In this document: positions 1-64,000 of the stretch, piece after piece
How the letters are laid out: each line of letters starts with the position of its first letter
Position numbering within the stretch: position 1 is the first letter of the stretch
Assembly (NCBI GenBank): GCA_016234735.1
Contig: JACRAN010000338.1
Span: 11,441-75,440 of the forward strand
DNA length: 64,000 nucleotides
Reading direction: 5' to 3'
From: Bacteroidota bacterium
Lineage (GTDB): Bacteria > Bacteroidota > Bacteroidia > Chitinophagales > Saprospiraceae
Made by a program: the position numbers and the translations under genes
Notes under the pieces: model-generated
Database searches by the model: none
Told to the model about the DNA's origin: nothing
What the model saw: only the letters and a program-made list of their open reading frames with translations

Positions 1-12
1 TTGGTTTTCTAC

Positions 13-50
13 AAAAAATTTGACCGGAAACCTGAATGCCCTCCGGTCAA
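13..50 (-). terminator. intrinsic terminator downstream of ppdK
   Basis: 9-bp stem TTGACCGGA/TCCGGTCAA (20-28 with 42-50). On the minus strand it is followed by a T-run (A13-A18 on plus), about 60 nt past the ppdK stop. Confidence 0.55.
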
Positions 51-107
51 TTTCACCCTTGAAAACCAACTGCAAGAGTACGCCAAATTTGAAAAACTTA
101 CAGCAGG

Positions 108-2930
<2,823 letters not shown>

Positions 2931-3119
2931 GATATAAAATTTTCGGTAAAGTTTGGACAACCTGCCTGGTTTGGGAATGATAAAAATCACCGGCCTGGCT
3001 GTGGAAAATCAGTAAAATTGGGCTGTTGCGGACTACCTAACTCAAGTTGCGGATGATGTTCCGTATCCCGATAGCTATCGGGAAAAATCTTTGTAGTAAA
3101 TTGCCAGAAACGTGAATTT

Positions 3120-3171
3120 CCGTTCCATCGGAACGGCATCTTTTGAAAAAAATACCGTTCCGATGGAACGG
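3120..3171. terminator. pair of mirrored 17-nt mini-hairpins (likely bidirectional terminator pair)
   Basis: CCGTTCCatcGGAACGG (3120-3136) and its exact reverse complement CCGTTCCgatGGAACGG (3155-3171), separated by an A/T-rich 18-nt spacer. T-runs follow on both strands. It lies between the galE end and the ppdK upstream region. Confidence 0.5.
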
Positions 3172-3193
3172 ACACAAGCATTTAACACCGCAT

Positions 3194-3226
3194 CCTACAA
3201 AGATAACGTCCCGCTGGGACGTTATC
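3194..3226 (-). terminator. hairpin directly downstream of galE
   Basis: 11-bp stem GATAACGTCCC/GGGACGTTATC (3202-3226) with loop GCT, 12 nt after the galE stop. The following U-run on the minus strand is short (TTTG). Confidence 0.5.
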
Positions 3227-3237
3227 CGCAACTTGGG

Positions 3238-4257
3238 TTATCTGCTCCGCCGCTGCTCCCACTCCCACGCCGACCGCATGATTTCTTCGATGCCCCGCTG
3301 CGGTGCCCAGCCGATGAGCCGGGCGGCTTTTTCGGCATTGGCGTAGATCGCCACCACGTCGCCTGCCCGACGGGGCCCGATTTGGTAGTTGAGCCGCTGG
3401 CCGGTCACTTTTTCAAAGGCGTGGATGGCTTCAAGCACCGTCACCCCGCTGCCGATGCCCGCGTTCAGGACTTCGCAAGGCACGGCCTGTGGGTTTGCCA
3501 TCAGGAATTGCAGGCACTTCGTGTGGGCGTTCGCCAAATCCATCACGTGGATGAAATCACGTACGCAACTGCCGTCACGGGTGTCGTAGTCGCTGCCGAA
3601 GACGGTCATGCTCGCCCGCTTGCCGATGGCCGTCTCCGTGATGACGGGCACAAGGTTGCTCGCCTTCGTGCGGGGCGACTCGCCGATGAGGGCGCTGGGA
3701 TGCGCCCCGGCGGGGTTGAAGTAGCGGAGCAGCATGGCCTTCACCGTCGGGGCAGCTTTGGTGAAATCCCCGATGATTTTTTCGCCCATCTGCTTCGTGC
3801 GGGCGTAGGGGCTTTCGGCTTCCCGGAAGGGCGTGTTCTCGGTCACGGGCAGTTCGGTGGCGTTGCCGTACACCGAGCAGCTCGACGAAAAAATGAAGTC
3901 CGGCACCCCGAACTCCTGCGCACAGGCCAGCACGTTCAGCAGGCTTTCGTTGTTGTTGTGGAAATAGCGCAGCGGCTCGAAGACCGATTCCTCCACGCTT
4001 TTCAGCGCCGCAAAATGGATGATGCCGCTGATGCCGGGATTTTTTTCAAAAACCTGCCGTGTTTTTTTCAGGTCGCAAAGGTTAACCTTGTAGTTTCGCA
4101 CCCGCTGGCCAGTGATTTTTCGGATGCCTGCCAGCGCCGACCCATCGGCGTTGGAGAGGTTGTCGATGGAGAGGACTTCAAAACCGTTGTCCATCAAATC
4201 GACCATCGTGTGGCTGCCGATGTAGCCGCAGCCGCCTGTGACAAGGACTTTTTTCAT
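3238..4257 (-). CDS. galE: UDP-glucose 4-epimerase
   Basis: 339 aa. N-terminal Rossmann motif MKKVLVTGGCGYIGSH and SDR catalytic YxxxK (SPYARTKQM). Length and overall pattern are typical of GalE. Confidence 0.92.
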   Translation of the reverse strand: MKKVLVTGGCGYIGSHTMVDLMDNGFEVLSIDNLSNADGSALAGIRKITGQRVRNYKVNLCDLKKTRQVFEKNPGISGIIHFAALKSVEESVFEPLRYFHNNNESLLNVLACAQEFGVPDFIFSSSCSVYGNATELPVTENTPFREAESPYARTKQMGEKIIGDFTKAAPTVKAMLLRYFNPAGAHPSALIGESPRTKASNLVPVITETAIGKRASMTVFGSDYDTRDGSCVRDFIHVMDLANAHTKCLQFLMANPQAVPCEVLNAGIGSGVTVLEAIHAFEKVTGQRLNYQIGPRRAGDVVAIYANAEKAARLIGWAPQRGIEEIMRSAWEWEQRRSR

Positions 4258-4273
4258 TGGATGTTGGACAGGT

Positions 4274-4311
4274 TTCAGATTTTAGACCTAAGATATTAGA
4301 CTTTAGATGGG
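4274..4311 (-). promoter_or_regulatory. conserved pre-start leader element, family 1 (copy upstream of galE)
   Basis: The minus strand reads TCCCATCTAAAGTCTAATATCTTAGGTCTAAAATCTG, ending about 17 nt before the galE ATG. It is roughly 80 percent identical to 15941-15978 upstream of rsmE. Confidence 0.5.
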
Positions 4312-4462
4312 AATGGAGAACGGATGAAACGGATTTTGCGGATTGAAACGGATATTCTTTTTATTTGACCCAGGAAATTACATGGAATAAACTTTCGTGT
4401 AAAACAAAAAAAATCCGTTCACATCAGTTGTATCCGTTTCATCCGTTCTCCAATCCTATCTA
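4304..4462. repeat. ~155-bp palindromic (MITE-like) intergenic element, copy 1
   Basis: ~30-bp terminal inverted repeats: TAGATGGGAATGGAGAACGGATGAAACGGAT, and at the other end ATCCGTTTCATCCGTTCTCCAATCCTATCTA. The arms are tandem (G)AAACGGAT words. A second copy lies at 9652-9804. Confidence 0.75.
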
Positions 4463-4502
4463 ACTCACACTTTCAACTGACCCGCCACAAAAATAGCTGC
4501 AT

Positions 4503-5324
4503 TTGTTATCCATCAAAACGCAATTCTCTGTGCGACACCTCGACCTGATTCCCCAACTGCTGAAAATCGCCCGCTCGGCTGGCGATGCCATCCTCGACAT
4601 TTACCACAGTGGTGCGGATTTCGGCGTGGGGGCCAAAGCCGACCACTCGCCGCTCACCCGTGCTGACCGGGCGGCCAACGACATCATCTGCCGGGGGCTG
4701 GAGGGGCTGCCGGTGGCCTTCCCCATCATTTCCGAAGAAAACAAACTGTTGCCCTGGGAGGTGCGCCGCCAGTGGCGGCTCTGCTGGCTGGTGGACCCGC
4801 TCGACGGCACGAAGGAGTTCATCCAACGCAACGGCGACTTCACCGTGAACATCGCCCTGGTGGAAAACGGCAGGGCGGTGCTGGGCATCGTACTCACCCC
4901 GGCACACGGTGAACTCTGCTGGGCGGTGGCCGGTCATGGCGCTTTTTTGATAAAAAACGGCGTGGAAACACGCCTCCGTGCCGCCACCTTCCGGGAGAGC
5001 GACCCCGGCCTGAACCTCGTCTGCTCCCGCTCGCACCTCACCCCCGAAACGGAGGTCTTCATCGCCCGCTACGACTGCCCGAACCTCGTCTCCCGTGGCA
5101 GCGCCCTCAAGTTTTTGCTGCTGGCCAAAGGCGAGGCCCACGTCTATCCCCGCATCGCCCCGACGATGGAGTGGGACACCGCCGCCGCCCAAATCGTGCT
5201 GGAAGAAGCCGGTGGCCGGGTGCTGGTGTTTGAAACAGGCGAGCCGCTGCGCTACAACCGGGAAGATTTGCTCAACCCGGCGTTTGTGGCTTTTGGAAAA
5301 AAAGAAGTGAGAGGTGTGAAGTGA
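4503..5324 (+). CDS. cysQ: 3'(2'),5'-bisphosphate nucleotidase
   Basis: Inositol-monophosphatase-fold motifs PIISEEN and WLVDPLDGTKEFI. 273 aa. The track start is TTG, so the exact start is uncertain. Confidence 0.85.
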   Translation: MLSIKTQFSVRHLDLIPQLLKIARSAGDAILDIYHSGADFGVGAKADHSPLTRADRAANDIICRGLEGLPVAFPIISEENKLLPWEVRRQWRLCWLVDPLDGTKEFIQRNGDFTVNIALVENGRAVLGIVLTPAHGELCWAVAGHGAFLIKNGVETRLRAATFRESDPGLNLVCSRSHLTPETEVFIARYDCPNLVSRGSALKFLLLAKGEAHVYPRIAPTMEWDTAAAQIVLEEAGGRVLVFETGEPLRYNREDLLNPAFVAFGKKEVRGVK

Positions 5325-5386
5325 GGGCATTGGATTTGAATTTTTCTATTTTAGTGCCCGAAAGACTCGGAACAAGAAAAACAATC

Positions 5387-5800
5387 ATGACAAAAGAACT
5401 TTGGATTAACCTGCCGGTGAAAAATGCCCAACAATCAAAAGCGTTTTTCACCCAACTTGGATTTTCATTCAGCGCCCAGCATGGCAGCGACGACTCGGCC
5501 TGCCTGCTCGTCGGCAGTAAAAATGCGGTGGTGATGCTTTTTGAGGAACCCATTTTCAAAAATTTCACGAGGCATGAACTGGCTGACGCCAAGCAGGCGA
5601 CCGAGGTATTGATTTCCATCGATGCGGAGAGCCGGGAGGAAGTGGATGAAATGGCAAGGAAGGCGGTAGCGGCAGGCGGCACCCTCTTTGCCCAGCCAGC
5701 GGAAATCCAGGGCTGGATGTACGGCTGCGGTTTTGCCGACCTGGATGGGCACCGGTGGAATGTGCTGTACATGGATTTGAGTCAGATGCCGAGGGGGTGA
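5387..5800 (+). CDS. VOC (glyoxalase/bleomycin-resistance fold) family protein
   Basis: 137 aa from the ATG at 5387 (MTKELWINLPVKNAQQSKAFFTQLGF...). The C-terminal GFADLDGHRWNVLY is typical of small VOC proteins. Confidence 0.75.
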   Translation: MTKELWINLPVKNAQQSKAFFTQLGFSFSAQHGSDDSACLLVGSKNAVVMLFEEPIFKNFTRHELADAKQATEVLISIDAESREEVDEMARKAVAAGGTLFAQPAEIQGWMYGCGFADLDGHRWNVLYMDLSQMPRG

Positions 5801-5855
5801 GGGTTGGCGGAAAATGGGTTTAATCTTACTTTCATCGTTACAAAATCAAAACGAT

Positions 5856-6512
5856 ATGCGCTTACATTTCATCTTTTGGGCATTAATTCCAACTTGTGTT
5901 GCTTTTTCACAAAATTTGGCAATTGGAATAAAACCAGGCCTTTCATTTTCAAAGTTATCAGTGGAATATGATTACCCTGTTGGAAACAAATCCCGAAACT
6001 CAGACCTGACGCCAGTTCAGAGTTTATTTGTTGAATGGAAAGCGAGTAAGTTTTTTTTCATCGAGGCCGATTTAGGGTACAAGAAAAAACAAGCGCATCT
6101 TGATTTAACATGGAAGAGGCCTACCGACCCTTTTCAGCCTGACCTGTTAAGAGAAGTTTTTGGCGAATTGCAGATAAACCAATTCTTTATCAGCGTTTTA
6201 CCTCAATTAAGAACAAGTTTAGGCAAGCATTATTTCGGCTTTGTTCATGCCGGTATTATTTGGAACCGCATCGTTTATGAAGCGTATCCATGCTGCATAG
6301 ATAATAGGTCAAATATCGGAGAAAATCTTTCTTCCTTCGAAACATCAATTGGAGGGGGAGTTGGTTTAAATATTCATGATTCTTTCACCTTTTCACTGGA
6401 TTTTCAATCGTTAAAGTCCATTCCAAAATCTGATTCCTATCAATATGAACCTAGGGTAAATTTTGATAAAGATTTACTGGTTTCAGCAAAGATTGGCTTG
6501 TTTATCAAATAA
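5856..6512 (+). CDS. hypothetical outer-membrane beta-barrel-like protein
   Basis: The start at 5856 gives a signal peptide (MRLHFIFWALIPTCVAFSQ). The sequence has alternating aromatic/hydrophobic beta-strand character and ends in an aromatic-rich terminus. It is noticeably AT-richer than its neighbours. Confidence 0.55.
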   Translation: MRLHFIFWALIPTCVAFSQNLAIGIKPGLSFSKLSVEYDYPVGNKSRNSDLTPVQSLFVEWKASKFFFIEADLGYKKKQAHLDLTWKRPTDPFQPDLLREVFGELQINQFFISVLPQLRTSLGKHYFGFVHAGIIWNRIVYEAYPCCIDNRSNIGENLSSFETSIGGGVGLNIHDSFTFSLDFQSLKSIPKSDSYQYEPRVNFDKDLLVSAKIGLFIK

Positions 6513-6881
6513 TGAGTCCCTTCGAAAACGCTGTTTTACTTTGAGGGAATGGGTTCCCCCGTTGGCAAAAGTTCGAGCAAGTGTTGAGCGAAGCGGCACC
6601 CGCCACCCCATCCCTGATTCCTCATCCCTCGTCCCTAAACCTCTGCACAGGCGTGTTCAGGAAGGGAGACCTCCATCCCCGGATGGCTTTTTTTGCAGGA
6701 AAAAAGAAAGCAACGCCGCAATGCCGGCCAGAAATTCTAAATTTGCCATATCACAAAGGCAAAATACATGGAAACCAACGACCTGACTTTCCTCAACCAA
6801 TTGAAAATCTCCCTGTCGGAAAACGAGACGGACACCGTCATCGATCAGTTGACCACGTACTAGGAGAACGATGAAACCGAG

Positions 6882-8534
6882 TTGCTCGACGAACTCATCA
6901 GCCATAAAAGCCGCTGGTTGGACATCAACAAGCAACAACGGTTGGGGGTGCTCGCCATGGATGATTTCAATGTGGCCCGCAACCAGATTACGTTTGCGCT
7001 CATCGGGTTCATTTCGGCACTTCAGAAGAAAATCAGGAAGCGCACCCTGTCGCCGTTCCAGTACGGGGAGGTAGCGACCGATTCGCACAGTGTTCAGCCT
7101 TCGGCTTCCACAACGGTTACGCCGAAGGTTACGGAACTCGTGGACGAGGGCAACCGAAAATTCAACGAAAAAGACTTCCAGGGTGCGCTTGAGTTGTTCG
7201 AGGAAGCCATCAAGGCCGATGGCTCCGTTGCCTTGCTTTACTCCAACCGGGGCCTCACGTTGTACAACCTCGGCCATGTGGACAAGGCCATGCAGGATTT
7301 CGACCGGGCCATCAAGCTCGACCCTGCTTTTGCGATGGCCTACATGAACCGTGGATTAGTAAAATACGAACAGCTCAACAAGTTGCAGGAAGCCCTTCGG
7401 GATTACACGCATGCCATCAACCTCGAACCGCAGAACAGCCTGGCCTATTTCAACCGGGGCATGGCGTTCATCACGCTGAACGACTACGACCGGGCCATCG
7501 ACGACTTCAACACGGTGCTGAACATCGACCCTGCCAATGCCGAAGCCTACATCAACCGGGGGCTTTGCAAACTGAATTCGCAGCGCTACAATGAGTCGGT
7601 AGAAGATTTTTCCAAAGCCATCCGCCTGAAAGGCGAAACGGAACTCGGCTACCTGAACCGGGGCCTGGCCTACTACTACCTCAATGACTACCAGTCGGCG
7701 CTGGCCGACTACCAGCAGACGCTGAAAATGAACCCGTACTCCGGGGAGGCGTACCGGCTCATCGGACTGATTCATTCCATGTCGGGCGAGTACGGCGAGT
7801 CCATCCCGTTTTACGACCATGCCATCAAGCTGGGCAACGACGACCAGTGGAGCTACCTCAACCGTGCCTTGGCCAAAACGCAAATCGAACAGTATGCCGA
7901 AGCCGTGGCCGATTACCAAAAAACGATAGAACTCGACCCTTTCAACCTGGACGGATGGTCGAGCCGGGGGCTAAATTTTTACCACCTGGGCGAGTACACC
8001 GTAGCGGAGGAATGCCTGATAAAAGCGACGAAAATCAACGCCAACCACCGCCCGACGCACAGCAATCTTGGTGTGCTTTACTACCAAACCGGGAAGTACA
8101 ACGATGCCATCAAGCACTTCCTGACAGCCATGAAGATTTCAAACCCGGACGATGAAACGCTGCTCCAACTGACCGGCACCTGCTGGTACCACCTCGGCAT
8201 CATCGACCAGTCAGTGGCATATTTTAAAAAATCCATCGAAGCTGACCCCAACCGCTCGATGGCCTGGTACTGGTACGGCGTGGCCCTGGAGGAAACGGGC
8301 GATAAACAAACCGCCATGGAATGCTACACTCATTCCATCCAACTTGACCCGCAGGGCAGTTACCTTTCTTACAACAACCGGGGCGTGTTGAAATACAACG
8401 CCGGTGACAACAAGGGCGCTATCGCCGATTATCAGGCGACGCTGGCTATCGTACCTACTTTTGAAACGACCTTGAAAAATTTGAAATTGGCAAAAGATGC
8501 CGAAGGTGGCGGAATTTTCAATTGGCTGAAATAG
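6882..8534 (+). CDS. tetratricopeptide-repeat protein (N-terminal region interrupted by in-frame TAG at 6861-6863)
   Basis: At least 10 canonical 34-aa TPR units (e.g. AYMNRGLVKYEQLNKLQEALRDYTHAINLEPQN). The same reading frame is open from the ATG at 6768 apart from one TAG. Confidence 0.8.
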   Translation: MLDELISHKSRWLDINKQQRLGVLAMDDFNVARNQITFALIGFISALQKKIRKRTLSPFQYGEVATDSHSVQPSASTTVTPKVTELVDEGNRKFNEKDFQGALELFEEAIKADGSVALLYSNRGLTLYNLGHVDKAMQDFDRAIKLDPAFAMAYMNRGLVKYEQLNKLQEALRDYTHAINLEPQNSLAYFNRGMAFITLNDYDRAIDDFNTVLNIDPANAEAYINRGLCKLNSQRYNESVEDFSKAIRLKGETELGYLNRGLAYYYLNDYQSALADYQQTLKMNPYSGEAYRLIGLIHSMSGEYGESIPFYDHAIKLGNDDQWSYLNRALAKTQIEQYAEAVADYQKTIELDPFNLDGWSSRGLNFYHLGEYTVAEECLIKATKINANHRPTHSNLGVLYYQTGKYNDAIKHFLTAMKISNPDDETLLQLTGTCWYHLGIIDQSVAYFKKSIEADPNRSMAWYWYGVALEETGDKQTAMECYTHSIQLDPQGSYLSYNNRGVLKYNAGDNKGAIADYQATLAIVPTFETTLKNLKLAKDAEGGGIFNWLK

Positions 8535-8553
8535 TTGCATGGTTGCATGGTTC

Positions 8554-8613
8554 CATTGCTGCATGGTTTCATTGTCCCGGAAAGCAATTGAACAATGAAA
8601 CTATGCAGCAATG
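8554..8613. terminator. long tandem-word hairpin between convergent genes
   Basis: 21-bp stem with 20/21 paired: CATTGCTGCATGGTTTCATTG (8554-8574) against CAATGAAACTATGCAGCAATG (8593-8613). The loop is 18 nt. The arms are made of 8-nt words (TTGCATGG-like). Confidence 0.65.
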
Positions 8614-8620
8614 AAACAAT

Positions 8621-9550
8621 TCACCCCTTCCCGTACAACTCCCTGAGTTTTTTAAGCAAACGCAACAGCTTGATGTTCAGCGTTTTATTGGCATTGAAGA
8701 AAATGCCGTTGACGGTAATCCAGTCTTCCTGCCGTTTGATGTCCTCTAAGTTTTTATAGTACACCCGCTGTTTTTTTTCAAACGGCATTTTCCAGTAGAT
8801 ACAATCACGGGTCATGGCAAAGCCGTCCTTGCAGGTACCGAAGGCGGAGAGGTCGCAGATGAAGTAAATGGATTCGCCCTTTTGCGGGGAGAGGAAGTTT
8901 TGGGCAGCGTTTTTCAGCTTGTTGGCGGGCATGGTCACGAAGTCGGTGTAAACGGTTTCCTGTTCGTTGTCGAAGTCGAGATAGGTCAGGATGAGTTCAC
9001 CCGGGCTGATTTTTTCAACAGTCATGCCCTGGTATTTCAGGATGGCTTCCGGGAAAACCGCCTCGTTGAGGTCTTCGCAATACCGGACCATGAAATAATC
9101 GAGCAGCTCCTCGAAAGCAGGGGTGGTGAGTTTGGTGCGGGCCTGGTCGTCCGGCAGGTGCTGTACCTGTTCGCCCAATTGTTTGATGCGGAAATCGACG
9201 CTCGACCTGAAATCGCTCTTGTAGAATCGGTCGATGTACGCACTGTGCAAAGCCGGGTTGTGCTCCTCTTTCAGCCGCCGCTCGAAAGCCAGGCTGAAAC
9301 GGTCGGCCATTTCCTGCTCGGCGTTATCGGTGTGGGTGGTGTCGAAAAGGTCGTTCAGTTTGGTTTTTGGCGGTTCTTTTTTTGGAGTTGGGAAAAGCAG
9401 TCCGCAATTCGAGCAGGCAGGGGCATGCAGGTCGTTTTCGGTGCCGCAGTTGGGGCAGTCAAACGTCTCCTCGATGGCGGGCGTGGCGCAAAACGGGCAG
9501 AACCTCGCATCGTCCGGGATGGGTTTTTGACAGGCTCGACAGTTTTTCAT
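8621..9550 (-). CDS. zinc-ribbon domain-containing hypothetical protein
   Basis: The N-terminus carries two CxxC...CxxC ribbons (CRACQKPIPDDARFCPFC and CPNCGTENDLHAPACSNC). The remaining ~250 aa have no motif I recognise. Confidence 0.7.
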   Translation of the reverse strand: MKNCRACQKPIPDDARFCPFCATPAIEETFDCPNCGTENDLHAPACSNCGLLFPTPKKEPPKTKLNDLFDTTHTDNAEQEMADRFSLAFERRLKEEHNPALHSAYIDRFYKSDFRSSVDFRIKQLGEQVQHLPDDQARTKLTTPAFEELLDYFMVRYCEDLNEAVFPEAILKYQGMTVEKISPGELILTYLDFDNEQETVYTDFVTMPANKLKNAAQNFLSPQKGESIYFICDLSAFGTCKDGFAMTRDCIYWKMPFEKKQRVYYKNLEDIKRQEDWITVNGIFFNANKTLNIKLLRLLKKLRELYGKG

Positions 9551-9651
9551 CGCTCTTTTTCTTGTTTTAATGCCCGGCGAAGTTAAAGAAAAGCCGCCCC
9601 AAATTTTAAAAACCTTGCGTCGGTTGGCCTGTTGTTTTTACCTTCACTTTC

Positions 9652-9804
9652 AGATAGGATGGGAGAACGGATGAAACGGATGAAACAGATTTGAACGGAT
9701 TTTTTTAAAATAAACCCACAGTAAATTGACTGAGGAATTTGCTCAAAAAAAAATCCGTTTCAATCCGCAAAATCCGTTTCATCCGTTGTCCAATCCCGTC
9801 CTAT
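9652..9804. repeat. ~155-bp palindromic (MITE-like) intergenic element, copy 2
   Basis: AGATAGGATGGGAGAACGGATGAAACGGATGAAACAGAT at one end and ATCCGTTTCAATCCGCAAAATCCGTTTCATCCGTTGTCCAATCCC at the other. Same architecture and termini as 4304-4462. Confidence 0.75.
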
Positions 9805-10435
9805 GCTTTCGCTCATGGAAAAACCTGGTGCCAAAAAAACGCCCGGCGAGTACGACAATTTCACCTTCCATCCGTACAACGTGATGCTGATGTTGACGCT
9901 AATGGCCATCACGGCATTGTTCCTGGCGCTGTCCATTTCGTTTGTGTATTCGAGGGTGCAGAGCGGCATCGGGGCTATCAGCATCCCCCGGCTGTTCATG
10001 TTCAACACATCCCTGCTCTTGGCCAGCAGCGTGGCGATGGTGCGGGCCAAAAAAGCCTACTTGGACGACCAGACACAGACCTATCAAAACTGTCTGCAAG
10101 CTACCATCGGGCTGACGCTGTTGTTTTTGGTGCTGCAAATCGTGGCATGGAGGCAACTCTTCCAGCAGAACATTTTCCCGGAGACGGACAACTCGGCAGG
10201 ATACCTCTACGTGTTGTCCATGCTGCATTTTGCGCACGTGGTAGCGGGGCTGCCCTTCCTTTTCCGTTTCTTGTCCACTGCCAAAAAACACATGAAAGAA
10301 CCCGTGACGGTGCTGGTTTATTTCTCCGACCCGGAGAAGCGCCTGCGCCTGCACCTGCTGTCCATCTACTGGCACTTCCTCGACGGGCTTTGGGTTTTCC
10401 TGGTGCTTTTTCTGTTGGCCAACCAATTGATTTAA
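9803..10435 (+). CDS. cytochrome c oxidase subunit III family protein
   Basis: 210 aa with multiple TM helices. Conserved subunit-III-like C-terminus HFAHVVAGL ... YWHFLDGLWVFL. No other cox genes are adjacent. Confidence 0.75.
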   Translation: MLSLMEKPGAKKTPGEYDNFTFHPYNVMLMLTLMAITALFLALSISFVYSRVQSGIGAISIPRLFMFNTSLLLASSVAMVRAKKAYLDDQTQTYQNCLQATIGLTLLFLVLQIVAWRQLFQQNIFPETDNSAGYLYVLSMLHFAHVVAGLPFLFRFLSTAKKHMKEPVTVLVYFSDPEKRLRLHLLSIYWHFLDGLWVFLVLFLLANQLI

Positions 10436-10497
10436 TTGTTGATGGTTGATGGTTAATTGTTTGAAGCCTCAATCAACAATCAACCATCAACAATTAA
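10432..10497. terminator. long tandem-word hairpin between convergent genes
   Basis: 19-bp perfect stem: TTAATTGTTGATGGTTGAT (10432-10450) against ATCAACCATCAACAATTAA (10479-10497). The arms are 7-nt words (TTGATGG/TTAATTG). The upstream gene's stop codon lies inside the left arm. Confidence 0.65.
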
Positions 10498-10500
10498 CAA

Positions 10501-11508
10501 TCACCAAATATTCACCTCCGGCGACAAGCCGATGCCGAACTTTTCGGCCACCGAATCTTGAATCTTTTTGGCCAAGGCCAGGATTTCTGCGCCGGTGGCG
10601 TTCCCGTAGTTCACCAGCACGAGCGCCTGACGTGCGTGGCAACCGGCGTCGCCGAAGCGCTTGCCCTTCCAGCCCGCCTGCTCGATGAGCCAGCCTGCCG
10701 GAACCTTCACCCGGCCAGTGGGCAGCGGGTAGCTGACGATGCCGGGGAATTGCTGCTCAAGTTGCTGAAAATGAGCAACTTCAATCTCCGGGTTTTTGAA
10801 AAAACTGCCTGCGTTGCCGATTTCCGCCGGGTCGGGCAGCTTGCTCTGCCGGATGTGGACGACGGCACGTCCCACATCGGCGATGGTCGGCTCCGCAATG
10901 CCCCACTCCGCCAGCGTCCGCTGGATGTCGCCATAGCCGGTGCGGGTTTGAGGCGATTTTGAGAGTCTCAAAAAAACTTTGGTGATGAAAAATTTACCGC
11001 TGAGTTCCTGTTTGAAAATGCTGTCCCGGTAGCCGAACCGACAGTCGGCATGGTTGAAAACCTTCACTTCGCCCGTCGCCAGTTCCACCGCTTCCAACCG
11101 CTCGAACACGTCCTTCAACTCCACGCCGTAAGCCCCGATGTTCTGGATCGGGGCTGCCCCGACCGTACCTGGGATAAGCGAGAGGTTCTCGATGCCGCCC
11201 AGCCCCCGCCCGATGCACCACTGCACCCACTCGTGCCAGACGACCCCACCGCCTGCCGCCACAAGCACCGTCGCAACGTTCTCCTCCACGATGCCGATGC
11301 CGCCTACTTCGTTTTTAATGACCAGGCCGGGGAGGTCTCTGGTCAGCAGCAGGTTGCTGCCGCCGCCGAGGATGTGGAGTGGGCGTTCGTTTTCCGCCAG
11401 CACTTGCTGCAACTCCGCCACAGTTTTCACCGCCACCAACGACTCGGCCCTCGCCTCCAGGCCGAAGGTGTTGAGTTTTTTCAGTGAAAAATGCCGCCTG
11501 AATTGCAT
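10501..11508 (-). CDS. murB: UDP-N-acetylenolpyruvoylglucosamine reductase
   Basis: 335 aa. FAD-binding N-terminus (LNTFGLEARAE...ILGGGSNLL) and C-terminal MurB motif (AGSFFKNP ... PAGWLIEQAGWKG). Confidence 0.92.
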   Translation of the reverse strand: MQFRRHFSLKKLNTFGLEARAESLVAVKTVAELQQVLAENERPLHILGGGSNLLLTRDLPGLVIKNEVGGIGIVEENVATVLVAAGGGVVWHEWVQWCIGRGLGGIENLSLIPGTVGAAPIQNIGAYGVELKDVFERLEAVELATGEVKVFNHADCRFGYRDSIFKQELSGKFFITKVFLRLSKSPQTRTGYGDIQRTLAEWGIAEPTIADVGRAVVHIRQSKLPDPAEIGNAGSFFKNPEIEVAHFQQLEQQFPGIVSYPLPTGRVKVPAGWLIEQAGWKGKRFGDAGCHARQALVLVNYGNATGAEILALAKKIQDSVAEKFGIGLSPEVNIW

Positions 11509-11648
11509 GTCGTGCGAATTGCGTTAGTTGGTCGCAAAGGTATTTTTGCTTTTAAAAAAAACGGCGATAAACTTACCCGCTTTGCAGTTTTCTCTGCGGT
11601 GCCGTTTACTTTTGCGCCGCAATCCGTCACCAATCACTACTCGCAAAA

Positions 11649-12128
11649 ATGACCTTCAACCAGTTTTTGAAAATTTTCCCGGAAGTCACCCTGCCCGTTT
11701 CCATCACCGAAGAGAGCGCCTCGGCCTTCAGTCTCGACAACGACCCGTTTACAGGCCAGATGATTGAGGAGTTCCTGCTGCCGCTGGAACCGGACATGGA
11801 CGACCTGACGGAATTCGTGCCTGGCTTCCGCATCGCCGGGCTGAACGACATCCACGCCGTGTTGTACTGGAAAGCTGGGCTTTTGAGCTACCAGTACGTG
11901 CTGGTAACGTTTGAAAAAAGCGGAAAACCCATCGACCGAAAAGTGATTGCAGGCACAGTCTCCGATGGGAAAATCATCGTCCGCTCCGTGGCCAGGATCG
12001 ATGAATATTTGACCATCTACATCGTCAGCGGCGTAGCCAGCGGCTCCGACGACCTCTTCGATGCGAACGAAAGCACCGCCCGTGAACTGGAACTGCTGCC
12101 CGATGGCCGGATGGTGGAACTGGCGTGA
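11649..12128 (+). CDS. hypothetical protein
   Basis: 159-aa ORF with an ATG start and coding-like composition. Its stop overlaps the next ORF's GTG start (GTGA). No motif recognised. Confidence 0.55.
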   Translation: MTFNQFLKIFPEVTLPVSITEESASAFSLDNDPFTGQMIEEFLLPLEPDMDDLTEFVPGFRIAGLNDIHAVLYWKAGLLSYQYVLVTFEKSGKPIDRKVIAGTVSDGKIIVRSVARIDEYLTIYIVSGVASGSDDLFDANESTARELELLPDGRMVELA

Positions 12129-12742
12129 GTCTGAAAATTTGCAAATCCAATTTTCACATGCAGAGTTTTGAACAGGAAATCAAAGCCTTCCTCAAGGCGC
12201 AAAATCTGGAGTTCAAGGACAATTCCGATTCCTTCAAACGGCTTGATTTTTCGGTGAAATTGGATGAGCAGTGGAGCTTCCGCTTCGATGCCAAAGAAAA
12301 ACGCCAGCGCTACAACCTTCAAAATTGGCAACTCACCTCCGAACAGGAACCGTTCGCTTTCATCATCGACGACCTGGCGGCCCGGAAAATACTGGCGTAT
12401 GCGCCCTACTCCGGCATGGTCATCCGGGACAACCTGCTGGGTGGCTACTACTTTTACAGTGTGCTCGACCTCTTCCTCATGCCCAAAACCCGCGTGAACC
12501 GTCCCATCGAAAAGAACCTGAAAGCGATGAAAGGCAAGTGGGTCATTGACTTCCGCAACGGCCAGAAATGCGGTTCGATGGCCGCCGTGCTTTCCTTGTT
12601 CCGGCAGTACATCACCAAACGGGAAGATTTTTTCATCAACATCCTCGAATGTTTCGGCGACTACCACGGAGAGGACATCGGCGAGCGGGGCGAGGTGCGC
12701 CGAGCGGAATATTGGGACACCGATGTGAAGGCTACTCGTTGA
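12125..12742 (+). CDS. hypothetical protein (possible PD-(D/E)xK-like motif)
   Basis: 205-aa ORF. The start is GTG 12125 (overlapping the upstream stop) or ATG 12158. The segment RLDFSV...FRFDAKEK resembles a D...(D/E)xK nuclease core, but that is only a weak guess. Confidence 0.5.
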   Translation: MSLKICKSNFHMQSFEQEIKAFLKAQNLEFKDNSDSFKRLDFSVKLDEQWSFRFDAKEKRQRYNLQNWQLTSEQEPFAFIIDDLAARKILAYAPYSGMVIRDNLLGGYYFYSVLDLFLMPKTRVNRPIEKNLKAMKGKWVIDFRNGQKCGSMAAVLSLFRQYITKREDFFINILECFGDYHGEDIGERGEVRRAEYWDTDVKATR

Positions 12743-12759
12743 ATTTACGATTTACGAAT

Positions 12760-12796
12760 GACGATTTACGATTCTGAAATTCAATCGTAAATCGTC
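12760..12796. terminator. tandem-word hairpin between convergent genes
   Basis: 13-bp perfect stem GACGATTTACGAT/ATCGTAAATCGTC with an 11-nt loop. It is flanked by more copies of the 7-nt word GATTTAC and its complement. Confidence 0.6.
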
Positions 12797-12808
12797 AATC
12801 CAAAATCG

Positions 12809-13282
12809 TCAATAGTTTATTCCCACTTTTTTGAAGATGAAATGCAACAGCCACGCCGGGCCGATGAGCAGGAACTGGAGGTCTTCGAGGAACGACGGCT
12901 TTTTCCCTTCGATTTTATGGCCGATGAACTGGCCAATCCATGCCATCACAAAGATGAAAATGGAGATGAGTGCCAGCATTTTGGCATCGCCGAAAGTGGC
13001 CTCGTAGATGGCGTTGTTGCCGTACAGCATGGCACTGCCAATCAGCACGAACCCCAGAAACATGGTCAGCGACAGCCGAAAGTAGTACACCAGCGCAGCC
13101 GCCAGCGCTACTGTCGCCCAGTTCGTGAACAGCCCACGCTCTGTGAAAAAAGGGATGGAAAACAGCAGCCCGAACAGGCTGAACATGATGGAAGGGACGC
13201 AAATCCAGTGGATGAATTTGTTGATGCCGTTCTGGTGGCTTTCGCCGTACTTGGCGAGCAGGAGGTCGATTGTTTTGGCCAT
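12809..13282 (-). CDS. DUF962 / Mpo1-like membrane protein
   Basis: 157 aa from the ATG at 13282. It has the HQNGINKFIHWICVPSIMF motif and four hydrophobic helices. The longer track ORF merely reads through the tRNA-Leu gene. Confidence 0.75.
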   Translation of the reverse strand: MAKTIDLLLAKYGESHQNGINKFIHWICVPSIMFSLFGLLFSIPFFTERGLFTNWATVALAAALVYYFRLSLTMFLGFVLIGSAMLYGNNAIYEATFGDAKMLALISIFIFVMAWIGQFIGHKIEGKKPSFLEDLQFLLIGPAWLLHFIFKKVGINY

Positions 13283-13387
13283 GATGCAAGTTTTTGAATG
13301 CCCGGTAAATGTAGCAAAACCATGACTTTTTTCATCAATCAGCCACAAAAACAAAAAGCCCACAGCCTGAACTGCGAGCCTTTTTCG

Positions 13388-13471
13388 TGCCGAAAGAGGG
13401 ACTCGAACCCTCACGCCCGTGAAGACACACGCCCCTGAAACGTGCGCGTCTACCAATTCCGCCATTTCGGC
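13388..13471 (-). tRNA. tRNA-Leu (anticodon CAG)
   Basis: The minus strand reads GCCGAAATGGCGGAATTGGTAGACGCGCACGTTTCAGGGGCGTG...GGTTCGAGTCCCTCTTTCGGCA. It has a 7-bp acceptor stem, a long variable arm, anticodon loop TTCAGGG and a T-loop GGTTCGAGTCC. CCA is not encoded. Confidence 0.9.
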
Positions 13472-13492
13472 TGGGGATAGTTTTGAGTTATG

Positions 13493-13549
13493 AGTTATGA
13501 GTTATGAGTTAGTGAGTTGATGTAACTCACTAACTCATAACTCATAACT
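13493..13549. repeat. 26-bp-stem tandem-word hairpin between the two tRNA-Leu genes
   Basis: (GAGTTAT)x3-GAGTTAGTGAGTT, loop gatgt, then AACTCACTAACTCATAACTCATAAC. The stem is perfect over 25-26 bp. Confidence 0.8.
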
Positions 13550-13563
13550 TCTAACCCCCAACG

Positions 13564-13646
13564 TACCGAAGGTGGGACTCGAACCCACACGTAGTTGCCT
13601 ACACTGGATTTTGAATCCAGCGCGTCTACCATTCCGCCACTTCGGC
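13564..13646 (-). tRNA. tRNA-Leu (anticodon CAA)
   Basis: The minus strand reads GCCGAAGTGGCGGAATGGTAGACGCGCTGGATTCAAAATCCAG...GGTTCGAGTCCCACCTTCGGTA. Anticodon loop is TTCAAAA, with a long variable arm. CCA is not encoded. Confidence 0.9.
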
Positions 13647-13728
13647 ATTTTTCCTTCAAAAAAAACTTGCTAACCACCTGATTCAGAGTATTTTACATGA
13701 ACAAAAACAGGGATAGTGGGTACTCCAA

Positions 13729-14268
13729 TCAGTGTGCTTCCGTCGAAGCGGGTGCAAATCTATCCAAATTTTCTTTTATTCTCAAAAGGTACCTTCTTTT
13801 AAAAAAAAATTCCCGCACGGGTTCCAAAACCCCAGGTTGGGCGGTTTCGTTCCGGTAGTTTTCCAGCGTGGGTTTCACTTCCTCGTAGAGCGAGGCTTCC
13901 AATTCCACCACTTGATTTGTCGCCGTGTCAAAAATGTTTTGGTCAAAACCGAACTCCAATTCCATGATGGCTTCGTTGATGTCCATCATTTCGAGGAGGA
14001 ATTCCTGCGGGATTTCGTTTTTGCCTTCTTCTTTCAGGATGCCATGGAGGTCGAGGATGTATTTGGTCCGCCGGTCGAAGTCGGCCAGCGTCTGGTAGGC
14101 TTCGTTGTTGAACGTGGAAAGTTCCAGCGCATGGCCTTGTTTTTCATCCGATTCCAAGGTGAAATAGTCGGGATGAAACCGTTTACTGTTTTGCAAAAAC
14201 CGCCGTTTCAAATCCGCTTCGTCCGGGAAGAACGACACCGGGATTTCAAAAAACTCGAAGTAATTCAT
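13729..14268 (-). CDS. hscB: Fe-S cluster co-chaperone HscB-like J-domain protein
   Basis: 179 aa. The N-terminal J-domain carries an HPD motif (LKRRFLQNSKRFHPDYF), and the C-terminal region is helical, typical of HscB. Confidence 0.8.
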   Translation of the reverse strand: MNYFEFFEIPVSFFPDEADLKRRFLQNSKRFHPDYFTLESDEKQGHALELSTFNNEAYQTLADFDRRTKYILDLHGILKEEGKNEIPQEFLLEMMDINEAIMELEFGFDQNIFDTATNQVVELEASLYEEVKPTLENYRNETAQPGVLEPVREFFFKRRYLLRIKENLDRFAPASTEAH

Positions 14269-14278
14269 TCACTTGGTG

Positions 14279-14325
14279 ATTTGTTGATTTGGTTATTTGT
14301 TTATCCGAAAACCAAATCAACAAAT
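14279..14325. terminator. tandem-word hairpin after rseP
   Basis: 14-bp stem ATTTGTTGATTTGG/CCAAATCAACAAAT with a 19-nt loop. The arms are 8-nt words (GTTGATTT-like). It lies between the rseP stop and the hscB start. Confidence 0.55.
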
Positions 14326-14341
14326 AATCAAATCAACATGG

Positions 14342-15733
14342 TCAGAACAGCCTTGAAATGTCAAGCCCCAGCGCAAAAACCATCAAAGAAATCAGGATGA
14401 CGAAGCCCACCATCGTTGAGATTTCCATGAATTTGTCGCTGGGTTTCTTGCCGGTGAGCACCTCGAACAGCAGGAACATCACGTGGCCGCCATCGAGCGC
14501 AGGGATGGGCAGCAGGTTGATGAGCGCCAGCACCAGCGAGAGCATCGCCGTCATTTGCCAAAAGGTTTCCCAGTCCCATGTGGAAGGGAACATTGAGCCG
14601 ATGGTGATGAAGCTGCCGAGGCTGTCCGTTACTTTGAGATGTCCGGTGAACATCCTGCCGTAGGCTTTCAGTTGCGACCCCAAAAAGTTCATGCCCCTGT
14701 GGAACCCGGCGGGAATAGCCGCCAAAAAGTTGTATTCCTGGGTCTCCGTTTTGAAAGAATCGCTCAGTTTACCGGAAATGCTGGCCCCAATCCTGCCATT
14801 TTCATCTGTTCGCAAAGCCAGGTCGAGCGTATCCACCATACTGGGCGTTAGCCTTCGCAATACCCGCACCTGGATGGTGGTATCTTTTTGTGGATTTTTG
14901 GAAACGAGGTCATAAAAATCCTCAAAATACGAGGTCGGAGTTCCGTTCAGGCCAATGATTTGGTCGCCTTTTTGGATACCGGCTTTCTCGGCAGGCGATG
15001 GCTCGCACTTTTTCCAAAAAAGGAAGCCCTTGCAATATTTGCCGTACCCTTCAACGATGAATGGCCGCCGCAGGCCGTAGAGCGTCACGCCTTTGTTGCC
15101 ATATTTGGAGAGGCCACTGGCGATTTCCTCGCTGATGGGGAGCTTGATTTTCTCGCCGTTGCGCTCCACCGTGATGCTCCGGGCACCGTTGATGACGATT
15201 TGGCCCTTGACGAAATTGGGATTGAATTTTTTCAAATCCATCGTGTCCACGGCCACCACCTGGTCGCCGGGGCGGATGCCGACGACGAGGCCGAGCGAGT
15301 CGGGCTGCACACCGTAGGTCACGTTTTTGGTGGGCAGGTACTCCTCGCCCCATGCCCAAAACATCATGGCGTAAATCAGGAAGCCGAGGATGAAGTTGAC
15401 GGTGACACCACCGAGCATGATGACGAGGCGCTGCCACGCCGGTTTGGAGCGGAACTCCCAGGGCTGTGGCGGTTCCTTCATCTGTTCCGTGTCGAAGCTC
15501 TCGTCCACCATGCCGGAAATTTTCACGTAGCCGCCCAACGGCAGCCAGCCGATGCCGTATTCCGTTTCACCGATTTTCTTTTTGAACAACTCAAACCAGG
15601 GGTCGAAGAACAGGTAGAATTTTTCCACTCTGGTTTTGAACCACTTGGCGGGCAGGAAGTGCCCCATTTCGTGCAGCACGATGAGAATGGAGAGGCTCAA
15701 CACCAATTGCCCGACCTTGACGAGAATATCCAT
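14342..15733 (-). CDS. rseP: RIP (site-2) zinc metalloprotease RseP
   Basis: 463 aa from the ATG at 15733. The HEMGHF zinc motif sits in the first TM helix. There are PDZ-like central segments and a C-terminal NLLPIPALDGG motif. Confidence 0.9.
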   Translation of the reverse strand: MDILVKVGQLVLSLSILIVLHEMGHFLPAKWFKTRVEKFYLFFDPWFELFKKKIGETEYGIGWLPLGGYVKISGMVDESFDTEQMKEPPQPWEFRSKPAWQRLVIMLGGVTVNFILGFLIYAMMFWAWGEEYLPTKNVTYGVQPDSLGLVVGIRPGDQVVAVDTMDLKKFNPNFVKGQIVINGARSITVERNGEKIKLPISEEIASGLSKYGNKGVTLYGLRRPFIVEGYGKYCKGFLFWKKCEPSPAEKAGIQKGDQIIGLNGTPTSYFEDFYDLVSKNPQKDTTIQVRVLRRLTPSMVDTLDLALRTDENGRIGASISGKLSDSFKTETQEYNFLAAIPAGFHRGMNFLGSQLKAYGRMFTGHLKVTDSLGSFITIGSMFPSTWDWETFWQMTAMLSLVLALINLLPIPALDGGHVMFLLFEVLTGKKPSDKFMEISTMVGFVILISLMVFALGLDISRLF

Positions 15734-15740
15734 ATTGTTT

Positions 15741-15820
15741 ATAGATGTGAGGGGTGAGAGGCGAGAAAGTGAGGTTTTAAATTGCACCCACTTTCTAAAA
15801 ACAACCCACGACTCAATAAT
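15741..15820 (-). promoter_or_regulatory. conserved pre-start element, family 2 (copy upstream of rseP)
   Basis: Plus strand: ATAGATGTGAGGGGTGAGAGGCGAGAAAGTGAGGTTTTAAATTGCACCCACTTTCTAAAAACAACCCACGACTCAATAA. It begins 8 nt from the rseP ATG and is homologous to 26031-26148. It contains the hairpin AGAAAGTG/CACTTTCT. Confidence 0.55.
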
Positions 15821-15940
15821 TTGCTTTGGAAAAATGCAGGAAGATGGCCTACCCGCTGGCTCGTCCAAATTTTTTGAAGCCGCAAAAGTAATGAGAGTTT
15901 GGACTTTTGACAACTGACATTGCTGCCGGGTGCCCCATTC

Positions 15941-15978
15941 TAAAGTCTAAAGTCTCTGGTCTGAAATCTCCTCTTATT
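15941..15978 (+). promoter_or_regulatory. conserved pre-start leader element, family 1 (copy upstream of rsmE)
   Basis: CCCCATTCTAAAGTCTAAAGTCTCTGGTCTGAAATCTC is made of 7-nt words (TCTAAAG). It ends shortly before the rsmE ATG and is homologous to 4274-4311 upstream of galE. Confidence 0.5.
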
Positions 15979-15986
15979 TTTGCCCC

Positions 15987-16697
15987 ATGATTTTGTTTTA
16001 CACGACCGACATCCGGGGCGGTTCCGCCTGGTTTTCCGAGGAGGAAGCCCGCCATTGCTCGCAGGTGTTGCGGAGGAAAACAGGCGATGTCGTTCAGTTT
16101 CTGGATGGGCTGGGCGGCTGGTACGAGGGCGTGATTTCGGAGGTGAACAAGCGGCAGGTGGTGGTGGAAGTCACCGACCGGAGAGCGGGCACCGACCTCC
16201 GCAATTTCCGGCTGCACCTCGCCATCGCCCCCACTAAAAACATCGACCGCTTCGAGTGGTTCCTCGAAAAAGCGACGGAAATCGGCATCCATGAAATCAC
16301 GCCGCTGCAAACCGGGCACTCCGAACGGACGAAACTCCGCTACGACCGTTTGGAAAAAATCCTGCTCGCCGCCATGAAACAATCCATGCGAACCTGGCTG
16401 CCCAAGCTGAACGAACTCACTGATTTTGAGCATTTTATAAAAAAAACTGAAACCCCGGACGGCCACGCCCGTTTCATTGCCCATTGCCGGGAAGAAAATT
16501 TGCCGCACCTGAAAAACAACTGTCCGGCAGCTACGGACGTTACTTTGCTCATCGGACCGGAGGGCGATTTTTCACCGGCTGAAATCTCGCTGGCCAACGA
16601 GGCTGGTTTCAAAAACATAAGCCTGGGCACTGCCCGGCTGCGCACCGAAACGGCGGGCATCGTGGCCTGCCACATCATCAATTTGCTAAACGACTGA
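15987..16697 (+). CDS. rsmE: 16S rRNA (uracil1498-N3)-methyltransferase
   Basis: 236 aa. It has the RsmE pattern: an N-terminal PUA-like domain, then the C-terminal SPOUT knot LLIGPEGDFSPAEI ... LGTARLRTETA. Confidence 0.88.
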   Translation: MILFYTTDIRGGSAWFSEEEARHCSQVLRRKTGDVVQFLDGLGGWYEGVISEVNKRQVVVEVTDRRAGTDLRNFRLHLAIAPTKNIDRFEWFLEKATEIGIHEITPLQTGHSERTKLRYDRLEKILLAAMKQSMRTWLPKLNELTDFEHFIKKTETPDGHARFIAHCREENLPHLKNNCPAATDVTLLIGPEGDFSPAEISLANEAGFKNISLGTARLRTETAGIVACHIINLLND

Positions 16698-16703
16698 CGA
16701 AAC

Positions 16704-17354
16704 ATGAAGCTGTTTTCCCTGCTTATTTTGCTGTTCCCTGCTTTTTTTCAACAGGAAAATGCGCCGCTCAAACTTGCCCTGATGAAGTACAACGGCGGCG
16801 GCGACTGGTACGCCAACCCTACTTCGCTGACCAACCTCGCCCGGTTTTGCAACGACAACCTCGGCACCAACTTCGACACCGACTACGCAACCGTGGAGGT
16901 GGGCAGCGCCGAGCTTTTCAATTTTCCTTTCGTCCACATGACGGGCCATGGCAACGTGGTTTTTTCGGATGCCGAGGCCGAAAACCTGCGGATTTACCTC
17001 ATCGGCGGCGGTTTTTTGCACATCGACGACAACTACGGCCTCGACCCGTTCGTGCGGCCTGCGATGAAAAAGGTGTTCCCTGAATTGCAGTTCGTGGAGT
17101 TGCCCTACCAACACCCGGTTTACCATCAAAAATTTGACTTCAAAAACGGCTTGCCCAAAATCCACAAGCACGACGACAAGCCCTCGCAGGGCTTCGGGCT
17201 GTTTTGGGAGGGGCGGTTGGTGTGTTTTTACAGCTACCAATGCGACCTCGGCGACGGTTGGGAAGACCAGCCGGTACACAACGACCCGGAGGAAAAACGC
17301 CAACAGGCTCTGAAAATGGGAGCGAACCTGGTGCAGTTTGTTTTTCAGCAGTGA
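16704..17354 (+). CDS. DUF4159 domain-containing protein
   Basis: Signal peptide followed by the motif KYNGGGDWYANPTSLTNL, characteristic of DUF4159. 216 aa. Confidence 0.75.
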   Translation: MKLFSLLILLFPAFFQQENAPLKLALMKYNGGGDWYANPTSLTNLARFCNDNLGTNFDTDYATVEVGSAELFNFPFVHMTGHGNVVFSDAEAENLRIYLIGGGFLHIDDNYGLDPFVRPAMKKVFPELQFVELPYQHPVYHQKFDFKNGLPKIHKHDDKPSQGFGLFWEGRLVCFYSYQCDLGDGWEDQPVHNDPEEKRQQALKMGANLVQFVFQQ

Positions 17355-17414
17355 TTCCTTGGTTGATGAAGGTCGATTTAGGTTGATAATCAACCTTCTG
17401 CCACTAACCTGATT

Positions 17415-17648
17415 TCATTTTTGCCGCTTCGGCACAGGGTCATCGCCACCAGGGGACCAAGGGTGGCAACTCAAAAAGCGCTTGGTACCCAGCCACAATC
17501 CTTTCGCAACGCCCCACTCCTGAATGGCCTCCACCATGTAGTGCGAGCAAGTCGGCTGATAGCGGCACGAGGGTGGAATAACCGGCGAGATGAAGCGTTG
17601 GTAAAAACGGATGGGGAGGATAAAAATGGCTTGGAATACTTGTCTCAT
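17415..17648 (-). CDS. yidD: membrane protein insertion efficiency factor YidD
   Basis: 77 aa with the signature [24 protein letters not shown]. Confidence 0.9.
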
Positions 17649-17774
17649 TAAAAACCTGTTGATGTCTGTGCTCCAAAATTACGGGTACGTTTTTGATTCC
17701 CGCACAAACTTTCTAATTTAGCCCAACACCTGTAAGCCCTTTGAGTTTTTCCTGACACTATAAATTTCTTTGCA

Positions 17775-19589
17775 ATGAAATCCATTACCAGTTCGCTGCT
17801 TTCGGGTGCATTTCTCCTTTTTTTTCAGTTAAAAATTGGCGCTACGACCATCGTGCCCTTCCCCAACCTGGGCGAAATGGCCAAAGGTTCCGGCATGGTC
17901 GTACTCGCCAGGGTGCAGGGAACTTACGAAGTGCAAACCGGCACGGAAACCCGCCTGCACACTTCGCTGACCGTGGAAGCCTCCGTGAAGGTCAACCTGC
18001 CCGAAGGGGCAAATTTTGAAATCCAGCACTTGTCGGCGAAGGGCGATGGCTGGGTCAGGGTCATTCCCGACGACGTTTTCCTGTCGGAAGGAAGCAGCTA
18101 CCTGCTGTTTTTGTCGCAAAATGCGGCGGGCCTTTGGGAACCAATACTCATGTCCTACGGCATTTTTGAGTCGGTGGAGGTAGCCGGGGAGAAGTACCTC
18201 GTGCCACTGCCAGAGTGGGCAGACTTGAACATCCTGACCCGCCCGGACGGGCTACCCGTCGAGCCGCTCGGCGTTTACCACCAGCAGGAGTTGCTTGATA
18301 TTTTGAGGGCGTTTGTTTCCACTCCTGAAAAATGGCACGGCAACGATGCGCTTTTGACGACGGATGTGGGTGGTTTCCTGGGTCAACTGAGCGCCCGGAC
18401 ACCGCCGTCACATTGCACTTTCCTGAATTCCGGTGGCACAGGTTTCCGTTGGCTGAGTTTCCCAGGTACGCTCGTCGAGGTACATGCGCCAACTGCGGGG
18501 GATTCCGATTGTTCGCCTGCAACACAGGCAAATACCAACGTATCCAATGCCGTAACCGACATGGAAAACAGCTACGACGGCATTTTCTTGTTGTATGGCC
18601 CCACGTACAGTGGTTTCACGCCTGATTGCACGGATATGACCGCCGTTGGTAACGATTTTCTGGATTGGGTAGATGCCAACCTCGGAGGGCAAAGAAATAT
18701 CGTCATCCAATATCAGGACCCCTGCAATGAAATCACCGACCTCGTAAGCTGCGCAGGAACACTTGCTATCGGAGGGTTGTATGGATTTGAGCCACTCCAA
18801 TCCTACGATGGGATGAACTGGTATCAGGGTGCTTACGGCTACGTCATCGTCAACAATGGGGTATGCACCTGCCTGACTTCCACGCAGTACAAAATCATGA
18901 TGACCCACGAAATGACCCACTCGTTGGGGCTTGGACATATTGCTTCGGGCAGCGGCACGGCCAACATGAACCCCAGTTGTTGCAACAACATCACCACCCT
19001 CGACGAACAATGCGTCGATTACCTCTACGCCCCGCTGCTGCCGGTTGAATTGATTTCCTTTGACGGCAACGTCGCCGGGGCATCGATTGAACTCCACTGG
19101 CAAACAGCCTCGGAGGTGAACAACCGTTCCTTTTCGATTGAGCACTCTGCCGATGGCAGTCACTTTCAAACCATCGGAGAGGTCAGCGGTGCCAACAACA
19201 GCAACGTCGAAATCAACTACACTTTCGTTGACAAACAACCACAACCCGGCACGAACTACTATCGGCTGAAACAGACGGATTTTGATGGCCAATTTGAACA
19301 CAGCCCTGTCATCGTGGTCGGTTTCGGGCGGCAGGGCAGTCTTTTTGAAGTCAGTAGTCAACCGGCTGCCGACGGTAATTTGCAATTGGTGTTCGATGCA
19401 GAAAACGCTGCCAACGCCCGTATTGAGGTGTATGATTTGAAAGGTAGTTTGTTGAAAATCAGCAAGTTGGAAGCAGTTTCCGGCCTCAATTCACCGGAAA
19501 TACAACTGCCAGATATAGCACCGGGTATTTACCTCGCCCGGTTGGTCATGGGCCAGGAGGTCAGGTTTGCCAGATTTTATAAAAACTGA
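17775..19589 (+). CDS. secreted metzincin-like zinc metalloprotease with T9SS C-terminal sorting domain
   Basis: Signal peptide, then an extended zinc motif HEMTHSLGLGH (HExxHxxGxxH). The ~80-aa C-terminal beta-sandwich tail (…GIYLARLVMGQEVRFARFYKN) is typical of T9SS cargo. Confidence 0.8.
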   Translation: MKSITSSLLSGAFLLFFQLKIGATTIVPFPNLGEMAKGSGMVVLARVQGTYEVQTGTETRLHTSLTVEASVKVNLPEGANFEIQHLSAKGDGWVRVIPDDVFLSEGSSYLLFLSQNAAGLWEPILMSYGIFESVEVAGEKYLVPLPEWADLNILTRPDGLPVEPLGVYHQQELLDILRAFVSTPEKWHGNDALLTTDVGGFLGQLSARTPPSHCTFLNSGGTGFRWLSFPGTLVEVHAPTAGDSDCSPATQANTNVSNAVTDMENSYDGIFLLYGPTYSGFTPDCTDMTAVGNDFLDWVDANLGGQRNIVIQYQDPCNEITDLVSCAGTLAIGGLYGFEPLQSYDGMNWYQGAYGYVIVNNGVCTCLTSTQYKIMMTHEMTHSLGLGHIASGSGTANMNPSCCNNITTLDEQCVDYLYAPLLPVELISFDGNVAGASIELHWQTASEVNNRSFSIEHSADGSHFQTIGEVSGANNSNVEINYTFVDKQPQPGTNYYRLKQTDFDGQFEHSPVIVVGFGRQGSLFEVSSQPAADGNLQLVFDAENAANARIEVYDLKGSLLKISKLEAVSGLNSPEIQLPDIAPGIYLARLVMGQEVRFARFYKN

Positions 19590-19754
19590 AATCCTGCGTT
19601 AACAGCCGTTTAACATCCTTCCAAAATAGTTAACAACGTCCGGTAGCCGTATCCGGTAAATTTGTGCGCCAAAACCGGCAACCGTTCCTCGGTTTTTACC
19701 GTTCAAAGGATAGAAATAAGAAAATCGGGCTACTTTTGGCGAAAATACTGTCGA

Positions 19755-20294
19755 GTGGAAAAGACGCTGGCGCAATACGATGCCGTGGTGAAACGGTGCA
19801 AAGATGTTTTCCTGAAAAAAACCGAAGACTACGGCACGGCCTGGCGCATCCTGCGGCCCACTTCCCTCACCGACCAGCTTTTCATCAAAGCCAAACGCAT
19901 CCGCAGCATCGAGGAAAAATCGGTGCAGATGGTGGAAGATTCCATCGAGGGCGACTTCATCGGACTGGTGAACTACGCATACATGGCTCTCATCCAGTTG
20001 AGCCTTGGCGACGACGAAACATTGGAGCTGACCCAAAAAAAAACAGAAAAACTGTACGACCGGCAGGTGGTGGCCGTTCGCAGTTTGATGAAGGCCAAAA
20101 ACCACGATTACGGCGAAGCGTGGCGTGACCTGCGCACCAGTTCCATCACCGATTTGATTCTGATGAAGCTCCTGCGCATCCGCCAAATCGAAGACAACCA
20201 GGGCAAAACGCTGATTTCGGAGGGCCTCGACGCCAACTACGCCGACATTGCGAACTATGCTATTTTCGCCCTGATTTTATTGAGTGAAAATTAA
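19755..20294 (+). CDS. DUF1599 domain-containing protein
   Basis: The motif is duplicated: DYGTAWRILRPTSLTDQLFIKAKRIRSIEE and DYGEAWRDLRTSSITDLILMKLLRIRQIED. The GTG start at 19755 (VEKTLAQYD) is preferred over the longer TTG-started track ORF at 19662. Confidence 0.75.
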   Translation: MEKTLAQYDAVVKRCKDVFLKKTEDYGTAWRILRPTSLTDQLFIKAKRIRSIEEKSVQMVEDSIEGDFIGLVNYAYMALIQLSLGDDETLELTQKKTEKLYDRQVVAVRSLMKAKNHDYGEAWRDLRTSSITDLILMKLLRIRQIEDNQGKTLISEGLDANYADIANYAIFALILLSEN

Positions 20295-20305
20295 AACCTG
20301 AAGAT

Positions 20306-21802
20306 ATGACGATTTACACCCTGCTACTCTACATCGCCATCGCTGCCGCCGTTCTCACGGCGCTGACGGGCTTCGTTTTTAAGGCCCAGAAAAGCTGGTT
20401 GATGACGTACCTGCAACATTTTTGCGGCTCGCTTTTCATCTTTTCCGGCTTCGTCAAGGCGGTGGACCCGCTCGGCACGGCCTTCAAAATGGAGCAGTAT
20501 TTCGCAGAGTTTTTTTACACGTTCAAAGAAACGGCGCTGTCGGGCATCGCCCCCGTATTCCCCTGGTTTTCAGGGCATTCCGTCCTGTTTTCCATCGGGA
20601 TGATTGTGTTTGAAATAGCCCTCGGCATCATGCTGCTGCTGGCCTACCGGCCAAAACTGACAAGCTGGCTTTTCCTGCTGTTGGTGGTGTTTTTCACGGC
20701 GCTCACCGGCTTCACCTTCCTCACCGGCTACGTGCCTTCGGGGGCCAATTTCTTCGAGTTTGGTCAGTGGGGCGAGTACGTGAAAACTAACATGCGGGTG
20801 ACGGACTGCGGTTGTTTCGGCGATTTTTTGAAGTTGAAACCGAAAACCAGTTTCTTCAAGGATGTGTTCCTGATGCTGCCTGCGCTTTATTTTGTTTTCC
20901 GGCACAGGGACATGCACGAGCTTTTCACGCCAAAAGTCAACCGGCTGATTGTGTGGGGGTTAATCATTGCTTCTTTCGTTTTTTGCTGGCGCAACACATA
21001 CTGGAACGAGCCGGTTTTCGACTTCCGCCCGTTCAGGGCCGGGGTGGATGTGCGTGGCCAGAAGGAAAAAGAAGCCACAGAGGAAGCAGACGCCTTTCAA
21101 GTAACGGCTTATAAAATGAAGAACAAGGCCACCGGCCAGGTCGTCACCCTGCCCATTGCGCAGTACACGAAAGAATACGAGAAATACCCGGCAGAACAGT
21201 GGGAACTGGAGCAGATTAAAAATAACCCCGACTACGAGCACAGCAAAATCAGCGAGTTTGATATCAGCGCTGCCGACGGCACCAACATGACCGATGCCCT
21301 GCTGCTTGACTCAGGATATTTCCTCATGGTGGTGGCTTATAAAATCAAAGCCTTGGATGGTAAACAAACCGAATCCAGCACGGTGAACGACACCACTTTC
21401 GTGGTCGATACGGTGCGGGCAGCAGGCACCGATTCCTTCACTTTGGTGAAAAAAGTGCAATCCGTAACCCCAAAACAAGTGGAAGTAGAAGTGACCGCCT
21501 TCGACCCTGAGTACGAGCGGCGTTTCACTGACATCATCAATCCGGTGATGAAGGCGGCAGAAGGCACGGGGGTCAAACTCTTTGCCGTGACGGCACCGAA
21601 CAACCCGGCGGTCATCGAAGACTTCCGACATGCCACGCAGAGTGCCTACCCGTTTTTCACGGCGGATGATTTGCTGCTCAAAACGATTCAGCGTTCCAAC
21701 CCCGGCATCGTGCTTTGGAAAGACGGCAAAATCTTGCAGAAATGGCATTTCAAGGACATGGCGACTTTTGAGGAAATGAAAGCCAAGTACATCAAGCTGT
21801 AA
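20306..21802 (+). CDS. DoxX-like membrane protein with C-terminal soluble domain (BT_3928-like)
   Basis: 498 aa. The N-terminal ~230 aa form multiple TM helices with DoxX-like character, followed by a hydrophilic C-terminal half. Its position right after the DUF1599 gene is, from memory, conserved in Bacteroidota. Confidence 0.65.
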   Translation: MTIYTLLLYIAIAAAVLTALTGFVFKAQKSWLMTYLQHFCGSLFIFSGFVKAVDPLGTAFKMEQYFAEFFYTFKETALSGIAPVFPWFSGHSVLFSIGMIVFEIALGIMLLLAYRPKLTSWLFLLLVVFFTALTGFTFLTGYVPSGANFFEFGQWGEYVKTNMRVTDCGCFGDFLKLKPKTSFFKDVFLMLPALYFVFRHRDMHELFTPKVNRLIVWGLIIASFVFCWRNTYWNEPVFDFRPFRAGVDVRGQKEKEATEEADAFQVTAYKMKNKATGQVVTLPIAQYTKEYEKYPAEQWELEQIKNNPDYEHSKISEFDISAADGTNMTDALLLDSGYFLMVVAYKIKALDGKQTESSTVNDTTFVVDTVRAAGTDSFTLVKKVQSVTPKQVEVEVTAFDPEYERRFTDIINPVMKAAEGTGVKLFAVTAPNNPAVIEDFRHATQSAYPFFTADDLLLKTIQRSNPGIVLWKDGKILQKWHFKDMATFEEMKAKYIKL

Positions 21803-21977
21803 CAACTCAACTCAGTCGCCCCGATTGTTTGCGGAAAAATCGAAAGAAAAGGTGTCGTCTGGATTATTTCCAGAACAATCAGGGTGACCGAACGTTAAAA
21901 ACAGGCATCCAAGAAGTTTTAAAAATGTGTTTTTGAAAAAAACCATTTCTTTGCAACCAGAATGTAAAACCAGAAAC

Positions 21978-22062
21978 TACCACGCTCGCTATGGTTTGAC
22001 ACCGCAAACCTGAATTCATGGGGCAAAAGATGCCCCCGAAAAAGCCACAGCGAGCGGGGTTT
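21978..22062 (+). promoter_or_regulatory. candidate structured 5' leader of nusB
   Basis: The closing helix CCACGCTCGCT/AGCGAGCGGGG encloses two hairpins (GGTTTGacaccgCAAACC and GGGGCAaaagaTGCCCC). It ends in GGTTTTG about 12 nt before the nusB ATG. Confidence 0.35.
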
Positions 22063-22074
22063 TGAAAGAAAAAT

Positions 22075-23013
22075 ATGTTGAGCAGAAGAAACATCCGCAT
22101 CAAAGTAATGCAGGTGCTTTACGCCATGAGCCGGGACAAAGAATTGACGTACAGCGAGGCGAAGCTTCTTTACAATACGAGTATCCGACATTCCTTTGAA
22201 CTGTATTTGTTCAACCTCCTCCAGCTTTTGCGGGTAGCGGAATACGCCAAAACAGACCACGTCACCAAGGTCGCCAAGTTGCGCCCAAGCGATGAGGACA
22301 AAGCCTTCCGCCCGAAGCTCTGCGACAACGAAATGGTCAAGTCCTTCCAGGAAAACAAAGGTTTCAACAGCCTCTTGAAAACCCATAAAATCCTGGAAAA
22401 ATTGTCGGAAGACGACACCCGGTTCCTCTACAACGAATTCGCCAAAACCGAAGAATACGCAGCCTACCTGAAATCTGCCGACAACAAGCCCGAAACCCAC
22501 CGCCAGGCATTGCTCGATATTTACAAAGCCTTTAACAACAGTGAGCATTTCAACGAGTTGGTGGACGACCGCTTCCTGTCGTGGCAGGACGACAAATCAC
22601 TCGTCGTCGGAGCCATCAAAAAAACGTTGAAAGCACTGCCAGTCACCGGCGGATTTTATCAGGAGTACGAACCTACGGACGAAACGGTGCGGGAGTTCGG
22701 TGAGATTTTGCTGCGAAAAGTACACGAAGACGACGCAGAGATGCTCCTAATCATTGAACCGGCGCTTAAAAATTGGGATGCAGATCGGGTAGCCATCATC
22801 GATATGATTTTGCTTAAAATGGCCCTCTGCGAGTTGATGACTTTCGAGACGATACCCACCAAAGTGACCCTGAACGAGTACGTTGAAATCTCGAAATTGT
22901 ACAGCACCGAGAAAAGCAAGGATTTCATCAACGGCATCCTCGACCGGCTAATGAAAAAATTGGAAAAGGAAGGCAAAATTGTGAAGGAAGGCAGGGGATT
23001 GATTGAAGAATGA
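22075..23013 (+). CDS. nusB: transcription antitermination factor NusB (long Bacteroidota form)
   Basis: N-terminus RRNIRIKVMQVLYA, and a C-terminal NusB core (DRVAIIDMILLKMALCEL ... INEYVEISKLYSTEKSKDFINGILDRL). Confidence 0.85.
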   Translation: MLSRRNIRIKVMQVLYAMSRDKELTYSEAKLLYNTSIRHSFELYLFNLLQLLRVAEYAKTDHVTKVAKLRPSDEDKAFRPKLCDNEMVKSFQENKGFNSLLKTHKILEKLSEDDTRFLYNEFAKTEEYAAYLKSADNKPETHRQALLDIYKAFNNSEHFNELVDDRFLSWQDDKSLVVGAIKKTLKALPVTGGFYQEYEPTDETVREFGEILLRKVHEDDAEMLLIIEPALKNWDADRVAIIDMILLKMALCELMTFETIPTKVTLNEYVEISKLYSTEKSKDFINGILDRLMKKLEKEGKIVKEGRGLIEE

Positions 23014-23172
23014 CCCGACGGTTTACAGCTATTTCCCGTGCCAACAAGTGTGCCCTGACACTTTCTTTTTCGTCAAAGAAACAGGGTACTTTCACAACGT
23101 GAACAGGATTTTACGTTTTCCCGAAGTGAACGACCCGCCTGATTTTTTCACCAAACCTAAAACAAACACGGC

Positions 23173-24522
23173 ATGAAGAAGGCAATTCTCCCCCTCATCG
23201 TTTTTCTATTCATCTCATTTTCAAGCATTTACGCCCAGTACGAAGGCTCACCAAACGGGCTGGCGTTCCGCTGGACCTGGACCAACTTCCAGTATCCAAT
23301 TACGCAGAAGTTGGACAGGTTCGAGTACACCAGCGGCGCTGAACTGACCTACATCCGGCACCTCGCCAAGAACCTGAACCTTGCAATCCCGTTGAAAATC
23401 GGCAAGGCCAACCTACCGCTCGACGACGTGGGAACGGTGCGGGATGCAGAGTTGGTTGGCAGCCTCGATGCCCTGCTCAACCTGAAATTGATGAACCCGG
23501 AGAAGCGGCTGTACCCGTACCTGTTGGGCGGAGCGGGCCTGATGACCGAGACCGAAAATGGCTGGGAAATGAACCCGGAGTTCCCGGTCGGGTTGGGCCT
23601 GAACGTGAAAGTGGCCCCACATTTTTACCTGAGCGCCGAAACGCAGTACCGCTTCGACCTGAACGACAACCGCAACCAATTGCAACATGCGCTGGGCATT
23701 TGGATGATTCTCGGCGATGTCAAAGAGGAAGAAAAAGTGACAGATTCCGACAAAGACGGCATCCCGGACAGCGAAGATAATTGCCCGAACGAACCCGGCC
23801 CTGCCAACCTGTTCGGCTGCCCGGACGGCGACGGCGACGGCATTGCCGACAAGTTCGACCTGTGCCCCGGCGAGGCAGGCAAGCCCTCCCTCTCCGGCTG
23901 CCCCGACCGGGACGATGACGGCATCGCCGATGCCCAGGACCGCTGCCCGGACGAAGCGGGCAAGCCCGAATTGCAAGGATGTCCGCAGACCGACGACGAC
24001 GGCGACGGCGTTGCCAATGTCGACGACAAATGCCCGACAGTAGCCGGTTTGCCTCGTTTTGAAGGCTGCCCCGATACCGACAACGACGGCATCCCGAACC
24101 CGGACGACAAGTGCCCGAATTCCCCCGGCCCGGCCTCCAACAACGGCTGCCCGGAACTGAAACCGGAAGAAAAAGCGGTGCTGGAATTTGCCATGAAGGC
24201 CGTGCAGTTTGAAACCGGAAGTGCCAAATTGCTGCCGGAATCGAGCAAGGTGTTGGATGAAATTGCCGGAATCCTGCGCAACTACCCCGACCACAAACTG
24301 CGCATCGGAGGCCACACGGACAGCATTGGCGAAGCAGACGAAAACCTGAAATTGTCGGAAAAAAGGGCCAAAGCCTGCTTCGACTACATCGTTTCAAAAG
24401 GCATTGCCCCCAAAAGAATTGAACCCAAAGGTTTCGGCGAGTCGAAACCGATTGGCGACAACCGATTCGCACCGGGCCGGGAGAAAAACCGCCGGGTGGA
24501 GTTTGAAATCCATGTGGATTGA
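23173..24522 (+). CDS. OmpA family protein with thrombospondin type-3 repeats
   Basis: Signal peptide and an N-terminal beta-barrel segment. About 8 calcium-binding TSP3 repeats follow (DxDxDGIxDxxDxCP). The C-terminal OmpA-like domain has GHTDSIG...N..LS..RA. Confidence 0.9.
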   Translation: MKKAILPLIVFLFISFSSIYAQYEGSPNGLAFRWTWTNFQYPITQKLDRFEYTSGAELTYIRHLAKNLNLAIPLKIGKANLPLDDVGTVRDAELVGSLDALLNLKLMNPEKRLYPYLLGGAGLMTETENGWEMNPEFPVGLGLNVKVAPHFYLSAETQYRFDLNDNRNQLQHALGIWMILGDVKEEEKVTDSDKDGIPDSEDNCPNEPGPANLFGCPDGDGDGIADKFDLCPGEAGKPSLSGCPDRDDDGIADAQDRCPDEAGKPELQGCPQTDDDGDGVANVDDKCPTVAGLPRFEGCPDTDNDGIPNPDDKCPNSPGPASNNGCPELKPEEKAVLEFAMKAVQFETGSAKLLPESSKVLDEIAGILRNYPDHKLRIGGHTDSIGEADENLKLSEKRAKACFDYIVSKGIAPKRIEPKGFGESKPIGDNRFAPGREKNRRVEFEIHVD

Positions 24523-24525
24523 AAA

Positions 24526-24564
24526 AAATCCGTGTCCCATCCTGACTTGATGGGACACGGATTT
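24526..24564. terminator. bidirectional intrinsic terminator
   Basis: 16-bp perfect stem AAATCCGTGTCCCATC/GATGGGACACGGATTT with a 7-nt loop. An A-run precedes it on the plus strand. It lies between the convergent ompA-like gene and xseB. Confidence 0.75.
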
Positions 24565-24598
24565 GACGGGATTGGGTAAAAAACTGAGAATCAGCGGG

Positions 24599-24793
24599 TT
24601 ATCCTAAAAATCCGGCGACTTCCTCCTCAGTGGTTCGCAGTTTTTCCCGGCAAAATTTTATCAGTTCGGCCGCCCGGTTGACTTTCTCCGAGAGGTCGTC
24701 CATGCCGACGGCTTCTTCCTGCAATTGGGCGACGATAGCCTGCAACTCCTGCAAGGCCGATTCGTAGGTGGGTTTTGATTTTGGCTTTGTCAT
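24599..24793 (-). CDS. xseB: exodeoxyribonuclease VII small subunit
   Basis: 64 aa with the YESALQELQAIVAQLQ pattern. Its start overlaps the xseA stop (ATGA). Confidence 0.88.
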   Translation of the reverse strand: MTKPKSKPTYESALQELQAIVAQLQEEAVGMDDLSEKVNRAAELIKFCREKLRTTEEEVAGFLG

Positions 24794-26025
24794 TTTTGTA
24801 AAATTTTCACGGTGCCGATGAAGGCTCCCCGATGCAGGCGCACCTCCACTTCCTCCCCGACGGCAAGTTCGGAAGCATCGGTCACTTGTTTTCCATTTTT
24901 CAACACGATGCTGAACCCTCGCCGCATGGCCGTCTCAGGACTCAGCAGCCGCACGATTTTTTCAAGGCTTTCAAGTTGGATTTTTTGCTTGGAAAAATGG
25001 GAAGCCAACTGCACCGGGATTTCTTTTTCGATGAAATCGAGCATCAGTTTTTGCTGTCGAAAATTGTTTTTCAACTGAAAATCAAGGAGTTGTGAGAGGT
25101 GGCGAAGCTGCCCGTCTTTTTCTTTCAACGCCTGTTGGCCAATGTTTTTCACCACCTGTCCCAGGTTCACCACGCCCGATTCGAAGGCAAAGTTGTGGTG
25201 CAGGATGAAATCGGCCACCGCCGTCGGGGTTTTCAGCGAGGTGTGGGCCACCAGGTCGAGCACCGTTTCGTCCACATCGTGGCCGATGCCGGTGAGGACG
25301 GGGAGCGGCAGGTTGGCCACCGTTTTTCCCAGTTCCAAGCTGTCGAAAGCGGCGAGGTCGAGGCGGGCACCCCCGCCCCGGATGATGGCGACGGCATCGA
25401 AGTCGGCAGCCCGCCGGGCGAGTTTTTGCAACTGGTCGGCCATTTCTTTTTCAACCTGAATGCCCTGCACGGCGGCCTGAAAAAATTCAATCTGGAATTG
25501 GTAGCCAAACGAATTTTCGGTGAGGTGCTTCAAAAAATCCTGGAACCCGGCAGCCCGCTCCGAACTCAGCACCGCCACCCGCTGCACCACTGGCGGCAGG
25601 GGCAGCCGTCGGTTTTTTTCCAGCAGGTTTTGGGCCTGGAGTTGCCGGATGATTTCACGGCGCTTCAACTCCAGTTTGCCCATCGTGTAGGTCGGGTCAA
25701 TGTCCTCCACCATGAGCTTGAGGCCGTACCGTTCATGGAATTCGGGCTTCGCCAGCAGCAAAATTTCCATGCCCGGTTGCAGCAGCAGCGCCATGTCCAG
25801 CCCCAGTTTTTTTTGCAGCGCCCGGTAGTTTTTTTGCCAGATGACGGCCTGCCCCTGGGCAATGATTTCGTCGCCGTCTTCTTTTTTTTGAACCAAATCG
25901 AGGTAAAAATGCCCCCTCGAATCCTTCACGTCGGCCAGTTCGCACCGCACCCAAAGCGCCTCCGGCAGGTTGAGCGCAATCACCCGGCGGATGAATTCGT
26001 GGACTTCAAAAAGGGAGTGGGACAC
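24790..26025 (-). CDS. xseA: exodeoxyribonuclease VII large subunit
   Basis: 411 aa with a GTG start. N-terminal OB-fold (WVRCELADVKDSRGHFYLDL) and a catalytic core (IIRGGGARLDLAAFD). Confidence 0.9.
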   Translation of the reverse strand: MSHSLFEVHEFIRRVIALNLPEALWVRCELADVKDSRGHFYLDLVQKKEDGDEIIAQGQAVIWQKNYRALQKKLGLDMALLLQPGMEILLLAKPEFHERYGLKLMVEDIDPTYTMGKLELKRREIIRQLQAQNLLEKNRRLPLPPVVQRVAVLSSERAAGFQDFLKHLTENSFGYQFQIEFFQAAVQGIQVEKEMADQLQKLARRAADFDAVAIIRGGGARLDLAAFDSLELGKTVANLPLPVLTGIGHDVDETVLDLVAHTSLKTPTAVADFILHHNFAFESGVVNLGQVVKNIGQQALKEKDGQLRHLSQLLDFQLKNNFRQQKLMLDFIEKEIPVQLASHFSKQKIQLESLEKIVRLLSPETAMRRGFSIVLKNGKQVTDASELAVGEEVEVRLHRGAFIGTVKILQK

Positions 26026-26030
26026 GGTGG

Positions 26031-26148
26031 TTTAGATGTGAGAAGTGAGAGGATGAGAAGGTGAGAAGGTGAGAATTGAGTGCTGAAGTGCTGGATTTCA
26101 GCGTTTTAAATTCTAACCACTTTCTCAAAACAACTCACGGCTCAATGG
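26031..26148 (-). promoter_or_regulatory. conserved pre-start element, family 2 (copy upstream of xseA)
   Basis: Plus strand: TTAGATGTGAGAAGTGAGAGGATGAGAAGGTGAGAAGGTGAGAA...TTTTAAATTCTAACCACTTTCTCAAAACAACTCACGGCTCAATGG. It begins 6 nt from the xseA GTG. It aligns with 15741-15820 apart from a ~35-nt insertion. Confidence 0.55.
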
Positions 26149-26184
26149 TCGCTGGATTTTGATTACAGTATGGGCGAAGTTAAA

Positions 26185-26221
26185 ACGGCCCGGCGGTAAT
26201 GCACCGTCGGGCCGTTTTTTT
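26185..26221 (+). terminator. strong intrinsic terminator (better on plus strand)
   Basis: 12-bp stem ACGGCCCGGCGG/CCGTCGGGCCGT with a 7-nt loop, followed by 7 T on the plus strand. One pair is G-T on plus, which would be C-A on minus. It is also 13 nt downstream of the minus-strand thioredoxin-like gene. Confidence 0.65.
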
Positions 26222-26233
26222 ATTTGAAAGGAA

Positions 26234-26794
26234 TCAATCCCTATCCATTGGTTTGTACGCTTTCTGGTAGCTCTCCCATGGGGTTCGGAGGTGTTCGTTT
26301 TTGCCAAAGTAGGTGGCGATGGTCTCGAATTCCAGCGCGTCCCGGTAGCCGGGGATGGACTGTATCACCTCGATTTTTTCATCCAAAAAAACGATGGTCG
26401 GGTAGCTGAGGCGGCCCCGGGTAATTTCGGCGGCCAGTTCGTGGTAGCCCCTCATGCCATTTTTCACAAATTTGTACGTCTTGTCTTTGTAAACGATGTC
26501 GCCTTTTTGCTCGGCATCGAACTTCACGGCATAGAAATTTTGGTTGACGTATTTCGCAATTTGAGGTTGGCAGAACGTGTTGGCGTCCATCCGTTTGCAC
26601 CAACCGCACCATTCCGTGTACACATCGACCACCACTTTCCGGGGTTGCTTCTTTTGTTTCTCGGCCATTTCCTGCCACGTCATCCAGTGGATAGCTTCTT
26701 CGGAACGGGCCGCAACTTCCGTCTCCGAATTTTTGAAAGAATACACGCCGATGCTCAAAACCAACACGGCGAAGGCAATTACCACATTTCTCAT
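26234..26794 (-). CDS. thioredoxin-fold protein (secreted)
   Basis: Signal peptide, a CxxC active site in YTEWCGWCKRM, and DUF255/thioredoxin-like length (186 aa). Confidence 0.8.
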   Translation of the reverse strand: MRNVVIAFAVLVLSIGVYSFKNSETEVAARSEEAIHWMTWQEMAEKQKKQPRKVVVDVYTEWCGWCKRMDANTFCQPQIAKYVNQNFYAVKFDAEQKGDIVYKDKTYKFVKNGMRGYHELAAEITRGRLSYPTIVFLDEKIEVIQSIPGYRDALEFETIATYFGKNEHLRTPWESYQKAYKPMDRD

Positions 26795-26878
26795 TGCTTG
26801 GAACTTTCCTGATTGAACGCTAAAATTAGCAACTGGGAAACACTTCCAGCATCCCTGCTATGGTTTCGGCACCTCACT

Positions 26879-27928
26879 TTAAACAAAGTTTAACGGCCAG
26901 CCGTGGCTGTTCCGAAGAATTGTTAAAGAATCGGTGCCCAATCGGTACGAAACGACTTCCTGCCCCAGCGGTTTCGGTGCCGGGATGCCACTGCCGAGCC
27001 GGACGAGCGTGGTGAAAATCGCAGCCTCGTCCCACCAGTCTTTTTCGATGAACCGTTGGAGGGTGGCTGCCCCGCCCTCCACGATGAGCGAACTGACCCG
27101 CTGCTCGAACAAGTGCCGGAGCAGGTCTTCGAGCAGGTGGAGTTCGATGAACTTTAAATTGTCGGACGGCACGTCGCCGGGTCGCATTTTTTCTGTGATG
27201 ACCCAGGTGTTGGATAGCCCATCGAACAGGTGGAAGCTGGAGGGAACCAACCGCCGCCGGTCAAGCACGATGCGCAGTGGCGACTTCCCAAACCACAGGC
27301 GGTTGGTCAGGGAGGGGTCGTCGGTCAGGGCCGTGCGGGTGCCGACGAGAATGGCATCGAATTCCGACCGGCCCTTGTGGGCGAGCCGTTGCGAAAACGC
27401 ATTGCTCAACCAAACCTGCCTGCCGGGCGTGCCCATGAAGCCGTCCGCCGATTGCGCAAATTTCAACTGGATGTAGGGCCGTTTTTGTGAAACGAACGTG
27501 TTGCGGATGGCACTGAGCGCAGCGCCTTTTTCTTCCAAAATGCCGGTCGTCACCTCCACCCCGGCGCTCCGCAAAATTTCGACTCCCCTACCCTTCACTT
27601 CCGGTGTTTGGTCGAGGCAGGAGATGGCCACCCTCGGAATCCGGTGGCGCAAAACCAGGTCGGTGCATGGCGGCGTGTTGCCGTGAATGCAGCAGGGTTC
27701 GAGCGAGATGTACAGCGTCGATTTCTCCACCAAACCCGCATCCTCCGGGCGGACGGAGGCGAGGCAGTTGACCTCGGCATGTGCCTTGCCGTACTGCCGG
27801 TGCCAGCCTTCGCCGATGATGCGCCCCTCATGCACCAGCACAGCGCCCACCAACGGGTTGGGGGAAACGCTCCCGGCACCCAGCCGGGAGAGGTCGAAGC
27901 AACGTTGCATGAAAATATCGTGGGTCAT
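26879..27928 (-). CDS. ribD: bifunctional riboflavin biosynthesis deaminase/reductase
   Basis: Cytidine-deaminase zinc motifs HAEVNC and PCxxxGxxPPC (LEPCCIHGNTPPC). The C-terminal RibD reductase domain includes ILVGTRTALTDDPSLT. Confidence 0.92.
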   Translation of the reverse strand: MTHDIFMQRCFDLSRLGAGSVSPNPLVGAVLVHEGRIIGEGWHRQYGKAHAEVNCLASVRPEDAGLVEKSTLYISLEPCCIHGNTPPCTDLVLRHRIPRVAISCLDQTPEVKGRGVEILRSAGVEVTTGILEEKGAALSAIRNTFVSQKRPYIQLKFAQSADGFMGTPGRQVWLSNAFSQRLAHKGRSEFDAILVGTRTALTDDPSLTNRLWFGKSPLRIVLDRRRLVPSSFHLFDGLSNTWVITEKMRPGDVPSDNLKFIELHLLEDLLRHLFEQRVSSLIVEGGAATLQRFIEKDWWDEAAIFTTLVRLGSGIPAPKPLGQEVVSYRLGTDSLTILRNSHGWPLNFV

Positions 27929-28079
27929 GGCTTGTCAATTTGTCAGCGCCCTTGCGAATCTATGGAAACTTTTGAAATTTAACACAGGTCAGCCAATGCC
28001 GTCTTCCCAAGCACTCTGAACCGCCGTAACTTGACAACCGACACCGTTCTTCATTGATTAACCAACAAAAAAATGCCGT

Positions 28080-30227
28080 ATGAAAAAGCTGACTTTACTT
28101 CTCACCGTCCTGCTTTGCTCCTTTTTCGAAGTCCTTGCCTACAATTCCCTGAAAATAATCAACCCCGAATGGGGGTCATGGGAGGTGGGCACGGGCACCA
28201 TCGATGAAGCGTTCTTCACCATCGAGCCGCAAGGAATCTATACCGAAATCGGAATGTTCCTGACCATTTCCGCTGCGGATTTGGGGTACAATGTGTACGA
28301 TACTTTTGAAATCGTACTTGATTTCGACCTGCCCGAAGGCTCCATCATCCACGATTCCTGGCTGTGGGTGGACGACGTGGTGGTGAAGGCCGAAGTGATG
28401 GATGTCTGGACGGCATCGGCCATTTACGAAGAGATTGTTGACCGTCGTACGGACCCCTCCGTGCTGTACAGAAAACCCGGAGGTGGCTACCAACTGAGGG
28501 TTTTTCCGTTGTCAGGCACTGGGAGCCGCAAGGTAAAAATCAGCTTCCTGGCACCCACCGTCTGGACTTCCGAGACCGTCACGACCTGGCTGCCGACAGA
28601 ATTGTTGCAGACTTCCGAACCAGCTATCAGCAGCTTCCAGGTGATTTTTATTCCCGACAGCACTTGGGCAGAGCCAACTTTGACGGGCTACGACGGATTG
28701 AATTTTGAACCGCTCGCCCACCCGGTGCTGGGGGATGTGCTTGCTGCGAACGTGACCAACCAGGCACTCGGTACCCCATTGGCTTTTTCCGTCAAAGCAC
28801 CGCTGAACGACGGCATTTTTCTAAATCGCTACGAGGACGGGGCTGATAATTTTTACCAGTTGGCCTACCTGCCACCACAAGTCGCCGTGCCGGTCAGTCC
28901 GAAAAGAATCATGTTCCTGTTCGACCATGAATCAGCCAACACGAATATCAATTCCACCAGGCTGTTCAATTATTTCAAAAAACTGCTCGTGGAAAACCTG
29001 AACGAGGAAGACCATTTCAACATGGGATTTTCCGACCAGTCGGGCACCGATTTTTTGGCATCCAATTGGGTGCCAGCAGACCCGGTGATAGTATCCTGGG
29101 TGCTGGATACGCCAAATCCAATAGTGAATTATTCCAATCTTCTGACGCTGCTGAAAAATGGTATCGACTACATCAAAAACCACGGTGAAGATGCCACGAT
29201 TGTGCTCTTCACGAGTTCGAATAACCTGAACACTTGGAACGCACAGCAAAACGTGACGACCATTCTCAACCAGATCGGCACTCACGACATTCCGGTCCAC
29301 ATCATCAATTTCCAAACGGAAAACTACTACTTCGACTGGCAGGACGAGACGGTTATTGAGTACCAAAATCAGGAATTTTACAAAAAACTAACCCAAGCAA
29401 CTGCCTCCACGTTGTACAGTTCATTGGACGGCGGCGGCTCCGTGTGGGAAGGGATTCGGGCATTTTTCTCTTCTTTGTACGGCGTGCCCGCATCATTCGA
29501 CCTCCACACCAGCCTGGCGGATGGTTTTGCGTTTCAACGCTACAATTTGAATTACGCCGGGCAATCTTTTTACCAGAACCAGCCCGTGCTGCAAACCGGG
29601 AAGTACGTCGGCGACTTTCCGATGGAAATTGAATTCAGTGTGCTGACGGACACCGGGGTTGTTTTCGAGGGAAAAATCATCGAACCAGGTGAGATTGCGC
29701 TTGCCGACACGCTTGGCCGTGAAATTTGGGTGGGGCACCACATCCGCTCGTTGGAAGGTGGAAACCCGAATAATTCCACCATCCAAAACATCATCGACAT
29801 CAGCATCGCAGAGCGGGTGCTTTCCAATTACACGGCATTCCTCGCCCTCGAACCTAACCTCGGTGGCGAACCCTGCTGGGGTTGCTGGAACAATGATGTG
29901 CCAGTCGTGATAGGTACAACAGAAGTGGATACACCTGAAAATGGGATGAGTGTTGCCGCATCGCCGAACCCGTTCGTCCGGAATTTGAATATTCGAATCC
30001 AATTTGGCGCTGATTTCAAAACCGAAAACCTGCAAGTCCGCATCGTGGATTCGTTCGGCAGGCCGGTGGTGGATCTGTCGCCAGTCACCAAAATCTTTCA
30101 GTCCCAATTTGAATTGCAGTGGGACGGGAAAAATGCCAGCGGAAGCGAAGTGCCATCGGGAATTTACTACCTCGTGGTCACAACCGACCACGAAACTAAG
30201 GCCGTCAAACTGGTGCTTCACCGTTGA
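28080..30227 (+). CDS. T9SS C-terminal sorting-domain protein with VIT-like N-terminus
   Basis: Signal peptide. The N-terminal ~150 aa resemble a VIT domain (…VVKAEVMDVWTASAIYEEIV…YQLRVFPL…). The C-terminal tail (NASGSEVPSGIYYLVVTTDHETKAVKLVLHR) is typical of T9SS cargo. Confidence 0.7.
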   Translation: MKKLTLLLTVLLCSFFEVLAYNSLKIINPEWGSWEVGTGTIDEAFFTIEPQGIYTEIGMFLTISAADLGYNVYDTFEIVLDFDLPEGSIIHDSWLWVDDVVVKAEVMDVWTASAIYEEIVDRRTDPSVLYRKPGGGYQLRVFPLSGTGSRKVKISFLAPTVWTSETVTTWLPTELLQTSEPAISSFQVIFIPDSTWAEPTLTGYDGLNFEPLAHPVLGDVLAANVTNQALGTPLAFSVKAPLNDGIFLNRYEDGADNFYQLAYLPPQVAVPVSPKRIMFLFDHESANTNINSTRLFNYFKKLLVENLNEEDHFNMGFSDQSGTDFLASNWVPADPVIVSWVLDTPNPIVNYSNLLTLLKNGIDYIKNHGEDATIVLFTSSNNLNTWNAQQNVTTILNQIGTHDIPVHIINFQTENYYFDWQDETVIEYQNQEFYKKLTQATASTLYSSLDGGGSVWEGIRAFFSSLYGVPASFDLHTSLADGFAFQRYNLNYAGQSFYQNQPVLQTGKYVGDFPMEIEFSVLTDTGVVFEGKIIEPGEIALADTLGREIWVGHHIRSLEGGNPNNSTIQNIIDISIAERVLSNYTAFLALEPNLGGEPCWGCWNNDVPVVIGTTEVDTPENGMSVAASPNPFVRNLNIRIQFGADFKTENLQVRIVDSFGRPVVDLSPVTKIFQSQFELQWDGKNASGSEVPSGIYYLVVTTDHETKAVKLVLHR

Positions 30228-30253
30228 TTCACTAAAAAATTACGCTCATTTTC

Positions 30254-30288
30254 AAAAAAAGCCGTCTGGTCTGCCGGACGGCTTTTTT
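30254..30288 (+). terminator. intrinsic terminator
   Basis: AAAAAAGCCGTCTGGtctgCCGGACGGCTTTTTT: a GC-rich stem followed by 6 T, about 30 nt after the stop at 30227. Confidence 0.75.
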
Positions 30289-30413
30289 GTTTGCCACTAC
30301 CTGCTTTTGATTTTGTCTATGAAAAAGCACACTTTCATCCAAGTGCTGGTGGCATTGGCTGATTTTTTCGTCAATTTTGCCCTTTCATTTTAAAAAAAGA
30401 CATCATCTCGATT

Positions 30414-31736
30414 ATGAAAAAAAGATTCCTGACCATTGCCTGGGCGCTCCTGCTGGCCGTTGGCCTGCAAGCCCAGATGAACAAAATCAACTTCGTGGAA
30501 TACGACTTGCCGAACGGCCTGCACGTCATTCTGCACGAGGACCATTCCACGCCCATTGCGGTGGTTTCGGTTTTGTACCACGTCGGCTCGAAAAACGAGA
30601 AGCCCGACCGCACCGGGTTTGCCCATTTTTTTGAACACCTGCTATTTGAAGGTTCCGAAAACATTGCACGCGGCAAGTTCGACGACTACGTGCAGGAGGC
30701 GGGCGGTTTCAACAATGCCAACACCACCTATGACCGCACTTTTTACTACGAATTGCTACCATCCAACCAGATGGAACTGGGGCTTTGGCTGGAATCGGAG
30801 CGCATGTTGCAGGCCAAAGTGGAGGAAGTTGGCATCGAAACGCAGCGCCAGGTGGTGAAGGAGGAGCGTCGCCAGCGCATCGACAACCAGCCCTACGGCA
30901 CCGTTTTGGAGGAGTCAATGAAGCGGGCCTACCGCTCGCACCCGTACAAGTGGCCCGTGATCGGCTACATGGAACACTTGGACGCAGCGCAGGAACAGGA
31001 CTACAAGCAGTTCTACGCCGACTTTTACGTGCCCAACAATGCCACCCTCTCCATCGCCGGTGACATCAACCTCGAACAAGCTAAATCGTTGATTAGCAAG
31101 TATTTCGGCTCTATTCCGAAGAAAAAAGAACCCTACCGGCCTACAGTGAAAGAGCCAGAATTGGGCGGCGAGGTCAGGGACACCATCTTCGACAATGTGC
31201 AGCTTCCGGCGGTCATCCAAACCTACCGGATACCGGCGCAGGGCACCGAAGATTTTTATGCAGTGAGCATGTTGGCGCAGTTGCTGTCGCAAGGCGAAAG
31301 TTCCAGGCTCTACAAAGCACTGGTGGATGAGCAGCAGAAGGCGCTGTTCGTCGGCAACTTCCCACTGTCGATGGAAGACCCCGGGGTGTCGGTTGCGTTC
31401 GGCATCTGCAACGGCGGCGTTGACCCGAAAGACCTCGAAGCGGGCATGGATGCAGAAATCGAGCGGACGCAAAAGGAATTGATTTCCGAGGAGGAGTTTC
31501 AAAAGCTGCGGAACCAGGTGGAAAACGATTTCGTAAGTACCAACTCGACCGTGGCAGGCATTGCGGAGAGCCTCGCCAACTACCACACGTATTTTGGCTC
31601 CGCCAACCTCATCAACACCGAAATCGACCGCTACCTGAAGGTGACGAAGGAGGACATCCAACGGGTGGCCAAACATTATTTCAACAAAAACAACCGGGTG
31701 GTGCTGTACTACCTGCCGAAAACTGCCAATCCGTAG
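30414..31736 (+). CDS. M16 family (pitrilysin-like) zinc peptidase
   Basis: Signal peptide and the inverted zinc motif HFFEHLLFEG (HxxEH), with a downstream E in EERRQR. 440 aa. Confidence 0.88.
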   Translation: MKKRFLTIAWALLLAVGLQAQMNKINFVEYDLPNGLHVILHEDHSTPIAVVSVLYHVGSKNEKPDRTGFAHFFEHLLFEGSENIARGKFDDYVQEAGGFNNANTTYDRTFYYELLPSNQMELGLWLESERMLQAKVEEVGIETQRQVVKEERRQRIDNQPYGTVLEESMKRAYRSHPYKWPVIGYMEHLDAAQEQDYKQFYADFYVPNNATLSIAGDINLEQAKSLISKYFGSIPKKKEPYRPTVKEPELGGEVRDTIFDNVQLPAVIQTYRIPAQGTEDFYAVSMLAQLLSQGESSRLYKALVDEQQKALFVGNFPLSMEDPGVSVAFGICNGGVDPKDLEAGMDAEIERTQKELISEEEFQKLRNQVENDFVSTNSTVAGIAESLANYHTYFGSANLINTEIDRYLKVTKEDIQRVAKHYFNKNNRVVLYYLPKTANP

Positions 31737-31788
31737 CGGCAGTCGTTTCTCTCATTTTTTCACATAAAATCAACTCAATCAATAGTTT

Positions 31789-33861
31789 ATGAAAAAGATA
31801 TTTTTCCTGAAAATAATGGCGCTGCTGCTTTTCGCCCAGGTGGTGAACGGGCAGGAGGACTTCCGCAAAGCAGCACCGAAGCCTGGCCCGGCCCCCAAAA
31901 TCGAGTTGGGGAAGGCCGAGCAGTTCACGTTGAAGAACGGCCTGAAAGTCATCCTGGTGGAAAACCACAAGCTGCCGAGGGTGTCGTTCCAGGTTTTTGT
32001 TGATGTGCCGCCAATGCTGGAAGGGGAAATGGTGGGTTATCGGGATTTGGCCGGCCAATTGTTGAGCAAGGGCACGACCACCCGCTCCAAGTCGCAAATC
32101 GACCAGGCCATTGACTTCATGGGCGCTTCGTTGACCAGCAATGCCAATGGCGTGACCGGCAGTTGCCTGACCAAGCACAAAGGCAAATTGCTCGACGTGA
32201 TGACCGACGTTTTGCTCAACCCGACGTTTCCGGCAGAGGAGTTTGAAAAAGCAAAAAAGCAAACTTTGTCGGGGCTGGCGCAGGCCAAAGACGACCCAAA
32301 CCAAATCGCAGAAAATGTCAGTGCTGTGCTCCGAAACGGAAAATTGCACCCCTATGGCGAGGTGGCTTCGGAGAAATCCATCGATAAGATTTCGGTCGAT
32401 AATTGCCGGGATTACTACCAGCAATATTTCAAGCCGAACATTTCCTACCTGATTGTGACAGGTGACATCACGGTGAAGGAAGTGAAAACCATTGCCCCGA
32501 ATTATTTTGACAAATGGGCAAAAGCAGAGGTGGCAAAATCGCCTTTTGACCTGCCGAAAAAACCGGCGGCAACTCAGGTTGATTTTGTACACAAGACTGG
32601 TGCCGTGCAGTCGGTCATCAACGTTACCTACCCGGTCGAATTAAAACCGGGCACCGACGATGTCATCAAGGTTAGTGTGATGAACACGCTTTTGGGCGGT
32701 TATTTTGGCAGCCGGTTGAACGAAAACCTTCGGGAGGGCAAGGCATACACCTACGGGGCACGTTCTGTTTTGAACACCGACCCGGTGGTGGGCTATTTCA
32801 ACGCCTATGCAAGTGTCAGAAACGAAGTGACAGATAGCTCAGTGGTTGAGTTTCTGCACGAACTGAACAAGTTGCGGGATGAGGTTGTCGCCGAGGAGGA
32901 GTTGAGCATGGTGAAAAATGTGATGACGGGCAGTTTCGCCCGTTCGCTGGAAAGCCCCGAGACCGTTGCCCGTTTTGCGTTGAACACTGCCCGCTACAAC
33001 CTGCCTTCCGATTATTACGCTACCTACCTTCAAAAACTGAGTCAGGTGGGTGCTGCCGACATCAAAATGATGGCCGGGAAATACCTCACCCCTGCCAATG
33101 CGCACATCCTCGTGGTGGGCAACAAGGAAGATGTGGCGGAGAAACTTGCCCGGTTTTCTTCTGAAAATAAAGTGGATTACTGGGATGTTTACGGCAACCC
33201 GATTGAACAAGCGGGCCTTGCCATTCCCGGAGGGGTCACGGCAGGCAGCGTACTCGCAGATTACCTCACTGCCATCGGGGGTAAAAACCTGAACGATATA
33301 AAATCCGTGAACATTCAGATGACGACCAACCTGCAAGGCATGGAAATGGCGACGGAACTCAACCACATGGCTCCCAACAAATTGGAAATGCTGAACAGCA
33401 TGATGGGGAATGTGTTGATGGAATCAGTATTTGACGGTGAAAAAGGAGTGAACATCCAGATGGGCCAAAAGCGGATGATGGAAGGCGCTGCGCTGTCGGA
33501 TATGAACATTGATGGCCATCTGTTCCCTGAGCGATTTTACGAAAAACTGGGTGTGAAGGTGGAATTGAAAGGCATGGAACTCATCGATGGCAAAAAAGCC
33601 TACCAGATTGCCATCGAATACCCGTCAGGTTCCAAAAAAACGCACTATTTCGATGTTGAAACGAGCCTGAAAGTCAAAGAAATTGAAGACAAGGAAGGCA
33701 CGACCGTGACAAACGACATTTCAGATTACAAAGAGGTGAACGGTATTAAATTTCCGCATACGGTCACTATCACCGGCCTTGCCCCGATGCCGTTGACCAT
33801 GACCACGAAAAGCGTGACCGTCAACGGTGAAATGGATACCAGCTTGTTCATCATCGAGTAA
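31789..33861 (+). CDS. M16 family peptidase, non-catalytic partner-like subunit with C-terminal extension
   Basis: Signal peptide and M16 fold similarity (…GASLTSNANGVTGSCL…). It lacks HxxEH. Its position directly downstream of the catalytic M16 gene matches the usual paired arrangement. Confidence 0.75.
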   Translation: MKKIFFLKIMALLLFAQVVNGQEDFRKAAPKPGPAPKIELGKAEQFTLKNGLKVILVENHKLPRVSFQVFVDVPPMLEGEMVGYRDLAGQLLSKGTTTRSKSQIDQAIDFMGASLTSNANGVTGSCLTKHKGKLLDVMTDVLLNPTFPAEEFEKAKKQTLSGLAQAKDDPNQIAENVSAVLRNGKLHPYGEVASEKSIDKISVDNCRDYYQQYFKPNISYLIVTGDITVKEVKTIAPNYFDKWAKAEVAKSPFDLPKKPAATQVDFVHKTGAVQSVINVTYPVELKPGTDDVIKVSVMNTLLGGYFGSRLNENLREGKAYTYGARSVLNTDPVVGYFNAYASVRNEVTDSSVVEFLHELNKLRDEVVAEEELSMVKNVMTGSFARSLESPETVARFALNTARYNLPSDYYATYLQKLSQVGAADIKMMAGKYLTPANAHILVVGNKEDVAEKLARFSSENKVDYWDVYGNPIEQAGLAIPGGVTAGSVLADYLTAIGGKNLNDIKSVNIQMTTNLQGMEMATELNHMAPNKLEMLNSMMGNVLMESVFDGEKGVNIQMGQKRMMEGAALSDMNIDGHLFPERFYEKLGVKVELKGMELIDGKKAYQIAIEYPSGSKKTHYFDVETSLKVKEIEDKEGTTVTNDISDYKEVNGIKFPHTVTITGLAPMPLTMTTKSVTVNGEMDTSLFIIE

Positions 33862-33868
33862 ATACGAG

Positions 33869-33939
33869 TTTTTCTTTCGCAAACAAAAAAGCCTGCTCCA
33901 CAAATCGTGGAGCAGGCTTTTTTGTTTGCGAAAGAAAAA
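33869..33939. terminator. bidirectional terminator with 33-bp perfect stem
   Basis: TTTTTCTTTCGCAAACAAAAAAGCCTGCTCCAC, loop aaatc, then GTGGAGCAGGCTTTTTTGTTTGCGAAAGAAAAA. It lies between convergent genes ending at 33861 and 33948. Confidence 0.8.
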
Positions 33940-33947
33940 ACTGAAAC

Positions 33948-35558
33948 TTATTGAGGAGAAAGTTTGAACTCCACCCTGCGGTTTAGTCTCCTGCCAGACG
34001 CAGTGTTGTTGTCAGCTATCGGATTGCTTTCACCATGACCATTGAAAGTCATCGTCGCCTTAGCGATGCCCTTCGTTGCAAGGTAATCGTAGCAGGATTT
34101 TGCACGGCCTTCCGACAATTGCTGGTTGGCGAAGTCGTTGCCAACGTTATCGGTGTAGCCGTCGATGGCCATTTTGAAGCCGGGGTAACGGCTCAGGATT
34201 TCAGCGATTTGGTCCAGGATTTTTTTGGAGGATGGCAACAACTTGTCACTGTTGGTCTCGAACTGCACATTCTTCATTGCCAGGTCAAGCACGGCCTGGT
34301 CTTCAGCCTTGATTTCCGGGCAACCTGCGTTGGCCGCCAACCCAGCGAGGGTCGGGCACCTGTCACCGGGGTCGGCGATACCGTCGTTGTCCGTGTCAGC
34401 GCACCCGTTGAACTTCCTCACACCGGGGTCATTCGGGCAGTCATCCTCGTTATCGGCGATGCCGTCGTTATCTGTATCGGGGCATCCTTCATGCTCCCCG
34501 GTGCCAGCTTCATTCGGGCATTTGTCTTGCGCATCCGTGATGCCATCCCTATCGGAATCGGGACATCCGTTCATCGCTGGGATACCTGCCGCGGTCGGAC
34601 AGTTGTCTTCTTTGTCGATGATGTTGTCACCATCCGTGTCAGGGCAGCCGGAGAAACGGCGCAACCCCGCCTGGTCGGGGCAATCATCGGTGTTGTCGGC
34701 AACACCATCGCCATCCCTGTCCGGGCAACCGTTCATGCGGACCTCACCGGCTTCGTTTGGGCAGGTGTCTTCACGGTCAGCCAACCCATCGCCATCTGAG
34801 TCAGGACAGCCTTCAAGGCTGGCGGGGCCTGGCAATGTCGGACATTTATCCTTTTCATCGGCAACACCGTCATCGTCAGAATCTTTATCGCCAAAACGGA
34901 AACCTAAGACGAGGCCGCCAAAATTGTAAATATCATTATTATCAGGATCGCCAGTGGCTTTGATGCCATCCATGAAATCCGTAAAAGTAAACCTTGTGCC
35001 ATATTCCAGGCCAAGGCTGACCTTTCTGCTTAGGTCAAATTTTATCCCCAGCCCGAGAGGCAAGGCGAAACGGGTGTTGCCAAAATCTTCAATGTCGCCA
35101 TTGGCCACATCAGGATTGCCGAAAGTTACCCCGGCACCACCGAAAATGTAGGGGGAAACAACTTTCCTGAATGCACCATCGGCGGTGTACCGCTTGTGGC
35201 CCAAAAATTCATATTCGCCCATCAGGGAAAGTTCTACAAGGGTCGATTCAAATTTCGCCCCTCTGTCCCGGTTCCTGTCGTAATTGGCATCATCACCCTC
35301 AATTTTCCCATAAAAAAGATTGGCTCTGATACCAAAATTATCACTCAAGTGATTTCTCAGCAAAATGCCAAATGCCGGATTGGACTGTTTCAAAGTAAAA
35401 GTTGGCTCAACAAGGTCTCCCAAATAATTGGAAATACCGAGGAACAAACCACCCTCCCATTTTCCTTTGGAGGAACCCCCATCAGATGCGGCATCATCCT
35501 GAGCAGAAACGAAAAATGGCAGAATTAAAAAAAGTGTAATCAGTCTAAAATGCTTCAT
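33948..35558 (-). CDS. OmpA family protein with thrombospondin type-3 repeats (paralog of 23173-24522)
   Basis: 536 aa from the ATG at 35558 (MKHFRLITLFLILPFFVSAQ). Same architecture as the other gene: beta-barrel, multiple DxDxDG TSP3 repeats, and a C-terminal OmpA domain. Confidence 0.9.
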   Translation of the reverse strand: MKHFRLITLFLILPFFVSAQDDAASDGGSSKGKWEGGLFLGISNYLGDLVEPTFTLKQSNPAFGILLRNHLSDNFGIRANLFYGKIEGDDANYDRNRDRGAKFESTLVELSLMGEYEFLGHKRYTADGAFRKVVSPYIFGGAGVTFGNPDVANGDIEDFGNTRFALPLGLGIKFDLSRKVSLGLEYGTRFTFTDFMDGIKATGDPDNNDIYNFGGLVLGFRFGDKDSDDDGVADEKDKCPTLPGPASLEGCPDSDGDGLADREDTCPNEAGEVRMNGCPDRDGDGVADNTDDCPDQAGLRRFSGCPDTDGDNIIDKEDNCPTAAGIPAMNGCPDSDRDGITDAQDKCPNEAGTGEHEGCPDTDNDGIADNEDDCPNDPGVRKFNGCADTDNDGIADPGDRCPTLAGLAANAGCPEIKAEDQAVLDLAMKNVQFETNSDKLLPSSKKILDQIAEILSRYPGFKMAIDGYTDNVGNDFANQQLSEGRAKSCYDYLATKGIAKATMTFNGHGESNPIADNNTASGRRLNRRVEFKLSPQ

Positions 35559-35942
35559 AACGATTTTTTTAGGTGAAACCATGGAGCAAAATCTCAGAAA
35601 AGGTTTTAAAAAGACTTTTCCTGACAGACTCGAACCATCTATGAAATAATTATTATTAGTTTGATCACTAAGCAGAAGTCCTAAGCAAATAAGACAATAA
35701 CAAGGTTGGTCAACATGGAAAGATTATTCTTACGGGTAACTAAGCATTTACTCGCAAAGGTAATTTTTTACATTTAAATAGCAAGTCTGTTGAGTTCTAA
35801 ATTATTAGAATTCTATGAAAAAGACACTAAGTGAACGAACCCTCTTCACAGGTGTTTATTTGCTTAAATTTGCCGGATTTGAGCGTTTTGACTTCGGTCA
35901 ATTCGATAAGTCAAAAGCCCGGAGCAAAATCCTATCGTTAGA

Positions 35943-37796
35943 ATGGCCCGTATTTCCATCGACCTCAAAGCAGGTAAAATCGCAAAACCGCATACAGACA
36001 CCATCATTGGAATCGATCTGGGAACCACCAATAGCCTGGTTGCCTACGTTGCGGAGGGCAAGCCTGTGGCGGTGAAGGACAAAAAAAACAAACACACACT
36101 GGTGCCTTCGATTGTCCATTTCACTCAGTCAGGCGAGGTAATCGTTGGAGATGAAGCGAGGGAAAGGCTCGTGACCGACCCTGAGCACACGGTTTATTCT
36201 GTGAAACGCCTGATGGGCAAATCCTACAACGACCTCCGGGATTTGCGGCAATTTTTCGGCTACCAGATTATCGACGACGATGCGGACAGCCTCGTGAAAA
36301 TCAGGGTGGGAGATAAATTTTTCACACCCATTGAACTCTCAGCCGAAATCCTGAGAGCATTGAAAACGAGGGTCGAGGAGGCGTTGGGCAATCCGGTTTC
36401 AAAGGCCGTCATCACCGTACCTGCCTACTTCAACGATGCCCAGCGGCAGGCCACCCGTGATGCGGGCAGGCTGGCAGGCCTCGATGTTCTGCGCATCATC
36501 AACGAACCGACCGCTGCCAGCCTCGCCTACGGCCTGGGGTTGGCAGATGCCCAAACCATCGCCGTGTACGACCTCGGCGGCGGCACTTTCGACATTTCGG
36601 TGCTCCAAATCCAGGACGGGATTTTTGAGGTGCTGTCCACCAACGGCGACACCTTCCTCGGCGGCGATGATTTCGACCGAGCCATCATCAATTTTTGGAT
36701 GGGAAACAACCGCCTCGACCCGCAAACCCTGCAAACGGACAAACCGCTCCACCAGCAACTTCGCCTTTTGGCCGAAAAAGCGAAGAAAGCGCTGACCATC
36801 AACGAGTTGTTTTCAGAAAAAATCAATGGTTTGGATTGCGGCATTTCACGAAACGACTTCGAGGCGCTCATCGCACCGCTCGTTGAGAAAACAATCACCT
36901 GCTGCCAAACTGCCCTGAAAGATGCGAAACTTGGCATCTCGGACATCTTGCACGTCGTCATGGTGGGCGGCTCCACTCGGGTACCGCTCGTGAAAAAATT
37001 GGTCGCCGGTTTTTTCAAAAAAGAAGTGTACGACAGCCTCGACCCCGATGAGGTGGTGGCATTGGGTGCCGCCATCCAGGCCGATGTGCTGGCCGGAAAC
37101 CAACAAGACGTGCTGCTGCTCGACATCACGCCGCTTTCGCTCGGCATCGAGACGATGGGCGGGCTGATGGATGTCATCATCCCCCGCAACAGCAAGGTAC
37201 CGATGAAAGCAGGCCGCCAGTACACCACCTCTATCGACGGGCAAAAAAACTTGAAAATCGCTGTGTTTCAGGGCGAACGTGACCTCGTGGAACACAACCG
37301 GAAGTTGGGCGAGTTCATCCTGCAAGGCATACCGCCCATGCCCGCCGGGCTGCCGAAAATCGAAGTGCATTTCATCATCAACGCCGATGGGATTTTGAAA
37401 GTCAAGGCCAAAGAACTGCGCTCCGGCACGGAGCAGGCCATCGACATCCGCCCCACTTACGGCATCAGCGGGGAGGACATGGCCCGGATGCTGCTCGACT
37501 CCATCCAAAATGCCCAAACCGACATGAAAACACGTGCCCTGTTGGATGCAAGGAACGAGGCCCGTCACATCATCCTTTCCGCTGAAAAATTCGTGGCCCA
37601 AAACCGTAAATTCTTCTCCGAAACGGAGATCGCCACCACTGTTTCGTTGACAAATTCTTTGAAAAAAGTGGCGGAAGTATCAGATAAAGATTTGATCAAC
37701 AAGGCAATACAAGAACTCAACGAGTTTACCAACCCCCTCGCCCACCGGGCGATGGACAAGACCATCCTCGAAGCCATGAAAGGAAAAAAAGTGTAA
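35943..37796 (+). CDS. hscA: Hsp70-family Fe-S assembly chaperone HscA-like
   Basis: 617 aa. Hsp70 ATPase motifs [18 protein letters not shown] and VGGSTRVP. The short C-terminal lid is typical of HscA rather than DnaK. Confidence 0.85.
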
Positions 37797-37834
37797 CGAA
37801 ACCCAACTGGATACACCACCCGACTGCATTTTTT

Positions 37835-39424
37835 ATGAAAATTATCAAACTACCCTACCCGCAAATCCCACAGTTAACGAGCAGCGACCTGGCGTACATC
37901 GAAGAAGTGACGGCGCTGAGGCCATTTTACAAATACCCGGTTTCCATCGAGTCGTTCCGGCAAGTCATCAAGGACAAAAAACAGGAGCCGACCGACCGTA
38001 AAACGCTGGTGCAGGTGCTCAAAAGCCAGTACGCCAACCTCTCCCCCGGCGTTTTGACGCTGGAAAACATCGACAAACTGGCAGATGAAAAAACCTTCAC
38101 GCTCGTCACCGCACACCAGCCATCGCTCTTCACCGGGCCGTTGTACTACATTTTCAAAATCGTCTCCGTCATCAACCTGGCGAAGCAACTCCGGGCGGCT
38201 TGCCCCGATTTTCATTTTGTCCCCGTTTTCCTGACCAGCGGCGAAGACCACGACTTCGCCGAGGTGAACCACGTACATCTTTTTGGCAAAACGCTGACTT
38301 GGGAAAGCGGTGAATCCGGCCCCGTCGGGCAGATGAAAACCGCCTCGCTGAAACCCGTTTTGGAGGAACTGAAAACCATGCTCGGCACCTCCGAGGAAGC
38401 GGCCAAGTTGTACGGCCTGCTCGAAAAAACGCACACCCGGCACAGCCGATACGCCGATGCCGCTTTCGAGCTTGCCCACGAACTTTTCAGGGAGGATGGG
38501 CTGGTGGCCCTCAACACCAACGATGCCCGGTTGAAGCGGATTTTTGTGCCCATCATCAAAGGGGAAGTCCTGCAACAACCTTCGCATTCGGTTGTAAACC
38601 AGACGATTGCACAGTTGGGAGCGGCGGGTTTCCCCTCGCAGGCCAGCCCCCGTGACATCAACTTTTTTTACATCGGCGAGCAGATGCGGGAACGGATTGT
38701 GCAGGAGGACGGGCAGTTCAAAGTGCTGAACACTTCGCTATCTTTTTCGCCCGCCGAAATGGAGGCCGAAATCGAAAGCCACCCGGAGCGGTTCAGCCCC
38801 AACGTCATCATGCGGCCCATTTTTCAGGAAAAAATATTGCCCAACCTGGCCTACATCGGCGGGGGCGGTGAACTGGCCTACTGGCTGGAACGCAAGGCGC
38901 TGTTCGAGCATTTCGGCATCAATTTCCCGATGCTTGTCCGCCGGAATTCGGCCTTGTGGATTGACCCGGCCAGTGCCAAAAAAATGGAAAAACTTGGCCT
39001 GAGCGTCGAAGATTTGTGGGCCGATTCGGAAGGATTGGTCAAAATTTACCTGAAAAAAAATGCGGAAACCGAGTTTGCGCTCACACAGGAAAAACAAGAC
39101 TTGGAAGCCGTTTTTTCAGCGATAGTTCAAAAAACCAGTAGTGTTGACCAAACGCTGGTCGGCACGGTGTGGGCAGAGCACTCCAAAGCGCTGAAAAGCC
39201 TGGAACAATTGGAAACGAAACTGATGCGGGCCGAAAAACAAAAGCACGAAACGGCCATCCAGCAGGTACGGGCATTGAAGGAAAAACTGTTTCCGGGAGG
39301 CGGTTTGCAGGAACGCTACGAGAATTTCATCCCGTTTTACCTGAAACATGGGGAGGCGTTTTTTCAGGTTTTAAAGGACAGTTTTGACCCGTTGGAAAAG
39401 AAATTTGTGGTGCTAATCAGTTGA
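37835..39424 (+). CDS. bshC: bacillithiol biosynthesis cysteine-adding enzyme BshC
   Basis: 529 aa. The core motif AHQPSLFTGPLYYIFKIVSVINLAKQL, the mid-protein YIGGGGELAYW, and the length all match my recollection of the BshC (DUF2317) family. Confidence 0.75.
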   Translation: MKIIKLPYPQIPQLTSSDLAYIEEVTALRPFYKYPVSIESFRQVIKDKKQEPTDRKTLVQVLKSQYANLSPGVLTLENIDKLADEKTFTLVTAHQPSLFTGPLYYIFKIVSVINLAKQLRAACPDFHFVPVFLTSGEDHDFAEVNHVHLFGKTLTWESGESGPVGQMKTASLKPVLEELKTMLGTSEEAAKLYGLLEKTHTRHSRYADAAFELAHELFREDGLVALNTNDARLKRIFVPIIKGEVLQQPSHSVVNQTIAQLGAAGFPSQASPRDINFFYIGEQMRERIVQEDGQFKVLNTSLSFSPAEMEAEIESHPERFSPNVIMRPIFQEKILPNLAYIGGGGELAYWLERKALFEHFGINFPMLVRRNSALWIDPASAKKMEKLGLSVEDLWADSEGLVKIYLKKNAETEFALTQEKQDLEAVFSAIVQKTSSVDQTLVGTVWAEHSKALKSLEQLETKLMRAEKQKHETAIQQVRALKEKLFPGGGLQERYENFIPFYLKHGEAFFQVLKDSFDPLEKKFVVLIS

Positions 39425-39435
39425 AAATAAGCCGG

Positions 39436-39942
39436 TTAAATTTCTTCCACTTCGTTTTTTTCAGCGGGCACGATGATGGTGCCGGATTCATCAAGGAATC
39501 CCTGCTTGAAGGCCCGCATCAATTTTATCGCTTTTTCCTTCCTCGATTCCGGCAGGCTGGGTTCCCGGAAAATAAGGATGGGCACTTCCCGAATTACATC
39601 GATTTCTTTGATTTTTTCGATGGGATTTTCCATCAGGTGGTGCAGTTCTTCCTGAATCCGCAGGTTTTCCAAGCGTAGTGTTTTTAGCATCTCATCTTTT
39701 TCAAAACATTGGTTTTCAAGGTCTTGCAGCATTTTTTGCAAATTTTCGAGCGCCAGTTGGCGGGTTTCTATTTCGGATTTCAATTGGAAATTGGCTGTTT
39801 CCTGCGCTTTCAGGCTTGCCTCCAACCGCTCGTTTTCTGCCGCCAGGCTGGCCGACTTCAGCCTGGCCAGCGACCATGCGAAGATGTGGCCCAGCACCGC
39901 AGCACCGGACAACGCAATGAAAAAGAGTAACGGCTGGTTCAT
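39436..39942 (-). CDS. hypothetical membrane-anchored coiled-coil protein
   Basis: 168 aa with an N-terminal TM helix (LLFFIALSGAAVLGHIFAW) followed by heptad-rich E/L/K/Q sequence. Confidence 0.6.
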   Translation of the reverse strand: MNQPLLFFIALSGAAVLGHIFAWSLARLKSASLAAENERLEASLKAQETANFQLKSEIETRQLALENLQKMLQDLENQCFEKDEMLKTLRLENLRIQEELHHLMENPIEKIKEIDVIREVPILIFREPSLPESRKEKAIKLMRAFKQGFLDESGTIIVPAEKNEVEEI

Positions 39943-39977
39943 CCCTGCAAAGTGGTTTTGTCTGAAAAAAACGGATT

Positions 39978-40823
39978 CTAACGCTCGATAATCTGAATGG
40001 AAACGATTCGTTGCTCACTGTTTTGCGCCATCGACGGCTTGGCTTTCACTTCGATTTGCACTCGTCGTACCCCATGGTCAACGAGGTAGCGACGCACGGA
40101 GAGCGCACGGATTTCCGCCAACCGGACGGTCGAGGCCGCCTCCTCGTCAGGTGTCGAGTACCCGGTCAACAGCACTTTGTTTTCGGGGTTGTTGCGCAGC
40201 AATTTCCGCAGGCTGTCCAAGTAGGCAATGTTCTTTTTTTCGACTTTGAAATCCCCGTATTTATAGAAAAAAGTATGAGCGGGCGTTGGCTCTTCTGCCT
40301 CGACGGCATCTTGTTTTCCTTCATTAACTATTTGATTTTCAACAACTTGACTTGAATAAGAAAAATAGATGACCCCCACCAATTTACCATCGATTTTGAA
40401 AAAATTGCTGGCTTCCAAACTTTTCACCTGAATTTTTTCAGGGGGTGCCCCGCTGGTAGTGAGCATCGTTTTCACTGCTTCGGCCCTTGCAAGTCCGAGG
40501 TTGGGCCAAGGCGTTTCGTTGTATTCGTGCGGGCTGTAAATGCCGGTGATGGTCAGCATGACGCTGGCACTTTTTTGCAGGTTTCGGGCGACCGACTTGA
40601 TGGCAGGCAGGAGGTTTTCGGCGACGATGGGCGTGGCCCCTGAAAATTCAAAAGCAAAGGGATGCTGTACATCGTACCGCACACTGTCAATAAAAATACT
40701 GATGGGAGGAGGTTGGCCGGAGGCAGCGGCTGCCGTGTTTTTCCCTTCTGAAAAAATCCAGGTCCAACCTGACACCCAGAGGAAACAGGCTACCCCGGAC
40801 AAGTGTGGGAGTAGTTTGCTCAT
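39978..40823 (-). CDS. OmpA-like domain protein
   Basis: 281 aa. The C-terminal peptidoglycan-binding OmpA-like motif reads LLTGYSTPDEEAAS...LAEIRALSVRRYLVDHGV. Confidence 0.65.
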   Translation of the reverse strand: MSKLLPHLSGVACFLWVSGWTWIFSEGKNTAAAASGQPPPISIFIDSVRYDVQHPFAFEFSGATPIVAENLLPAIKSVARNLQKSASVMLTITGIYSPHEYNETPWPNLGLARAEAVKTMLTTSGAPPEKIQVKSLEASNFFKIDGKLVGVIYFSYSSQVVENQIVNEGKQDAVEAEEPTPAHTFFYKYGDFKVEKKNIAYLDSLRKLLRNNPENKVLLTGYSTPDEEAASTVRLAEIRALSVRRYLVDHGVRRVQIEVKAKPSMAQNSEQRIVSIQIIER

Positions 40824-40940
40824 AGTCAGGAAATTGTGTAGTTCAAATAGTAATCTCGGGTTAAAAGTAAAGTTTACAATTCAACCCGCCAAGAACGGTT
40901 TCCGGGAACGCCTGTATTTAAAAAAAGCAGTTATTTTAAA

Positions 40941-42572
40941 TTACTCCTCGTTCAGAAATGAATACCGGAAGTCCGTCGGAGTCAGGAAGTTTTCCTTGAG
41001 CGCCCTCGGCGACACCCAGCGGAGCAGGTTCCAGATGGAACCGGCCTTGTCGTTGGTGCCGGATGCCCTCGCCCCGCCGAACGGCTGCTGCCCCACCACC
41101 GCCCCTGTCGGTTTGTCGTTGATATAAAAATTGCCTGCGGCATGGCGCAGTTTCTCCTCCGCCAGCTTCACGGCGTAGCGGTCTTGCGAAAAAATGGCCC
41201 CGGTCAGGGCGTAGGGCGAAGAAGTATCCACCAAATCGAGCGTCTTTTCGTACTGCTTCCCGTCGTACACATATATAGTTAGGACGGGGCCAAAAATTTC
41301 CTCGCACATGGTTGTGTATTTCGGGTCTTCCGTCACAATGACCGTCGGCTCGATGAAGTAGCCCACTTCCTTGCTGAAATGGCCGCCCGCAATGATTTCC
41401 ACGTTTTTGTCCTTTTTCGCATGGGCAATGTAGCTCGAAATTTTATCGAACGCCTTTTCGTCAATCACGGCGTTGATGAAATTGGTGAAGTCTTCCGGCG
41501 ACCCCATTTTCATGCTCCGCAAATCGTCGAGCAGGTATTTTTTCACATCCTTCCAGAGATTTTTGGGAATGTAGGCCCTGGAAGCGGCGGAACATTTTTG
41601 CCCCTGAAACTCGAACGCCCCTCGGCTGAGTGCCACCGCTACCTGCTTCGCATGGGCCGACGGGTGTGCCACCACGAAGTCCTTGCCGCCTGTTTCGCCC
41701 ACGATGCGAGGGTAAGATTTGTACCCGGCGATGTTGTTCCCGATGGTTTTCCAAAGCATTTGGAACACGCCCGTGCTGCCCGTGAAATGCAGCCCGGCAA
41801 AGTCGGGGTGGCTGAAAATCACATCGCCCGCCGTTTTCCCGTCCACGAAAACAAGGTTGATGACCCCCGGTGGCAGCCCTGCCTCCTCCAAGATTTCCAT
41901 GATGACCGCAGCGCTGTAAACCTGCGAATCGGCGGGCTTCCACACCACCGTGTTGCCCATGAGGGCGGGTGCGCCCGGCAGGTTCCCGGCGATGGACGTG
42001 AAGTTGAACGGCGTGAGCGCAAAAACAAAGCCTTCGAGCGCACGGTATTCCATGCGGTTCCAAGTGCCGTGCGGGCTTTGAGGTTGCTGGGCGTAAATTT
42101 CCGTCATGAACCGGACGTTGAAACGCCAGAAATCGCAGAGTTCCGCCACTGCGTCAATCTCGGCCTGGTAGGCATTTTTCGATTGTGCCAGCATGGTGGC
42201 GGCGTTCATTTTGGCCCGGTAGGGGCCGGAGAGCAAGTCGGCGGCTTTGAGGAAAATGGCGGCCCGGTCTTGCCACGGCATGTTTTCCCAGTCTTTTTTG
42301 GAGGCCAGCGCAGCGTCGATGGCCTGCCGCATGAGCTTCGCATCGGCCTTGCCGTGCCAGCCGAGCGTGTGCTTCAACTCATGTGGCGGGCGGATGGCTG
42401 CCCTGCCTTCGCCCATGATTTTTTGGCCGCCGATGGTCATCGGCACGTCTAATTCTCTGGATTTCAGGGTTTTCAAAGCCGCTTTCAGCGTCGCTTTTTC
42501 CGGGGAACCGGGTGCGTAGGAAAGTACCGGCTCGTTGTAGGCGACGGGTACTTCAAAAAATGCGTTTGCCAT
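40941..42572 (-). CDS. pruA: L-glutamate gamma-semialdehyde (1-pyrroline-5-carboxylate) dehydrogenase
   Basis: 543 aa. Aldehyde dehydrogenase motifs ETGGKD and FEFQGQKCSAASR (catalytic Cys). The N-terminus is typical of PruA. Confidence 0.88.
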   Translation of the reverse strand: MANAFFEVPVAYNEPVLSYAPGSPEKATLKAALKTLKSRELDVPMTIGGQKIMGEGRAAIRPPHELKHTLGWHGKADAKLMRQAIDAALASKKDWENMPWQDRAAIFLKAADLLSGPYRAKMNAATMLAQSKNAYQAEIDAVAELCDFWRFNVRFMTEIYAQQPQSPHGTWNRMEYRALEGFVFALTPFNFTSIAGNLPGAPALMGNTVVWKPADSQVYSAAVIMEILEEAGLPPGVINLVFVDGKTAGDVIFSHPDFAGLHFTGSTGVFQMLWKTIGNNIAGYKSYPRIVGETGGKDFVVAHPSAHAKQVAVALSRGAFEFQGQKCSAASRAYIPKNLWKDVKKYLLDDLRSMKMGSPEDFTNFINAVIDEKAFDKISSYIAHAKKDKNVEIIAGGHFSKEVGYFIEPTVIVTEDPKYTTMCEEIFGPVLTIYVYDGKQYEKTLDLVDTSSPYALTGAIFSQDRYAVKLAEEKLRHAAGNFYINDKPTGAVVGQQPFGGARASGTNDKAGSIWNLLRWVSPRALKENFLTPTDFRYSFLNEE

Positions 42573-42696
42573 AAATTTTGATTTGGATTTTATCTGGATG
42601 TTGAAGGGCCGCTTTCAACGGGCGGCGATTGCGGGGGCAAAATTAGAAAAAATGGCGGGAGGGGGCTGCGACATTTGGCACCGAACACGACGGAGG

Positions 42697-43380
42697 TCAG
42701 AGAATTTTTTTCAAATCCGACAGTTTCTCCACCTCAAAAGTTGGCCGGTGTTCCGTCAGGTTGGCCGCTTGCTTCGGGTTGAACCAGCAGGTGTCCACCC
42801 CGAACTGGTTGCCGCCCTGGATGTCCGAGTTTAGGCTGTCGCCCACAACGAGCACTTCGGATTTTTTAGGGGCGCCCATCAATTGATGGGCATGTTCAAA
42901 AAACCCGGCGTGCGGTTTTGAGACCCCGATTTCATCGGACACCACGATGACCTCGAAGTATTTTTCCATGCCGGCACGAGCTACACGGGGGCGCTGTACT
43001 TCCCGCAAACCATTGGTTATCAGGCCCATGCGATATTTTTTCAGGTGCAATTCACCGACCAACTCCACCGCCCCGTCCAGCATGAATTTCGTTTCAGACA
43101 GCAGGTTCAGATAGTGGGCGTTGACTTCCAGCGGCTCCCGGTACTCACCGATGACCTCCAAAAACCGCTCGAAGCGGATGCGGCGAAGCTGCACCGCCGT
43201 GATTTCACCTCGCTCAAAAGCCAGCCAGACTTCGTGGTTGATGGTTTCGTACACTTGGAAATGCGCTTCCTCGACCGCAATTTCAAAATCCGCCAGCGTG
43301 CGGGCAAGGGCATGGCGGGCAGAGCGTTTGAAGTCGAACAGCGTGTCGTCGGCATCGAAAAGAACCCAGGGATAGCGCAT
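42697..43380 (-). CDS. HAD-IA family hydrolase (YjjG-like nucleotidase)
   Basis: 227 aa from the ATG at 43380. HAD motif I FDADDTLFD, motif II LITNG, and motif IV VGDSLNSDIQGG. Confidence 0.82.
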   Translation of the reverse strand: MRYPWVLFDADDTLFDFKRSARHALARTLADFEIAVEEAHFQVYETINHEVWLAFERGEITAVQLRRIRFERFLEVIGEYREPLEVNAHYLNLLSETKFMLDGAVELVGELHLKKYRMGLITNGLREVQRPRVARAGMEKYFEVIVVSDEIGVSKPHAGFFEHAHQLMGAPKKSEVLVVGDSLNSDIQGGNQFGVDTCWFNPKQAANLTEHRPTFEVEKLSDLKKIL

Positions 43381-43385
43381 GAAAT

Positions 43386-43841
43386 TTAGATTTTTACCTC
43401 CTTCGGAACAAACGGCGTGACGTCCGCCCTGCCTTTGATGAGTTCCCGGACGATGGTGGAACTGATGTGCGAATACTCCGGCCCACTGATCAAAAAAACG
43501 GTTTCGAGGTCCTGACCGACGATGTGGTTGAGCTGCGAAATGGTTTTTTCGTAGTCGAAATCGGAAGCGTTGCGGAGGCCACGCAGGAGGTATTTCGCCC
43601 CGATTTTGGTGCAAAAATGCGCCGTAAGTCCCTCAAAATGAGCGATTTCCACTTTCGGGTCTTCCCTGAAAACAGCTTCCAGCCACTCCAGTCTTTTTTC
43701 GAGGGAAAACAGCGTCTGCTTCTGTGAGTTGGTGCCGACAGCCACGATGATTTTGTCAAACAGCGGCAATGCCCGCCTGACTATTTTTTCGTGGCCGGTG
43801 GTGATAGGGTCGAACGAACCTGGGAAAACGGCTATTTTCAT
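43386..43841 (-). CDS. coaD: pantetheine-phosphate adenylyltransferase
   Basis: 151 aa with the FPGSFDPITTGH nucleotidyltransferase motif and ISSTIVRE. Confidence 0.92.
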   Translation of the reverse strand: MKIAVFPGSFDPITTGHEKIVRRALPLFDKIIVAVGTNSQKQTLFSLEKRLEWLEAVFREDPKVEIAHFEGLTAHFCTKIGAKYLLRGLRNASDFDYEKTISQLNHIVGQDLETVFLISGPEYSHISSTIVRELIKGRADVTPFVPKEVKI

Positions 43842-43923
43842 GTGAGATGGTCAGGTTGAGTGTCGGTCAGTTTTGTTAGTTTGGCAGCGAAAAATAAACA
43901 GACTTTGGCAGAAGCAAAATTTT

Positions 43924-45024
43924 ATGAAAAAAATACTCGTAGCTACCGGCGGTGGTGATTGTCCCGGCCTCAACGCCGTCATCCGGGCCATTGTGAAATC
44001 GGCGGACATGCACGGCGGCTGGGAGGTGTACGGCAGCATCGAAGCGTTCAACGGCGTGTTGAGCGAACCGACGGAAATTGTCAGGTTGACCGAGAGCAAT
44101 ACGGCGGGGATCCACGTCCGGGGCGGCACCATCATCAGAACTACCAACAAGGGCAATCCCCTCGCCTACCCCGTCCAATTGCCTGACAGCACATGGACGA
44201 CGAAGGACATCAGCGGCGAACTGGTTCAAAAAATACGGGACTTCGGCTTTGATGCGGTCGTCAACATCGGCGGTGATGGGAGCCAGAAGATTTCGCAGGC
44301 GCTGTTCGAGCAGGGCCTGAACATCATCGGGGTGCCGAAAACCATCGACAACGACCTCTCGGCCACCGACCTGACCTTCGGTTTCAGCACCGCCGTTCAG
44401 ATTGCCACGGACAGTTTCGACAAATTGGTGACCACCGCCGAAAGCCACCACCGGGTGATGATTATGGAGGTGATGGGGCGTGATGCAGGCTGGATTGCCC
44501 TGCACACGGCCATTGCCGGGGGTGCCGAAATTTGCCTGATTCCAGAAATCCCCTACGACATTGAAAAGGTCACTTGGAAAATCAACAAGCGGTACAACGA
44601 TGGCAGAGGGTTCGTCAACATCGTGGTGGCCGAAGGGGCCAGGCCGCTGGAAGGAAACGTGATGGCCCAACAGGCCAAAGATGTGGGCGACGAACACCTG
44701 AAGCTGGGTGGCATTGCCAACTACCTGCGATGCCAGATTGAAAAAATTGGTTGTGAAGCACAGGTTCGCACCACCATTTTAGGCCATGTGCAGCGTGGCG
44801 GCTCTCCGATTGCCTTCGACCGGATTTTGGCGACCGCCATGGGTGTGAAAGCGTTTGAGTTGATGGACAGTGGCGATTTTGGTAAAATGGTGACCTACAA
44901 AAACAATGAAATCGGCAGCGTAGCCATCACGGAAGCCATCAGCAGGTACAATTTTTTGTCACCGGCTCACTACCTCGTCCGCACGGCGAGGTCGTTGGGC
45001 GTTTCCTTTGGGGATTGGATGTAA
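43924..45024 (+). CDS. pfkA: 6-phosphofructokinase
   Basis: 366 aa from the ATG at 43924. Motifs GGGDCPGLNAVIRA, IGGDGS, PKTIDND and MGRDAGWIAL. Confidence 0.9.
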   Translation: MKKILVATGGGDCPGLNAVIRAIVKSADMHGGWEVYGSIEAFNGVLSEPTEIVRLTESNTAGIHVRGGTIIRTTNKGNPLAYPVQLPDSTWTTKDISGELVQKIRDFGFDAVVNIGGDGSQKISQALFEQGLNIIGVPKTIDNDLSATDLTFGFSTAVQIATDSFDKLVTTAESHHRVMIMEVMGRDAGWIALHTAIAGGAEICLIPEIPYDIEKVTWKINKRYNDGRGFVNIVVAEGARPLEGNVMAQQAKDVGDEHLKLGGIANYLRCQIEKIGCEAQVRTTILGHVQRGGSPIAFDRILATAMGVKAFELMDSGDFGKMVTYKNNEIGSVAITEAISRYNFLSPAHYLVRTARSLGVSFGDWM

Positions 45025-45053
45025 TTCATTGATAACGAACAATTTGCACAGCC

Positions 45054-47471
45054 TTGAAATTCAAAGAATCCTTCCGTCAGGCGAAGATTTTTGTTAAAAA
45101 ACACAAGGTCAAATTCATCATCGGCTTTGGTTTGCTGTTGGCAGCGTATTGGTTTTGCCTGCCCTCCCCGTTGTTCAAAGACCCGACTTGCATGGTGCTG
45201 GAAGCCAAAGACGGCAGCTTGCTGGGGGCAAGGATTGCCGCCGACGGGCAGTGGCGCTTCCCCTACGAAGCAGTGGTGCCGGAAAAATTTGGGAAAGCCA
45301 TCATTGAATTTGAAGACCGGCGCTTCTACTCCCATCCCGGTTTCGACCCGTTGGCTTTTGGCAGGGCGATGCGCCAAAACCTGAAAAGCCGCAGTGTGGT
45401 GAGCGGCGGCAGCACCCTCACCATGCAGGTCATCCGGTTGGCGAGGAAGGGAAAATCGAGGACTGTTTTTGAAAAAATCATCGAAATTATTTTAGCCACC
45501 CGGCTCGAAATCAGTTACTCGAAGCAGGAAATACTGGCGCTGTACGCCTCCAACGCACCCTTCGGCGGCAATGTGGTCGGGCTGGATGCCGCCTCTTGGC
45601 GCTACTTCGGCAAGGGAGCCGAAAATCTCTCATGGGGCGAAGCGGCTACCTTTGCCGTACTGCCAAACAGCCCCGCCCTCATCCACCCTGGGCGCAACCG
45701 CACCGCCCTGTTTGAAAAACGCAACCGATTGCTGAAGCGGCTTTTCGAGCAAGGCATCATTGACCAACCCACTTACGAACTGGCAGTGGAGGAAGTCCTG
45801 CCAGAAAAGCCGCATCCCTTGCCACGGTTGGCCCCGCACTTGCTGGAGCGGGCTTTCGCTGAAAATTTCAAGTCGAAAACGGGCGAAATCACGCGGTTGA
45901 GAACTACCCTCGACCCTTCGTTGCAAGCCCGGTTGAACGAGTTGGCGCTGCGAAAAAGCATCCAGTTGAAGGGCAATGAAATCAACAACCTCGCTATCCT
46001 CGTCCTCGATGTGGAAACCGGAAATGTGCTGGCCTACATCGCCAATGCCCCGAACACAGGAGCCGAACACGGCGAAGATGTGGACATCATCAAGGCTCCC
46101 CGCAGCACCGGCAGCATCATGAAGCCGCTGCTCTACGCCATGATGCTGAACGAAGGGAAAATCCTGCCGCAAAGCTTAATCTCCGACATCCCGACACAAA
46201 TCAACGGTTACAAACCGGAAAATTTCATGGAGACCTACGACGGCGTGGTGCCTGCCCACCTTGCCCTCTCACGGTCGCTGAATGTGCCGTTCATCAAGAT
46301 GCTGCAGGATTACAGCGTCGAAAAATTCCATTTCAACTTAAAAAAGCTCGGCCTGACCACTATTAACAAACCCCCATCGTACTACGGCTTGACTTTGACT
46401 TTGGGCGGAGCGGAAGGTTCGCTCTGGGAGTTGACCAATGCCTACACCTGCATGGCCCGGACGCTCGCCAATTTTTACGAACGCAATGGATACTACTCGC
46501 CATTGGATTTCAGACCTGCCACTTATTTTGTTAACGATAAAAACAGCGGGAAAGCACCGGAAAAGCAACTGACAAAGGAACCGAAAATGCTTTCCGCCGA
46601 TGCCATCTGGTTCACGCTGGAGGCGATGGAGGAATTAGAGCGCCCAACCACACAGGGCGAATGGGAGCGGTTTGAATCGAGCAGGCGGATTGCCTGGAAA
46701 ACAGGCACCAGCTTTGGTTTCCGCGATGCCTGGGCCATCGGCGTTTCAAAAAAATACGTGGTGGGCGTTTGGGCAGGCAATGCGGATGGCGAGGGGCGGC
46801 CCGGCCTGGTCGGCGTGTACGCCGCTGCCCCCATTTTGTTTGATGTGTTCAGCATGTTGCCCGCCTCCAGGTGGTTCGACCCACCCTACGATGCCATGAA
46901 AAAAATGGCTGTGTGTAAGTTGAGTGGCTATCCTGCGCTTGACTTTTGCGAAAAAGACACGCTGCAAGTCAACGAAAAGGGTATCAATGCGCCTTCCTGC
47001 CCCTTCCATAATATTGTCAATCTCGACAAAACCAGGCGCTGGCAGGTAAACAGCAGTTGCGAACCGCCGATGGCGATGGAGAAAGTTCCGTGGTTCGTGC
47101 TACCCCCCGTGGAAGAATTTTACTACAAAACCAAAAATCCGGGGTACACCCCGCTGCCGCCTTTTCGAAGCGATTGTGAAATTGCAGGGGAGAAGCAGGG
47201 AAGCACCATGCAGTTGATTTATCCAAAAAAAGCCTCGAAAATCTACGTGCCGGTCGAGTTGGACGGCACCGTCAGCCGGACTGTGTTCAAAGTAGCGCAC
47301 CGGAACCCAGAGTTGCTGGTTTATTGGCACATGGACAATGAGTTCATCGGAACGACCAAAACTTTTCACGAGATGGAGATGAATCCGGCGGCAGGGAAGC
47401 ACATCTTAACTTTGGTGGATGAAAAAGGAAACAGGCTGGTGCAGGAATTTGAAATAGTCGTTAAAAAGTAG
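45054..47471 (+). CDS. pbpC: penicillin-binding protein 1C
   Basis: 805 aa. Glycosyltransferase-51 motifs (EDRRFYSHPGFD, GGSTLTMQ), the transpeptidase STGSIMKP (SxxK), and a C-terminal PBP1C-specific domain. The start is TTG in the track. Confidence 0.88.
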   Translation: MKFKESFRQAKIFVKKHKVKFIIGFGLLLAAYWFCLPSPLFKDPTCMVLEAKDGSLLGARIAADGQWRFPYEAVVPEKFGKAIIEFEDRRFYSHPGFDPLAFGRAMRQNLKSRSVVSGGSTLTMQVIRLARKGKSRTVFEKIIEIILATRLEISYSKQEILALYASNAPFGGNVVGLDAASWRYFGKGAENLSWGEAATFAVLPNSPALIHPGRNRTALFEKRNRLLKRLFEQGIIDQPTYELAVEEVLPEKPHPLPRLAPHLLERAFAENFKSKTGEITRLRTTLDPSLQARLNELALRKSIQLKGNEINNLAILVLDVETGNVLAYIANAPNTGAEHGEDVDIIKAPRSTGSIMKPLLYAMMLNEGKILPQSLISDIPTQINGYKPENFMETYDGVVPAHLALSRSLNVPFIKMLQDYSVEKFHFNLKKLGLTTINKPPSYYGLTLTLGGAEGSLWELTNAYTCMARTLANFYERNGYYSPLDFRPATYFVNDKNSGKAPEKQLTKEPKMLSADAIWFTLEAMEELERPTTQGEWERFESSRRIAWKTGTSFGFRDAWAIGVSKKYVVGVWAGNADGEGRPGLVGVYAAAPILFDVFSMLPASRWFDPPYDAMKKMAVCKLSGYPALDFCEKDTLQVNEKGINAPSCPFHNIVNLDKTRRWQVNSSCEPPMAMEKVPWFVLPPVEEFYYKTKNPGYTPLPPFRSDCEIAGEKQGSTMQLIYPKKASKIYVPVELDGTVSRTVFKVAHRNPELLVYWHMDNEFIGTTKTFHEMEMNPAAGKHILTLVDEKGNRLVQEFEIVVKK

Positions 47472-47473
47472 GC

Positions 47474-47548
47474 AAAAAAAAACTCCTACATCAAGGGAGG
47501 CAAAAGGCTGATGTAGGAGCACTAAACATACTATGAGAAAACTACACA
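47474..47548 (-). ncRNA. candidate small RNA, paralog 1 (conserved 20-mer + terminator hairpin)
   Basis: Minus strand: a TACTTTG -7-like box, then AGTTTTCTCATAGTATGTTTAGTG. An 11-bp stem follows (CTCCTACATCA/TGATGTAGGAG) whose loop contains CCTCCC, and then 9 T. Confidence 0.45.
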
Positions 47549-47591
47549 GCGCAAAGTAGCGTAATTCTGAACCTACAAAAAAGCTGCTTTT

Positions 47592-47644
47592 AGGAAACGG
47601 TCGCTTTGGTAAGGAAACGGTCGGTATGGTTTAGTAAATGGTAA
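47592..47644 (-). promoter_or_regulatory. phased direct repeats (candidate LytTR operator) upstream of paralog 1
   Basis: AGGAAACGGTCG occurs perfectly twice (47592-47603 and 47612-47623), with a degenerate third copy AGTAAATGGTAA (47633-47644). Start-to-start spacing is 20 and 21 bp. Confidence 0.5.
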
Positions 47645-47934
47645 TTTCAAATATCGACAGGTAAGATTTTCGGGCAGCGGAATGGATAGAATTCAGACTT
47701 CGTTCATTTTCAAGACAGAAGAAATATTATTTTTTATAATTTTTAACCTTCCGGCACAGAATTGGAAAAGTGGATAATCGTCTTACAAACTGAAAAAAAC
47801 AGGCTCAGGTTTCCAGTTCTGCAAATCACAATTCTTCCTTTAAACTTCACACCGAAGTCCGTTTTCAGGACTTGCAAACAATTCAATTTGGTCATCAATT
47901 TTGGTTGAAGCCATCACATCATTCAGGCCCTGAG

Positions 47935-48004
47935 AAAAAAATTCCTACACCCCAGAAGGGAAACAAAGGTGTAGGAGAATTAAACATACTATGAGAAAAC
48001 TAGA
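47935..48004 (-). ncRNA. candidate small RNA, paralog 2
   Basis: Minus strand: an exact TATCTTTG (TAnnTTTG) box, then AGTTTTCTCATAGTATGTTTAAT. A 9-bp stem follows (TCCTACACC/GGTGTAGGA) whose loop contains TCCCTTC, and then 7 T. Confidence 0.45.
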
Positions 48005-48066
48005 ATCAAAGATAAGACCAACAGTTTTCGGATAAAAGCTATATTTACGCACTGGAAGTTTTTTTA

Positions 48067-48120
48067 AGAAAACGGTAGGGTTCTTTGAGGAAACGGTAGT
48101 TCTTTTTCGATAAACGGAAT
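48067..48120 (-). promoter_or_regulatory. phased direct repeats (candidate LytTR operator) upstream of paralog 2
   Basis: Three copies: AGAAAACGGTAG (48067-48078), AGGAAACGGTAG (48088-48099) and a degenerate GATAAACGGAAT (48109-48120). Start-to-start spacing is exactly 21 bp. Confidence 0.5.
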
Positions 48121-48230
48121 TAATAATCTTAATAATCCTATCCTAAGTCAAAGACAATTTTACTTTTGCAAGGCTGATTAAAGCACTAAATTACTTTTGG
48201 CAACTACACACACATTTTGACCGGCAGGGC

Positions 48231-48303
48231 AAAAAAAATTCCCGCACCCCAGGAGGGACTAAAGGTGCAGGAAGATTAAACAAACATACTATGAGAAAAC
48301 TGT
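48231..48303 (-). ncRNA. candidate small RNA, paralog 3 (also the terminator of the kinase operon)
   Basis: Minus strand: an exact TATATTTG box 4 nt before AGTTTTCTCATAGTATGTTTGTTTAAT. A 10-bp stem follows (TTCCTGCACC/GGTGCGGGAA on minus, with one G-U) whose loop contains CCCTCC, and then 8 T. It begins about 55 nt after the HK stop. Confidence 0.45.
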
Positions 48304-48366
48304 GGCAAATATATTTTATTATTTTTAAATGATAAAATATTTTCACAGAAAAGGTCTTGAATTTCA

Positions 48367-50280
48367 TCACTTTATCTGAATATCCATGATGGGTATCAAG
48401 ACTTCGACTTTCGTTCCAAGTGCCTTGCCGGTTATTTCATCTTCCAAGTCAATGATTTGCACCGCTGTCAATTCAAGATTCCTTGATTGCAACAAGATTT
48501 GAAGCCTGTCCTGGGTAATCCTTGTGCCCATCGACTTGTGATCCTTGAAACCCGGATTTTTTTCCTGAAGCTCCCTGGCTTTCTTGCGGCCAATCCCGTC
48601 ATCTTCGACAATGCACAGAATGGTATTTTCGTCGTGGAAGGTAAATTCTACTTTGATAAGGCCTTTTTTCTTTGAACGGATACCGTGTTCGATTGCATTC
48701 TCCACATAAGGTTGGATAATCATGGTTGGAACACCGTAGATGTCCTCCTCTATTTCCTCATCGATAATTATTTGATACTCAAGTTGGTCCTCAAACCGCA
48801 AATTCATGTTGATTTCGAGGTAATTCCGAAGGAATTCGATTTCTTTTTCCAATGAAATGACTTCCAATTCCGAATATTCCAGGCTTTGCCGCATGAGGTG
48901 GGCAAACTGTGCGAGATACTTAGCTGCCTGCGCAGTGTCGTTGGAAGTGATGCAATTTTGAACAGAGTTCAAGGCATTGAAAACAAAGTGCGGGTTCATC
49001 TGTGCCCGCAAAGCCTTGAGTTGGAGGCCCGCAGCCTGGAGTTTGAACATCTCGGCTTCTTTTTCCTTTCGTTCGGCCGTGAATTTTATTTCAAGTTCCC
49101 TTATTTCCGTATTTTTTTCTTCAAACAGAAAACGTTCAACCGCCTGATTGTACAAAATCTGGTAGTCGTAGGCATTTTTAAAGTCAAGTTCCTTGGCATA
49201 CAAATCGGCAATGTTCTTCAAAATCCCGGTGGCTTGGCGGTAATCTTGTCCCTTCTTGGCAAATTCCAGGGCTTTGAAGTAGTGTTTGAGCGCCTTTTTT
49301 GCTTTCTCTTCTTCAAATATCTTAGCCCGCCACCACTCGATGTTAGCGAGATTTTTATCCCTTTTCTCTTTAAACAACGGGTAGGCCGTTGAAAAAAGCT
49401 CCAAAGCTTCCTTGTACTGCCGTTTGTTCAGGTAACAATATCCCAGATTTGCGTAGGCAATTGCCCGTGCCTGCTGGTTTACATCATCCACTACTTTGAT
49501 GGCTTTTCTAAAATACAGGCCGGCGTTGTCAAAATCCTGTATCGTCATGTAGCCATTGCCCACATTGAGGTAATGCCAGGATAGACGGGACCGCATGCCA
49601 TTTTTTTCACAAAAATCGACTACGTTCAGGTAGGCCTGAATACTCCGCTGTGGTTCATTAAGCAATCCGTAAATGGTACCTAAACCACTTTGAATCAGGG
49701 TGAAAAAATGAAAATCTTTCAAGTCAGGTGTACCTGCCAAATTCTGTATTTCAACTTCACAATCAAGAAATGCCTTGAGTGCTTTGGGGTAGTTTGCAAA
49801 CTTCAGATGGAAAAAGCCTTCCCTGCATATCAATCGAACCCGGAGCCGGTCATCGGGGAATGATTCGAGGTATTTGGAAGCCTGATTCAGGTAAAATCGT
49901 GCCCTGTCGGTTTGGTCGAGATTCAGCAAAGTGCCAGCGTAGTCAATGTAGGTTTCGGCCAATTGGTTGACATCCCCCCGCTCACCGAGAATTTCGAGGG
50001 CTAAACGAAAATGGATTTCGGATAGGTTATAATTGTACAGTTGGTTTTCTACCAGTGCCGTGTTCAGGTGGTAATTGAGGCGGATGTCAGGATGGTCGTA
50101 CTCCGCAAAGATTTCAAGGATTTCGGCCAGGTATTTCTGGGCTTTGGTAATGTCTGAAAAAACTAATTGTGAGGAGAGTTTGTCCAGCGTAGTGAGCCTT
50201 TGAAGGCGTTCGTCAATGAGATGCAGGTTAGATTCCAATTTGATAAGATTCTCGTTGGTATCTGGATAGGTGTGTATCAT
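48367..50280 (-). CDS. TPR-repeat sensor histidine kinase, LytS/YehU-type, no TM segment
   Basis: 637 aa from the ATG at 50280. About 400 aa of TPR-like repeats (e.g. YANLGYCYLNKRQYKEALELF) precede a coiled coil. The His_kinase motif is MNPHFVFNALNSV, and the HATPase has QPYVENAIEHGI ... VEDDGIG. I see no hydrophobic TM stretch or signal peptide. Confidence 0.85.
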   Translation of the reverse strand: MIHTYPDTNENLIKLESNLHLIDERLQRLTTLDKLSSQLVFSDITKAQKYLAEILEIFAEYDHPDIRLNYHLNTALVENQLYNYNLSEIHFRLALEILGERGDVNQLAETYIDYAGTLLNLDQTDRARFYLNQASKYLESFPDDRLRVRLICREGFFHLKFANYPKALKAFLDCEVEIQNLAGTPDLKDFHFFTLIQSGLGTIYGLLNEPQRSIQAYLNVVDFCEKNGMRSRLSWHYLNVGNGYMTIQDFDNAGLYFRKAIKVVDDVNQQARAIAYANLGYCYLNKRQYKEALELFSTAYPLFKEKRDKNLANIEWWRAKIFEEEKAKKALKHYFKALEFAKKGQDYRQATGILKNIADLYAKELDFKNAYDYQILYNQAVERFLFEEKNTEIRELEIKFTAERKEKEAEMFKLQAAGLQLKALRAQMNPHFVFNALNSVQNCITSNDTAQAAKYLAQFAHLMRQSLEYSELEVISLEKEIEFLRNYLEINMNLRFEDQLEYQIIIDEEIEEDIYGVPTMIIQPYVENAIEHGIRSKKKGLIKVEFTFHDENTILCIVEDDGIGRKKARELQEKNPGFKDHKSMGTRITQDRLQILLQSRNLELTAVQIIDLEDEITGKALGTKVEVLIPIMDIQIK

Positions 50281-50417
50281 TAGGTGCAGTGTTTCAAATT
50301 TGAATGAGAAATCCAGAATGTTCGAATAAAAACACCTTGGCATTAAACATAAAAGAGGCAACACACACGTTGGTGCAGCCTCTTCCGAACAAACCTGACA
50401 AACTTACTTCCCGGAAA

Positions 50418-50594
50418 TTATTGTGGCAACTCACCTTGGCAGGGAGCCGGACTGAAAAGCCCGGAAAAAAAGCCTTTTTTCCTAATTTCGCTGGCATTTT
50501 CATTGCCTCCCAGGAATTCGCCCATCTCAAATTTTTTCAATTGATTTAGGTCGTCGAGTTCACCGAGGTTCTTTTTTTTGGTAGTCCTCCCCAT
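50418..50594 (-). CDS. small precursor peptide with double-glycine (GG) leader
   Basis: MGRTTKKKNLGELDDLNQLKKFEMGEFLGG then NENASEIRKKGFFSGLFSPAPCQGELPQ. The leader has hydrophobic residues at -4, -7, -12 and -15, E at -8, and GG at -2/-1. An alternative in-frame ATG at 50630 would add 12 aa. The gene sits between the RR and HK genes. Confidence 0.6.
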   Translation of the reverse strand: MGRTTKKKNLGELDDLNQLKKFEMGEFLGGNENASEIRKKGFFSGLFSPAPCQGELPQ

Positions 50595-50844
50595 AGCATC
50601 TAAGTTTTGAGTGAAAAATCTGAAGTTCATAGTGTTCTCGTTTATTCTGACGAGTTAAAAGTATGTGCGTTCTCCGGTTCCAAAGATAGGGACTTTTCAG
50701 AGTATCCAAAGTCTCCCGACAAAAATTGTCTGTGTAGCCAAAGCCGGGCTGGATGTAGTTCGCCTCTCAAAAAATCCTACTTGGTTGCGGGTTGCCTCCC
50801 ACCAACACTTTTACTCTATCGGTTAAAAAATGTGTAAGTTACAT

Positions 50845-51654
50845 TTAAAGTGCCTCTTCCAACCTCCTCATTTGCTCCATGAAAGCCGGACGCCTCCTGC
50901 GCGAAACTTCGATTTTTTTGCCATCGTCCATCACAAGGTAGCCTCCATCACCTTTGATAAACTTCCGAATATAATTCAAATTGATCACGTGACGCTTGTG
51001 GACCCTGTAAAAATTCAAGACTTGTAGCATGTCCTCGTAGGCTTTGATGGTCTTGGATGCGGTAATCCGGTCACCGTTCGTCAGAAAAATATGGGTGTAA
51101 TTATCCTCGGCTTCAAACCGGACAATGTCTTTGATACTCACAAAGTAGATCCCATCCACTGCCGAAATACTCATTTTTTCAAAGGAATTCGGGTTGCTGA
51201 GTGCCTTGTTGAACAACTCTAGCCGCTCCTCAATCTTCTCGGAACGGTGCGCACGAATCCGGCTCACTGCCTGAACCAACTCATCGGGGTTGATGGGTTT
51301 CATGATGTAGCCGATGGAACTGTACTGGCAGGCTCGGATGGCGAATTCATTAAACGCAGTAATGAAAATGACCTCGAAATCAATGGGTTTCAATTCGTCA
51401 AGCATCTGGAAAATCAGACCATCGGGCAGGTTGATGTCAAGGAAGGCGACATCCGGCTTGAAATCAGGCTCCTCAAATAGTTCTAGCGCTTCCTCAATGT
51501 TCAGGGCATCGGCTACGACCTGAACCTCCGGGCAGTGATTGGCCAGGAGGTTTTTGAGGTTGTTCATGCTTTTGATTTCGTCTTCGACGATTAGCGCTTT
51601 GATCACGGGTATCGATTTACTGAGTTCCAAGGGCTGTGTTGGCATTTTTATCAT
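50845..51654 (-). CDS. LytTR-family response regulator
   Basis: 269 aa. The receiver domain has ALIVEDE and FLDINLPDG. The C-terminal LytTR DNA-binding domain has IVRFEAEDNYTHIF and FYRVHKRHVINLNYI. Confidence 0.9.
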   Translation of the reverse strand: MIKMPTQPLELSKSIPVIKALIVEDEIKSMNNLKNLLANHCPEVQVVADALNIEEALELFEEPDFKPDVAFLDINLPDGLIFQMLDELKPIDFEVIFITAFNEFAIRACQYSSIGYIMKPINPDELVQAVSRIRAHRSEKIEERLELFNKALSNPNSFEKMSISAVDGIYFVSIKDIVRFEAEDNYTHIFLTNGDRITASKTIKAYEDMLQVLNFYRVHKRHVINLNYIRKFIKGDGGYLVMDDGKKIEVSRRRRPAFMEQMRRLEEAL

Positions 51655-51857
51655 CTGCGTGTAAGTGTTTGATGGTCACAAAAATACATTTCCCCGTTTA
51701 GAATATAAAACCGAATGACTATAAAATTTTCCTGCAAATCATGGTTTTACACTTTATCAAAAATAACGTTTCCAAAGAGGCTGTGGCTAACCCATTACGG
51801 AATGTTTTTTTACTAATAAAAATGAAAAAAATTAACACCGCCCGATAATTCAGCACT

Positions 51858-52658
51858 TTACTTTGGTATTGCAATGCGTAATGCCTCATCAAAACTGACT
51901 TTTGGAAACACTTCCAGCTTCCCGCCCGCCGTCGCATCGAGTATTTGACGGCCATCTTTCTGGTAAAAATAGTTGGCTAAGTGGTACGACACCTCCGAAC
52001 CGTACACGTCCGCCAATTGCCACTGCTGCCCCTTGAAGTAGTCTGGGTGAAAGTGGTTTTCGTCATCGCCTTTGTAGGTCTGCACCTCGTGCGATTGCCC
52101 GGCCTGCTTGAAACTGTGGTCAACCCCAATTAAAAACACCCGCCGGAAGCCCATGTAGAAGGCAATTTGCAGGGAAACGAAAGTGACCGTGTTGCCTTCG
52201 CAAATGGGCTGGGCGATGTCCTCGTAAAAGCTCCAGAGGTTCAGCGTGTGCAGCCGGTGAATGTGGGGAGCCTCGGCGACGACACCTTTGGCTGCGGTGT
52301 ACGACAGAAAAACCGGGCACTTCATCGCCTCAAACTCCCTGGCGCTCTGCTCGATGACCAACTGGTTAACCGACACGAGGTAGCTGAGGTGGAGGTCAAC
52401 TTTTTCAAAAATCAAAAATATCTTGTTCTGGCCGAAGGTGTGGTAATTACGAAGTGGAGCCAGGTCCATGTTTTTCAAGGAGGGGCCGTTCCCGATGATG
52501 AAACAATCTTCACCTTTGTGTTTGTCCTTGAATTGGAGCAGGCGTTTGGCGTACTTCCTGCGCCAGGTAAGGTAGTCCCTGGCCTCTTCCCATTTTTTGC
52601 CGAAGCCGTTTTTTTCCAGCAAATTCAGTCCAAAAAGTGCGCCTTGTGGTCTTGCCAT
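51858..52658 (-). CDS. DUF115 / MptE-like (sialyltransferase-like) protein
   Basis: 266 aa. The CFIIGNGPSLKNMDL motif is characteristic of the DUF115/GT42-like fold, with a later LIGVDH segment. Confidence 0.65.
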   Translation of the reverse strand: MARPQGALFGLNLLEKNGFGKKWEEARDYLTWRRKYAKRLLQFKDKHKGEDCFIIGNGPSLKNMDLAPLRNYHTFGQNKIFLIFEKVDLHLSYLVSVNQLVIEQSAREFEAMKCPVFLSYTAAKGVVAEAPHIHRLHTLNLWSFYEDIAQPICEGNTVTFVSLQIAFYMGFRRVFLIGVDHSFKQAGQSHEVQTYKGDDENHFHPDYFKGQQWQLADVYGSEVSYHLANYFYQKDGRQILDATAGGKLEVFPKVSFDEALRIAIPK

Positions 52659-52661
52659 TTT

Positions 52662-53393
52662 TTACAAATCTTTTAAAACAGAACTGATGCCCCCGTCCAG
52701 CAGGAAGTTGGCCCCGTGAATGAACCCGTCGTTTTCCGAAGCGAGGAACAGCGCCAGCTTGGCCACGTCCGCCGGGTAGCCGATGCGCTGCACCGGATGG
52801 ATTTTGCGTAGCTCGTCCAGGGCTGATTCGTCGTTTTCAAAACCGGCCCGCAACATGTCCGTCTCGATGGCAGCCGGGCTGATGGCATTCACCCGCACCC
52901 TGCCCTCCAGGTCTACGGCCATGGACTTTGTCAGCCCCACGAGGGCGCTTTTGGAAGTGGCGTAACTGATGAAACCAGGCTTCGTCAGTTGCTGGTGGAT
53001 GCTGGCGATGTTGATAATGCTTCCCCTGCTTGTTTCCAAACGCCCCAAAAAAAGTTTGCTCAACAGCATCGGGCCGGTCAGGTTCACGTTCAGGGTTTCC
53101 TGCCAGTCTTCGAGCTTGATATTTTCCAATTTATCGAGCCGCTGCACGGCGGCGTTGTTGATCAACACATCGAGCTTGGGCATCACTTCATCGAAAATCT
53201 GCGAAAAACGGATGCGGTAGGCCGCATCCCTGACGAATTGATGTATGTCAAAATGGAGGAAACGGTCGCAATTCCCGTGAAAATCCTCCCGCATGTCCAC
53301 GCCATAAACGTAGAAGCCCTTCTCCCGAAAAGCCTTGGCGAGGGCCGACCCAATGCCGCCGAGTACCCCCGTAATGAATACATTTTTGCTCAT
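52662..53393 (-). CDS. SDR family oxidoreductase
   Basis: 243 aa. TGVLGGIGSALA (TGxxxGxG), NNAA, and catalytic YATSK (YxxxK). Confidence 0.88.
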   Translation of the reverse strand: MSKNVFITGVLGGIGSALAKAFREKGFYVYGVDMREDFHGNCDRFLHFDIHQFVRDAAYRIRFSQIFDEVMPKLDVLINNAAVQRLDKLENIKLEDWQETLNVNLTGPMLLSKLFLGRLETSRGSIINIASIHQQLTKPGFISYATSKSALVGLTKSMAVDLEGRVRVNAISPAAIETDMLRAGFENDESALDELRKIHPVQRIGYPADVAKLALFLASENDGFIHGANFLLDGGISSVLKDL

Positions 53394-53394
53394 T

Positions 53395-54330
53395 TCAAGC
53401 GATTTCTAAAAAACCGAACATCAATTTTATGGCCTGCTTGCTGGCCCGTCGCACGGCATCCACCGTGTTGGAGCCGTTGTGCGTACCGAAAATGCAGCGC
53501 TCAAAACCCCGCAAACCCGAATCGGAAGGCAACGGCTCGTTTTCAAAAACATCCAGTGCCGCCGAGTGTACCTTGCCCGACCGCAAGCCTTCCAACAAAG
53601 CCGCCTCGTCGATTATGCCCCCCCTCGACACGTTCACGATGCGCACCCCGTCCTTCATTTTTCCGATGGAACCGGCGTTGACCAGATGCCTCGTCTCTGG
53701 CGTGAGCGAGCAAGTAATGACCACGAAGTCGGCTTCCGCCAATTTTTCAGGAAAACTGAAAAAGCGGTACTTCATTTCATCCTCGTCCGTTCGGGCGGCG
53801 AAGGGGTCGTACACATTAGTATATAAGCCAAAAGCGTCGAGCATCCGGGCCGTCGATTTTCCAATATCCCCGAACCCGATGACCGCTGCCGTCTTGTCCA
53901 TCAACGAAATGCCCGCCGGTTTGGGCCATTGGCCTTCCCTCACTCCCCGGTCAATGAGGAAAGTCTGCCGGGCCAAACCGATGAGGTAGTGAACTGCGAG
54001 GCTGCCAACTTCTTCGCCGAACATCATCGGGGTGTTGGACACCGGGATGCCGAGTTTTTTGCAGGCTTCAAAATCAACGTTGTCCACGCCGACTCCCCAC
54101 TTCACAGCCGCCCGGAGCCGCCCGTTTTTTCCGGCCCGAAAAACCCGTTCGGTCGCCGGGTCGTCGCCGATTATCCAGCCATCCACCTGGGGCACGAGGG
54201 CGGTCAACTCATCCTCCGTGAGGGTTTGAACGACGTTGGGCGTGATTAATTCAATACCTTTCGCCTCGAATTCCGGGCGGAATTCGTCGATGAGGCGCAG
54301 CATGGGTGGACACGTGACAAGAACTTTCAT
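53395..54330 (-). CDS. D-isomer-specific 2-hydroxyacid dehydrogenase family protein
   Basis: 311 aa from the ATG at 54330. NAD-binding IGFGDIGKSTARML, and a catalytic-domain pattern (NVSRGGIIDE ... FGTHNGS). Confidence 0.82.
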   Translation of the reverse strand: MKVLVTCPPMLRLIDEFRPEFEAKGIELITPNVVQTLTEDELTALVPQVDGWIIGDDPATERVFRAGKNGRLRAAVKWGVGVDNVDFEACKKLGIPVSNTPMMFGEEVGSLAVHYLIGLARQTFLIDRGVREGQWPKPAGISLMDKTAAVIGFGDIGKSTARMLDAFGLYTNVYDPFAARTDEDEMKYRFFSFPEKLAEADFVVITCSLTPETRHLVNAGSIGKMKDGVRIVNVSRGGIIDEAALLEGLRSGKVHSAALDVFENEPLPSDSGLRGFERCIFGTHNGSNTVDAVRRASKQAIKLMFGFLEIA

Positions 54331-54547
54331 CAGATTTTTGAACAAAATAGTGCTTGAATGGCGGCTGATGGGCAGCCCTGACACAAAACCAGGGTTAAGT
54401 GCCGGGTTGCAAAGGTGATTGATAATTTCGACTTTTAAAAATGACCGGCGATTGTTGAAAACCATCCCCGATGTTCGGGAATCATTGGCCAACAATTATT
54501 TACATTGCCTTCCGATATTCGACTTTTTTCAAACTCATTTTTTTGAA

Positions 54548-56128
54548 ATGACTCAAAAAATAGCGGCCTGCCTTGTTTTTCTTGCTCTTTCAGGATTAGT
54601 TTTCGGTCAAAACTCCTGGAACGTTGACCTGCTCGGCCAGGTCAACCGGGGCGACACACGCTACTCCGGGAGTTGGGCCTACGTGGCACCCGACAGCAGC
54701 GAGTACGCCCTCATCGGAGCCAAAACAGGCATGGCTGCTTACTCCATCGACGATACCAGCAGCTTCACAGAGTTGGGTTTCGTGGCGGGGCCAGTGACCA
54801 ACTGGCGGGAAATCACCGTCATCGGCCAACACGCCTTCGTAGTCACCGATGTGCAGGGACCCAGCCACGGGATGCAGGTCATCGACCTCGGCTACCTCCC
54901 CGACAGCCTCCATCTCGACACGACTTACACGGAAACCTTCACCACCGGCCACATCATCCAGAAGGCGATTGACAGCGACGAACCCTACGTGTACGTGATG
55001 GGCACTTCCACCACGCAGGGCGTTCACATCCTCAACGTATCAGACCCCGCCGTGCCGGTGGAAGTGGGCAAATATGTGCCCGGCTACTACATCCACGATG
55101 CCCATATCCGGGGGAACCTGCTCTACGCTGCGGCATTTTACGAAACGCAAATCGACATCGTGGATATTTCGGACAAAACGAACCCCGTGCAAATCGGCAC
55201 CATCACCTACGACGGCAAAAACACGCACAGCGCCTCGACCACTGAAGATGGCCACTTCCTCATTGTTACTGACGAGCAGGACGGGTATCCGGCACGGGTT
55301 TTCAATGTGGAAGACCCCGAAAATGGGTACGAAGTGGCCCGGTACACCGCCAACGAACTGAGCCTCGTCCACAATCCCTACGTCAGGGGCGATTTCTGTT
55401 TCGTTTCCCACAACACGGAGGGCCTGCGGGTGCTGGACCTCGCCGACCCCAGTGTGCCGGTGGAAGTCGGCTTTTTCGATACCTGGCCTGGGGCAAGCGG
55501 CGGGTTCAGTGGGCTGTGGTCTGCCTGCCCGTACTTTCCGTCGGGCAAAATCATCGGCGGCAACCGCAATGACGGCTTGTACGTCTGGTCGTTCAACGAA
55601 ACCAGGGCCGCACGGGTGTACGGCCTCGTGACGGACAGCCTCAGCGGTGCACCGATTTACGGGGCGGCCATCGAAATACCCGAACTGGCCGACACGCTGG
55701 CCACCGGTTTCACCGGGCAATTCAAAAAAGGCATGCTCGAAGGCAGCTACACGTTGGCGGTCACAGCATCGGGCTACCTTCCCAAAACGTTGGAAATCAA
55801 TCTTTTACAAGGCGACAGCCTTTTCGTGGAAATGCCGCTGGTGCCTGAAAATTTTAGCGCCGCAAGCGAAAAAGCAGCGCTGCTGCCCTCGCCCACCTTG
55901 TACCCAAACCCATCGGGTGGAAGTTTTTCGGTCGATTTGAGCAGACTTCCAAACGCTACCCAAATGAAGGTTTTTGATGAAAAAGGCGGTTTGGTAAAAA
56001 AACAATCGATCGCAGGTGGGCGTCTGTTGGGGTTGGATTTTTCGGAAAATCCGGTCGGCCACTATCGGCTGGCAATTTTTGACGAGGCAGGTTCGTTGAT
56101 TGCAACTGCCAGAATTTCAATGTTTTAG
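54548..56128 (+). CDS. LVIVD-repeat (choice-of-anchor-B-like) protein with T9SS C-terminal sorting domain
   Basis: 526 aa from the ATG at 54548, with a signal peptide. It has repeated beta-propeller LVIVD-like segments (QVIDLG, HILNVSDP, IDIVDISD, LRVLDLADP), a carboxypeptidase-regulatory-like segment, and a tail LYPNPSGGSFSVDL. Confidence 0.75.
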   Translation: MTQKIAACLVFLALSGLVFGQNSWNVDLLGQVNRGDTRYSGSWAYVAPDSSEYALIGAKTGMAAYSIDDTSSFTELGFVAGPVTNWREITVIGQHAFVVTDVQGPSHGMQVIDLGYLPDSLHLDTTYTETFTTGHIIQKAIDSDEPYVYVMGTSTTQGVHILNVSDPAVPVEVGKYVPGYYIHDAHIRGNLLYAAAFYETQIDIVDISDKTNPVQIGTITYDGKNTHSASTTEDGHFLIVTDEQDGYPARVFNVEDPENGYEVARYTANELSLVHNPYVRGDFCFVSHNTEGLRVLDLADPSVPVEVGFFDTWPGASGGFSGLWSACPYFPSGKIIGGNRNDGLYVWSFNETRAARVYGLVTDSLSGAPIYGAAIEIPELADTLATGFTGQFKKGMLEGSYTLAVTASGYLPKTLEINLLQGDSLFVEMPLVPENFSAASEKAALLPSPTLYPNPSGGSFSVDLSRLPNATQMKVFDEKGGLVKKQSIAGGRLLGLDFSENPVGHYRLAIFDEAGSLIATARISMF

Positions 56129-56164
56129 CCTTAGTTTTGCTGTGAGAAAAACACGTGAACAAAA

Positions 56165-59100
56165 ATGATGAGGACTGCGCTGATAGCCCTGTTTTTACTG
56201 ACAATATCCCACCTGCTGCCCGGCCAGGACAAGGAACTGGCCCTGGCCAAACATTACGACGCTGTCGCCGACAGCCTCAGCAAAATCCCCGACCACACCA
56301 AAGCGATTCTTTTCCGCAAAAAAGCCCTCAATATTTACCAGAACCAGCGGCCCGTGCCGTTTGAAAAAATCGCCGCCGAGTTTCGGAGCATCGGCATCTA
56401 CTATCGCCGGGAAGGCAAATTTGCCGAGTGCGAATACTACCTGAGACGGGCTGTCGAGGTGGCCGAAGCCCGCCTCGGCCCATCGCACCCCGAACTGGCC
56501 AAAGCCTACAACAGCTACGGTATTTACCTCCTGACGAAAGGCGAAAACAAACAGGCACTCGCTTTTTTGAAAAAAAGCCTGGCCATCAATCAAAAACTGA
56601 AGTCGCCCGAAGTGGCCGACAACCTGAACAACATCGGCATCATCCACGAAAACCTCGGCGACTACGGGCAGGCGTTCGAGCATTACCGGCAGGCCCTGCG
56701 CTACAACCGGGCGAAAAACGGAACCTTCCACATCAACACCGCCAACAACTTCCTCAACCTCGGCACGTCGAGCCTGAAACTCGACCGCTACGACGAGGCA
56801 TTCGCTTTTTTTGATACCACGCTGCGGATTTACGACAGCATCCTGTCGCCCAATCACCCTGAATTTGCAGGGCTTTACAACAATCTGGGGGCCGTTTCCA
56901 ATGTACGGGGCGACTACCGCACGGCCATCGATTTTTTTGAAAAAGCGCTGCGCTGCACCGAGTTCAATCTCGGCGAAAACCACCCCGACGTGGCCAACGT
57001 GTACGCCAACACAGGCATCCTGCTGCTCAACCGGGGCGACCAGAACAAAGCACTGGCATTTTTCAGGAAGGCGTACAACATCCGGGTGAAGTTTTTCGGG
57101 CTGAACAACCACCTCGTGGCCCGCACCTGCAACTACCTCGGCGACTGCTACCTCCAGAAAAACGATTTCGACCAGGCGTACGACTGGTTCGGGGAGGCAC
57201 TGCGCATTTTTCAACGCCTGCCAGCCGGAGACCCTGCCGACCTGGCCGAATACAAAAACGACCTCGGTTATTATTTTGAAAAACTCGGCAACTACGGCGA
57301 GGCAGCCCGCCTGTACAACGAAGCGCTGAACGTGGTGCGCAAAAGCCCTGAAAAACAGGGCCTCGACATCGCCAACTCGCTCGCCCGGATTGGGAACGTC
57401 TATTTTTCGCAGGAAAACTTCGGGGAGGCCAACCGCCACTTCCAGCAGGCGCTCGCCATTTCCCGAAAATTACTGGGTTGGAGGCACCCCGACGTGGCCT
57501 CGATTTATTCGAAAATCGCCCTGGCCTGCGCCACCGACCGGGACTGTGCGCTCACCTATTGCGATTCGGCGATGGCCGCCGTGAATTTTACGAAGCGCGC
57601 CAATTTCGATTTTGAAAAAGTGACCTCGCCCATTGTTTTGCTGGATGTTTTTGAGAAAAAAGGCCAGTTGCTGCAACATTTTTTCAAAGAAACCGGCGAC
57701 AAAAAATGGCTCCAAGAGGCCGACCAGGTTTATACTTTCGGCACACAACTGATTGATTTTGTGAAAATTACGTTGGAGGAGCCGGGGTCGAGGCAGGCGC
57801 TGCTGGCCAACTATTTCCTCATTTACGAAAATGGAATCTCGGTAAAATGCCAGCTCAGGGAGGCCACCGGCGAGTCCCGTTTTTGGCACGAGGCTTTTGA
57901 AATTTCGGAACGGAGCAACGCCACGCTGCTGCTCGAAGCGCTGCAATCCGTGCAGGCCGGGCAGTTCGCAGGCATACCGGACAGCCTGCTCGAACAGGAG
58001 CGAAAGCTGAAAATCGACCTCGCTTTTTTTGAAAAACAAGTTTTCGAGGAACAACTCAACGGCCTGAACGCTGACCAAGGAAAACTCACCGGGCTGAACG
58101 ATAAAATTTTTACGCTGCAACAAAAAAGCACCCGCCTGACGGAGGCACTTCGCAGGGATTTTCCCAAGTATTTCGAGCTGAAATATGTGCCGGAAGTGGT
58201 CGGTGTCGATGAAATCCAGCGCAAACTGCTGCGCCCGGGGCAGGGTATGTTGGCCTACTTCGTGGGGGAGGAAAACATTTTCGCCTTCGTCATTTCGGAG
58301 AAAAAATTCGAGGTGGTGACGATTCCGAAGGAGTTTCCGCTTGAAGCCTGGGTCGAGGAGTTCCGCAACAGCATCTACCGCTACAACCCGGCGAGCAAGG
58401 ATGTCGAATACCTGAGCCAGAAATACGCCAACCTCGGCCACGAACTTTACGAGTTGATTTTCGAGCCGGTGCGAACGAAACTGACTGGTAATGAGCTGAT
58501 TATCGTTCCCGGCGGGGTGCTGGGCTACCTCCCGTTCGATGCGCTGCTGGCCACCGAACCCGACGAGTACGGCAGCTTCGACACGCACGATTACCTCGTA
58601 CGCAAGTACCAGTTCAGTTACAGCTATTCCGCCACGCTGCTCAAGGAAATGTCGGAGCGGCGGACGAAGTGGCGGAAGGGCGGCTTCGTGGCGTTCGCCC
58701 CCTCCTACTCCGGCGACTCCCTCAGCCTTCGCAGCAATGACCCCTGGCGGGCCATGCTCGGCAAACTGAAATTCAACAAAACAGAAGCCCTTGCTATCCA
58801 GGGAGTTATGGGTGGGAAGGTGTTCCTCGATTCCGCCGCTACGGAGCAGCGGTTTATGGAAATAGCGCCCAGAGCGGGCATCCTGCACCTGGCACTCCAT
58901 GCCAAATCGAACGATGAGCATGGCGAGTACTCCTACCTCGCTTTTTACCAGACGCTCGACTCCATCGAAAATGAGTTGATTTTCGTGAAAGACCTCTACT
59001 CCATGCGTATCCGGGCGGCGCTGGTGGTGCTGAGTGCCTGCGAGACGGGCATCGGCGAACTGCAACGGGGCGAGGGCATCGTCAGCCTGGCGAGGGGATT

Positions 59101-59416
59101 TTCTTACGCCGGTGCCGCCAGCATCGTCACCACGCTGTGGAGCATCGACGACTACGCCTCCTCCGAAATCATGACGGATTTTTACCAAAACCTGAAAGCC
59201 GGAGCCACGAAAGATGCCGCCCTCCGGCAGGCAAAACTGGCTTTTTTGAAAAAAAGGAAAGGCAACAATGCCGCCCACCCGCTGTACTGGGCTGCCTTCA
59301 TCCCGGTCGGCGACATGGAGCCGTTGGGCAACGGCGGCCTGCCCTGGTGGGGTTGGGCAGGGTTGGCGCTCGCCGGTTTCAGTGCTGGCTGGTATTTTTT
59401 TTCAAGGAAAAAATAG
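56165..59416 (+). CDS. TPR-repeat CHAT-domain protease-like protein, exported and C-terminally anchored
   Basis: 1083 aa. The N-terminal signal peptide (MMRTALIALFLLTISHLLPG) is followed by about 10 TPRs. The C-terminal CHAT domain has His (LHLALHAKS) and Cys (VVLSACETG). A terminal TM helix precedes RKK. Confidence 0.85.
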   Translation: MMRTALIALFLLTISHLLPGQDKELALAKHYDAVADSLSKIPDHTKAILFRKKALNIYQNQRPVPFEKIAAEFRSIGIYYRREGKFAECEYYLRRAVEVAEARLGPSHPELAKAYNSYGIYLLTKGENKQALAFLKKSLAINQKLKSPEVADNLNNIGIIHENLGDYGQAFEHYRQALRYNRAKNGTFHINTANNFLNLGTSSLKLDRYDEAFAFFDTTLRIYDSILSPNHPEFAGLYNNLGAVSNVRGDYRTAIDFFEKALRCTEFNLGENHPDVANVYANTGILLLNRGDQNKALAFFRKAYNIRVKFFGLNNHLVARTCNYLGDCYLQKNDFDQAYDWFGEALRIFQRLPAGDPADLAEYKNDLGYYFEKLGNYGEAARLYNEALNVVRKSPEKQGLDIANSLARIGNVYFSQENFGEANRHFQQALAISRKLLGWRHPDVASIYSKIALACATDRDCALTYCDSAMAAVNFTKRANFDFEKVTSPIVLLDVFEKKGQLLQHFFKETGDKKWLQEADQVYTFGTQLIDFVKITLEEPGSRQALLANYFLIYENGISVKCQLREATGESRFWHEAFEISERSNATLLLEALQSVQAGQFAGIPDSLLEQERKLKIDLAFFEKQVFEEQLNGLNADQGKLTGLNDKIFTLQQKSTRLTEALRRDFPKYFELKYVPEVVGVDEIQRKLLRPGQGMLAYFVGEENIFAFVISEKKFEVVTIPKEFPLEAWVEEFRNSIYRYNPASKDVEYLSQKYANLGHELYELIFEPVRTKLTGNELIIVPGGVLGYLPFDALLATEPDEYGSFDTHDYLVRKYQFSYSYSATLLKEMSERRTKWRKGGFVAFAPSYSGDSLSLRSNDPWRAMLGKLKFNKTEALAIQGVMGGKVFLDSAATEQRFMEIAPRAGILHLALHAKSNDEHGEYSYLAFYQTLDSIENELIFVKDLYSMRIRAALVVLSACETGIGELQRGEGIVSLARGFSYAGAASIVTTLWSIDDYASSEIMTDFYQNLKAGATKDAALRQAKLAFLKKRKGNNAAHPLYWAAFIPVGDMEPLGNGGLPWWGWAGLALAGFSAGWYFFSRKK

Positions 59417-59421
59417 CGGCT

Positions 59422-61989
59422 TCACTGCTTCGCAATTTTGATTCTTCTCCAACTTTTGCCATCCGACAACGCCAAAAAATAAAGCCCGGAGGGCAAACCG
59501 GAAACCTCGATTCGGGTCGTTTTTTCAAAAATTTCAAATTCCTGCAAAGTCCGTCCCTGCACGTCGAACAACCTGCCCCTGATTTTACCGGCAGGTATTT
59601 TTGACAAGCTGAACGTAAGTTCCCCTGATGCCGGATTTGGAAAAACCGTGATGCCGTCAACGACCGAAACCTCGCCCGCATCTGTCAAATCAATGAAAAT
59701 CTGGTACGAAACGGCACTGCCACAGTTGGGGTTTCCGGCGGTGAGCGTGACGGTGAACACGCCCTCCGTCGTGTACACGTGGACGGGGCCGGGCTCCTGA
59801 GAGGTGTTGCCGTCGCCAAAATCCCAATTGAAAAACGTGCCGCCGATGGTCAGGTTGGTGAACTGAACGGTGGCACCGTTCACCGAAAAAGAAAAATCGG
59901 CCACCGGCGGCTGGAACACGGCCACAAAGTCCTGTTGAACCGCCGTGTTTTCGCCAAAAACATTGGTAACTGTGAGCGTCACGTCGTACACACCAGGAAG
60001 ATTGTAAACCACCACCGGGTTTTCTTCGGTCGAAAAAGTCGGATTGCCGCCTTCAAAAATCCAGTTAAAATCAGTCAGGTTGCTGCCAATCGACTGGTTT
60101 TGAAAAAGCACCGTCAGTGGGGCGCATCCGCTCGAAATACCAGCGATGAACATAGCTTGGGGCAGCGAACCTGTCTGCACCGTCAACGAAAAAGTGGTCT
60201 CTCCACAGCCGTTGAACGCCGTGAGCGTGACCTGAAATTGGCCCGCTGCCGGGAACGTGTGCACCGGGTTTGCCTCGGTGGAGGTGGTCCCGTCACCGAA
60301 ATCCCACAGGTAGGATGTGGCATCGGTCGAGGCGTTTTCAAACTCGATGGTTTCGTTGCCGATGAGCGTAAAATCAAACCCGGCCTGAGGCAACGGGACG
60401 ATGTCCAACATGGCAGTTTCGGAGTATAAAAAACTGACACACGGCCCGGTCACGAGGCACCGGAATTGGTAGCCGTCAAACATTGAATTTGGGTTGGAAA
60501 CCGTCAAAGAATCAGTGGCCGTTCCGTCATAAACCGTTGAATTCGAGAGGTTTATCCAACCAGACCCATCGTTCGCCTGCCACTGGTATTGGAGGAAATT
60601 CCCCTGCAAGGCCCACCCGAAAACAGCTTGATGACCTTCACAGACAGTCGCTGAAACGGGCTGACCCAGCACTTCCTCCGCCACAATTTCGAGGGAAGAC
60701 TGCGGGAAATTGTCGTAATCACCCTGCACACCCGCTTCGCCCGCTGCTGCCCCGTTGGATGGCCCGTTGCATTGCCCGGAGGGCGAATTGTTGACTCCTG
60801 CCTGGCCACCGCCGACGTTCACACTGGAAAAATTCGGAAGATTGGTGAGCAATCGGCCACCACTTGCCCCTCCGCCTGCCCCGAAACAACGGTCGGAGGG
60901 GTTGCTGACGTTGCTGCCCCTGCCGCCGATGGCTTCCACGTTCAGCGTTCCGTTGAGCGAACCCGCCAAAAGCAAGACTGTGCCGCCCGCCCCGCCACCG
61001 CCCGCCCCGTCGCCGCCTGCGTTCGGAGGCGTTTTCCCGTTGGCAAAAATGGTTTGGCCGTTGCCCTGCACCGTGCCCGCCAGGATGATGGCGATGCCCC
61101 CACCGTTGGCACCGGAGCTGCCCGCCCCGGTGTCGTCCACATGCCCTGCGCCGCCGCCGCCGCCTAAAAAAATCCGGCCAACCTCGTTGGGGCACTGCTT
61201 GCCGCCCCTCCCTGCGAACTCGCCATCACAACCAAAGCCGGAGGAGTTTTGGTTGCCGCCGATGCCACCTGCGGAAACATTGCCGCCGCCGCCGCCGCCG
61301 CTGTTGTGGTCGTTGCCGCCGCCGCCGCCGTTGGCCTGGGCACCCCGTCCGTGTTCCTTGCCGGAGACGGGAGCTGCAATGCCTTCGCCCTTCGGGGAGC
61401 CTCGCCAGTTGTTGGTTGGGTAATAAAAATCGTCGGCAAAAGTGAGGAAGGTACAGTCGCTGGTCACAATCACCTTGCTGGCACCCCGGAATCCGGCACC
61501 GCTCACATCGATGGGTGCTTCAAGGCCCAGGGTGTCCGCTTGAAAAATGAGCACTCCACCCATTTCGCCGTTCCAGGGCAAGGCTTTCAGTGTGTCGGTG
61601 GCGACGGCATTTGGAAACAACGGAATGGAAACCAACTGAACGGAACCACTTGCGTCGTATGGATTCAGCAGGGTGTTTTTCAGGTAAACAACATTGCCCG
61701 CAATGAACAGGATTTCGTTTTTTTCATAAAAACCGGCGCTGCCTGTCGCTTCGATGTTGCCAAAACTGGCCGTGTTGGAGGTGTTGATGGTGGTGCCTTT
61801 CATCTGGATGAGCAGCACTTGGTCACCTTCGCTGAAATTGGCAGCGTTTGAAACGGTCAGCCTGCCCTCGCAGGCATCGATGGCAACGACCCTGGCGTAC
61901 TGGTTGACGATGCCCGAAATGGGCGTTTGAGAAAAAAGCCTGACTGAATAAACCAGGCACAGGAGGCAGAGGAAAAAATTTTGATTCAT
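59422..61989 (-). CDS. T9SS C-terminal sorting-domain protein with glycine-rich beta-helix-like region and PKD repeats
   Basis: 855 aa with a signal peptide. A long G-rich region (GGGGGNDHNSGGGGGGNVSAGGIGG...) is followed by at least 3 PKD-like repeats (WDFGDGTTS, WDFGDGNTS) and a T9SS tail (GLYFLALSDGKSWRRIKIAKQ). Confidence 0.8.
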   Translation of the reverse strand: MNQNFFLCLLCLVYSVRLFSQTPISGIVNQYARVVAIDACEGRLTVSNAANFSEGDQVLLIQMKGTTINTSNTASFGNIEATGSAGFYEKNEILFIAGNVVYLKNTLLNPYDASGSVQLVSIPLFPNAVATDTLKALPWNGEMGGVLIFQADTLGLEAPIDVSGAGFRGASKVIVTSDCTFLTFADDFYYPTNNWRGSPKGEGIAAPVSGKEHGRGAQANGGGGGNDHNSGGGGGGNVSAGGIGGNQNSSGFGCDGEFAGRGGKQCPNEVGRIFLGGGGGAGHVDDTGAGSSGANGGGIAIILAGTVQGNGQTIFANGKTPPNAGGDGAGGGGAGGTVLLLAGSLNGTLNVEAIGGRGSNVSNPSDRCFGAGGGASGGRLLTNLPNFSSVNVGGGQAGVNNSPSGQCNGPSNGAAAGEAGVQGDYDNFPQSSLEIVAEEVLGQPVSATVCEGHQAVFGWALQGNFLQYQWQANDGSGWINLSNSTVYDGTATDSLTVSNPNSMFDGYQFRCLVTGPCVSFLYSETAMLDIVPLPQAGFDFTLIGNETIEFENASTDATSYLWDFGDGTTSTEANPVHTFPAAGQFQVTLTAFNGCGETTFSLTVQTGSLPQAMFIAGISSGCAPLTVLFQNQSIGSNLTDFNWIFEGGNPTFSTEENPVVVYNLPGVYDVTLTVTNVFGENTAVQQDFVAVFQPPVADFSFSVNGATVQFTNLTIGGTFFNWDFGDGNTSQEPGPVHVYTTEGVFTVTLTAGNPNCGSAVSYQIFIDLTDAGEVSVVDGITVFPNPASGELTFSLSKIPAGKIRGRLFDVQGRTLQEFEIFEKTTRIEVSGLPSGLYFLALSDGKSWRRIKIAKQ

Positions 61990-62177
61990 TTTCAGTATTT
62001 GGGATGAAAAAATATACTTTTGCGCCCGCTTAAGCCCACCGCCTGCTCGTCAGGGTAAGTGGGAATGGTTGAACCGAGGCGTTTTTTCAGTTGGGAAATT
62101 CAGGAATGAACAGGACGTCAGGCTTTTTCATTTTAAAATCCTCAACAACAAAACCCTCAACATCAAACCTTTAAAAC

Positions 62178-62669
62178 ATGGCAGTTAAAATCAGATTGCA
62201 AAGAAAAGGAAAAAAGAAGAAACCTTTCTACCACATCGTCATCGCCGATGCGAGGGCACCCCGTGATGGCCGTTTCATCGAAAAAATCGGCTCCTACAAC
62301 CCGCTGACCTCCCCGGCCATCATCGAAATCGACCGCGACCGGGCCTACGAATGGCTGATGCAGGGCGCACAGCCCACCGATACGGTGCGGGCAATGCTCC
62401 GCTTAAAGGGTGTATTTTACCGCAAACACGTCATGCGAGGCGTGAAAAAAGGCGCTTTTTCGGAGGAAACAGCCATGCAAAAATACACCGAGTACGTGGA
62501 GGCAAAAGAAGCCAAAACCGCTGCACGGGCCGAAAAAACGAAATCCGAGATGGCCGCTTTCAGTGCAAAAGTGGCTGGCCTCGATGCCAAGGCATCTGCT
62601 CCGAAGAAGGAAATCCCGAAAGTGGAAGTGGCTGCCGCACCGGTTGTTGCCGCTCAGGAGGAAGAATAA
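62178..62669 (+). CDS. rpsP: 30S ribosomal protein S16 (with Ala/Lys/Glu-rich C-terminal extension)
   Basis: N-terminus [42 protein letters not shown]. 163 aa. Confidence 0.93.
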
Positions 62670-62692
62670 TCCATTGTTTTCAGATAAAAAAA

Positions 62693-62721
62693 GCCCGGAG
62701 GAATTTTCCTTCGGGCTTTTT
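62693..62721 (+). terminator. intrinsic terminator after rpsP
   Basis: GCCCGGAGGAatttTCCTTCGGGC followed by TTTTT. One pair is a G-U wobble only in the plus-strand RNA. An A-run upstream also makes it usable for the convergent minus-strand gene. Confidence 0.75.
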
Positions 62722-62745
62722 CATTTTCAGTCAGGAATGGTCAGG

Positions 62746-63117
62746 TCATTTCACTTTGAACAACTTGACGATGCGTTCCTTGCCATCTGCGTTCATTTTC
62801 AGGAAAAGCGAATCTTCCGTGAGGTTGATGATTTGTACGGCTTTTTCGGTGGAGGCTTCATTGATGGTGTCAAGGGTGTAGAGCAGTTCGCCTTTGACGG
62901 AGAACGTGCCCGCTTCCTTGTAGTTGAGGGTGCTGGTAAAATTATAGTAGCAGTTATCAAAGAACTGGAAATTTATGTCCGCCGGGGTGACCGGCAAGGG
63001 CATCCCATCTTCCAGCAGGGCAGAACACTGCCATTTCCCCAACAGTTTTTTAGACTGCCAATTGTTGCAAGCCACCAGCATCACGCATGTCAAAAACACC
63101 AGACTTGATTTTTTCAT
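62746..63117 (-). CDS. lipocalin-like lipoprotein (hypothetical)
   Basis: Lipoprotein signal MKKSSLVFLTCVMLVAC, followed by the LLGKWQ motif common in small lipocalin-like domains. An alternative ATG lies at 63123. Confidence 0.6.
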   Translation of the reverse strand: MKKSSLVFLTCVMLVACNNWQSKKLLGKWQCSALLEDGMPLPVTPADINFQFFDNCYYNFTSTLNYKEAGTFSVKGELLYTLDTINEASTEKAVQIINLTEDSLFLKMNADGKERIVKLFKVK

Positions 63118-63263
63118 ACTCATCTTTTCTCGTCAAAATACAGGCTGTTCTTTTCAATCAACGCTCGAACCCTGTAAAATTAGGCTACTCGCAGGTAATC
63201 AATTCTGTTTAAACAAATGATTACCAGATTCTTAACCTATCGCCCTGCCGCAGTTCTTCTTTT

Positions 63264-63633
63264 CTACTCAACGAAAACCCAATCAAGATAGAAAAAGCTT
63301 GAAATCAATAGAAAACTGAACACGCCCGCAAGGTATCCAGCCAAAAGCCAACCAGGGTTTTTTTTTTGAAATGCCAGATAAAATCAATCCGCTACATACC
63401 CATTGCAGCCACACCCGCTGCGGAACCAATAATCAAAATACTGCCCCCTGTGTCGGCAGGGTAAGCGATAAATTGCCAAAGCTTGGCATCCATCGGAAAC
63501 AAATCCACAAGATGCCCATCACAGCAGCCACCAACGGCAAACCCGCAGTTGCTTTGAAAATCGGCATAAAAATCAGCCCGCCCACTCCAAAAATCAGCAT
63601 GGTTTTGCTGCTGAGGAGTTGCTCCTTTTTCAA
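63264..63633 (-). pseudogene. decayed C-terminal remnant of an ion-transporter (NhaD/ArsB-like) gene
   Basis: Transporter-like segments are spread over three frames: MLIFGVGGLIFMPIF..LPLVAAVMG, then GSILIIGSAAGVAAMGM-stop, then IDFIWHFKKK, then GYLAGVFSFLLISSFF. There is an in-frame TAG and a T10 homopolymer (63359-63368). Confidence 0.35.
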
Positions 63634-63885
63634 TTTACTATCAAGTCCCTTTCCCTGAAAAGCAACGGCGAATTTAGTCTAAACTCCAATTCCAACAATT
63701 TCCAGGAAAGTTTTTTAGGTGACCGGCTTATTAAGTTTTGTTGCGCTTGAGACATTCATGGTAAACTTCGTTTTACCCCCAAAGGCTTTTCCTAACTTCG
63801 GCCTCCGGCCAAACGGATTGGCGGTAAATTTCACCAGTATCAACCTCGAGTCACCTTGTTTTCAACTGAAAAAAAAAAACTCGTT

Positions 63886-64000
63886 ATGACAAAAAAGACT
63901 ACTCTCGCAATCGTTGCAACTATCTGTCTTTCAATCAGTTTGCTCGTTTTTAAAAACAGTTTTTGGAAAAACGACCGGATGGAGGCGGGCAAATTTTCCG
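63886..64000 (+). CDS. partial ORF (5' end only), signal-anchor-like N-terminus
   Basis: The ATG at 63886 gives MTKKTTLAIVATICLSISLLVF... and the ORF runs off the window end. Confidence 0.35.
   Translation, partial: MTKKTTLAIVATICLSISLLVFKNSFWKNDRMEAGKFS

Follow-up and report, generated by a model that had tools for sequence, protein, structure and literature searches.

What is the function of the phased direct repeats that stand upstream of two of the three tandem modules on the minus strand of this Bacteroidota locus? A preliminary description of the window (the whole 64-kb stretch of DNA analysed here) had reported 12-bp repeats about two helical turns apart and had read them as operators of the LytTR type.

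Phased direct repeats precede two of three tandem modules

The repeat positions and the 20/21-bp spacing given in the preliminary description proved exact when checked against the sequence and by pattern and repeat search (Table 1). Repeat starts are 20 bp and then 21 bp apart in unit 1 and 21 bp apart throughout in unit 2, and both units, read on the minus strand, yield the consensus that had been proposed, C(G/T)ACCGTTT(C/T)CT. The 12-mer itself is mildly enriched in the window (18 matches with up to two mismatches versus 9.6 expected), and phased pairs (20-22 bp) were observed twice versus none in 300 dinucleotide-preserving shuffles; the phased arrangement, not the bare 12-mer, is the significant part of the signal. 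A weight matrix trained exclusively on orthologous loci of other genomes gave six matches of at least 14 bits in the window, four of which are repeats of units 1 and 2. The one other exact 12-mer in the window, at 53257-53268, was rejected as a member of the regulon, being a lone site without a partner inside an SDR gene, where it codes for C-D-R-F-L-H and is kept as protein. The string ACCGTTTCCT also arises as a chance product of x-Arg-Phe-Leu codons, both at position 53257 of the window and in a Pseudomonas gene.

Unit 2 has in addition a promoter-proximal variant site (TTCCAGTGCGTAAAT), a conserved element that the preliminary description had missed. This site strays far from the consensus and could be the target of a second factor. 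An apparent conflict in geometry between the units, a 17-nt difference in the distance from repeat to module, was dismissed: moving by one 21-bp register and then correcting for the predicted start, which is shifted by 4 nt, accounts for it, with the conserved variant site filling the proximal register of unit 2.

Table 1. Coordinates of the features discussed, numbered from the first letter of the window.
Feature	Position	Strand	Details
Unit 1 proximal repeat, CGACCGTTTCCT (plus strand AGGAAACGGTCG)	47592..47603	minus	core centre about -50 from predicted sRNA-1 start; PWM 20.4 bits
Unit 1 second repeat, CGACCGTTTCCT (plus strand AGGAAACGGTCG)	47612..47623	minus	centre about -70; PWM 19.0 bits
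Unit 1 distal degenerate repeat, TTACCATTTACT (plus strand AGTAAATGGTAA)	47633..47644	minus	centre about -91
Unit 2 promoter-proximal variant site, TTCCAGTGCGTAAAT	48043..48057	minus	centre about -49; same register as unit 1 proximal repeat
Unit 2 repeat, CTACCGTTTTCT (plus strand AGAAAACGGTAG)	48067..48078	minus	centre about -70; PWM 14.8 bits
Unit 2 repeat, CTACCGTTTCCT (plus strand AGGAAACGGTAG)	48088..48099	minus	centre about -91; PWM 20.9 bits
Unit 2 distal degenerate repeat, ATTCCGTTTATC (plus strand GATAAACGGAAT)	48109..48120	minus	centre about -112; weak site
sRNA-1 (module 1), predicted	47474..47547	minus	predicted start GUGUAGUUUUCUC...; 20-mer 47543 to 47524; hairpin 47519 to 47483, GCCUCCC loop; U-run
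sRNA-1 -7 box, CTACTTTG	47552..47559	minus	-33 TTTG upstream; orthologues C(T/C)(A/T)CTTTGCA
sRNA-2 (module 2), predicted	47935..48002	minus	20-mer 48001 to 47982; hairpin with UCCCUUC loop; U-run
sRNA-2 -7 box, TATCTTTG	48007..48014	minus	TA(A/C/T)(C/T)TTT(G/A) at the same place in all orthologues
sRNA-3 (module 3), predicted, with its -7 box TATATTTG (48313 to 48306)	48231..48313	minus	predicted start 48301
Sensor kinase, 637 aa	48367..50280	minus	N-terminal TPR repeats and His_kinase (PF06580), Pfam
Small ORF, double-glycine-leader-like peptide	50418..50630	minus	...KKFEMGEFLGG/NENAS...PCQGELPQ
Predicted pairing site for invariant sRNA 5' end	50583..50601	minus	spans Met13 AUG of peptide mRNA
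Response regulator, REC and LytTR	50845..51654	minus	Pfam Response_reg 2.7e-15, LytTR 2.1e-19; candidate binder

The modules are predicted small RNA genes

The modules form three tandem predicted small-RNA genes of approximately 70 nt on the minus strand. Across 26 copies from 10 loci, each carries an identical 20-mer (AGUUUUCUCAUAGUAUGUUU), followed by an 11-bp stem and then a U-run. The 11-pair stem carries compensatory changes, with both sides altered at four pairs, and folding z-scores of the module RNAs range from -3.4 to -3.9 (sRNA-1, -17.6 kcal/mol, z = -3.4; sRNA-2, -17.0 kcal/mol, z = -3.5). The predicted RNA layout is an unpaired 20-nt 5' end and then a terminator hairpin with a C-rich loop. 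In sRNA-3 a 4-nt GUUU insertion stands behind the 20-mer, ahead of a hairpin with a UCCCUCC loop and a U-run.

No conserved reading frame was found in the 26 module copies. In the three copies of the window, the lone ATG opens frames of 12, 23 and 3 aa, the frame of module 3 being broken by the 4-nt insertion, and small peptides starting from this ATG in the 20-mer (MFSAPTSAFCLP, a 23-aa product and MFV) were rejected as module products. We also rejected the plus-strand MRKL... ORFs as peptides, as these are 8-14 aa long and unrelated past four residues. A search of the window against Rfam 15 returned two tRNAs only at the gathering score, and the best sub-threshold match over a module was Pseudomon-1 (24 bits versus a cut-off of 50), in which the terminator alone was aligned. 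The modules are predicted to be trans-acting sRNA genes with an intrinsic terminator, and their RNAs most likely act by base pairing.

The start sites of the RNAs were predicted from the Bacteroidota -7 box, which spans -12 to -5 (PMC9723704). A TAnnTTTG-like box matching the consensus lies 4-8 nt before the invariant 20-mer in all 26 copies, which puts the predicted RNA start on the A of AGUUUUCUC and, in copies of the module-1 type, 4 nt further upstream. A promoter at TATGTTTA within the 20-mer would leave a transcript of the hairpin alone; it was rejected because the better-conserved TAnnTTTG box stands just upstream in every copy and because the 20-mer would then have no need of invariance. 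Relative to the predicted starts, both repeat-bearing promoters have sites at approximately -50, -70 and -91, with the extra weak site of unit 2 at approximately -112. The claim that the repeats sit just upstream of the -33/-7 boxes holds for two promoters, with the proximal centre at about -50; the sites overlap neither these boxes nor the predicted start, and all lie upstream of -45, the classic position of an activator. No repeats were found upstream of sRNA-3 in the window, even though no other copy is closer to the kinase gene. It lies 1-2 nt past an AT-rich spacer 3' of the kinase stop codon, has a predicted AT-rich promoter of its own, without repeats, and is probably expressed independently.

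Repeat cores and spacing are conserved across orthologous loci

The sites of module 2 (-96/-75/-54 from the invariant 20-mer) and module 1 (-99/-78/-58) are fixed in the orthologous Saprospiraceae loci L002-L008; the second repeat of unit 1 is the one at -78, and the two repeats of unit 2 with weight-matrix scores are those at -75 and -96. Kinase identity falls to 56% in these loci and the spacer DNA around the sites has diverged, with cores and spacing kept. Weaker phased copies of the repeats are found in L009 and L010 (54% kinase identity). The proximal repeat of unit 1 has an orthologous site at the same offset in L002-L008, and its distal repeat corresponds to a conserved TTACCATTTTCT at -99 from the 20-mer in L002-L004 and L008, a block that is also visible in the column profile of 43 M1-type promoters. 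The distal repeat of unit 2 has its counterpart in TTTCCGTTTAT, conserved with unchanged offset in L003-L005 and L007. The variant site reads CCA(G/T)TGCGTAAATGTAG in L002-L005 and L007 and is nearer the canonical repeat in L006 (TACCGATGCGT) and L008 (GACCATTACAT).

Among 148 non-redundant promoters collected from diverse metagenomes by the RNA seed alone, 79% have a phased pair scoring above the 95th percentile of shuffles, and the signal is strand-specific, the opposite strand not rising above shuffles. As judged from these comparisons, the repeats are real, evolutionarily conserved and operator-like.

A LytTR regulator, a TPR kinase and a peptide gene are syntenic with the RNA genes

The LytTR gene that had been placed 3 kb away is confirmed by Pfam as a protein with REC and LytTR domains. 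Its nearest named NCBIfam models are BtsR (1.3e-30) and LytR, both under cut-off. The start of the sensor kinase is fixed by orthologues of 637 aa. No membrane segment was found in the kinase, for which the top Kyte-Doolittle 19-residue mean is 1.0; its PF06580 domain is typical of LytS-type partners. Between the regulator and kinase genes sits a small ORF that is conserved in alignment and matches GG-leader models below their cut-off; its K-rich leader closes with GG, and C-x-G-x-(L/V)-P-Q is conserved at the C-terminus. The invariant Met13 (50594 to 50592) is probably the real start of this peptide. Regulator, peptide, kinase and RNA genes are syntenic in 10/10 orthologous loci (approximately 54-84% kinase identity). 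The gene lists, which reach 6 kb to either side, contain SDR, MptE-like, PBP1C and other genes but none for an AgrB-like protein or a C39-peptidase ABC transporter.

In nine of the ten loci, no conserved sites precede the regulator, peptide or kinase genes, and L010 has a single site. Autoinduction is therefore unsupported, which is what the preliminary description had concluded.

The repeat pair also occurs beside other LytTR operons

Genomes were scanned with the bare repeat-pair pattern, independently of the RNA genes. The pair was recovered at 17 RNA promoters and, in addition, 5-100 nt downstream of eight other operons encoding a LytTR regulator and a Reg_prop/Y_Y_Y His_kinase, in Flavobacterium, Flavipsychrobacter and other Bacteroidota, without any module. 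In Saprospirales genomes it also precedes cas6b and a further peptide gene, with no regulator nearby in the examined stretch. Two sets of matches were set aside as unrelated to regulation, namely numerous Pseudomonas matches, which come from one coding sequence (YRFLPPMHRFL), and nine Saprospiraceae matches, which fall where an opposite-strand gene encodes its N-terminus, MSQKGTVGFYEETV. The motif is thus common to at least two kinds of LytTR systems, those with TPR kinases and those with Y_Y_Y kinases, so the motif alone cannot name the binding regulator. Among 74 informative metagenome loci, 41 have the RNA genes and repeats without a two-component system within the examined stretch, so the link with the regulator varies by clade.

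The peptide start codon is the best predicted RNA target

Searches for seed targets with perfect complementarity of at least 10 nt gave nothing convincing in the window and the loci. A candidate site on the peptide mRNA surfaced by energy-based scanning. With a duplex energy of -16.9 kcal/mol, this site outranks every other non-self site for the invariant 20-mer on either strand of the 64-kb window. The pairing is predicted at -16 to -19 kcal/mol across loci and depends in part on several G-U pairs formed with coding sequence rich in purines, and the peptide-start site ranks as the top non-self site in the window and in seven of nine related loci and recurs in four further loci. An orthologous site was found in 14 loci; most clades keep it, and it is absent in one Lewinellaceae clade (L079, L113 and L118). 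These energies make the peptide start codon the best predicted target of the RNAs.

The repeats are probably operators of a LytTR-family regulator

LytTR sites consist of two or more direct or inverted repeats of 9-11 nt, spaced 11-13 nt apart (PMC4847170), and the proximal repeat of AgrA lies near -60 (PMC4227749). The repeat core observed here, ACCGTTYCC(T), is 9-10 nt long with a spacer of 11-12 nt, within the published LytTR pattern (PMC4847170), and the proximal site at approximately -50 is close to the approximately -60 of AgrA (PMC4227749). Architecture, position, conservation, the nearby regulator and the association with other LytTR operons all agree with the LytTR-type operator reading put forward in the preliminary description. 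The likeness to the AlgR core noted there is a loose resemblance. ACCGTTYC presumably also resembles the BtsR (YehT) motif, a likeness that we did not count as evidence.

We therefore consider it probable that the repeats are operators of a LytTR-family regulator, most probably the one encoded at 50845-51654. In the mechanism that we propose, the soluble TPR-His_kinase would phosphorylate the regulator, whose dimers would fill the phased sites cooperatively, the 20-21 bp spacing of two turns putting the repeats on one face of the helix. Both regulated promoters would be Bacteroidota promoters of the housekeeping-sigma (sigmaA) type, and the bound regulator would activate two of the three tandem paralogous sRNAs of approximately 70 nt. 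The 5' ends of these sRNAs may pair with the start codon of the peptide gene, in which case a feedback loop would close. Binding itself, activation rather than repression, expression of the RNAs, their target and the identity of the binder are inferred.

Alternatively, the repeats may be genuine operators of another binder, either a paralogous LytTR regulator encoded elsewhere or some other direct-repeat-binding factor, with the neighbouring regulator controlling something else. The 41 of 74 informative metagenome loci whose RNA genes and phased repeats lie far from two-component systems point in this direction, as does the pair before cas6b and the other peptide gene in Saprospirales, and the identical core adjoins LytTR systems with quite different kinases, so recognition may be common to paralogues. 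This alternative is nevertheless unlikely: at every one of the ten orthologous loci the regulator, kinase and RNA genes keep strict synteny, and in eight independent systems the pair directly follows the LytTR operon, as would be expected of a regulator acting on its neighbour.

Two further explanations dispense with activation at these sites. Intrinsic bending elements also show 20-21 bp phasing, each site ends in an A-tract (CCTAAA/CCTCAAA), and sequence alone gives no direction of regulation, all of which would suit a structural role (phased bending or UP-like) or a regulator binding as repressor or roadblock; however, conservation falls on the G/C-rich CCGTT cores and not on the A-tracts, and the sites stay upstream of -45, clear of the -33/-7 boxes and the start, making either role quite improbable. 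That the repeats are functionless leftovers of tandem duplication, kept through close kinship of the loci, is hardly credible: modules 1 and 2 are indeed paralogous, so some upstream similarity is expected, but the paralogous and orthologous DNA between and around the repeats has diverged beyond recognition with cores and spacing kept, the strand-specific signal holds in the 148 non-redundant promoters from diverse metagenomes, and the same pair occurs beside unrelated, module-free LytTR operons.

Implications for regulation in Bacteroidota

With operators of the neighbouring LytTR-family regulator as our preferred reading, the repeats suggest that Bacteroidota possess a regulator-to-small-RNA circuit not described before. 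A fuller picture, which we offer tentatively and regard as possible though rather doubtful, is an unrecognised circuit of Saprospirales in which a cytoplasmic TPR-kinase and a LytTR regulator drive sRNAs that pair with the start codon of a presumed signal peptide, giving quorum-sensing-like feedback. If true, it would combine a kinase-fused intracellular TPR receptor in the RRNPP style with Qrr-like multi-copy RNAs in Bacteroidota, and the motif before cas6b and other peptide genes would widen the regulon. The regulator-to-RNA-to-peptide feedback hypothesis might then offer a first way into the study of peptide-type cell-cell signalling in the phylum. Two products of the analysis are of wider use: a deeply conserved operator motif, TACCGTTYCCT with 21-bp phasing, that is apparently used by LytTR regulators across Bacteroidota and can serve regulon prediction, and a predicted new, widespread sRNA family with a 20-nt invariant seed that is not in Rfam.

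Activated sludge, lakes and marine particles all harbour Saprospiraceae in abundance. To our knowledge, almost nothing has been established about regulation in this family, and the biology of sRNAs in Bacteroidota beyond Bacteroides and Flavobacterium is essentially unexplored. The hypotheses raised here are testable in cultured relatives such as Haliscomenobacter and Phaeodactylibacter.

Comparison with known systems

The Qrr RNAs of Vibrio offer a parallel to the proposed circuit, being several paralogous short RNAs with an absolutely conserved pairing region, transcribed under a phosphorylated response regulator of a signalling pathway and feeding back onto components of that pathway. Qrr transcription requires sigma-54 and LuxO, and these RNAs are Hfq-dependent, whereas the promoters here are predicted to be sigmaA-type and under a LytTR regulator; there is no sequence relationship between Qrr and the modules, for which Rfam gives no match. 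Among LytS/LytTR systems, BtsS/BtsR and YpdA/YpdB of Enterobacteria are the named systems whose models come nearest to the regulator (BtsR, below cut-off), and they share the PF06580 kinase domain. YpdB binds the direct repeat GGCATTTCAT cooperatively, and in both systems the target is a neighbour gene or a single promoter, much as is proposed here. In contrast, BtsS and YpdA are membrane kinases that sense pyruvate and induce transporters, without a small RNA, a peptide gene or a TPR sensor.

The operators of ComE, BlpR and PlnC/PlnD, from Gram-positive peptide pheromone systems, are also direct repeats of 9-11 nt, 11-13 nt apart (PMC4847170). Their loci hold a LytTR regulator together with a gene for a double-glycine-leader peptide; the putative peptide here matches GG-leader models below threshold. 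Those regulators switch on their own operon as well as genes for bacteriocins or competence, whereas here the putative targets are sRNAs and the operon is without sites.

The agr system of Staphylococcus aureus resembles the circuit proposed here in that AgrA recognises imperfect direct-repeat pairs approximately two turns apart upstream of the P2 and P3 promoters (PMC4227749), has a regulatory RNA (RNAIII) as one output and carries a peptide precursor gene in the locus, to which the double-glycine-leader-like ORF here may correspond. The kinase here is soluble, with TPR repeats and PF06580, where that of agr is a membrane HPK10 receptor; there is no AgrB-like or C39 transporter gene nearby, and no sites before the regulator, peptide or kinase genes that would suggest autoinduction. 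Three to four phased sites, rather than two, precede promoters of the Bacteroidota -33/-7 type, and in place of the single 514-nt RNA of agr, the locus has two or three short paralogous predicted RNAs that share an invariant seed.

Phased repeats upstream of two small-RNA genes

The 12-bp direct repeats that the preliminary description had placed at 47592-48120, upstream of modules 1 and 2 of three tandem ~70-nt small-RNA genes (RNA-1, RNA-2, and RNA-3), are present exactly as described. The four strong copies, which are spaced 20 and 21 bp apart, came out as one family in a repeat search. A loose search for the 12-mer showed only mild enrichment (18 matches versus 9.6 expected). However, a weight matrix trained exclusively on other genomes scored six sites in the 64 kb at 14 bits or more, four of which are these repeats, and two phased pairs were found in the window compared to none in 300 dinucleotide-preserving shuffles. 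The arrangement of the repeats is therefore not due to chance. The other exact 12-mer (53257) is solitary and lies within an SDR gene, where it codes for CDRFLH. Caution is required in motif-only regulon searches because x-Arg-Phe-Leu codons readily yield ACCGTTTCCT.

Repeats, predicted start sites, and neighbouring genes (window positions)
Feature	Position	Strand	Basis
Unit 1 repeat, AGGAAACGGTCG	47592		sequence read
Unit 1 repeat, AGGAAACGGTCG	47612		sequence read
Unit 1 degenerate repeat, AGTAAATGGTAA	47633		sequence read
Unit 2 repeat, AGAAAACGGTAG	48067		sequence read
Unit 2 repeat, AGGAAACGGTAG	48088		sequence read
Unit 2 repeat, GATAAACGGAAT	48109		sequence read
Predicted start, module 1	47547	minus	-7 box rule
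Predicted start, module 2	48002/48001	minus	-7 box rule
Predicted start, module 3	48301	minus	-7 box rule
Kinase, TPR repeats + PF06580 His_kinase	48367-50280	minus	Pfam
Small ORF, 70 codons	50418-50630	minus	
Response regulator, REC+LytTR	50845-51654	minus	Pfam

Small-RNA genes and their promoters

The three units lie on the minus strand, flanked by the genes for the kinase and for PBP1C, the latter convergent. Each consists of a TAnnTTTG-like box, 4-8 nt, an identical 20-mer (AGTTTTCTCATAGTATGTTT), a hairpin of 9-13 bp whose C-rich loop is CCUCCC, CCCUUC or CCCUCC, and 7-9 U. The three RNAs fold into an unpaired 5' end of ~25 nt plus a terminator (-17 to -19 kcal/mol, z -3.4 to -3.9). The RNA family is undescribed: an Rfam search of the modules returned no family. 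The module copies have no reading frame in common. The only Rfam gathering-score matches in the window are two tRNA genes (13388-13646, minus strand).

For sigmaA, the housekeeping sigma factor, the -7 box TAnnTTTG spans -12 to -5 in Flavobacterium (PMC9723704), and start sites were predicted by applying this rule. They coincide with the first base of the 20-mer, except in module 1 where the start is 4 nt upstream of it. With these starts the apparent 17-nt discrepancy between units disappears, and the repeats are centred at about -50, -70, and -91 in both promoters, bearing out their proposed location just upstream of the -33/-7 boxes.

The RNA-1 terminator (47472-47520) adjoins the stop codon of PBP1C (end 47471), read-through of which would yield an RNA antisense to RNA-1; on the plus strand the RNA-1 hairpin has an A-run before it and no U-run after it. 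A decayed fourth copy, similar to module 1, lies just past the RNA-3 terminator (48168-48213, minus strand; TGTGTGTAGTT...TTTAGTGC...TCAGCCTT). It has neither a promoter box nor the 3' half of the hairpin, and its outline is kept at the same place in orthologous loci L002-L005.

Neighbouring genes

The nearby LytTR gene noted in the preliminary description encodes a REC+LytTR response regulator. The start of the kinase, and hence its length of 637 aa, was set by orthologues, and its N-terminal 430 aa are TPR-like throughout. The kinase is predicted to be cytoplasmic since hydropathy analysis found no hydrophobic or membrane segment in it.

The small ORF is conserved; its product has a leader that is rich in lysine and ends in GG, and its C-terminus carries C-x-G-x-(L/V)-P-Q. 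This is reminiscent of double-glycine leader peptides, with curated models scoring below their cut-offs. Met13 (50594) is invariant and is the sole start in the more distant homologues (L009 and L010), and is probably the true start, although the 12 preceding codons are also conserved in closer relatives. ACUAUG precedes both candidate starts. The spacer between the regulator and the small ORF contains a GGGAGGC motif (50780-50800, minus strand) upstream of the promoter predicted for the small ORF (TATCTTTG box), kept in 6-7 orthologous spacers (TGGGAGGC) and exactly complementary to the RNA-1 loop GCCUCCC. Shine-Dalgarno-like sequences such as this are unusual in Bacteroidota.

Conservation of the repeats and RNA genes

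Kinase orthologues occur throughout Saprospiraceae and relatives. We compared nine orthologous loci (kinase identity 84% to 54%), all of which keep the order regulator, small ORF, kinase, and then between one and three RNA genes whose 20-mer is identical. The 26 RNA copies align with an 11-pair stem in which both sides have changed at four pairs. Offsets of the core ACCGTTYCC from the 20-mer are fixed at -96/-75 (module 2 type) and -78/-58 (module 1 type), with a degenerate copy one register farther out in both types, and the intervening and flanking DNA cannot be aligned. The promoter-nearest register of module 2 is a conserved variant, CCA(G/T)TGCGTAAAT, which reads TACCGATGCGT in L006 and GACCATTACAT in L008, both nearer to the canonical repeat.

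When metagenomes were scanned for the 20-mer, at least 120 stretches with at least 176 copies were recovered. Among the matches listed, the kinase is directly upstream in at least 32 loci, and no two-component system was found within the stretches of 41 informative loci. Phased pairs scored above the 95th percentile of shuffles in 79% of 148 non-redundant upstream regions among these matches, and none did so on the opposite strand of the same regions. The column profile of 43 module-1-type promoters among them shows three blocks, a -33 T-run, and the -7 box. What is conserved is thus the combination of repeats, promoter, and RNA; being linked to the regulator is characteristic of the window's own clade.

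In a fourth RNA subtype (L139, L154, L156, L176, L194, L195, L203, L208, and L212), the same 20-mer precedes UGAUUUUCCUACUGC...GCAGUAGGA. This subtype is located away from any two-component system, and phased repeats of the CCGCCGTTCC type are still present upstream of it. The gene preceding it in L195 and L208 encodes a product that starts MPE(V/I)KLFACSAS, presumably a ribose-phosphate pyrophosphokinase.

Association with LytTR systems

Published LytTR sites are repeats of 9-11 nt, 11-13 nt apart (PMC4847170), and the proximal AgrA repeat is near -60 (PMC4227749). The repeats fit both descriptions, in agreement with the LytTR-type architecture originally proposed. Scanning 185,579 species genomes for ACCGTTYCCT-N10-11-ACCGTTYCCT returned at least 119 stretches. 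At least 17 of the matches listed belong to RNA promoters and are followed by the 20-mer after 47 or 63-67 nt. In at least eight other Bacteroidota among them, the pair lies 5-100 nt past the stop codon of an operon that encodes another LytTR regulator and a His_kinase (hosts include Flavobacterium, Flavobacteriales, Flavipsychrobacter, and a bin labelled Ignavibacteria), for which Pfam confirmed REC+LytTR and Reg_prop/Y_Y_Y His_kinase. This repeated occurrence of a protein-blind DNA pattern beside LytTR systems is the strongest available support for a LytTR regulator reading the motif.

Coding-sequence matches among those listed comprise at least 26 from Pseudomonas (L012, L015, L059, and about 23 more loci), an identical 31-mer within one conserved coding sequence (YRFLPPMHRFL), and at least nine in which the opposite strand encodes the N-terminus of a gene product. 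The general Bacteroidota layout (L022, L031, L035, L042, L063, L099, L107, and L020) is a LytTR regulator, a large Reg_prop/Y_Y_Y His_kinase, and ACCGTTCCCT-N11-ACCGTTCCCT straight after the kinase stop, usually followed by a gene whose product is secreted and carries a signal peptide; in L022 and L063 a non-coding stretch follows. A phased pair also lies 120-150 nt upstream of cas6b (Pfam Cas6b_N and Cas6b_C) in two different Saprospiraceae-type genomes (L068:1726-1756; L070, minus strand, about 3078-3108, three copies), which hints that a CRISPR-Cas operon may belong to the same or a paralogous regulon. In a Lewinellaceae genome (L073:4694-4994), another small ORF begins 61 nt past a pair; its product has a leader of the double-glycine type (...LNKSDLSKVEGG...) and a sub-threshold match to Bacteriocin_IIc.

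In nine of ten loci, the weight matrix detected no conserved sites upstream of the regulator, the small ORF or the kinase; in L010 a single site precedes the regulator gene. Autoinduction is thus unsupported, as previously judged.

A candidate RNA target

Exact complements of the 20-mer (at least 10 nt) in the window and loci included nothing convincing. In a duplex-energy scan, the invariant 5' end is predicted to pair with the region of the small-ORF Met13 AUG in all ten loci, over ~16 bp that include several G-U pairs (-15.7 to -19.2 kcal/mol). This site is the best on both strands of the 64-kb window (-16.9 versus a mean of -5.1, sd 2.3, with the antisense strand of the RNA genes excluded), ranks first in seven of nine other loci, and is also the top site in four further genomes from the repeat scan. 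The upstream half of the site is untranslated in L009 and L010, and AUACUAUG is nevertheless kept. Since the pairing is absent in one Lewinellaceae clade, although the peptide gene is present, the small-ORF start codon is a lead rather than a finding.

Proposed mechanism and comparison with known systems

The sites, their phase, position, and conservation, the anatomy of the RNA genes, and the association with LytTR systems are directly observed. Transcription, binding, the paralogue that binds, the sign of regulation, and the target are predicted. The kinase would phosphorylate the LytTR regulator, dimers of which would bind the phased sites cooperatively on one helix face and activate the RNA-2 and RNA-1 promoters, while RNA-3 would be transcribed from an AT-rich promoter that lacks sites. 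Pairing would involve the invariant 5' end of the RNAs and perhaps their C-rich loop as well, and the first candidate target is the start codon of the peptide gene.

The locus departs from agr/com-type systems in several defining respects: the kinase is predicted to be soluble, autoinduction sites are lacking, and none of the nearby genes is for processing or export of that type. A cytoplasmic TPR sensor beside a gene for a secretion-leader-like peptide recalls RRNPP peptide receptors, but here the TPR is fused to a histidine kinase. The RNAs also recall Vibrio Qrr, which are multi-copy RNAs with an invariant seed. The operator architecture is the same as that of AgrA, ComE/BlpR/PlnC-D, and YpdB, and agr P3-RNAIII provides a precedent for a LytTR regulator driving a regulatory RNA.

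What the first reader, a model, noticed from the sequence alone, without database searches (positions are those of the whole stretch)
48367..50280. Sensor kinase with a large TPR array but no membrane anchor
TPR-containing LytS-type kinases in Bacteroidota usually carry a signal peptide and/or a TM helix between the TPRs and the His_kinase domain. In this 637-aa protein I cannot find any hydrophobic stretch. The TPR array runs straight into a coiled coil (…EEKNTEIRELEIKFTAERKEKEAEMFKLQAAGLQLKALRAQ) and then MNPHFVFNALNSV. That implies a cytoplasmic ligand, such as a re-imported or non-exported peptide, or a protein partner.
Basis: partly seen in the sequence, partly recalled or inferred. Interest (0 to 1): 0.6.

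Follow-up and report, generated by a model that had tools for sequence, protein, structure and literature searches.

The report
Membrane-free TPR sensor kinase, peptide-linked
This is a sensor kinase that sits entirely inside the cell and, across the Saprospiraceae family of bacteria, is almost always encoded next to a small export-type signal peptide, which suggests an undescribed way of reading a peptide signal from inside a Gram-negative cell.

Summary
The gene at 48367..50280 (-) encodes a 637-aa protein made of about nine TPR repeats, one 75-residue coiled-coil helix that carries the phospho-acceptor His431, and an ATPase domain. It has no transmembrane helix and no signal peptide. The upstream in-frame extension is not conserved.

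More than 180 relatives (36-84% identity, Saprospiraceae, Lewinellaceae and Haliscomenobacter) also lack a membrane helix. About three quarters of the next-nearest TPR/His_kinase proteins have an N-terminal hydrophobic segment plus a helix just before the kinase.

In 57 of 58 related loci, a small gene lies between a LytTR regulator and the kinase. It encodes a double-glycine leader and a core ending in C-G-G-I-(V/L)-P-Q. Five loci keep only the peptide-kinase pair.

Genomes with the kinase almost always carry a C39 peptidase exporter (45/47 against 11/34).

In an AlphaFold model of a natural read-through peptide-kinase fusion, only the conserved C-terminal decapeptide of the upstream (peptide and spacer) segment becomes confident.

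Best reading: a cytoplasmic receptor kinase for the neighbouring peptide. This is a new variant that combines pheromone three-component systems with cytoplasmic TPR peptide receptors. Peptide binding, export and re-import are inferred, not shown.

The parts
48367..50280 (-). Soluble sensor histidine kinase, 637 aa (stop codon 48367-48369)
   Evidence: ORF. Pfam TPR plus His_kinase PF06580. No TM segment. AlphaFold2 pLDDT 84. Start supported by the lengths of relatives and by an upstream stop in L016.
49192..50205 (-). TPR superhelix, residues 26-363 (18 helices, about 9 repeats); proposed ligand-binding part
   Evidence: AlphaFold2 helices H26-39 to H347-363, pLDDT mostly above 90. Best Foldseek matches are peptide-binding TPR arrays: LGN/Pins first, then Rap, NprR and RapF at ranks 29-48. 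A helices are more conserved than B helices.
48958..49182 (-). Single 75-residue helix, residues 367-441: coiled-coil linker running into DHp helix 1
   Evidence: AlphaFold2 H367-441. One heptad register has 74% hydrophobic a/d positions against 34% elsewhere.
48988..48990 (-). Codon of His431, the predicted phospho-acceptor in the invariant QMNPHF motif
   Evidence: Translation. Invariant in 30 and in 76 aligned relatives.
48370..48861 (-). ATP-binding catalytic domain, residues 474-637 (N box E527-N528...H532-G533; G boxes D560-x-G562-x-G564 and G585)
   Evidence: Invariant columns. Alpha/beta fold in the model. The only solved relative of this kinase core is 6swj, E 6e-17 with the family profile and 4e-14 with the C-terminal 217 residues alone.
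50281..50364 (-). In-frame upstream extension (GTG start); not part of the protein
   Evidence: Not conserved. It is closed by a stop in L016 and L017. Most relatives are 637-641 aa.
50418..50630 (-). Small peptide gene, 70 aa. Double-glycine leader (...LNQLKKFEMGEFLGG), then core NENASEIRKKGFFSGLFSPAPCQGELPQ
   Evidence: ORF. A homologous small ORF lies in the same gap in 57 of 58 RR+HK loci, with tail consensus C-G-G-I-(V/L)-P-Q. It is the only strict GG-leader small ORF in the genome. A conserved TAnnTTTG box lies upstream.
50845..51654 (-). LytTR-type response regulator, 269 aa; presumed phosphorylation partner
   Evidence: Pfam Response_reg plus LytTR. Lies upstream on the same strand in 58 of 81 loci.
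47474..48313 (-). ORF-free stretch downstream of the kinase with three repeated modules; candidate output genes (small RNAs according to earlier notes)
   Evidence: No ORF of 60 aa or more. Repeat families D2 and D3 occur three times each. One terminator-like hairpin at 48240-48254. The RNA claim itself was not tested here.
47592..47641 (.). Phased direct repeats AGGAAACGGT at 20-bp spacing; candidate LytTR sites
   Evidence: Genome-wide, close-matching phased pairs occur only in this locus.
48067..48117 (.). Second set of phased AGGAAACGGT-like repeats at 21-bp spacing

Best explanation
The protein is a cytoplasmic receptor kinase for the small peptide encoded just upstream of it.

Anatomy (shown in silico). 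A nine-repeat TPR superhelix is joined by one uninterrupted dimeric coiled-coil helix to the phospho-acceptor His431, followed by an intact ATP-binding domain. Nothing in the protein can span or cross a membrane.

Proposed mechanism (inferred).
1. The neighbouring gene makes a precursor with a classical double-glycine leader.
2. A C39-peptidase ABC exporter, encoded elsewhere in the genome, cleaves after GG and exports the core.
3. The core returns to the cytoplasm.
4. Its conserved C-terminal tail (C-G-G-I-V/L-P-Q; here P-C-Q-G-E-L-P-Q) lies in the concave TPR groove.
5. Closing or twisting of the superhelix is passed along the coiled coil and changes autophosphorylation of His431.
6. The phosphoryl group goes to the adjacent LytTR regulator.
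7. The regulator's best candidate targets are the phased repeats in front of the repeated non-coding modules just downstream of the kinase.

In function this is a pheromone three-component system in which the usual membrane sensor has been replaced by an RRNPP-like intracellular TPR receptor. I hold the peptide-to-TPR link more firmly than the export-and-re-import route.
For: Soluble and intact kinase. No TM segment or signal peptide here or in more than 180 relatives, with positive controls. H, N and G boxes are invariant. The TPR array, coiled coil and His helix are continuous.

Genetic linkage.
- 57 of 58 RR+HK loci across three families carry the peptide gene in the RR-HK gap.
- Five loci with 4 kb of upstream sequence keep the peptide-HK pair without the RR.
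- A TM-anchored relative (P0189) and another soluble relative (P0193) have HK-RR order and no peptide gene, so the peptide goes with this family.

Ligand-like conservation. Tail counts among 63 peptides are C 55, G 50, G 44, I 44, P 62 and Q 54, while the Lys-rich middle varies. Two leaderless variants still keep C-G-x-x-T-P-Q next to the kinase.

Export.
- The leader matches the double-glycine pattern: acidic at -8, M/L at -7, I/F at -4, GG at -2/-1.
- A C39 exporter is present in 45 of 47 kinase-positive genomes against 11 of 34 kinase-negative ones. Fisher p is 6e-10, and 2e-5 within the 3.5-5.5 Mb size class.
- This genome has two such exporters, each with an HlyD-like partner and no substrate gene beside it.

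Docking hint. In an AlphaFold2 model of the natural in-frame read-through peptide-spacer-kinase of L023, built with 21 paired rows, the block NNGCGGILPQ has pLDDT 78 and no secondary structure. The leader scores 49-55, the Lys-rich part 40 and the spacer 26-30.

Fold. The closest solved folds are TPR arrays that hold extended peptides in the groove, including Rap, NprR and RapF.

A route back in is conceivable: one SBP_bac_5 protein with an OppB-like permease is encoded at C144.
Against: - No binding, export or uptake was observed; everything is comparative or modelled.
- The structure tool returns no coordinates or PAE.
- Peptide distances do not track TPR distances once kinase-domain distance is controlled (partial rho about 0).
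- Twelve kinase loci with more than 2 kb of upstream sequence show no peptide gene there (13 counting L090), yet the no-peptide group tested keeps the same conserved TPR residues. Either they read a peptide encoded elsewhere, or those residues are only structural.
- Re-import of an 18-28-residue peptide across two membranes needs an outer-membrane route that was not identified. No SbmA/BacA or OPT transporter is present.
- The exporter co-occurrence is not corrected for phylogeny.
- G007 has the full module but no detected exporter (92% complete), and the leaderless variant's genome G081 does have one.
Confidence: 0.55

Rival explanations
1. The peptide acts inside the cell. The kinase binds either the unexported precursor or the free leader that the cytoplasmic C39 domain releases. 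The circuit would then measure the cell's own production or export flux, or the small protein would act as an Sda/KipI-like modulator of a soluble kinase. It would not measure population density.
For: The receptor is cytoplasmic, which is the simplest place for it to meet the precursor. No dedicated importer is linked, and no SbmA/BacA or OPT transporter is present. Two lineages carry a leaderless peptide next to the kinase, one of them in a 100%-complete genome with no C39 exporter. The fused (uncleaved) form already gives a confident tail in the model.
Against: The leader keeps every hallmark position of an export leader across three families. The kinase co-occurs strongly with C39 exporters, which is hard to explain if export were irrelevant. 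The leader itself is not predicted confidently in the fused model (pLDDT 49-55), which argues against leader sensing.
Confidence: 0.2
2. The TPR array binds a protein partner or another cytoplasmic cue. The peptide is merely a regulated product of the system, such as a bacteriocin-like or secreted signal read by something else.
For: TPR arrays commonly bind proteins; the top structural matches LGN/Pins, APC/C and OGT do so. Orphan paralogues work without an adjacent peptide gene and keep the same conserved residues. There is no peptide-TPR co-variation. The mature cores are cationic, as many antimicrobial peptides are.
Against: Peptide-kinase adjacency persists even where the regulator is absent (5 loci). 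No immunity or modification gene is conserved nearby. The tail is conserved over a whole family, unlike bacteriocin cores. The tail becomes ordered in the fused model.
Confidence: 0.15
3. The kinase works at the membrane after all. It would be recruited by an unidentified membrane protein, for instance the exporter, that senses the extracellular peptide and passes the signal to the TPR array.
For: Co-occurrence with C39 exporters. TPR domains are frequent adaptor modules.
Against: No membrane protein is conserved in the neighbourhood; the flanks are PBP1C, an MptE-like protein, an SDR and a dehydrogenase. The exporters are unlinked. Nothing in the sequence suggests an amphipathic or lipid anchor.
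Confidence: 0.06
4. Annotation artefact: the true protein has a membrane anchor that is missed because of a wrong start, a frameshift or an assembly error.
For: The open frame extends 28 codons upstream to a GTG, and that stretch is mildly hydrophobic (KD 1.23).
Against: The extension contains Pro and Arg, falls below the TM threshold, is not conserved, and is closed by a stop in close relatives. Hundreds of independent assemblies give the same 637-641-aa TM-less protein.
Confidence: 0.02

Closest known systems
Three-component peptide-pheromone systems of Firmicutes (ComC-ComD-ComE, BlpC-BlpH-BlpR, PlnA-PlnB-PlnCD)
   Same: A small gene with a double-glycine leader sits beside a histidine kinase and a LytTR response regulator. 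Export is presumed to go through a C39-peptidase ABC transporter. The peptide gene has its own promoter. LytTR-style phased direct repeats lie nearby.
   Different: Those kinases (HPK10 type) sense the peptide outside the cell with a 5-7-helix membrane domain. Here the kinase core is the LytS/YehU type (PF06580), the sensor is a soluble TPR array with no membrane helix, the host is a Gram-negative Bacteroidota, and the gene order is RR-peptide-HK.
RRNPP(A) cytoplasmic peptide receptors (Rap, NprR, PlcR, PrgX, Rgg/ComR, AimR)
   Same: A cytoplasmic TPR superhelix of about nine repeats is encoded next to a small propeptide whose conserved, presumably active part is the C-terminal end. The fold resembles Rap, NprR and RapF (Foldseek E about 1e-7, TM about 0.5).
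   Different: No sequence-level membership: there is no HTH or phosphatase N-domain, and the output is a C-terminal histidine kinase. The fold likeness is generic TPR likeness, since LGN and consensus TPRs score better. The propeptide uses a double-glycine leader rather than a Sec or PptAB route. RRNPPA systems are described from Firmicutes and their phages (PMC9765709, which contrasts membrane-attached kinases with re-internalised RRNPPA ligands).
Membrane-anchored TPR + His_kinase (PF06580) sensors of Bacteroidota (e.g. P0189; compare FimS of Porphyromonas gingivalis, NCBIfam NF053520)
   Same: The domain order TPR array, helix, His_kinase, ATPase is the same, and the partner is also a LytTR regulator. 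There is a weak NCBIfam match to the TPR part of FimS (E 2e-6, 26 bits against a cut-off of 600).
   Different: Those carry an N-terminal hydrophobic segment and a TM helix 45-55 residues before the histidine, so their TPRs face the periplasm. Their gene order is HK-RR with no peptide gene. The FimS cut-off is far from met.
Soluble cytoplasmic-sensing histidine kinases modulated by small proteins (KinA with Sda or KipI; NtrB with PII). This comparison is from general knowledge and was not tested here.
   Same: A histidine kinase with no membrane segment whose activity is set by a cytoplasmic ligand or small protein.
   Different: Those use PAS or other sensor domains, and their ligands are not leader-bearing export peptides. 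No homology was found.

Membership tests
LytS/YehU-type histidine kinase core (Pfam His_kinase PF06580 + HATPase_c) | PF06580 match above the gathering score, with the conserved N-P-H-F phospho-acceptor motif | tested here: met
   81 bits against a cut-off of 25.2. QMNPHF is invariant in 30 and in 76 relatives.
LytS/YehU-type histidine kinase core (Pfam His_kinase PF06580 + HATPase_c) | Intact ATP-binding N and G boxes | tested here: met
   E527, N528, H532, G533, D560, G562, G564 and G585 are invariant. Alpha/beta domain in the model. PDB 6swj matches at E 6e-17 with the family profile. The Pfam HATPase_c score itself is below its cut-off (18 against 26 bits).
LytS/YehU-type histidine kinase core (Pfam His_kinase PF06580 + HATPase_c) | Multi-helix membrane sensor (5TM-5TMR_LYT) as in LytS, BtsS and YpdA | tested here: not met
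   No hydrophobic segment at all.
Peptide-pheromone three-component systems (ComCDE/Blp/Pln type) | Adjacent small gene with a double-glycine leader | tested here: met
   57 of 58 loci. The leader has D/E at -8, M/L at -7, I/F at -4 and GG.
Peptide-pheromone three-component systems (ComCDE/Blp/Pln type) | LytTR-family response regulator partner | tested here: met
   Response_reg plus LytTR. Adjacent in 58 of 81 loci.
Peptide-pheromone three-component systems (ComCDE/Blp/Pln type) | Polytopic membrane kinase (HPK10) that senses the peptide outside the cell | tested here: not met
   The kinase is soluble and of PF06580 type.
Peptide-pheromone three-component systems (ComCDE/Blp/Pln type) | Peptide is cleaved at GG, exported and acts as an inducer | not testable with these tools
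   Only indirect evidence: C39 exporter co-occurrence of 45/47 against 11/34.
RRNPP(A) receptors | Cytoplasmic TPR receptor encoded next to its propeptide | tested here: met
RRNPP(A) receptors | N-terminal HTH or Rap-type phosphatase effector domain, and sequence homology to the family | tested here: not met
   Pfam and NCBIfam show no such domain. The output is a C-terminal kinase. Fold likeness is no better than to generic TPRs.
RRNPP(A) receptors | Mature peptide is imported and binds in the TPR groove | tested here: inconclusive
   The fused AlphaFold model gives pLDDT 78 for the tail decapeptide only, but no coordinates, PAE or control were available. No co-variation. A candidate SBP_bac_5/OppB importer is present.
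Periplasmic-TPR sensor kinases of Bacteroidota (FimS-like) | Signal peptide or N-terminal TM, plus a TM helix between the TPRs and the kinase | tested here: not met
   Absent here and family-wide. Present in about 60 of 82 more distant relatives. NF053520 scores 26 bits against a cut-off of 600.

The most novel reading that the evidence does not exclude
This would be a peptide quorum-sensing system native to Bacteroidota. A double-glycine pheromone is exported by a C39 ABC transporter and re-imported across both membranes. It is then read by an intracellular TPR receptor that is itself a histidine kinase, in effect an RRNPP-like receptor fused to a two-component output. That kinase drives a LytTR regulator and a set of local small RNAs. 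It would be a third architecture of peptide sensing, beside membrane kinases and RRNPP transcription factors, and it is conserved across Saprospiraceae, Lewinellaceae and Haliscomenobacter.
Probability: 0.3. Interest if true: 0.85.

Novelty: new variant of a known kind. Interest (0 to 1): 0.62.

Why it matters
Peptide signalling is textbook biology for Gram-positive bacteria and comes in two forms. Either a membrane kinase reads the peptide outside the cell, or a cytoplasmic TPR transcription factor reads it after import. This module combines an export-type peptide with a cytoplasmic TPR receptor and a two-component output, and it occurs in a Gram-negative phylum where peptide quorum sensing is essentially undescribed. 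The five literature searches aimed at it found no paper on it.

The module is present in about 58% of sampled Saprospiraceae genera. These bacteria are abundant in activated sludge and on marine algae and particles. If confirmed, it would give a handle on how they coordinate behaviour and add a new receptor-kinase design for synthetic signalling. Cultured carriers make it directly testable: Lewinella cohaerens DSM 23179, Phaeodactylibacter luteus KCTC 42180, Neolewinella marina and Haliscomenobacter hydrossis.

On its own, a soluble histidine kinase is not new. The interest lies in the conserved pairing with the peptide.

Tried and rejected
- Hidden anchor from an upstream start: rejected.
- Mirror-tree test. 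Leader or tail distances were compared with TPR distances while controlling for kinase-domain distance. Partial rho was -0.03 and 0.04, so there is no co-evolution signal. The result is uninformative rather than negative, because the tail hardly varies.
- Differential conservation between peptide-linked and orphan kinases: no TPR column is conserved in one group only, so binding residues could not be pinned down this way.
- First fused alignment (single fusion plus separate peptide rows): MAFFT scattered the peptides over the kinase, so it was discarded. It was replaced by 21 natural in-frame read-through fusions.
- Leaderless peptide as a natural experiment for exporter loss: G031 fits (no exporter) but G081 does not, so the result is ambiguous.
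- Search for the candidate regulator site AGGAAACGGT upstream of the peptide gene: not found with up to one mismatch. Direct autoinduction of the peptide promoter through that site is therefore unsupported.
- Other importers: SbmA/BacA and OPT are absent.
- NCBIfam and Pfam give no family for the peptide.
- The structure tools return no coordinates or PAE, so conservation could not be mapped onto the groove and the contact site of the tail could not be read.
Full report
**What is at the coordinates**

The minus-strand frame 48367..50364 is open from a GTG (665 aa). Pfam finds TPR families over roughly residues 110-370, His_kinase PF06580 (81 bits against a cut-off of 25.2) and a weak HATPase_c. 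The quoted coiled-coil text and the MNPHFVFNALNSV motif are present. His431 is encoded at 48988-48990.

**Is there really no membrane anchor?**

- The highest Kyte-Doolittle 19-residue mean within the 637 residues is 1.01. The only higher value, 1.23, lies in the upstream extension, which contains Pro and Arg. The usual TM threshold is 1.6.
- The N-terminus is polar.
- As a positive control, the same script finds hydrophobic segments 45-55 residues upstream of NPHF in most of the other PF06580 kinases of this genome.
- The 28-codon extension is not real. Relatives are 637-641 aa. In the close relative L016 an in-frame stop lies two codons before the aligned ATG, and in L017 the frame is also closed.
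- AlphaFold2 with 30 relatives (mean pLDDT 84) gives 18 helices forming a TPR superhelix (residues 26-363). A single helix then runs from 367 to 441 and contains His431. A second DHp helix (449-470) and an alpha/beta ATPase domain follow.
- The long helix has one clean heptad register: 74% hydrophobic a/d positions against 34% elsewhere. This fits a dimeric coiled coil that couples the TPR array rigidly to the catalytic histidine.
- H, N and G boxes are invariant, so the kinase looks active.

DeepTMHMM and SignalP could not be run.

**Is this a peculiarity of one gene or of a family?**

- A search of 5.8 billion proteins returns over 1000 hits. The best 120 (52-84% identity) are nearly all 620-660 aa and are labelled Saprospiraceae, Phaeodactylibacter or Bacteroidota. 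None has a TM segment in the body of the protein.
- An exhaustive HMMER search of 1.8 billion representatives shows a sharp break. About 62 full-length representatives (257 bits or more, single collinear match) are all TM-less.
- Below 232 bits, about 60 of 82 proteins carry an N-terminal hydrophobic segment and/or one strong TM helix 45-55 residues before the histidine. About 16 are other TM-less forms.
Soluble TPR/His_kinase proteins are a minority, not a singularity. This family is one coherent soluble clade.
- In 81 genera of the window's own family (genomes at least 90% complete), 47 carry a full-length orthologue.

**Surroundings**

Upstream on the same strand lies a Response_reg plus LytTR regulator (50845..51654). 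Between it and the kinase is a 70-aa ORF (50418..50630) with a double-glycine leader. I fetched 80 related genomic loci and mapped regulator, kinase and small ORFs.

- 58 of 81 loci, including the window, have the regulator upstream, and 57 of these have a small ORF in the gap.
- Its leader follows the export-leader pattern: hydrophobic at -15 and -12, D/E at -8, M/L at -7, I/F at -4, then GG.
- Its core is 16-28 residues. The middle is variable and Lys-rich. The tail is strongly conserved; counts among 63 peptides are C 55, G 50, G 44, I 44, V/L/I, P 62 and Q 54.
- The window's clade has a longer core (GFFSGLFSPAPCQGELPQ) that keeps C-x-G-x-L-P-Q.
- Five loci with 4 kb of upstream sequence keep the peptide-kinase pair but have no adjacent regulator.
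- Twelve loci with more than 2 kb of upstream sequence are orphan kinases with neither. L090 has the regulator but no peptide gene.
- A membrane-anchored relative (P0189) and a different soluble relative (P0193) have HK-RR order with no peptide gene. The peptide is therefore a trait of this family.
- A conserved Bacteroidota-type TAnnTTTG box precedes the peptide gene.
- The convergent PBP1C gene downstream (45054..47471) is syntenic in many loci. The module is a few GC points below its flanks in 37 of 43 loci. This looks like an old, vertically kept module with its own composition rather than a recent import.

**Does the peptide leave the cell?**

- The genome has two C39-peptidase ABC exporters, each followed by an HlyD-like protein and with no substrate gene beside them.
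- With a strict leader pattern, the window's peptide is the only double-glycine small ORF in the whole genome.
- Across the 81 genera, a C39 exporter is present in 45 of 47 kinase-positive genomes and in 11 of 34 kinase-negative ones. Fisher p is 6e-10, and 2e-5 when restricted to 3.5-5.5 Mb genomes. This is not corrected for phylogeny.
- One exception, G007, is a 92%-complete genome with the full module. The other, G031 (100% complete), has a peptide without a double-glycine leader that still ends in C-G-V-S-T-P-Q. The same leaderless type occurs in L081, whose genome does carry an exporter. That natural experiment is suggestive but ambiguous.
- A possible inner-membrane route back exists: one SBP_bac_5 protein with an OppB-like permease. 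SbmA/BacA and OPT transporters are absent, and no outer-membrane route is identified.

**Does the kinase bind the peptide?**

- *Fold.* The best solved matches of the model are TPR arrays that hold extended peptides in the groove (LGN/Pins with NuMA, Frmpd or Insc). The Firmicute pheromone receptors Rap, NprR and RapF come at ranks 29-48. This is generic TPR likeness, not family membership.
- *Conservation.* The A helices, which line the concave face in TPR arrays, are more conserved than the B helices, especially over residues 187-285. TPR consensus residues contribute to this.
- *Co-variation.* None is detectable once phylogeny is controlled. Orphan kinases keep the same conserved residues.
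I therefore used loci in which the peptide and kinase genes happen to be in the same frame and read the intervening stops as Gly. This gave 21 paired peptide-spacer-kinase rows plus 29 kinase-only rows.
- *Result.* In the AlphaFold2 model of the L023 fusion, per-block pLDDT is 49, 55 and 49 for the leader and 40 for the Lys-rich part. It is 78 for residues 41-50 (NNGCGGILPQ, no secondary structure), 29, 26 and 30 for the spacer, and above 90 for the TPR array.
- *Reading.* A Gly-rich, unstructured decapeptide that alone becomes confident is what a docked segment looks like. I count this as a hint, not a demonstration.

**Output side**

The 900 bp between the kinase stop and PBP1C have no ORF of 60 aa or more. 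They contain three repeated modules and AGGAAACGGT repeats at 20-21 bp phasing. Genome-wide, close matches to such a phased pair occur only here. Earlier notes of this scan interpret these as LytTR-driven small RNAs. I confirmed the repeats and their uniqueness, not the RNAs. The repeat is not found upstream of the peptide gene.

**Synthesis**

- *Shown in silico.* This is a soluble, apparently active TPR/coiled-coil/His_kinase protein. It defines a family that is tightly linked to a double-glycine peptide gene and usually to a LytTR regulator, in genomes that nearly always have a C39 exporter.
- *Inferred.* The peptide's conserved C-terminal tail is the ligand of the TPR groove. Ligand-induced change is passed along the continuous coiled coil to His431. 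The regulator acts on the local repeat-bearing modules.
- *Least certain.* How the peptide meets a cytoplasmic receptor is unresolved: export followed by re-import (true quorum sensing) or sensing inside the cell.
- *Odds.* About 0.55 that the kinase is the cytoplasmic receptor of this peptide; about 0.3 for the full export-and-re-import scheme; 0.2 for purely intracellular sensing; 0.15 for another ligand; 0.06 for a membrane partner; 0.02 for an artefact.

**Comparison with what is known**

In logic it is closest to the ComCDE/Blp/Pln three-component systems, and in receptor design to RRNPP receptors. It fails a defining feature of each: it has no membrane HPK10 sensor, and it has no HTH or phosphatase domain or sequence homology. 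It belongs to the PF06580 kinase family by its core but lacks that family's usual membrane sensor. It differs from the membrane-anchored TPR kinases of Bacteroidota, including FimS, where NCBIfam gives 26 bits against a cut-off of 600. Literature searches found no description of it. A review of RRNPPA systems explicitly contrasts membrane-attached kinases with re-internalised RRNPPA ligands (PMC9765709). I rate it a new variant of a known kind, with interest 0.62.

**Limits**

TM prediction rests on hydropathy with controls plus AlphaFold, not on a trained predictor. The co-occurrence statistics are not phylogenetically corrected. The docking hint rests on pLDDT alone.

Noticed in passing
L105 (G031:C93) 3566-3718 and L081 3744-3887: Leaderless variants of the peptide sit directly upstream of kinase paralogues that have no adjacent regulator. 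They have a Ser/Thr/Asn-rich N-terminus and no GG, and end in ...YCGVSTPQ or ...FCGMPTPQ. G031 is 100% complete and has no C39 exporter; the genome of L081 has one.
   Followed up: partly
L035, L041, L044, L050, L069, L072, L075, L077, L078, L080, L087, L091: Orphan paralogues of the soluble kinase (39-51% identity) lie in unrelated contexts with no regulator and no peptide gene. The no-peptide group tested (which did not include L035) keeps the same conserved TPR residues. Haliscomenobacter genomes appear to carry both an orphan and a full module.
   Followed up: partly
window 47474-48313: Three repeated non-coding modules and phased AGGAAACGGT repeats (47592-47641, 48067-48117) lie downstream of the kinase. 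Close matches to the phased pair are unique to this locus in the 4.9-Mb genome. Earlier notes call them LytTR-driven small RNAs.
   Followed up: partly
G000 C177:8478-12407 and C243:11240-14819: Two C39-peptidase ABC exporters, each paired with an HlyD-like protein, have no recognisable substrate gene beside them. The window's peptide is the only strict double-glycine small ORF found in the genome.
   Followed up: partly
window 48000-52000 and 43 related loci: The RR-peptide-kinase module is lower in GC than its flanks (0.44 against 0.53 here; lower in 37 of 43 loci, by up to 9 points in GC-rich genomes). Synteny with PBP1C is nevertheless conserved, which suggests an intrinsic compositional bias rather than recent transfer.
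   Followed up: partly
L101-L103 (protein P0193): A different TM-less TPR/His_kinase clade has HK-RR order and is flanked by YadA_head/Peptidase_S74 (tail-fibre-like) proteins. No peptide gene was called there.
   Followed up: no
window 51858-54495: A tightly packed minus-strand trio of MptE-like (DUF115), SDR and D-2-hydroxyacid dehydrogenase genes lies upstream of the regulator. The MptE-like gene is syntenic with the module in several relatives (L016, L017, L020, L057, L059, L076).
   Followed up: no
peptide cores of L026, L028, L029, L043 and others: Many cores contain K-N-W-N-N-G just before the Cys. From memory, this recalls the E. coli 'extracellular death factor' NNWNN. It is probably coincidence and was not tested.
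   Followed up: no

Follow-up and report, generated by a model that had tools for sequence, protein, structure and literature searches.

Peptide-based cell-cell signalling with double-glycine (GG) leader pheromones, LytTR regulators and regulatory RNAs is textbook biology in Firmicutes. In the three-component cassettes of this group (ComC-ComD-ComE, BlpC-BlpH-BlpR, PlnA-PlnB-PlnC/D), a small gene for a GG-leader peptide lies next to genes for a histidine kinase and a LytTR response regulator. The kinase is a polytopic membrane receptor of the HPK10 type that binds the extracellular peptide, and direct repeats bound by the regulator upstream of the peptide gene provide autoinduction. CSP-ComDE and BIP-BlpHR are examples of peptide/receptor pairs encoded in one locus (PMC7595303). 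Leaders of this kind end in Gly-Gly, or rarely Gly-Ala or Gly-Ser, at the cleavage site (PMC7595303). They carry hydrophobic residues at -4, -7, -12 and -15 and an acidic residue at -8 on an amphipathic helix, and they are substrates of C39-peptidase ABC exporters (PCATs).

Other described systems share some of these elements. In staphylococcal agr (AgrD-AgrC-AgrA plus RNAIII), a LytTR regulator has paired direct repeats about 60 nt upstream of an adjacent regulatory RNA gene (agr P3/RNAIII), while Vibrio LuxO-Qrr has several paralogous sRNAs with one invariant seed. The RRNPP receptors (Rap, NprR, PlcR, PrgX, Rgg) are cytoplasmic TPR proteins encoded next to a small propeptide gene, and have been described in Firmicutes and their phages. 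In the Bacteroidota, TIGR04149 (GG_sam_targ_CFB) describes rSAM-modified RiPP precursors. No description of signalling with GG-leader pheromones, LytTR regulators and regulatory RNAs in the Bacteroidota was found in the searchable literature.

A locus that resembles each of these systems in part is found in a Saprospiraceae genome (GCA_016234735.1, contig JACRAN010000338.1). The window is the whole stretch of 64,000 nucleotides that was analysed. A sequence-only reading of it had pointed to a small ORF with a near-consensus GG leader between a response regulator gene and a histidine kinase gene. The features of the locus are as follows.

50418..50630 (-), small gene for a 70-aa precursor peptide (stop codon at 50418-50420)
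50595..50630 (-), codons 1-12, a conserved N-terminal extension (MxFxFFTQNLDA) ahead of the leader
50505..50594 (-), double-glycine-type leader, M13-G42, with a predicted helix at residues 22-39
50421..50504 (-), putative 28-aa core peptide N43-Q70, with a variable N-terminal half, a KKK patch, a Gly/Phe patch and a conserved C-terminal tail P-C-x-G-D/E-L-P-Q
50681..50710 (-), the peptide gene's own promoter, TTTG-N18-TAtcTTTG (Bacteroidota -33/-7 type), about 50 nt upstream of the ATG
50345..50385 (-), intrinsic-terminator-like hairpin plus U-run between the peptide gene and the kinase gene
50845..51654 (-), response regulator with receiver and LytTR DNA-binding domains
48367..50280 (-), soluble histidine kinase with an N-terminal TPR superhelix (about residues 24-400, from a structure model), a long coiled coil, and His_kinase (PF06580) and ATPase domains
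48231..48301 (-), predicted small RNA sA (invariant 5' seed, terminator hairpin, U-run), with no LytTR-type boxes upstream
47935..48001 (-), predicted small RNA sB
47474..47543 (-), predicted small RNA sC
48066..48124 (-), three direct repeats (consensus AAAC(C/T)(T/G)ACCGTT(C/T)CCT) at exact 21-bp phasing, at -116/-95/-74 from sB
47590..47627 (-), two direct repeats of the same box, 20 bp apart, at -77/-57 from sC
50581..50608 (-), predicted pairing site for the sRNA seed on the peptide mRNA, spanning the internal AUG (M13)

The observation made from the sequence alone is correct. The ORF translates as MNFRFFTQNLDAMGRTTKKKNLGELDDLNQLKKFEMGEFLGG|NENASEIRKKGFFSGLFSPAPCQGELPQ, and counting back from GG the residues are F(-4), M(-7), E(-8), L(-12) and L(-15). 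The full motif [LIVMF]xx[LIVMF]xxx[ED][LIVMF]xx[LIVMF]xGG occurs once in the six-frame translation of the window, against an average of 0.09 in shuffled sequence. The statement that no PCAT is present in the window also holds, since no ABC ATPase (Walker A plus signature motif) is encoded anywhere in it and none of its ten largest ORFs is a C39/ABC protein. Two details need correction. The GFFSGLF segment had been called amphipathic, but it is a Gly/Phe-rich hydrophobic patch rather than an amphipathic helix, and AlphaFold predicts coil there at low confidence. The first 12 residues, which had been placed in brackets in favour of a start at M13, are translated in this lineage.

The ORF is a real gene under codon-level purifying selection. 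Its pN/pS is 0.07-0.26 (pS of 0.4-0.8 against pN of 0.05-0.18), with 26-34 third-position changes against 2-9 second-position changes over all 70 codons. The reading frame, length and stop position are kept down to 31-45% protein identity. In the N-terminal extension, Leu10 uses five synonymous codons among 19 loci, while F6, N9 and M13 never change. M13 is the only start in one divergent lineage, that of locus L027, where the extension is lost through an in-frame stop; in the lineage of the window M1 is used as well or instead.

The gene keeps the same place, between the LytTR regulator and the TPR histidine kinase, in every related locus examined. These loci come from about 17 Saprospiraceae/Lewinellaceae assemblies. 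The order is kept in 12 GTDB species, in three divergent loci (L027, L028 and L029) at 51-69% kinase identity, and in two further loci (L030 and L022). Assemblies that carry the cassette include GCA_016124585.1, GCA_041741095.1, GCA_041392515.1, GCA_964442355.1 and the circular 6.19-Mb contig ctg322070 of ERZ25072999. A metagenome scan returned only three short loci. The absence of the ORF from relatives carrying the same regulator/kinase pair, and conservation at the nucleotide rather than the codon level, had been set beforehand as grounds for rejecting the gene, and neither was found. The peptide belongs to an unannotated family of 46 clusters. It diverges faster (45-56% identity) than the flanking regulator (80-93%).

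The gene has its own promoter and terminator-like hairpin. The promoter motif occurs 7 times in the window against 1.05 expected and is invariant in 14 orthologous loci, and a TAnnTTTG box is present in 9 of 11 divergent loci. A scan for sigma-70 promoters and simple terminators found nothing useful; the organism uses the Bacteroidota TAnnTTTG type. The hairpin appears in the centroid fold. Its stem AAGAGGC/GCCTCTT is invariant and its loop variable in 14 loci, and L027-L029 carry different hairpin sequences at the same place.

The leader pattern holds across 35 family members. G(-2) is present in 35/35, and position -1 is G in 32 and S, T or A in one each, as known GG leaders allow Gly-Ala and Gly-Ser (PMC7595303). 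Positions -3, -4, -7 and -12 are hydrophobic in 35/35 and -15 in 33/35, and -8 is E/D in 30/35. AlphaFold places a helix just before GG (residues 22-39) at low confidence, and there is no Sec-type hydrophobic segment. The window peptide itself gives no hit in Pfam or NCBIfam, and matches no curated GG-leader model at E<=10. Among 31 members, 17 hit TIGR04149 at 10.9-21.3 bits, always in the correct register, with profile positions 2-29/31 ending at GG, whereas ten reversed controls gave no hit. All of these scores are below the 25-bit cutoff. One member hits TIGR01847 at 12.8 bits, below the cutoff of 15.7. In the putative core, Cys lies at a fixed -7 from the C-terminus in 30/35 members, with P(-2) in 29/35 and Q(-1) in 30/35. 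No PCAT or other C39/ABC transporter lies in the window or in the 10-kb flanks of any of the 30 loci examined.

The neighbouring regulator matches PF00072 (2.7e-15) and PF04397 (2.1e-19) and is 86-91% identical in relatives. The real start of the kinase is the ATG at 50280, giving 637 aa. The kinase has no membrane segment, since no 19-residue window exceeds a Kyte-Doolittle value of 1.0. Its AlphaFold model (pLDDT 81) shows a TPR superhelix with 18 TPR-like helices, a coiled coil and the kinase. The top Foldseek hits are peptide-binding TPRs (LGN/Pins), and the RRNPP receptors NprR and Rap appear at ranks 29-45. Sequence hits in the PDB are generic TPR proteins. Divergence of the TPR domain was compared with that of the kinase core as a hint of co-evolution with the peptide, but there was no contrast.

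Just downstream of the kinase lie three paralogous, terminator-bearing predicted small RNAs that have not been described before. Two of them, sB and sC, are preceded by direct repeats of the LytTR-box type. LytTR regulators bind paired direct repeats, the proximal one near -60 (PMC4227749), and SilA uses a 10-bp repeat plus an 11-bp spacer (PMC2766830). The repeats found here fit an architecture of two or more imperfect 9-10-bp direct repeats with an 11-12-bp spacer. Their phase is 21 bp (sB) and 20 bp (sC), and the proximal boxes lie at -74 and -57 from the conserved RNA 5' block. They sit at the same positions in 10 of 13 loci for sB and are conserved in 10 of 12 loci for sC. No phased CCGTT boxes occur upstream of the peptide, regulator or kinase genes, and a search for LytTR-type direct repeats upstream of the peptide gene found only weak, non-conserved ones. 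Rfam gave only two tRNA-Leu genes and a chance-level Pseudomon-1 hit at the third sRNA.

The invariant 5' seed of the sRNAs is predicted to pair best with the peptide mRNA at its internal AUG. For the sA seed this is the best non-self duplex in the whole window (-21.1 kcal/mol, z -4.8), and the same site is the best site in 8 of 8 species. Pairing with the start of a TPR-CHAT gene is strong in the window but not consistently conserved, and is only a lead.

The interpretation that came with the sequence-only reading, a bacteriocin- or pheromone-like peptide with a leader of the kind recognised by C39 exporters, is partly supported. The explanation that we tentatively favour is an agr-like circuit in which the small gene encodes the precursor of a signalling peptide. 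The precursor would belong to a conserved four-part cassette in Saprospiraceae/Lewinellaceae, made up of the LytTR regulator, the peptide, the soluble TPR kinase and the three sRNAs. In this view, the peptide gene is transcribed from its own promoter and mostly terminated at its own hairpin. An unlinked C39 peptidase or exporter would recognise the leader, which is of the Bacteroidota TIGR04149 type, and cut after GG. The conserved tail C-x-G-x-L-P-Q would then be bound by the TPR domain of the adjacent kinase. Because the kinase is cytoplasmic, this would happen after re-uptake or on unexported precursor. The kinase would set the phosphorylation state of the regulator, which would bind the phased boxes and drive sRNA-B and sRNA-C. 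Finally, the sRNA seed would pair with translation-start regions, including the internal AUG of the peptide mRNA, and close a feedback loop.

The analysis shows the gene, its conservation, its gene order and the sequence features around it. The functions of the promoter and hairpin are inferred, recognition, cleavage and export of the peptide are inferred by analogy, and binding by the kinase is likewise inferred. Binding and activation by the regulator are inferred from site architecture, and the transcription of the sRNAs and their pairing are predictions. That the gene is real is practically certain, and its functional coupling to the two-component system is very likely. A relationship of the leader to GG leaders is likely. 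Cleavage or export at GG, and the peptide being the ligand of the kinase, are each about as likely as not. Control of the sRNAs by the regulator is somewhat more likely than not, while targeting of the peptide mRNA by the sRNAs remains tentative.

Several findings weigh against this model, and alternatives can be considered. The kinase is not a receptor of the ComD/PlnB type, so the classic extracellular route of pheromone sensing cannot apply as such. An exported peptide would have to recross two membranes, for which no precedent in the Bacteroidota is known to us. The tail is the most conserved part of the core across genera, unlike typical pherotype-diversifying pheromones. Without boxes upstream of the peptide gene, the classic autoinduction loop is missing. 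The 12-residue extension has no counterpart in known GG leaders. The window peptide hits no curated GG-leader model, every family hit is below the curated cutoff, and no C39/ABC transporter lies in the window or in the 10-kb flanks of any locus. One alternative is a purely intracellular small regulatory protein. The 49-75-aa product would never be exported or cut, and its amphipathic helix and/or tail would dock onto the TPR domain as an anti-kinase or connector, comparable in logic to Sda/KipI or to Phr-free Rap partners. The GG would be only a flexible hinge, and the likeness to GG leaders ancestral or convergent. A conserved tail with a free carboxylate is the kind of ligand that TPR domains bind, as with Hsp70/90 EEVD and PTS1. 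The cytoplasmic kinase with its peptide-binding-type TPR superhelix, the lack of nearby transporters in any locus, the N-terminal extension unlike known leaders and the unreached model cutoffs also suit this view. However, the leader motif is conserved position by position as in C39 substrates, the residue at -1 varies only among G/S/T/A, and the TIGR04149 hits recur in register with clean reversed controls. In the L027 lineage the protein reduces to a canonical 31-aa leader plus an 18-aa core, which fits a processed peptide better than a folded partner. Divergence is also fast relative to the neighbouring genes. This alternative is doubtful, though it is the strongest rival.

A bacteriocin or RiPP toxin precursor, produced under control of the two-component system without itself being the signal, is unlikely. 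The TIGR04149-type leader suggests it, and in Gram-positive bacteria bacteriocin genes commonly sit next to LytTR two-component systems (PMC7595303). However, no radical-SAM or other maturase, immunity gene or transporter appears in the Pfam lists of the 10-kb flanks of any locus. The core has a single Cys and a net charge of about +1. The gene is a single-copy, syntenic core-genome feature among housekeeping genes (PBP1C, PFK) across genera rather than part of a variable island, and it lacks upstream LytTR-type boxes. Conservation at the RNA level alone, with the spacer as a cis-regulatory leader or attenuator for the kinase gene or merely an sRNA target site and the ORF incidental, is very unlikely. 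A terminator does lie between the ORF and the kinase gene, and the stretch around M13 is nearly invariant at the DNA level and complementary to the sRNA seed. Even so, the codon-level substitution pattern already largely refutes this reading, and no Rfam family matches. A more far-reaching reading is not excluded but is also unlikely: an agr-like quorum-sensing circuit of hybrid design, in which the peptide is processed and exported by a PCAT and then sensed inside the cell by what is in effect an RRNPP-type receptor fused to a kinase. Its output would be a trio of Qrr/RNAIII-like sRNAs, driven by the LytTR regulator, that feed back on the peptide mRNA.

Saprospiraceae are abundant in activated sludge and aquatic systems. 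A conserved core-genome cassette of peptide, kinase, regulator and sRNAs in this family would give a concrete, testable candidate for peptide signalling in the phylum. It would also define a new sensor type, a soluble TPR histidine kinase with a genetically linked peptide, and add a new sRNA family with an invariant seed and predicted LytTR control. In addition, it would show that GG-leader peptides can be wired to cytoplasmic sensing. Even if the peptide turns out to act only inside the cell, the cassette is an uncharacterised and widely conserved regulatory module.

Compared with the TIGR04149 precursors, the leader region is similar in sequence and the phylum is the same, but the scores stay below the curated cutoff, no radical-SAM/SPASM maturase or exporter lies nearby, and the core is not Cys-rich. 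Compared with the ComCDE, BlpRHC and PlnABCD cassettes, the arrangement of peptide gene, kinase and LytTR regulator is shared, the exporter may likewise be encoded elsewhere, and the peptide evolves faster than the regulator. The locus differs in its soluble TPR-His_kinase protein, in having no obvious autoinduction, in the N-terminal extension and in its diderm host.

As in the RRNPP systems, a cytoplasmic TPR protein is encoded next to a small peptide gene, and the signalling part of the propeptide would be its C-terminal end. However, the output domain is a histidine kinase rather than an HTH or phosphatase domain, the propeptide carries a GG leader rather than a Sec signal or a PptAB substrate, and LGN/Pins match better than RRNPP proteins do. 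Compared with agr and LuxO-Qrr, there is no AgrB-type processing and no demonstrated thiolactone, and the predicted sRNAs, of about 70 nt, are unrelated in sequence to RNAIII or Qrr. On the other hand, paired direct repeats of the LytTR type precede adjacent predicted RNA genes as in agr, and several paralogous sRNAs with one invariant seed and predicted feedback onto the signalling genes recall Qrr.

The small ORF and its neighbours all lie on the minus strand:
50845-51654 (-), a response regulator with receiver and LytTR domains, upstream of the ORF
50681-50710 (-), a predicted promoter of the Bacteroidota type, TTTG-N18-TAtcTTTG
50418-50630 (-), the small ORF encoding the peptide
50345-50385 (-), a terminator-like hairpin followed by a U-run
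kinase start at the ATG at 50280 (-), a TPR+His_kinase (PF06580) protein of 637 aa (MIHTYPD...), downstream of the ORF

The observation made in the sequence-only reading is correct. The ORF translates exactly as given there, with F(-4), M(-7), E(-8), L(-12) and L(-15) counted back from GG. The start of the kinase was placed using orthologue gene calls and alignment. A regular expression for the full leader motif matches once in the six-frame translation of the window, while shuffled sequences give 0.09 matches on average. The same reading had found no C39 transporter in the window. This holds, since the window encodes no ABC ATPase at all and none of its ten largest ORFs is a C39/ABC protein.

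Evidence that the ORF is a real gene is provided by its relatives. Nine close homologues of 69-70 aa exist. Codon-aligned orthologues give a pN/pS of 0.07-0.26, and changes at third codon positions number 26-34, against 2-9 at second positions. The alternative that the conserved signal is at nucleotide rather than codon level, which had been named beforehand as a possible refutation, is therefore rejected. No Rfam family overlaps the gene.

The 12 N-terminal codons, which the sequence-only reading had set in brackets, are translated. Leu10 uses five synonymous codons among 19 loci, while F6, N9 and M13 never change. In one distant lineage (locus L027, on a circular 6.19-Mb contig of ERZ25072999) an in-frame TAA removes this extension, so that M13 is the only start. 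A remnant of the extension, MSQNLKL, sits out of frame upstream (L027 9700-9770), and the result is a 49-aa peptide with a canonical 31-aa leader. The unit from M13 to the stop is thus the ancestral core.

The promoter motif occurs 7 times in the window against 1.05 expected, and its -7 box is present in 9 of 11 divergent loci. The stem of the terminator-like hairpin is invariant among close relatives, and different hairpins replace it in distant ones. In locus L019, a ~168-nt insertion (about 10300-10470) lies between this terminator and the kinase start. The insertion is absent from the sister genome L020 and from all other loci, and may be a small mobile element. A conserved GAAACAC-N6-GAAACAC direct repeat lies immediately upstream of the kinase start codon in most relatives, of which the window keeps one copy (50281-50300, -). 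Because GA(A/G)ACACT ATG also precedes the peptide start, this may be the local translation-initiation context.

A genome scan found the gene in 12 species-level Saprospiraceae MAGs, and all relatives are MAGs or metagenome contigs. The 12 MAGs share the order SDR, MptE-like, regulator, peptide, kinase, with PBP1C convergent downstream. Searches were then started from divergent kinase orthologues at 69, 59 and 51% identity, the last being that of L027. In every case a family member lay between regulator and kinase. The same arrangement can be found in a Lewinellaceae MAG and on a metagenome contig with a 40%-identical peptide. Profile searches give 19 representatives at 50% clustering and 46 clusters at 90%. 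All are annotated as hypothetical and none has a Pfam domain. The peptide diverges much faster than its neighbours: where the regulator is 80-93% identical, the peptide is 45-56% identical.

The leader was examined across 35 unique members of the family. G(-2) is invariant, and position -1 is G in 32 members and S, T or A in one each. Positions -3, -4, -7 and -12 are always hydrophobic, position -15 is hydrophobic in 33 of 35, and position -8 is E/D in 30 of 35. This is the pattern described for C39 substrates, which end in Gly-Gly or, rarely, Gly-Ala or Gly-Ser (PMC7595303). The window peptide itself hits no curated model. However, 17 of 31 relatives hit TIGR04149, the Bacteroidota GG-leader RiPP model, and profile positions 2-29/31 always align from the residue equivalent to M13 to the GG. 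Scores are 10.9-21.3 bits against a cutoff of 25, and ten reversed sequences gave no hit. The interpretation as a double-glycine leader of the kind recognised by C39 exporters is therefore supported only in part: the leader is related to Bacteroidota GG leaders, but formal membership at the curated threshold is not reached. The protein has no Sec-type hydrophobic segment. AlphaFold predicts only a helix at residues 22-39, immediately before GG, at low confidence.

Beyond GG the sequence is variable. It is followed by a Lys patch and a strongly conserved C-terminal tail (50421-50444, -), C-x-G-x-h-P-Q, with Cys at a fixed -7 from the C-terminus in 30 of 35 members, Pro(-2) in 29 of 35 and Gln(-1) in 30 of 35. 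The constant spacing of the Cys recalls ring-forming pheromones such as AIP thiolactones, although this rests on sequence alone. No AgrB-like gene was seen in the flanks examined, where it was not specifically sought.

The sensor is predicted to be cytoplasmic. The kinase has no segment with a Kyte-Doolittle average above 1.0 over 19 residues. Its model (pLDDT 81) shows 18 helices forming a TPR superhelix (about residues 24-400), then a long helix leading into the kinase core. At least 607 homologues have the same length and architecture. Foldseek places peptide-binding TPR domains (LGN/Pins complexes) first, and the RRNPP pheromone receptors NprR and Rap follow at ranks 29-45 (E about 5e-8 to 4e-7). 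This is compatible with peptide binding but is not specific to it. The classic route, in which an extracellular pheromone binds a membrane kinase, therefore cannot apply as such. The inferred encounter of peptide and kinase must take place inside the cell, either after re-uptake as in RRNPP systems or before export.

An unexpected candidate output was found in the ~900-nt gene-free stretch between the kinase and PBP1C. This stretch is conserved at the DNA level in all relatives, and one 69-nt piece is 96% identical in L027, where the kinase protein is only 51% identical. It holds three paralogous units of ~70 nt that resemble small RNA genes, and two sets of direct repeats:
48301-48231 (-), first sRNA-like unit
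48066-48124 (-), three direct repeats upstream of the second unit
48001-47935 (-), second sRNA-like unit
47590-47627 (-), two direct repeats upstream of the third unit
47543-47474 (-), third sRNA-like unit

Each unit has an invariant 19-nt 5' block, AGTTTTCTCATAGTATGTT, which occurs 3 times in the window against 0 expected. Among the 18 loci where the block is found, it occurs two or three times in 17 and once in L008, whose contig ends within this stretch. Every copy lies downstream of the kinase gene. Each unit also has an 11-bp terminator hairpin, with compensatory changes at 4 pairs, and a U-run. A TAnnTTTG box lies 4-8 nt upstream of each. No Rfam family matches.

Upstream of the second unit lie three copies of AAAC(C/T)(T/G)ACCGTT(C/T)CCT at exactly 21-bp phasing (-116/-95/-74). 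Upstream of the third unit lie two copies 20 bp apart (-77/-57). These positions are conserved in 10 of 13 and 10 of 12 loci, respectively. The first unit and the regulator, peptide and kinase genes have none. Paired direct repeats with a period of about 21 bp, with the proximal one near -60, are the known binding architecture of LytTR regulators (AgrA, PMC4227749; SilA, PMC2766830). The adjacent LytTR regulator is therefore the obvious candidate activator of these RNAs, as an inference from site architecture alone.

The pattern CCGTT-N14-17-CCGTT occurs 9 times in the window against 1.27 expected. Five of those matches belong to other sequences, and four of the five lie in a palindromic element of ~150 bp built from short AACGGAT/ATCCGTT repeats. 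The window carries two copies of this element, at about 4303-4463 and 9649-9800, which are 91% complementary between sites. They flank a 5.2-kb segment that includes a gene (6882-8534, +) for a 550-aa protein with an N-terminal Effector-associated domain 11 (EAD11) followed by many TPR repeats. This domain type is associated with conflict and defence systems. An EAD11 protein also lies near the cassette in L027.

Both strands of the window were scanned with the 5' regions of the predicted sRNAs using RNAduplex. With the seed of the first sRNA, the best hit other than the RNA genes' own antisense strands is the peptide mRNA across its internal AUG, M13 (50608-50582, within the complementary stretch 50581-50608, -; -21.1 kcal/mol, z = -4.8). 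With the invariant 16-mer, the top three non-self hits all lie at translation starts on the sense strand. The top hit is the 5' UTR of the syntenic TPR-CHAT gene (56137-56160, +), and the others are the peptide M13 site and the start of the OmpA-like gene at about 40823 (-). The TPR-CHAT gene is a ~1,080-aa ORF (56165-59416, +) a few kb from the cassette. It is named after its counterparts in the related loci L003, L005, L008 and L028-L030, which are TPR + CHAT (caspase-like protease) proteins of ~1,070-1,110 aa.

The M13 site is the best site on the peptide mRNA in all eight species tested, although the target sequences differ. In L027 it covers the only start codon. Pairing with the CHAT gene start is less consistently conserved. 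This suggests, without proving, that the sRNAs repress translation of the peptide, at least of its M13-initiated form. It may also explain the near-invariance of the DNA around M13.

The most economical reading, which remains tentative, is a signalling cassette. The analysis itself establishes the coding gene, its conserved place between regulator and kinase, the leader pattern, the lack of a hydrophobic segment in the kinase and the conserved sequence features of the three downstream units. Export and cleavage of the peptide, its binding to the kinase, binding of the regulator to the repeats, expression of the sRNAs and their pairing with mRNA are inferred. The main rival, less likely but still possible, is a small partner protein of the kinase that is never exported. 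A bacteriocin role is unlikely, as it fits poorly with the absence of maturase, immunity and transporter genes within 10 kb on either side of the loci and with the core-genome synteny. An explanation at the RNA level alone is essentially excluded.

Literature searches found no description of such a system in the Bacteroidota. In the preferred reading, its parts correspond to those of agr and Com systems: a peptide with a GG leader, a kinase, a LytTR regulator and regulatory RNA output. It would have a new kind of sensor, a soluble TPR kinase that resembles RRNPP logic, and it lacks autoinduction boxes on the peptide gene. ComCDE-type cassettes require a membrane HPK10 kinase, and the locus fails this defining test. 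It also fails the test for RRNPP receptors, which have HTH or phosphatase output, and the test for TIGR04149 RiPP systems, which have a maturase and a Cys-rich core. The cassette is therefore classified as a variant distinct from these three families and not as a member of any of them.
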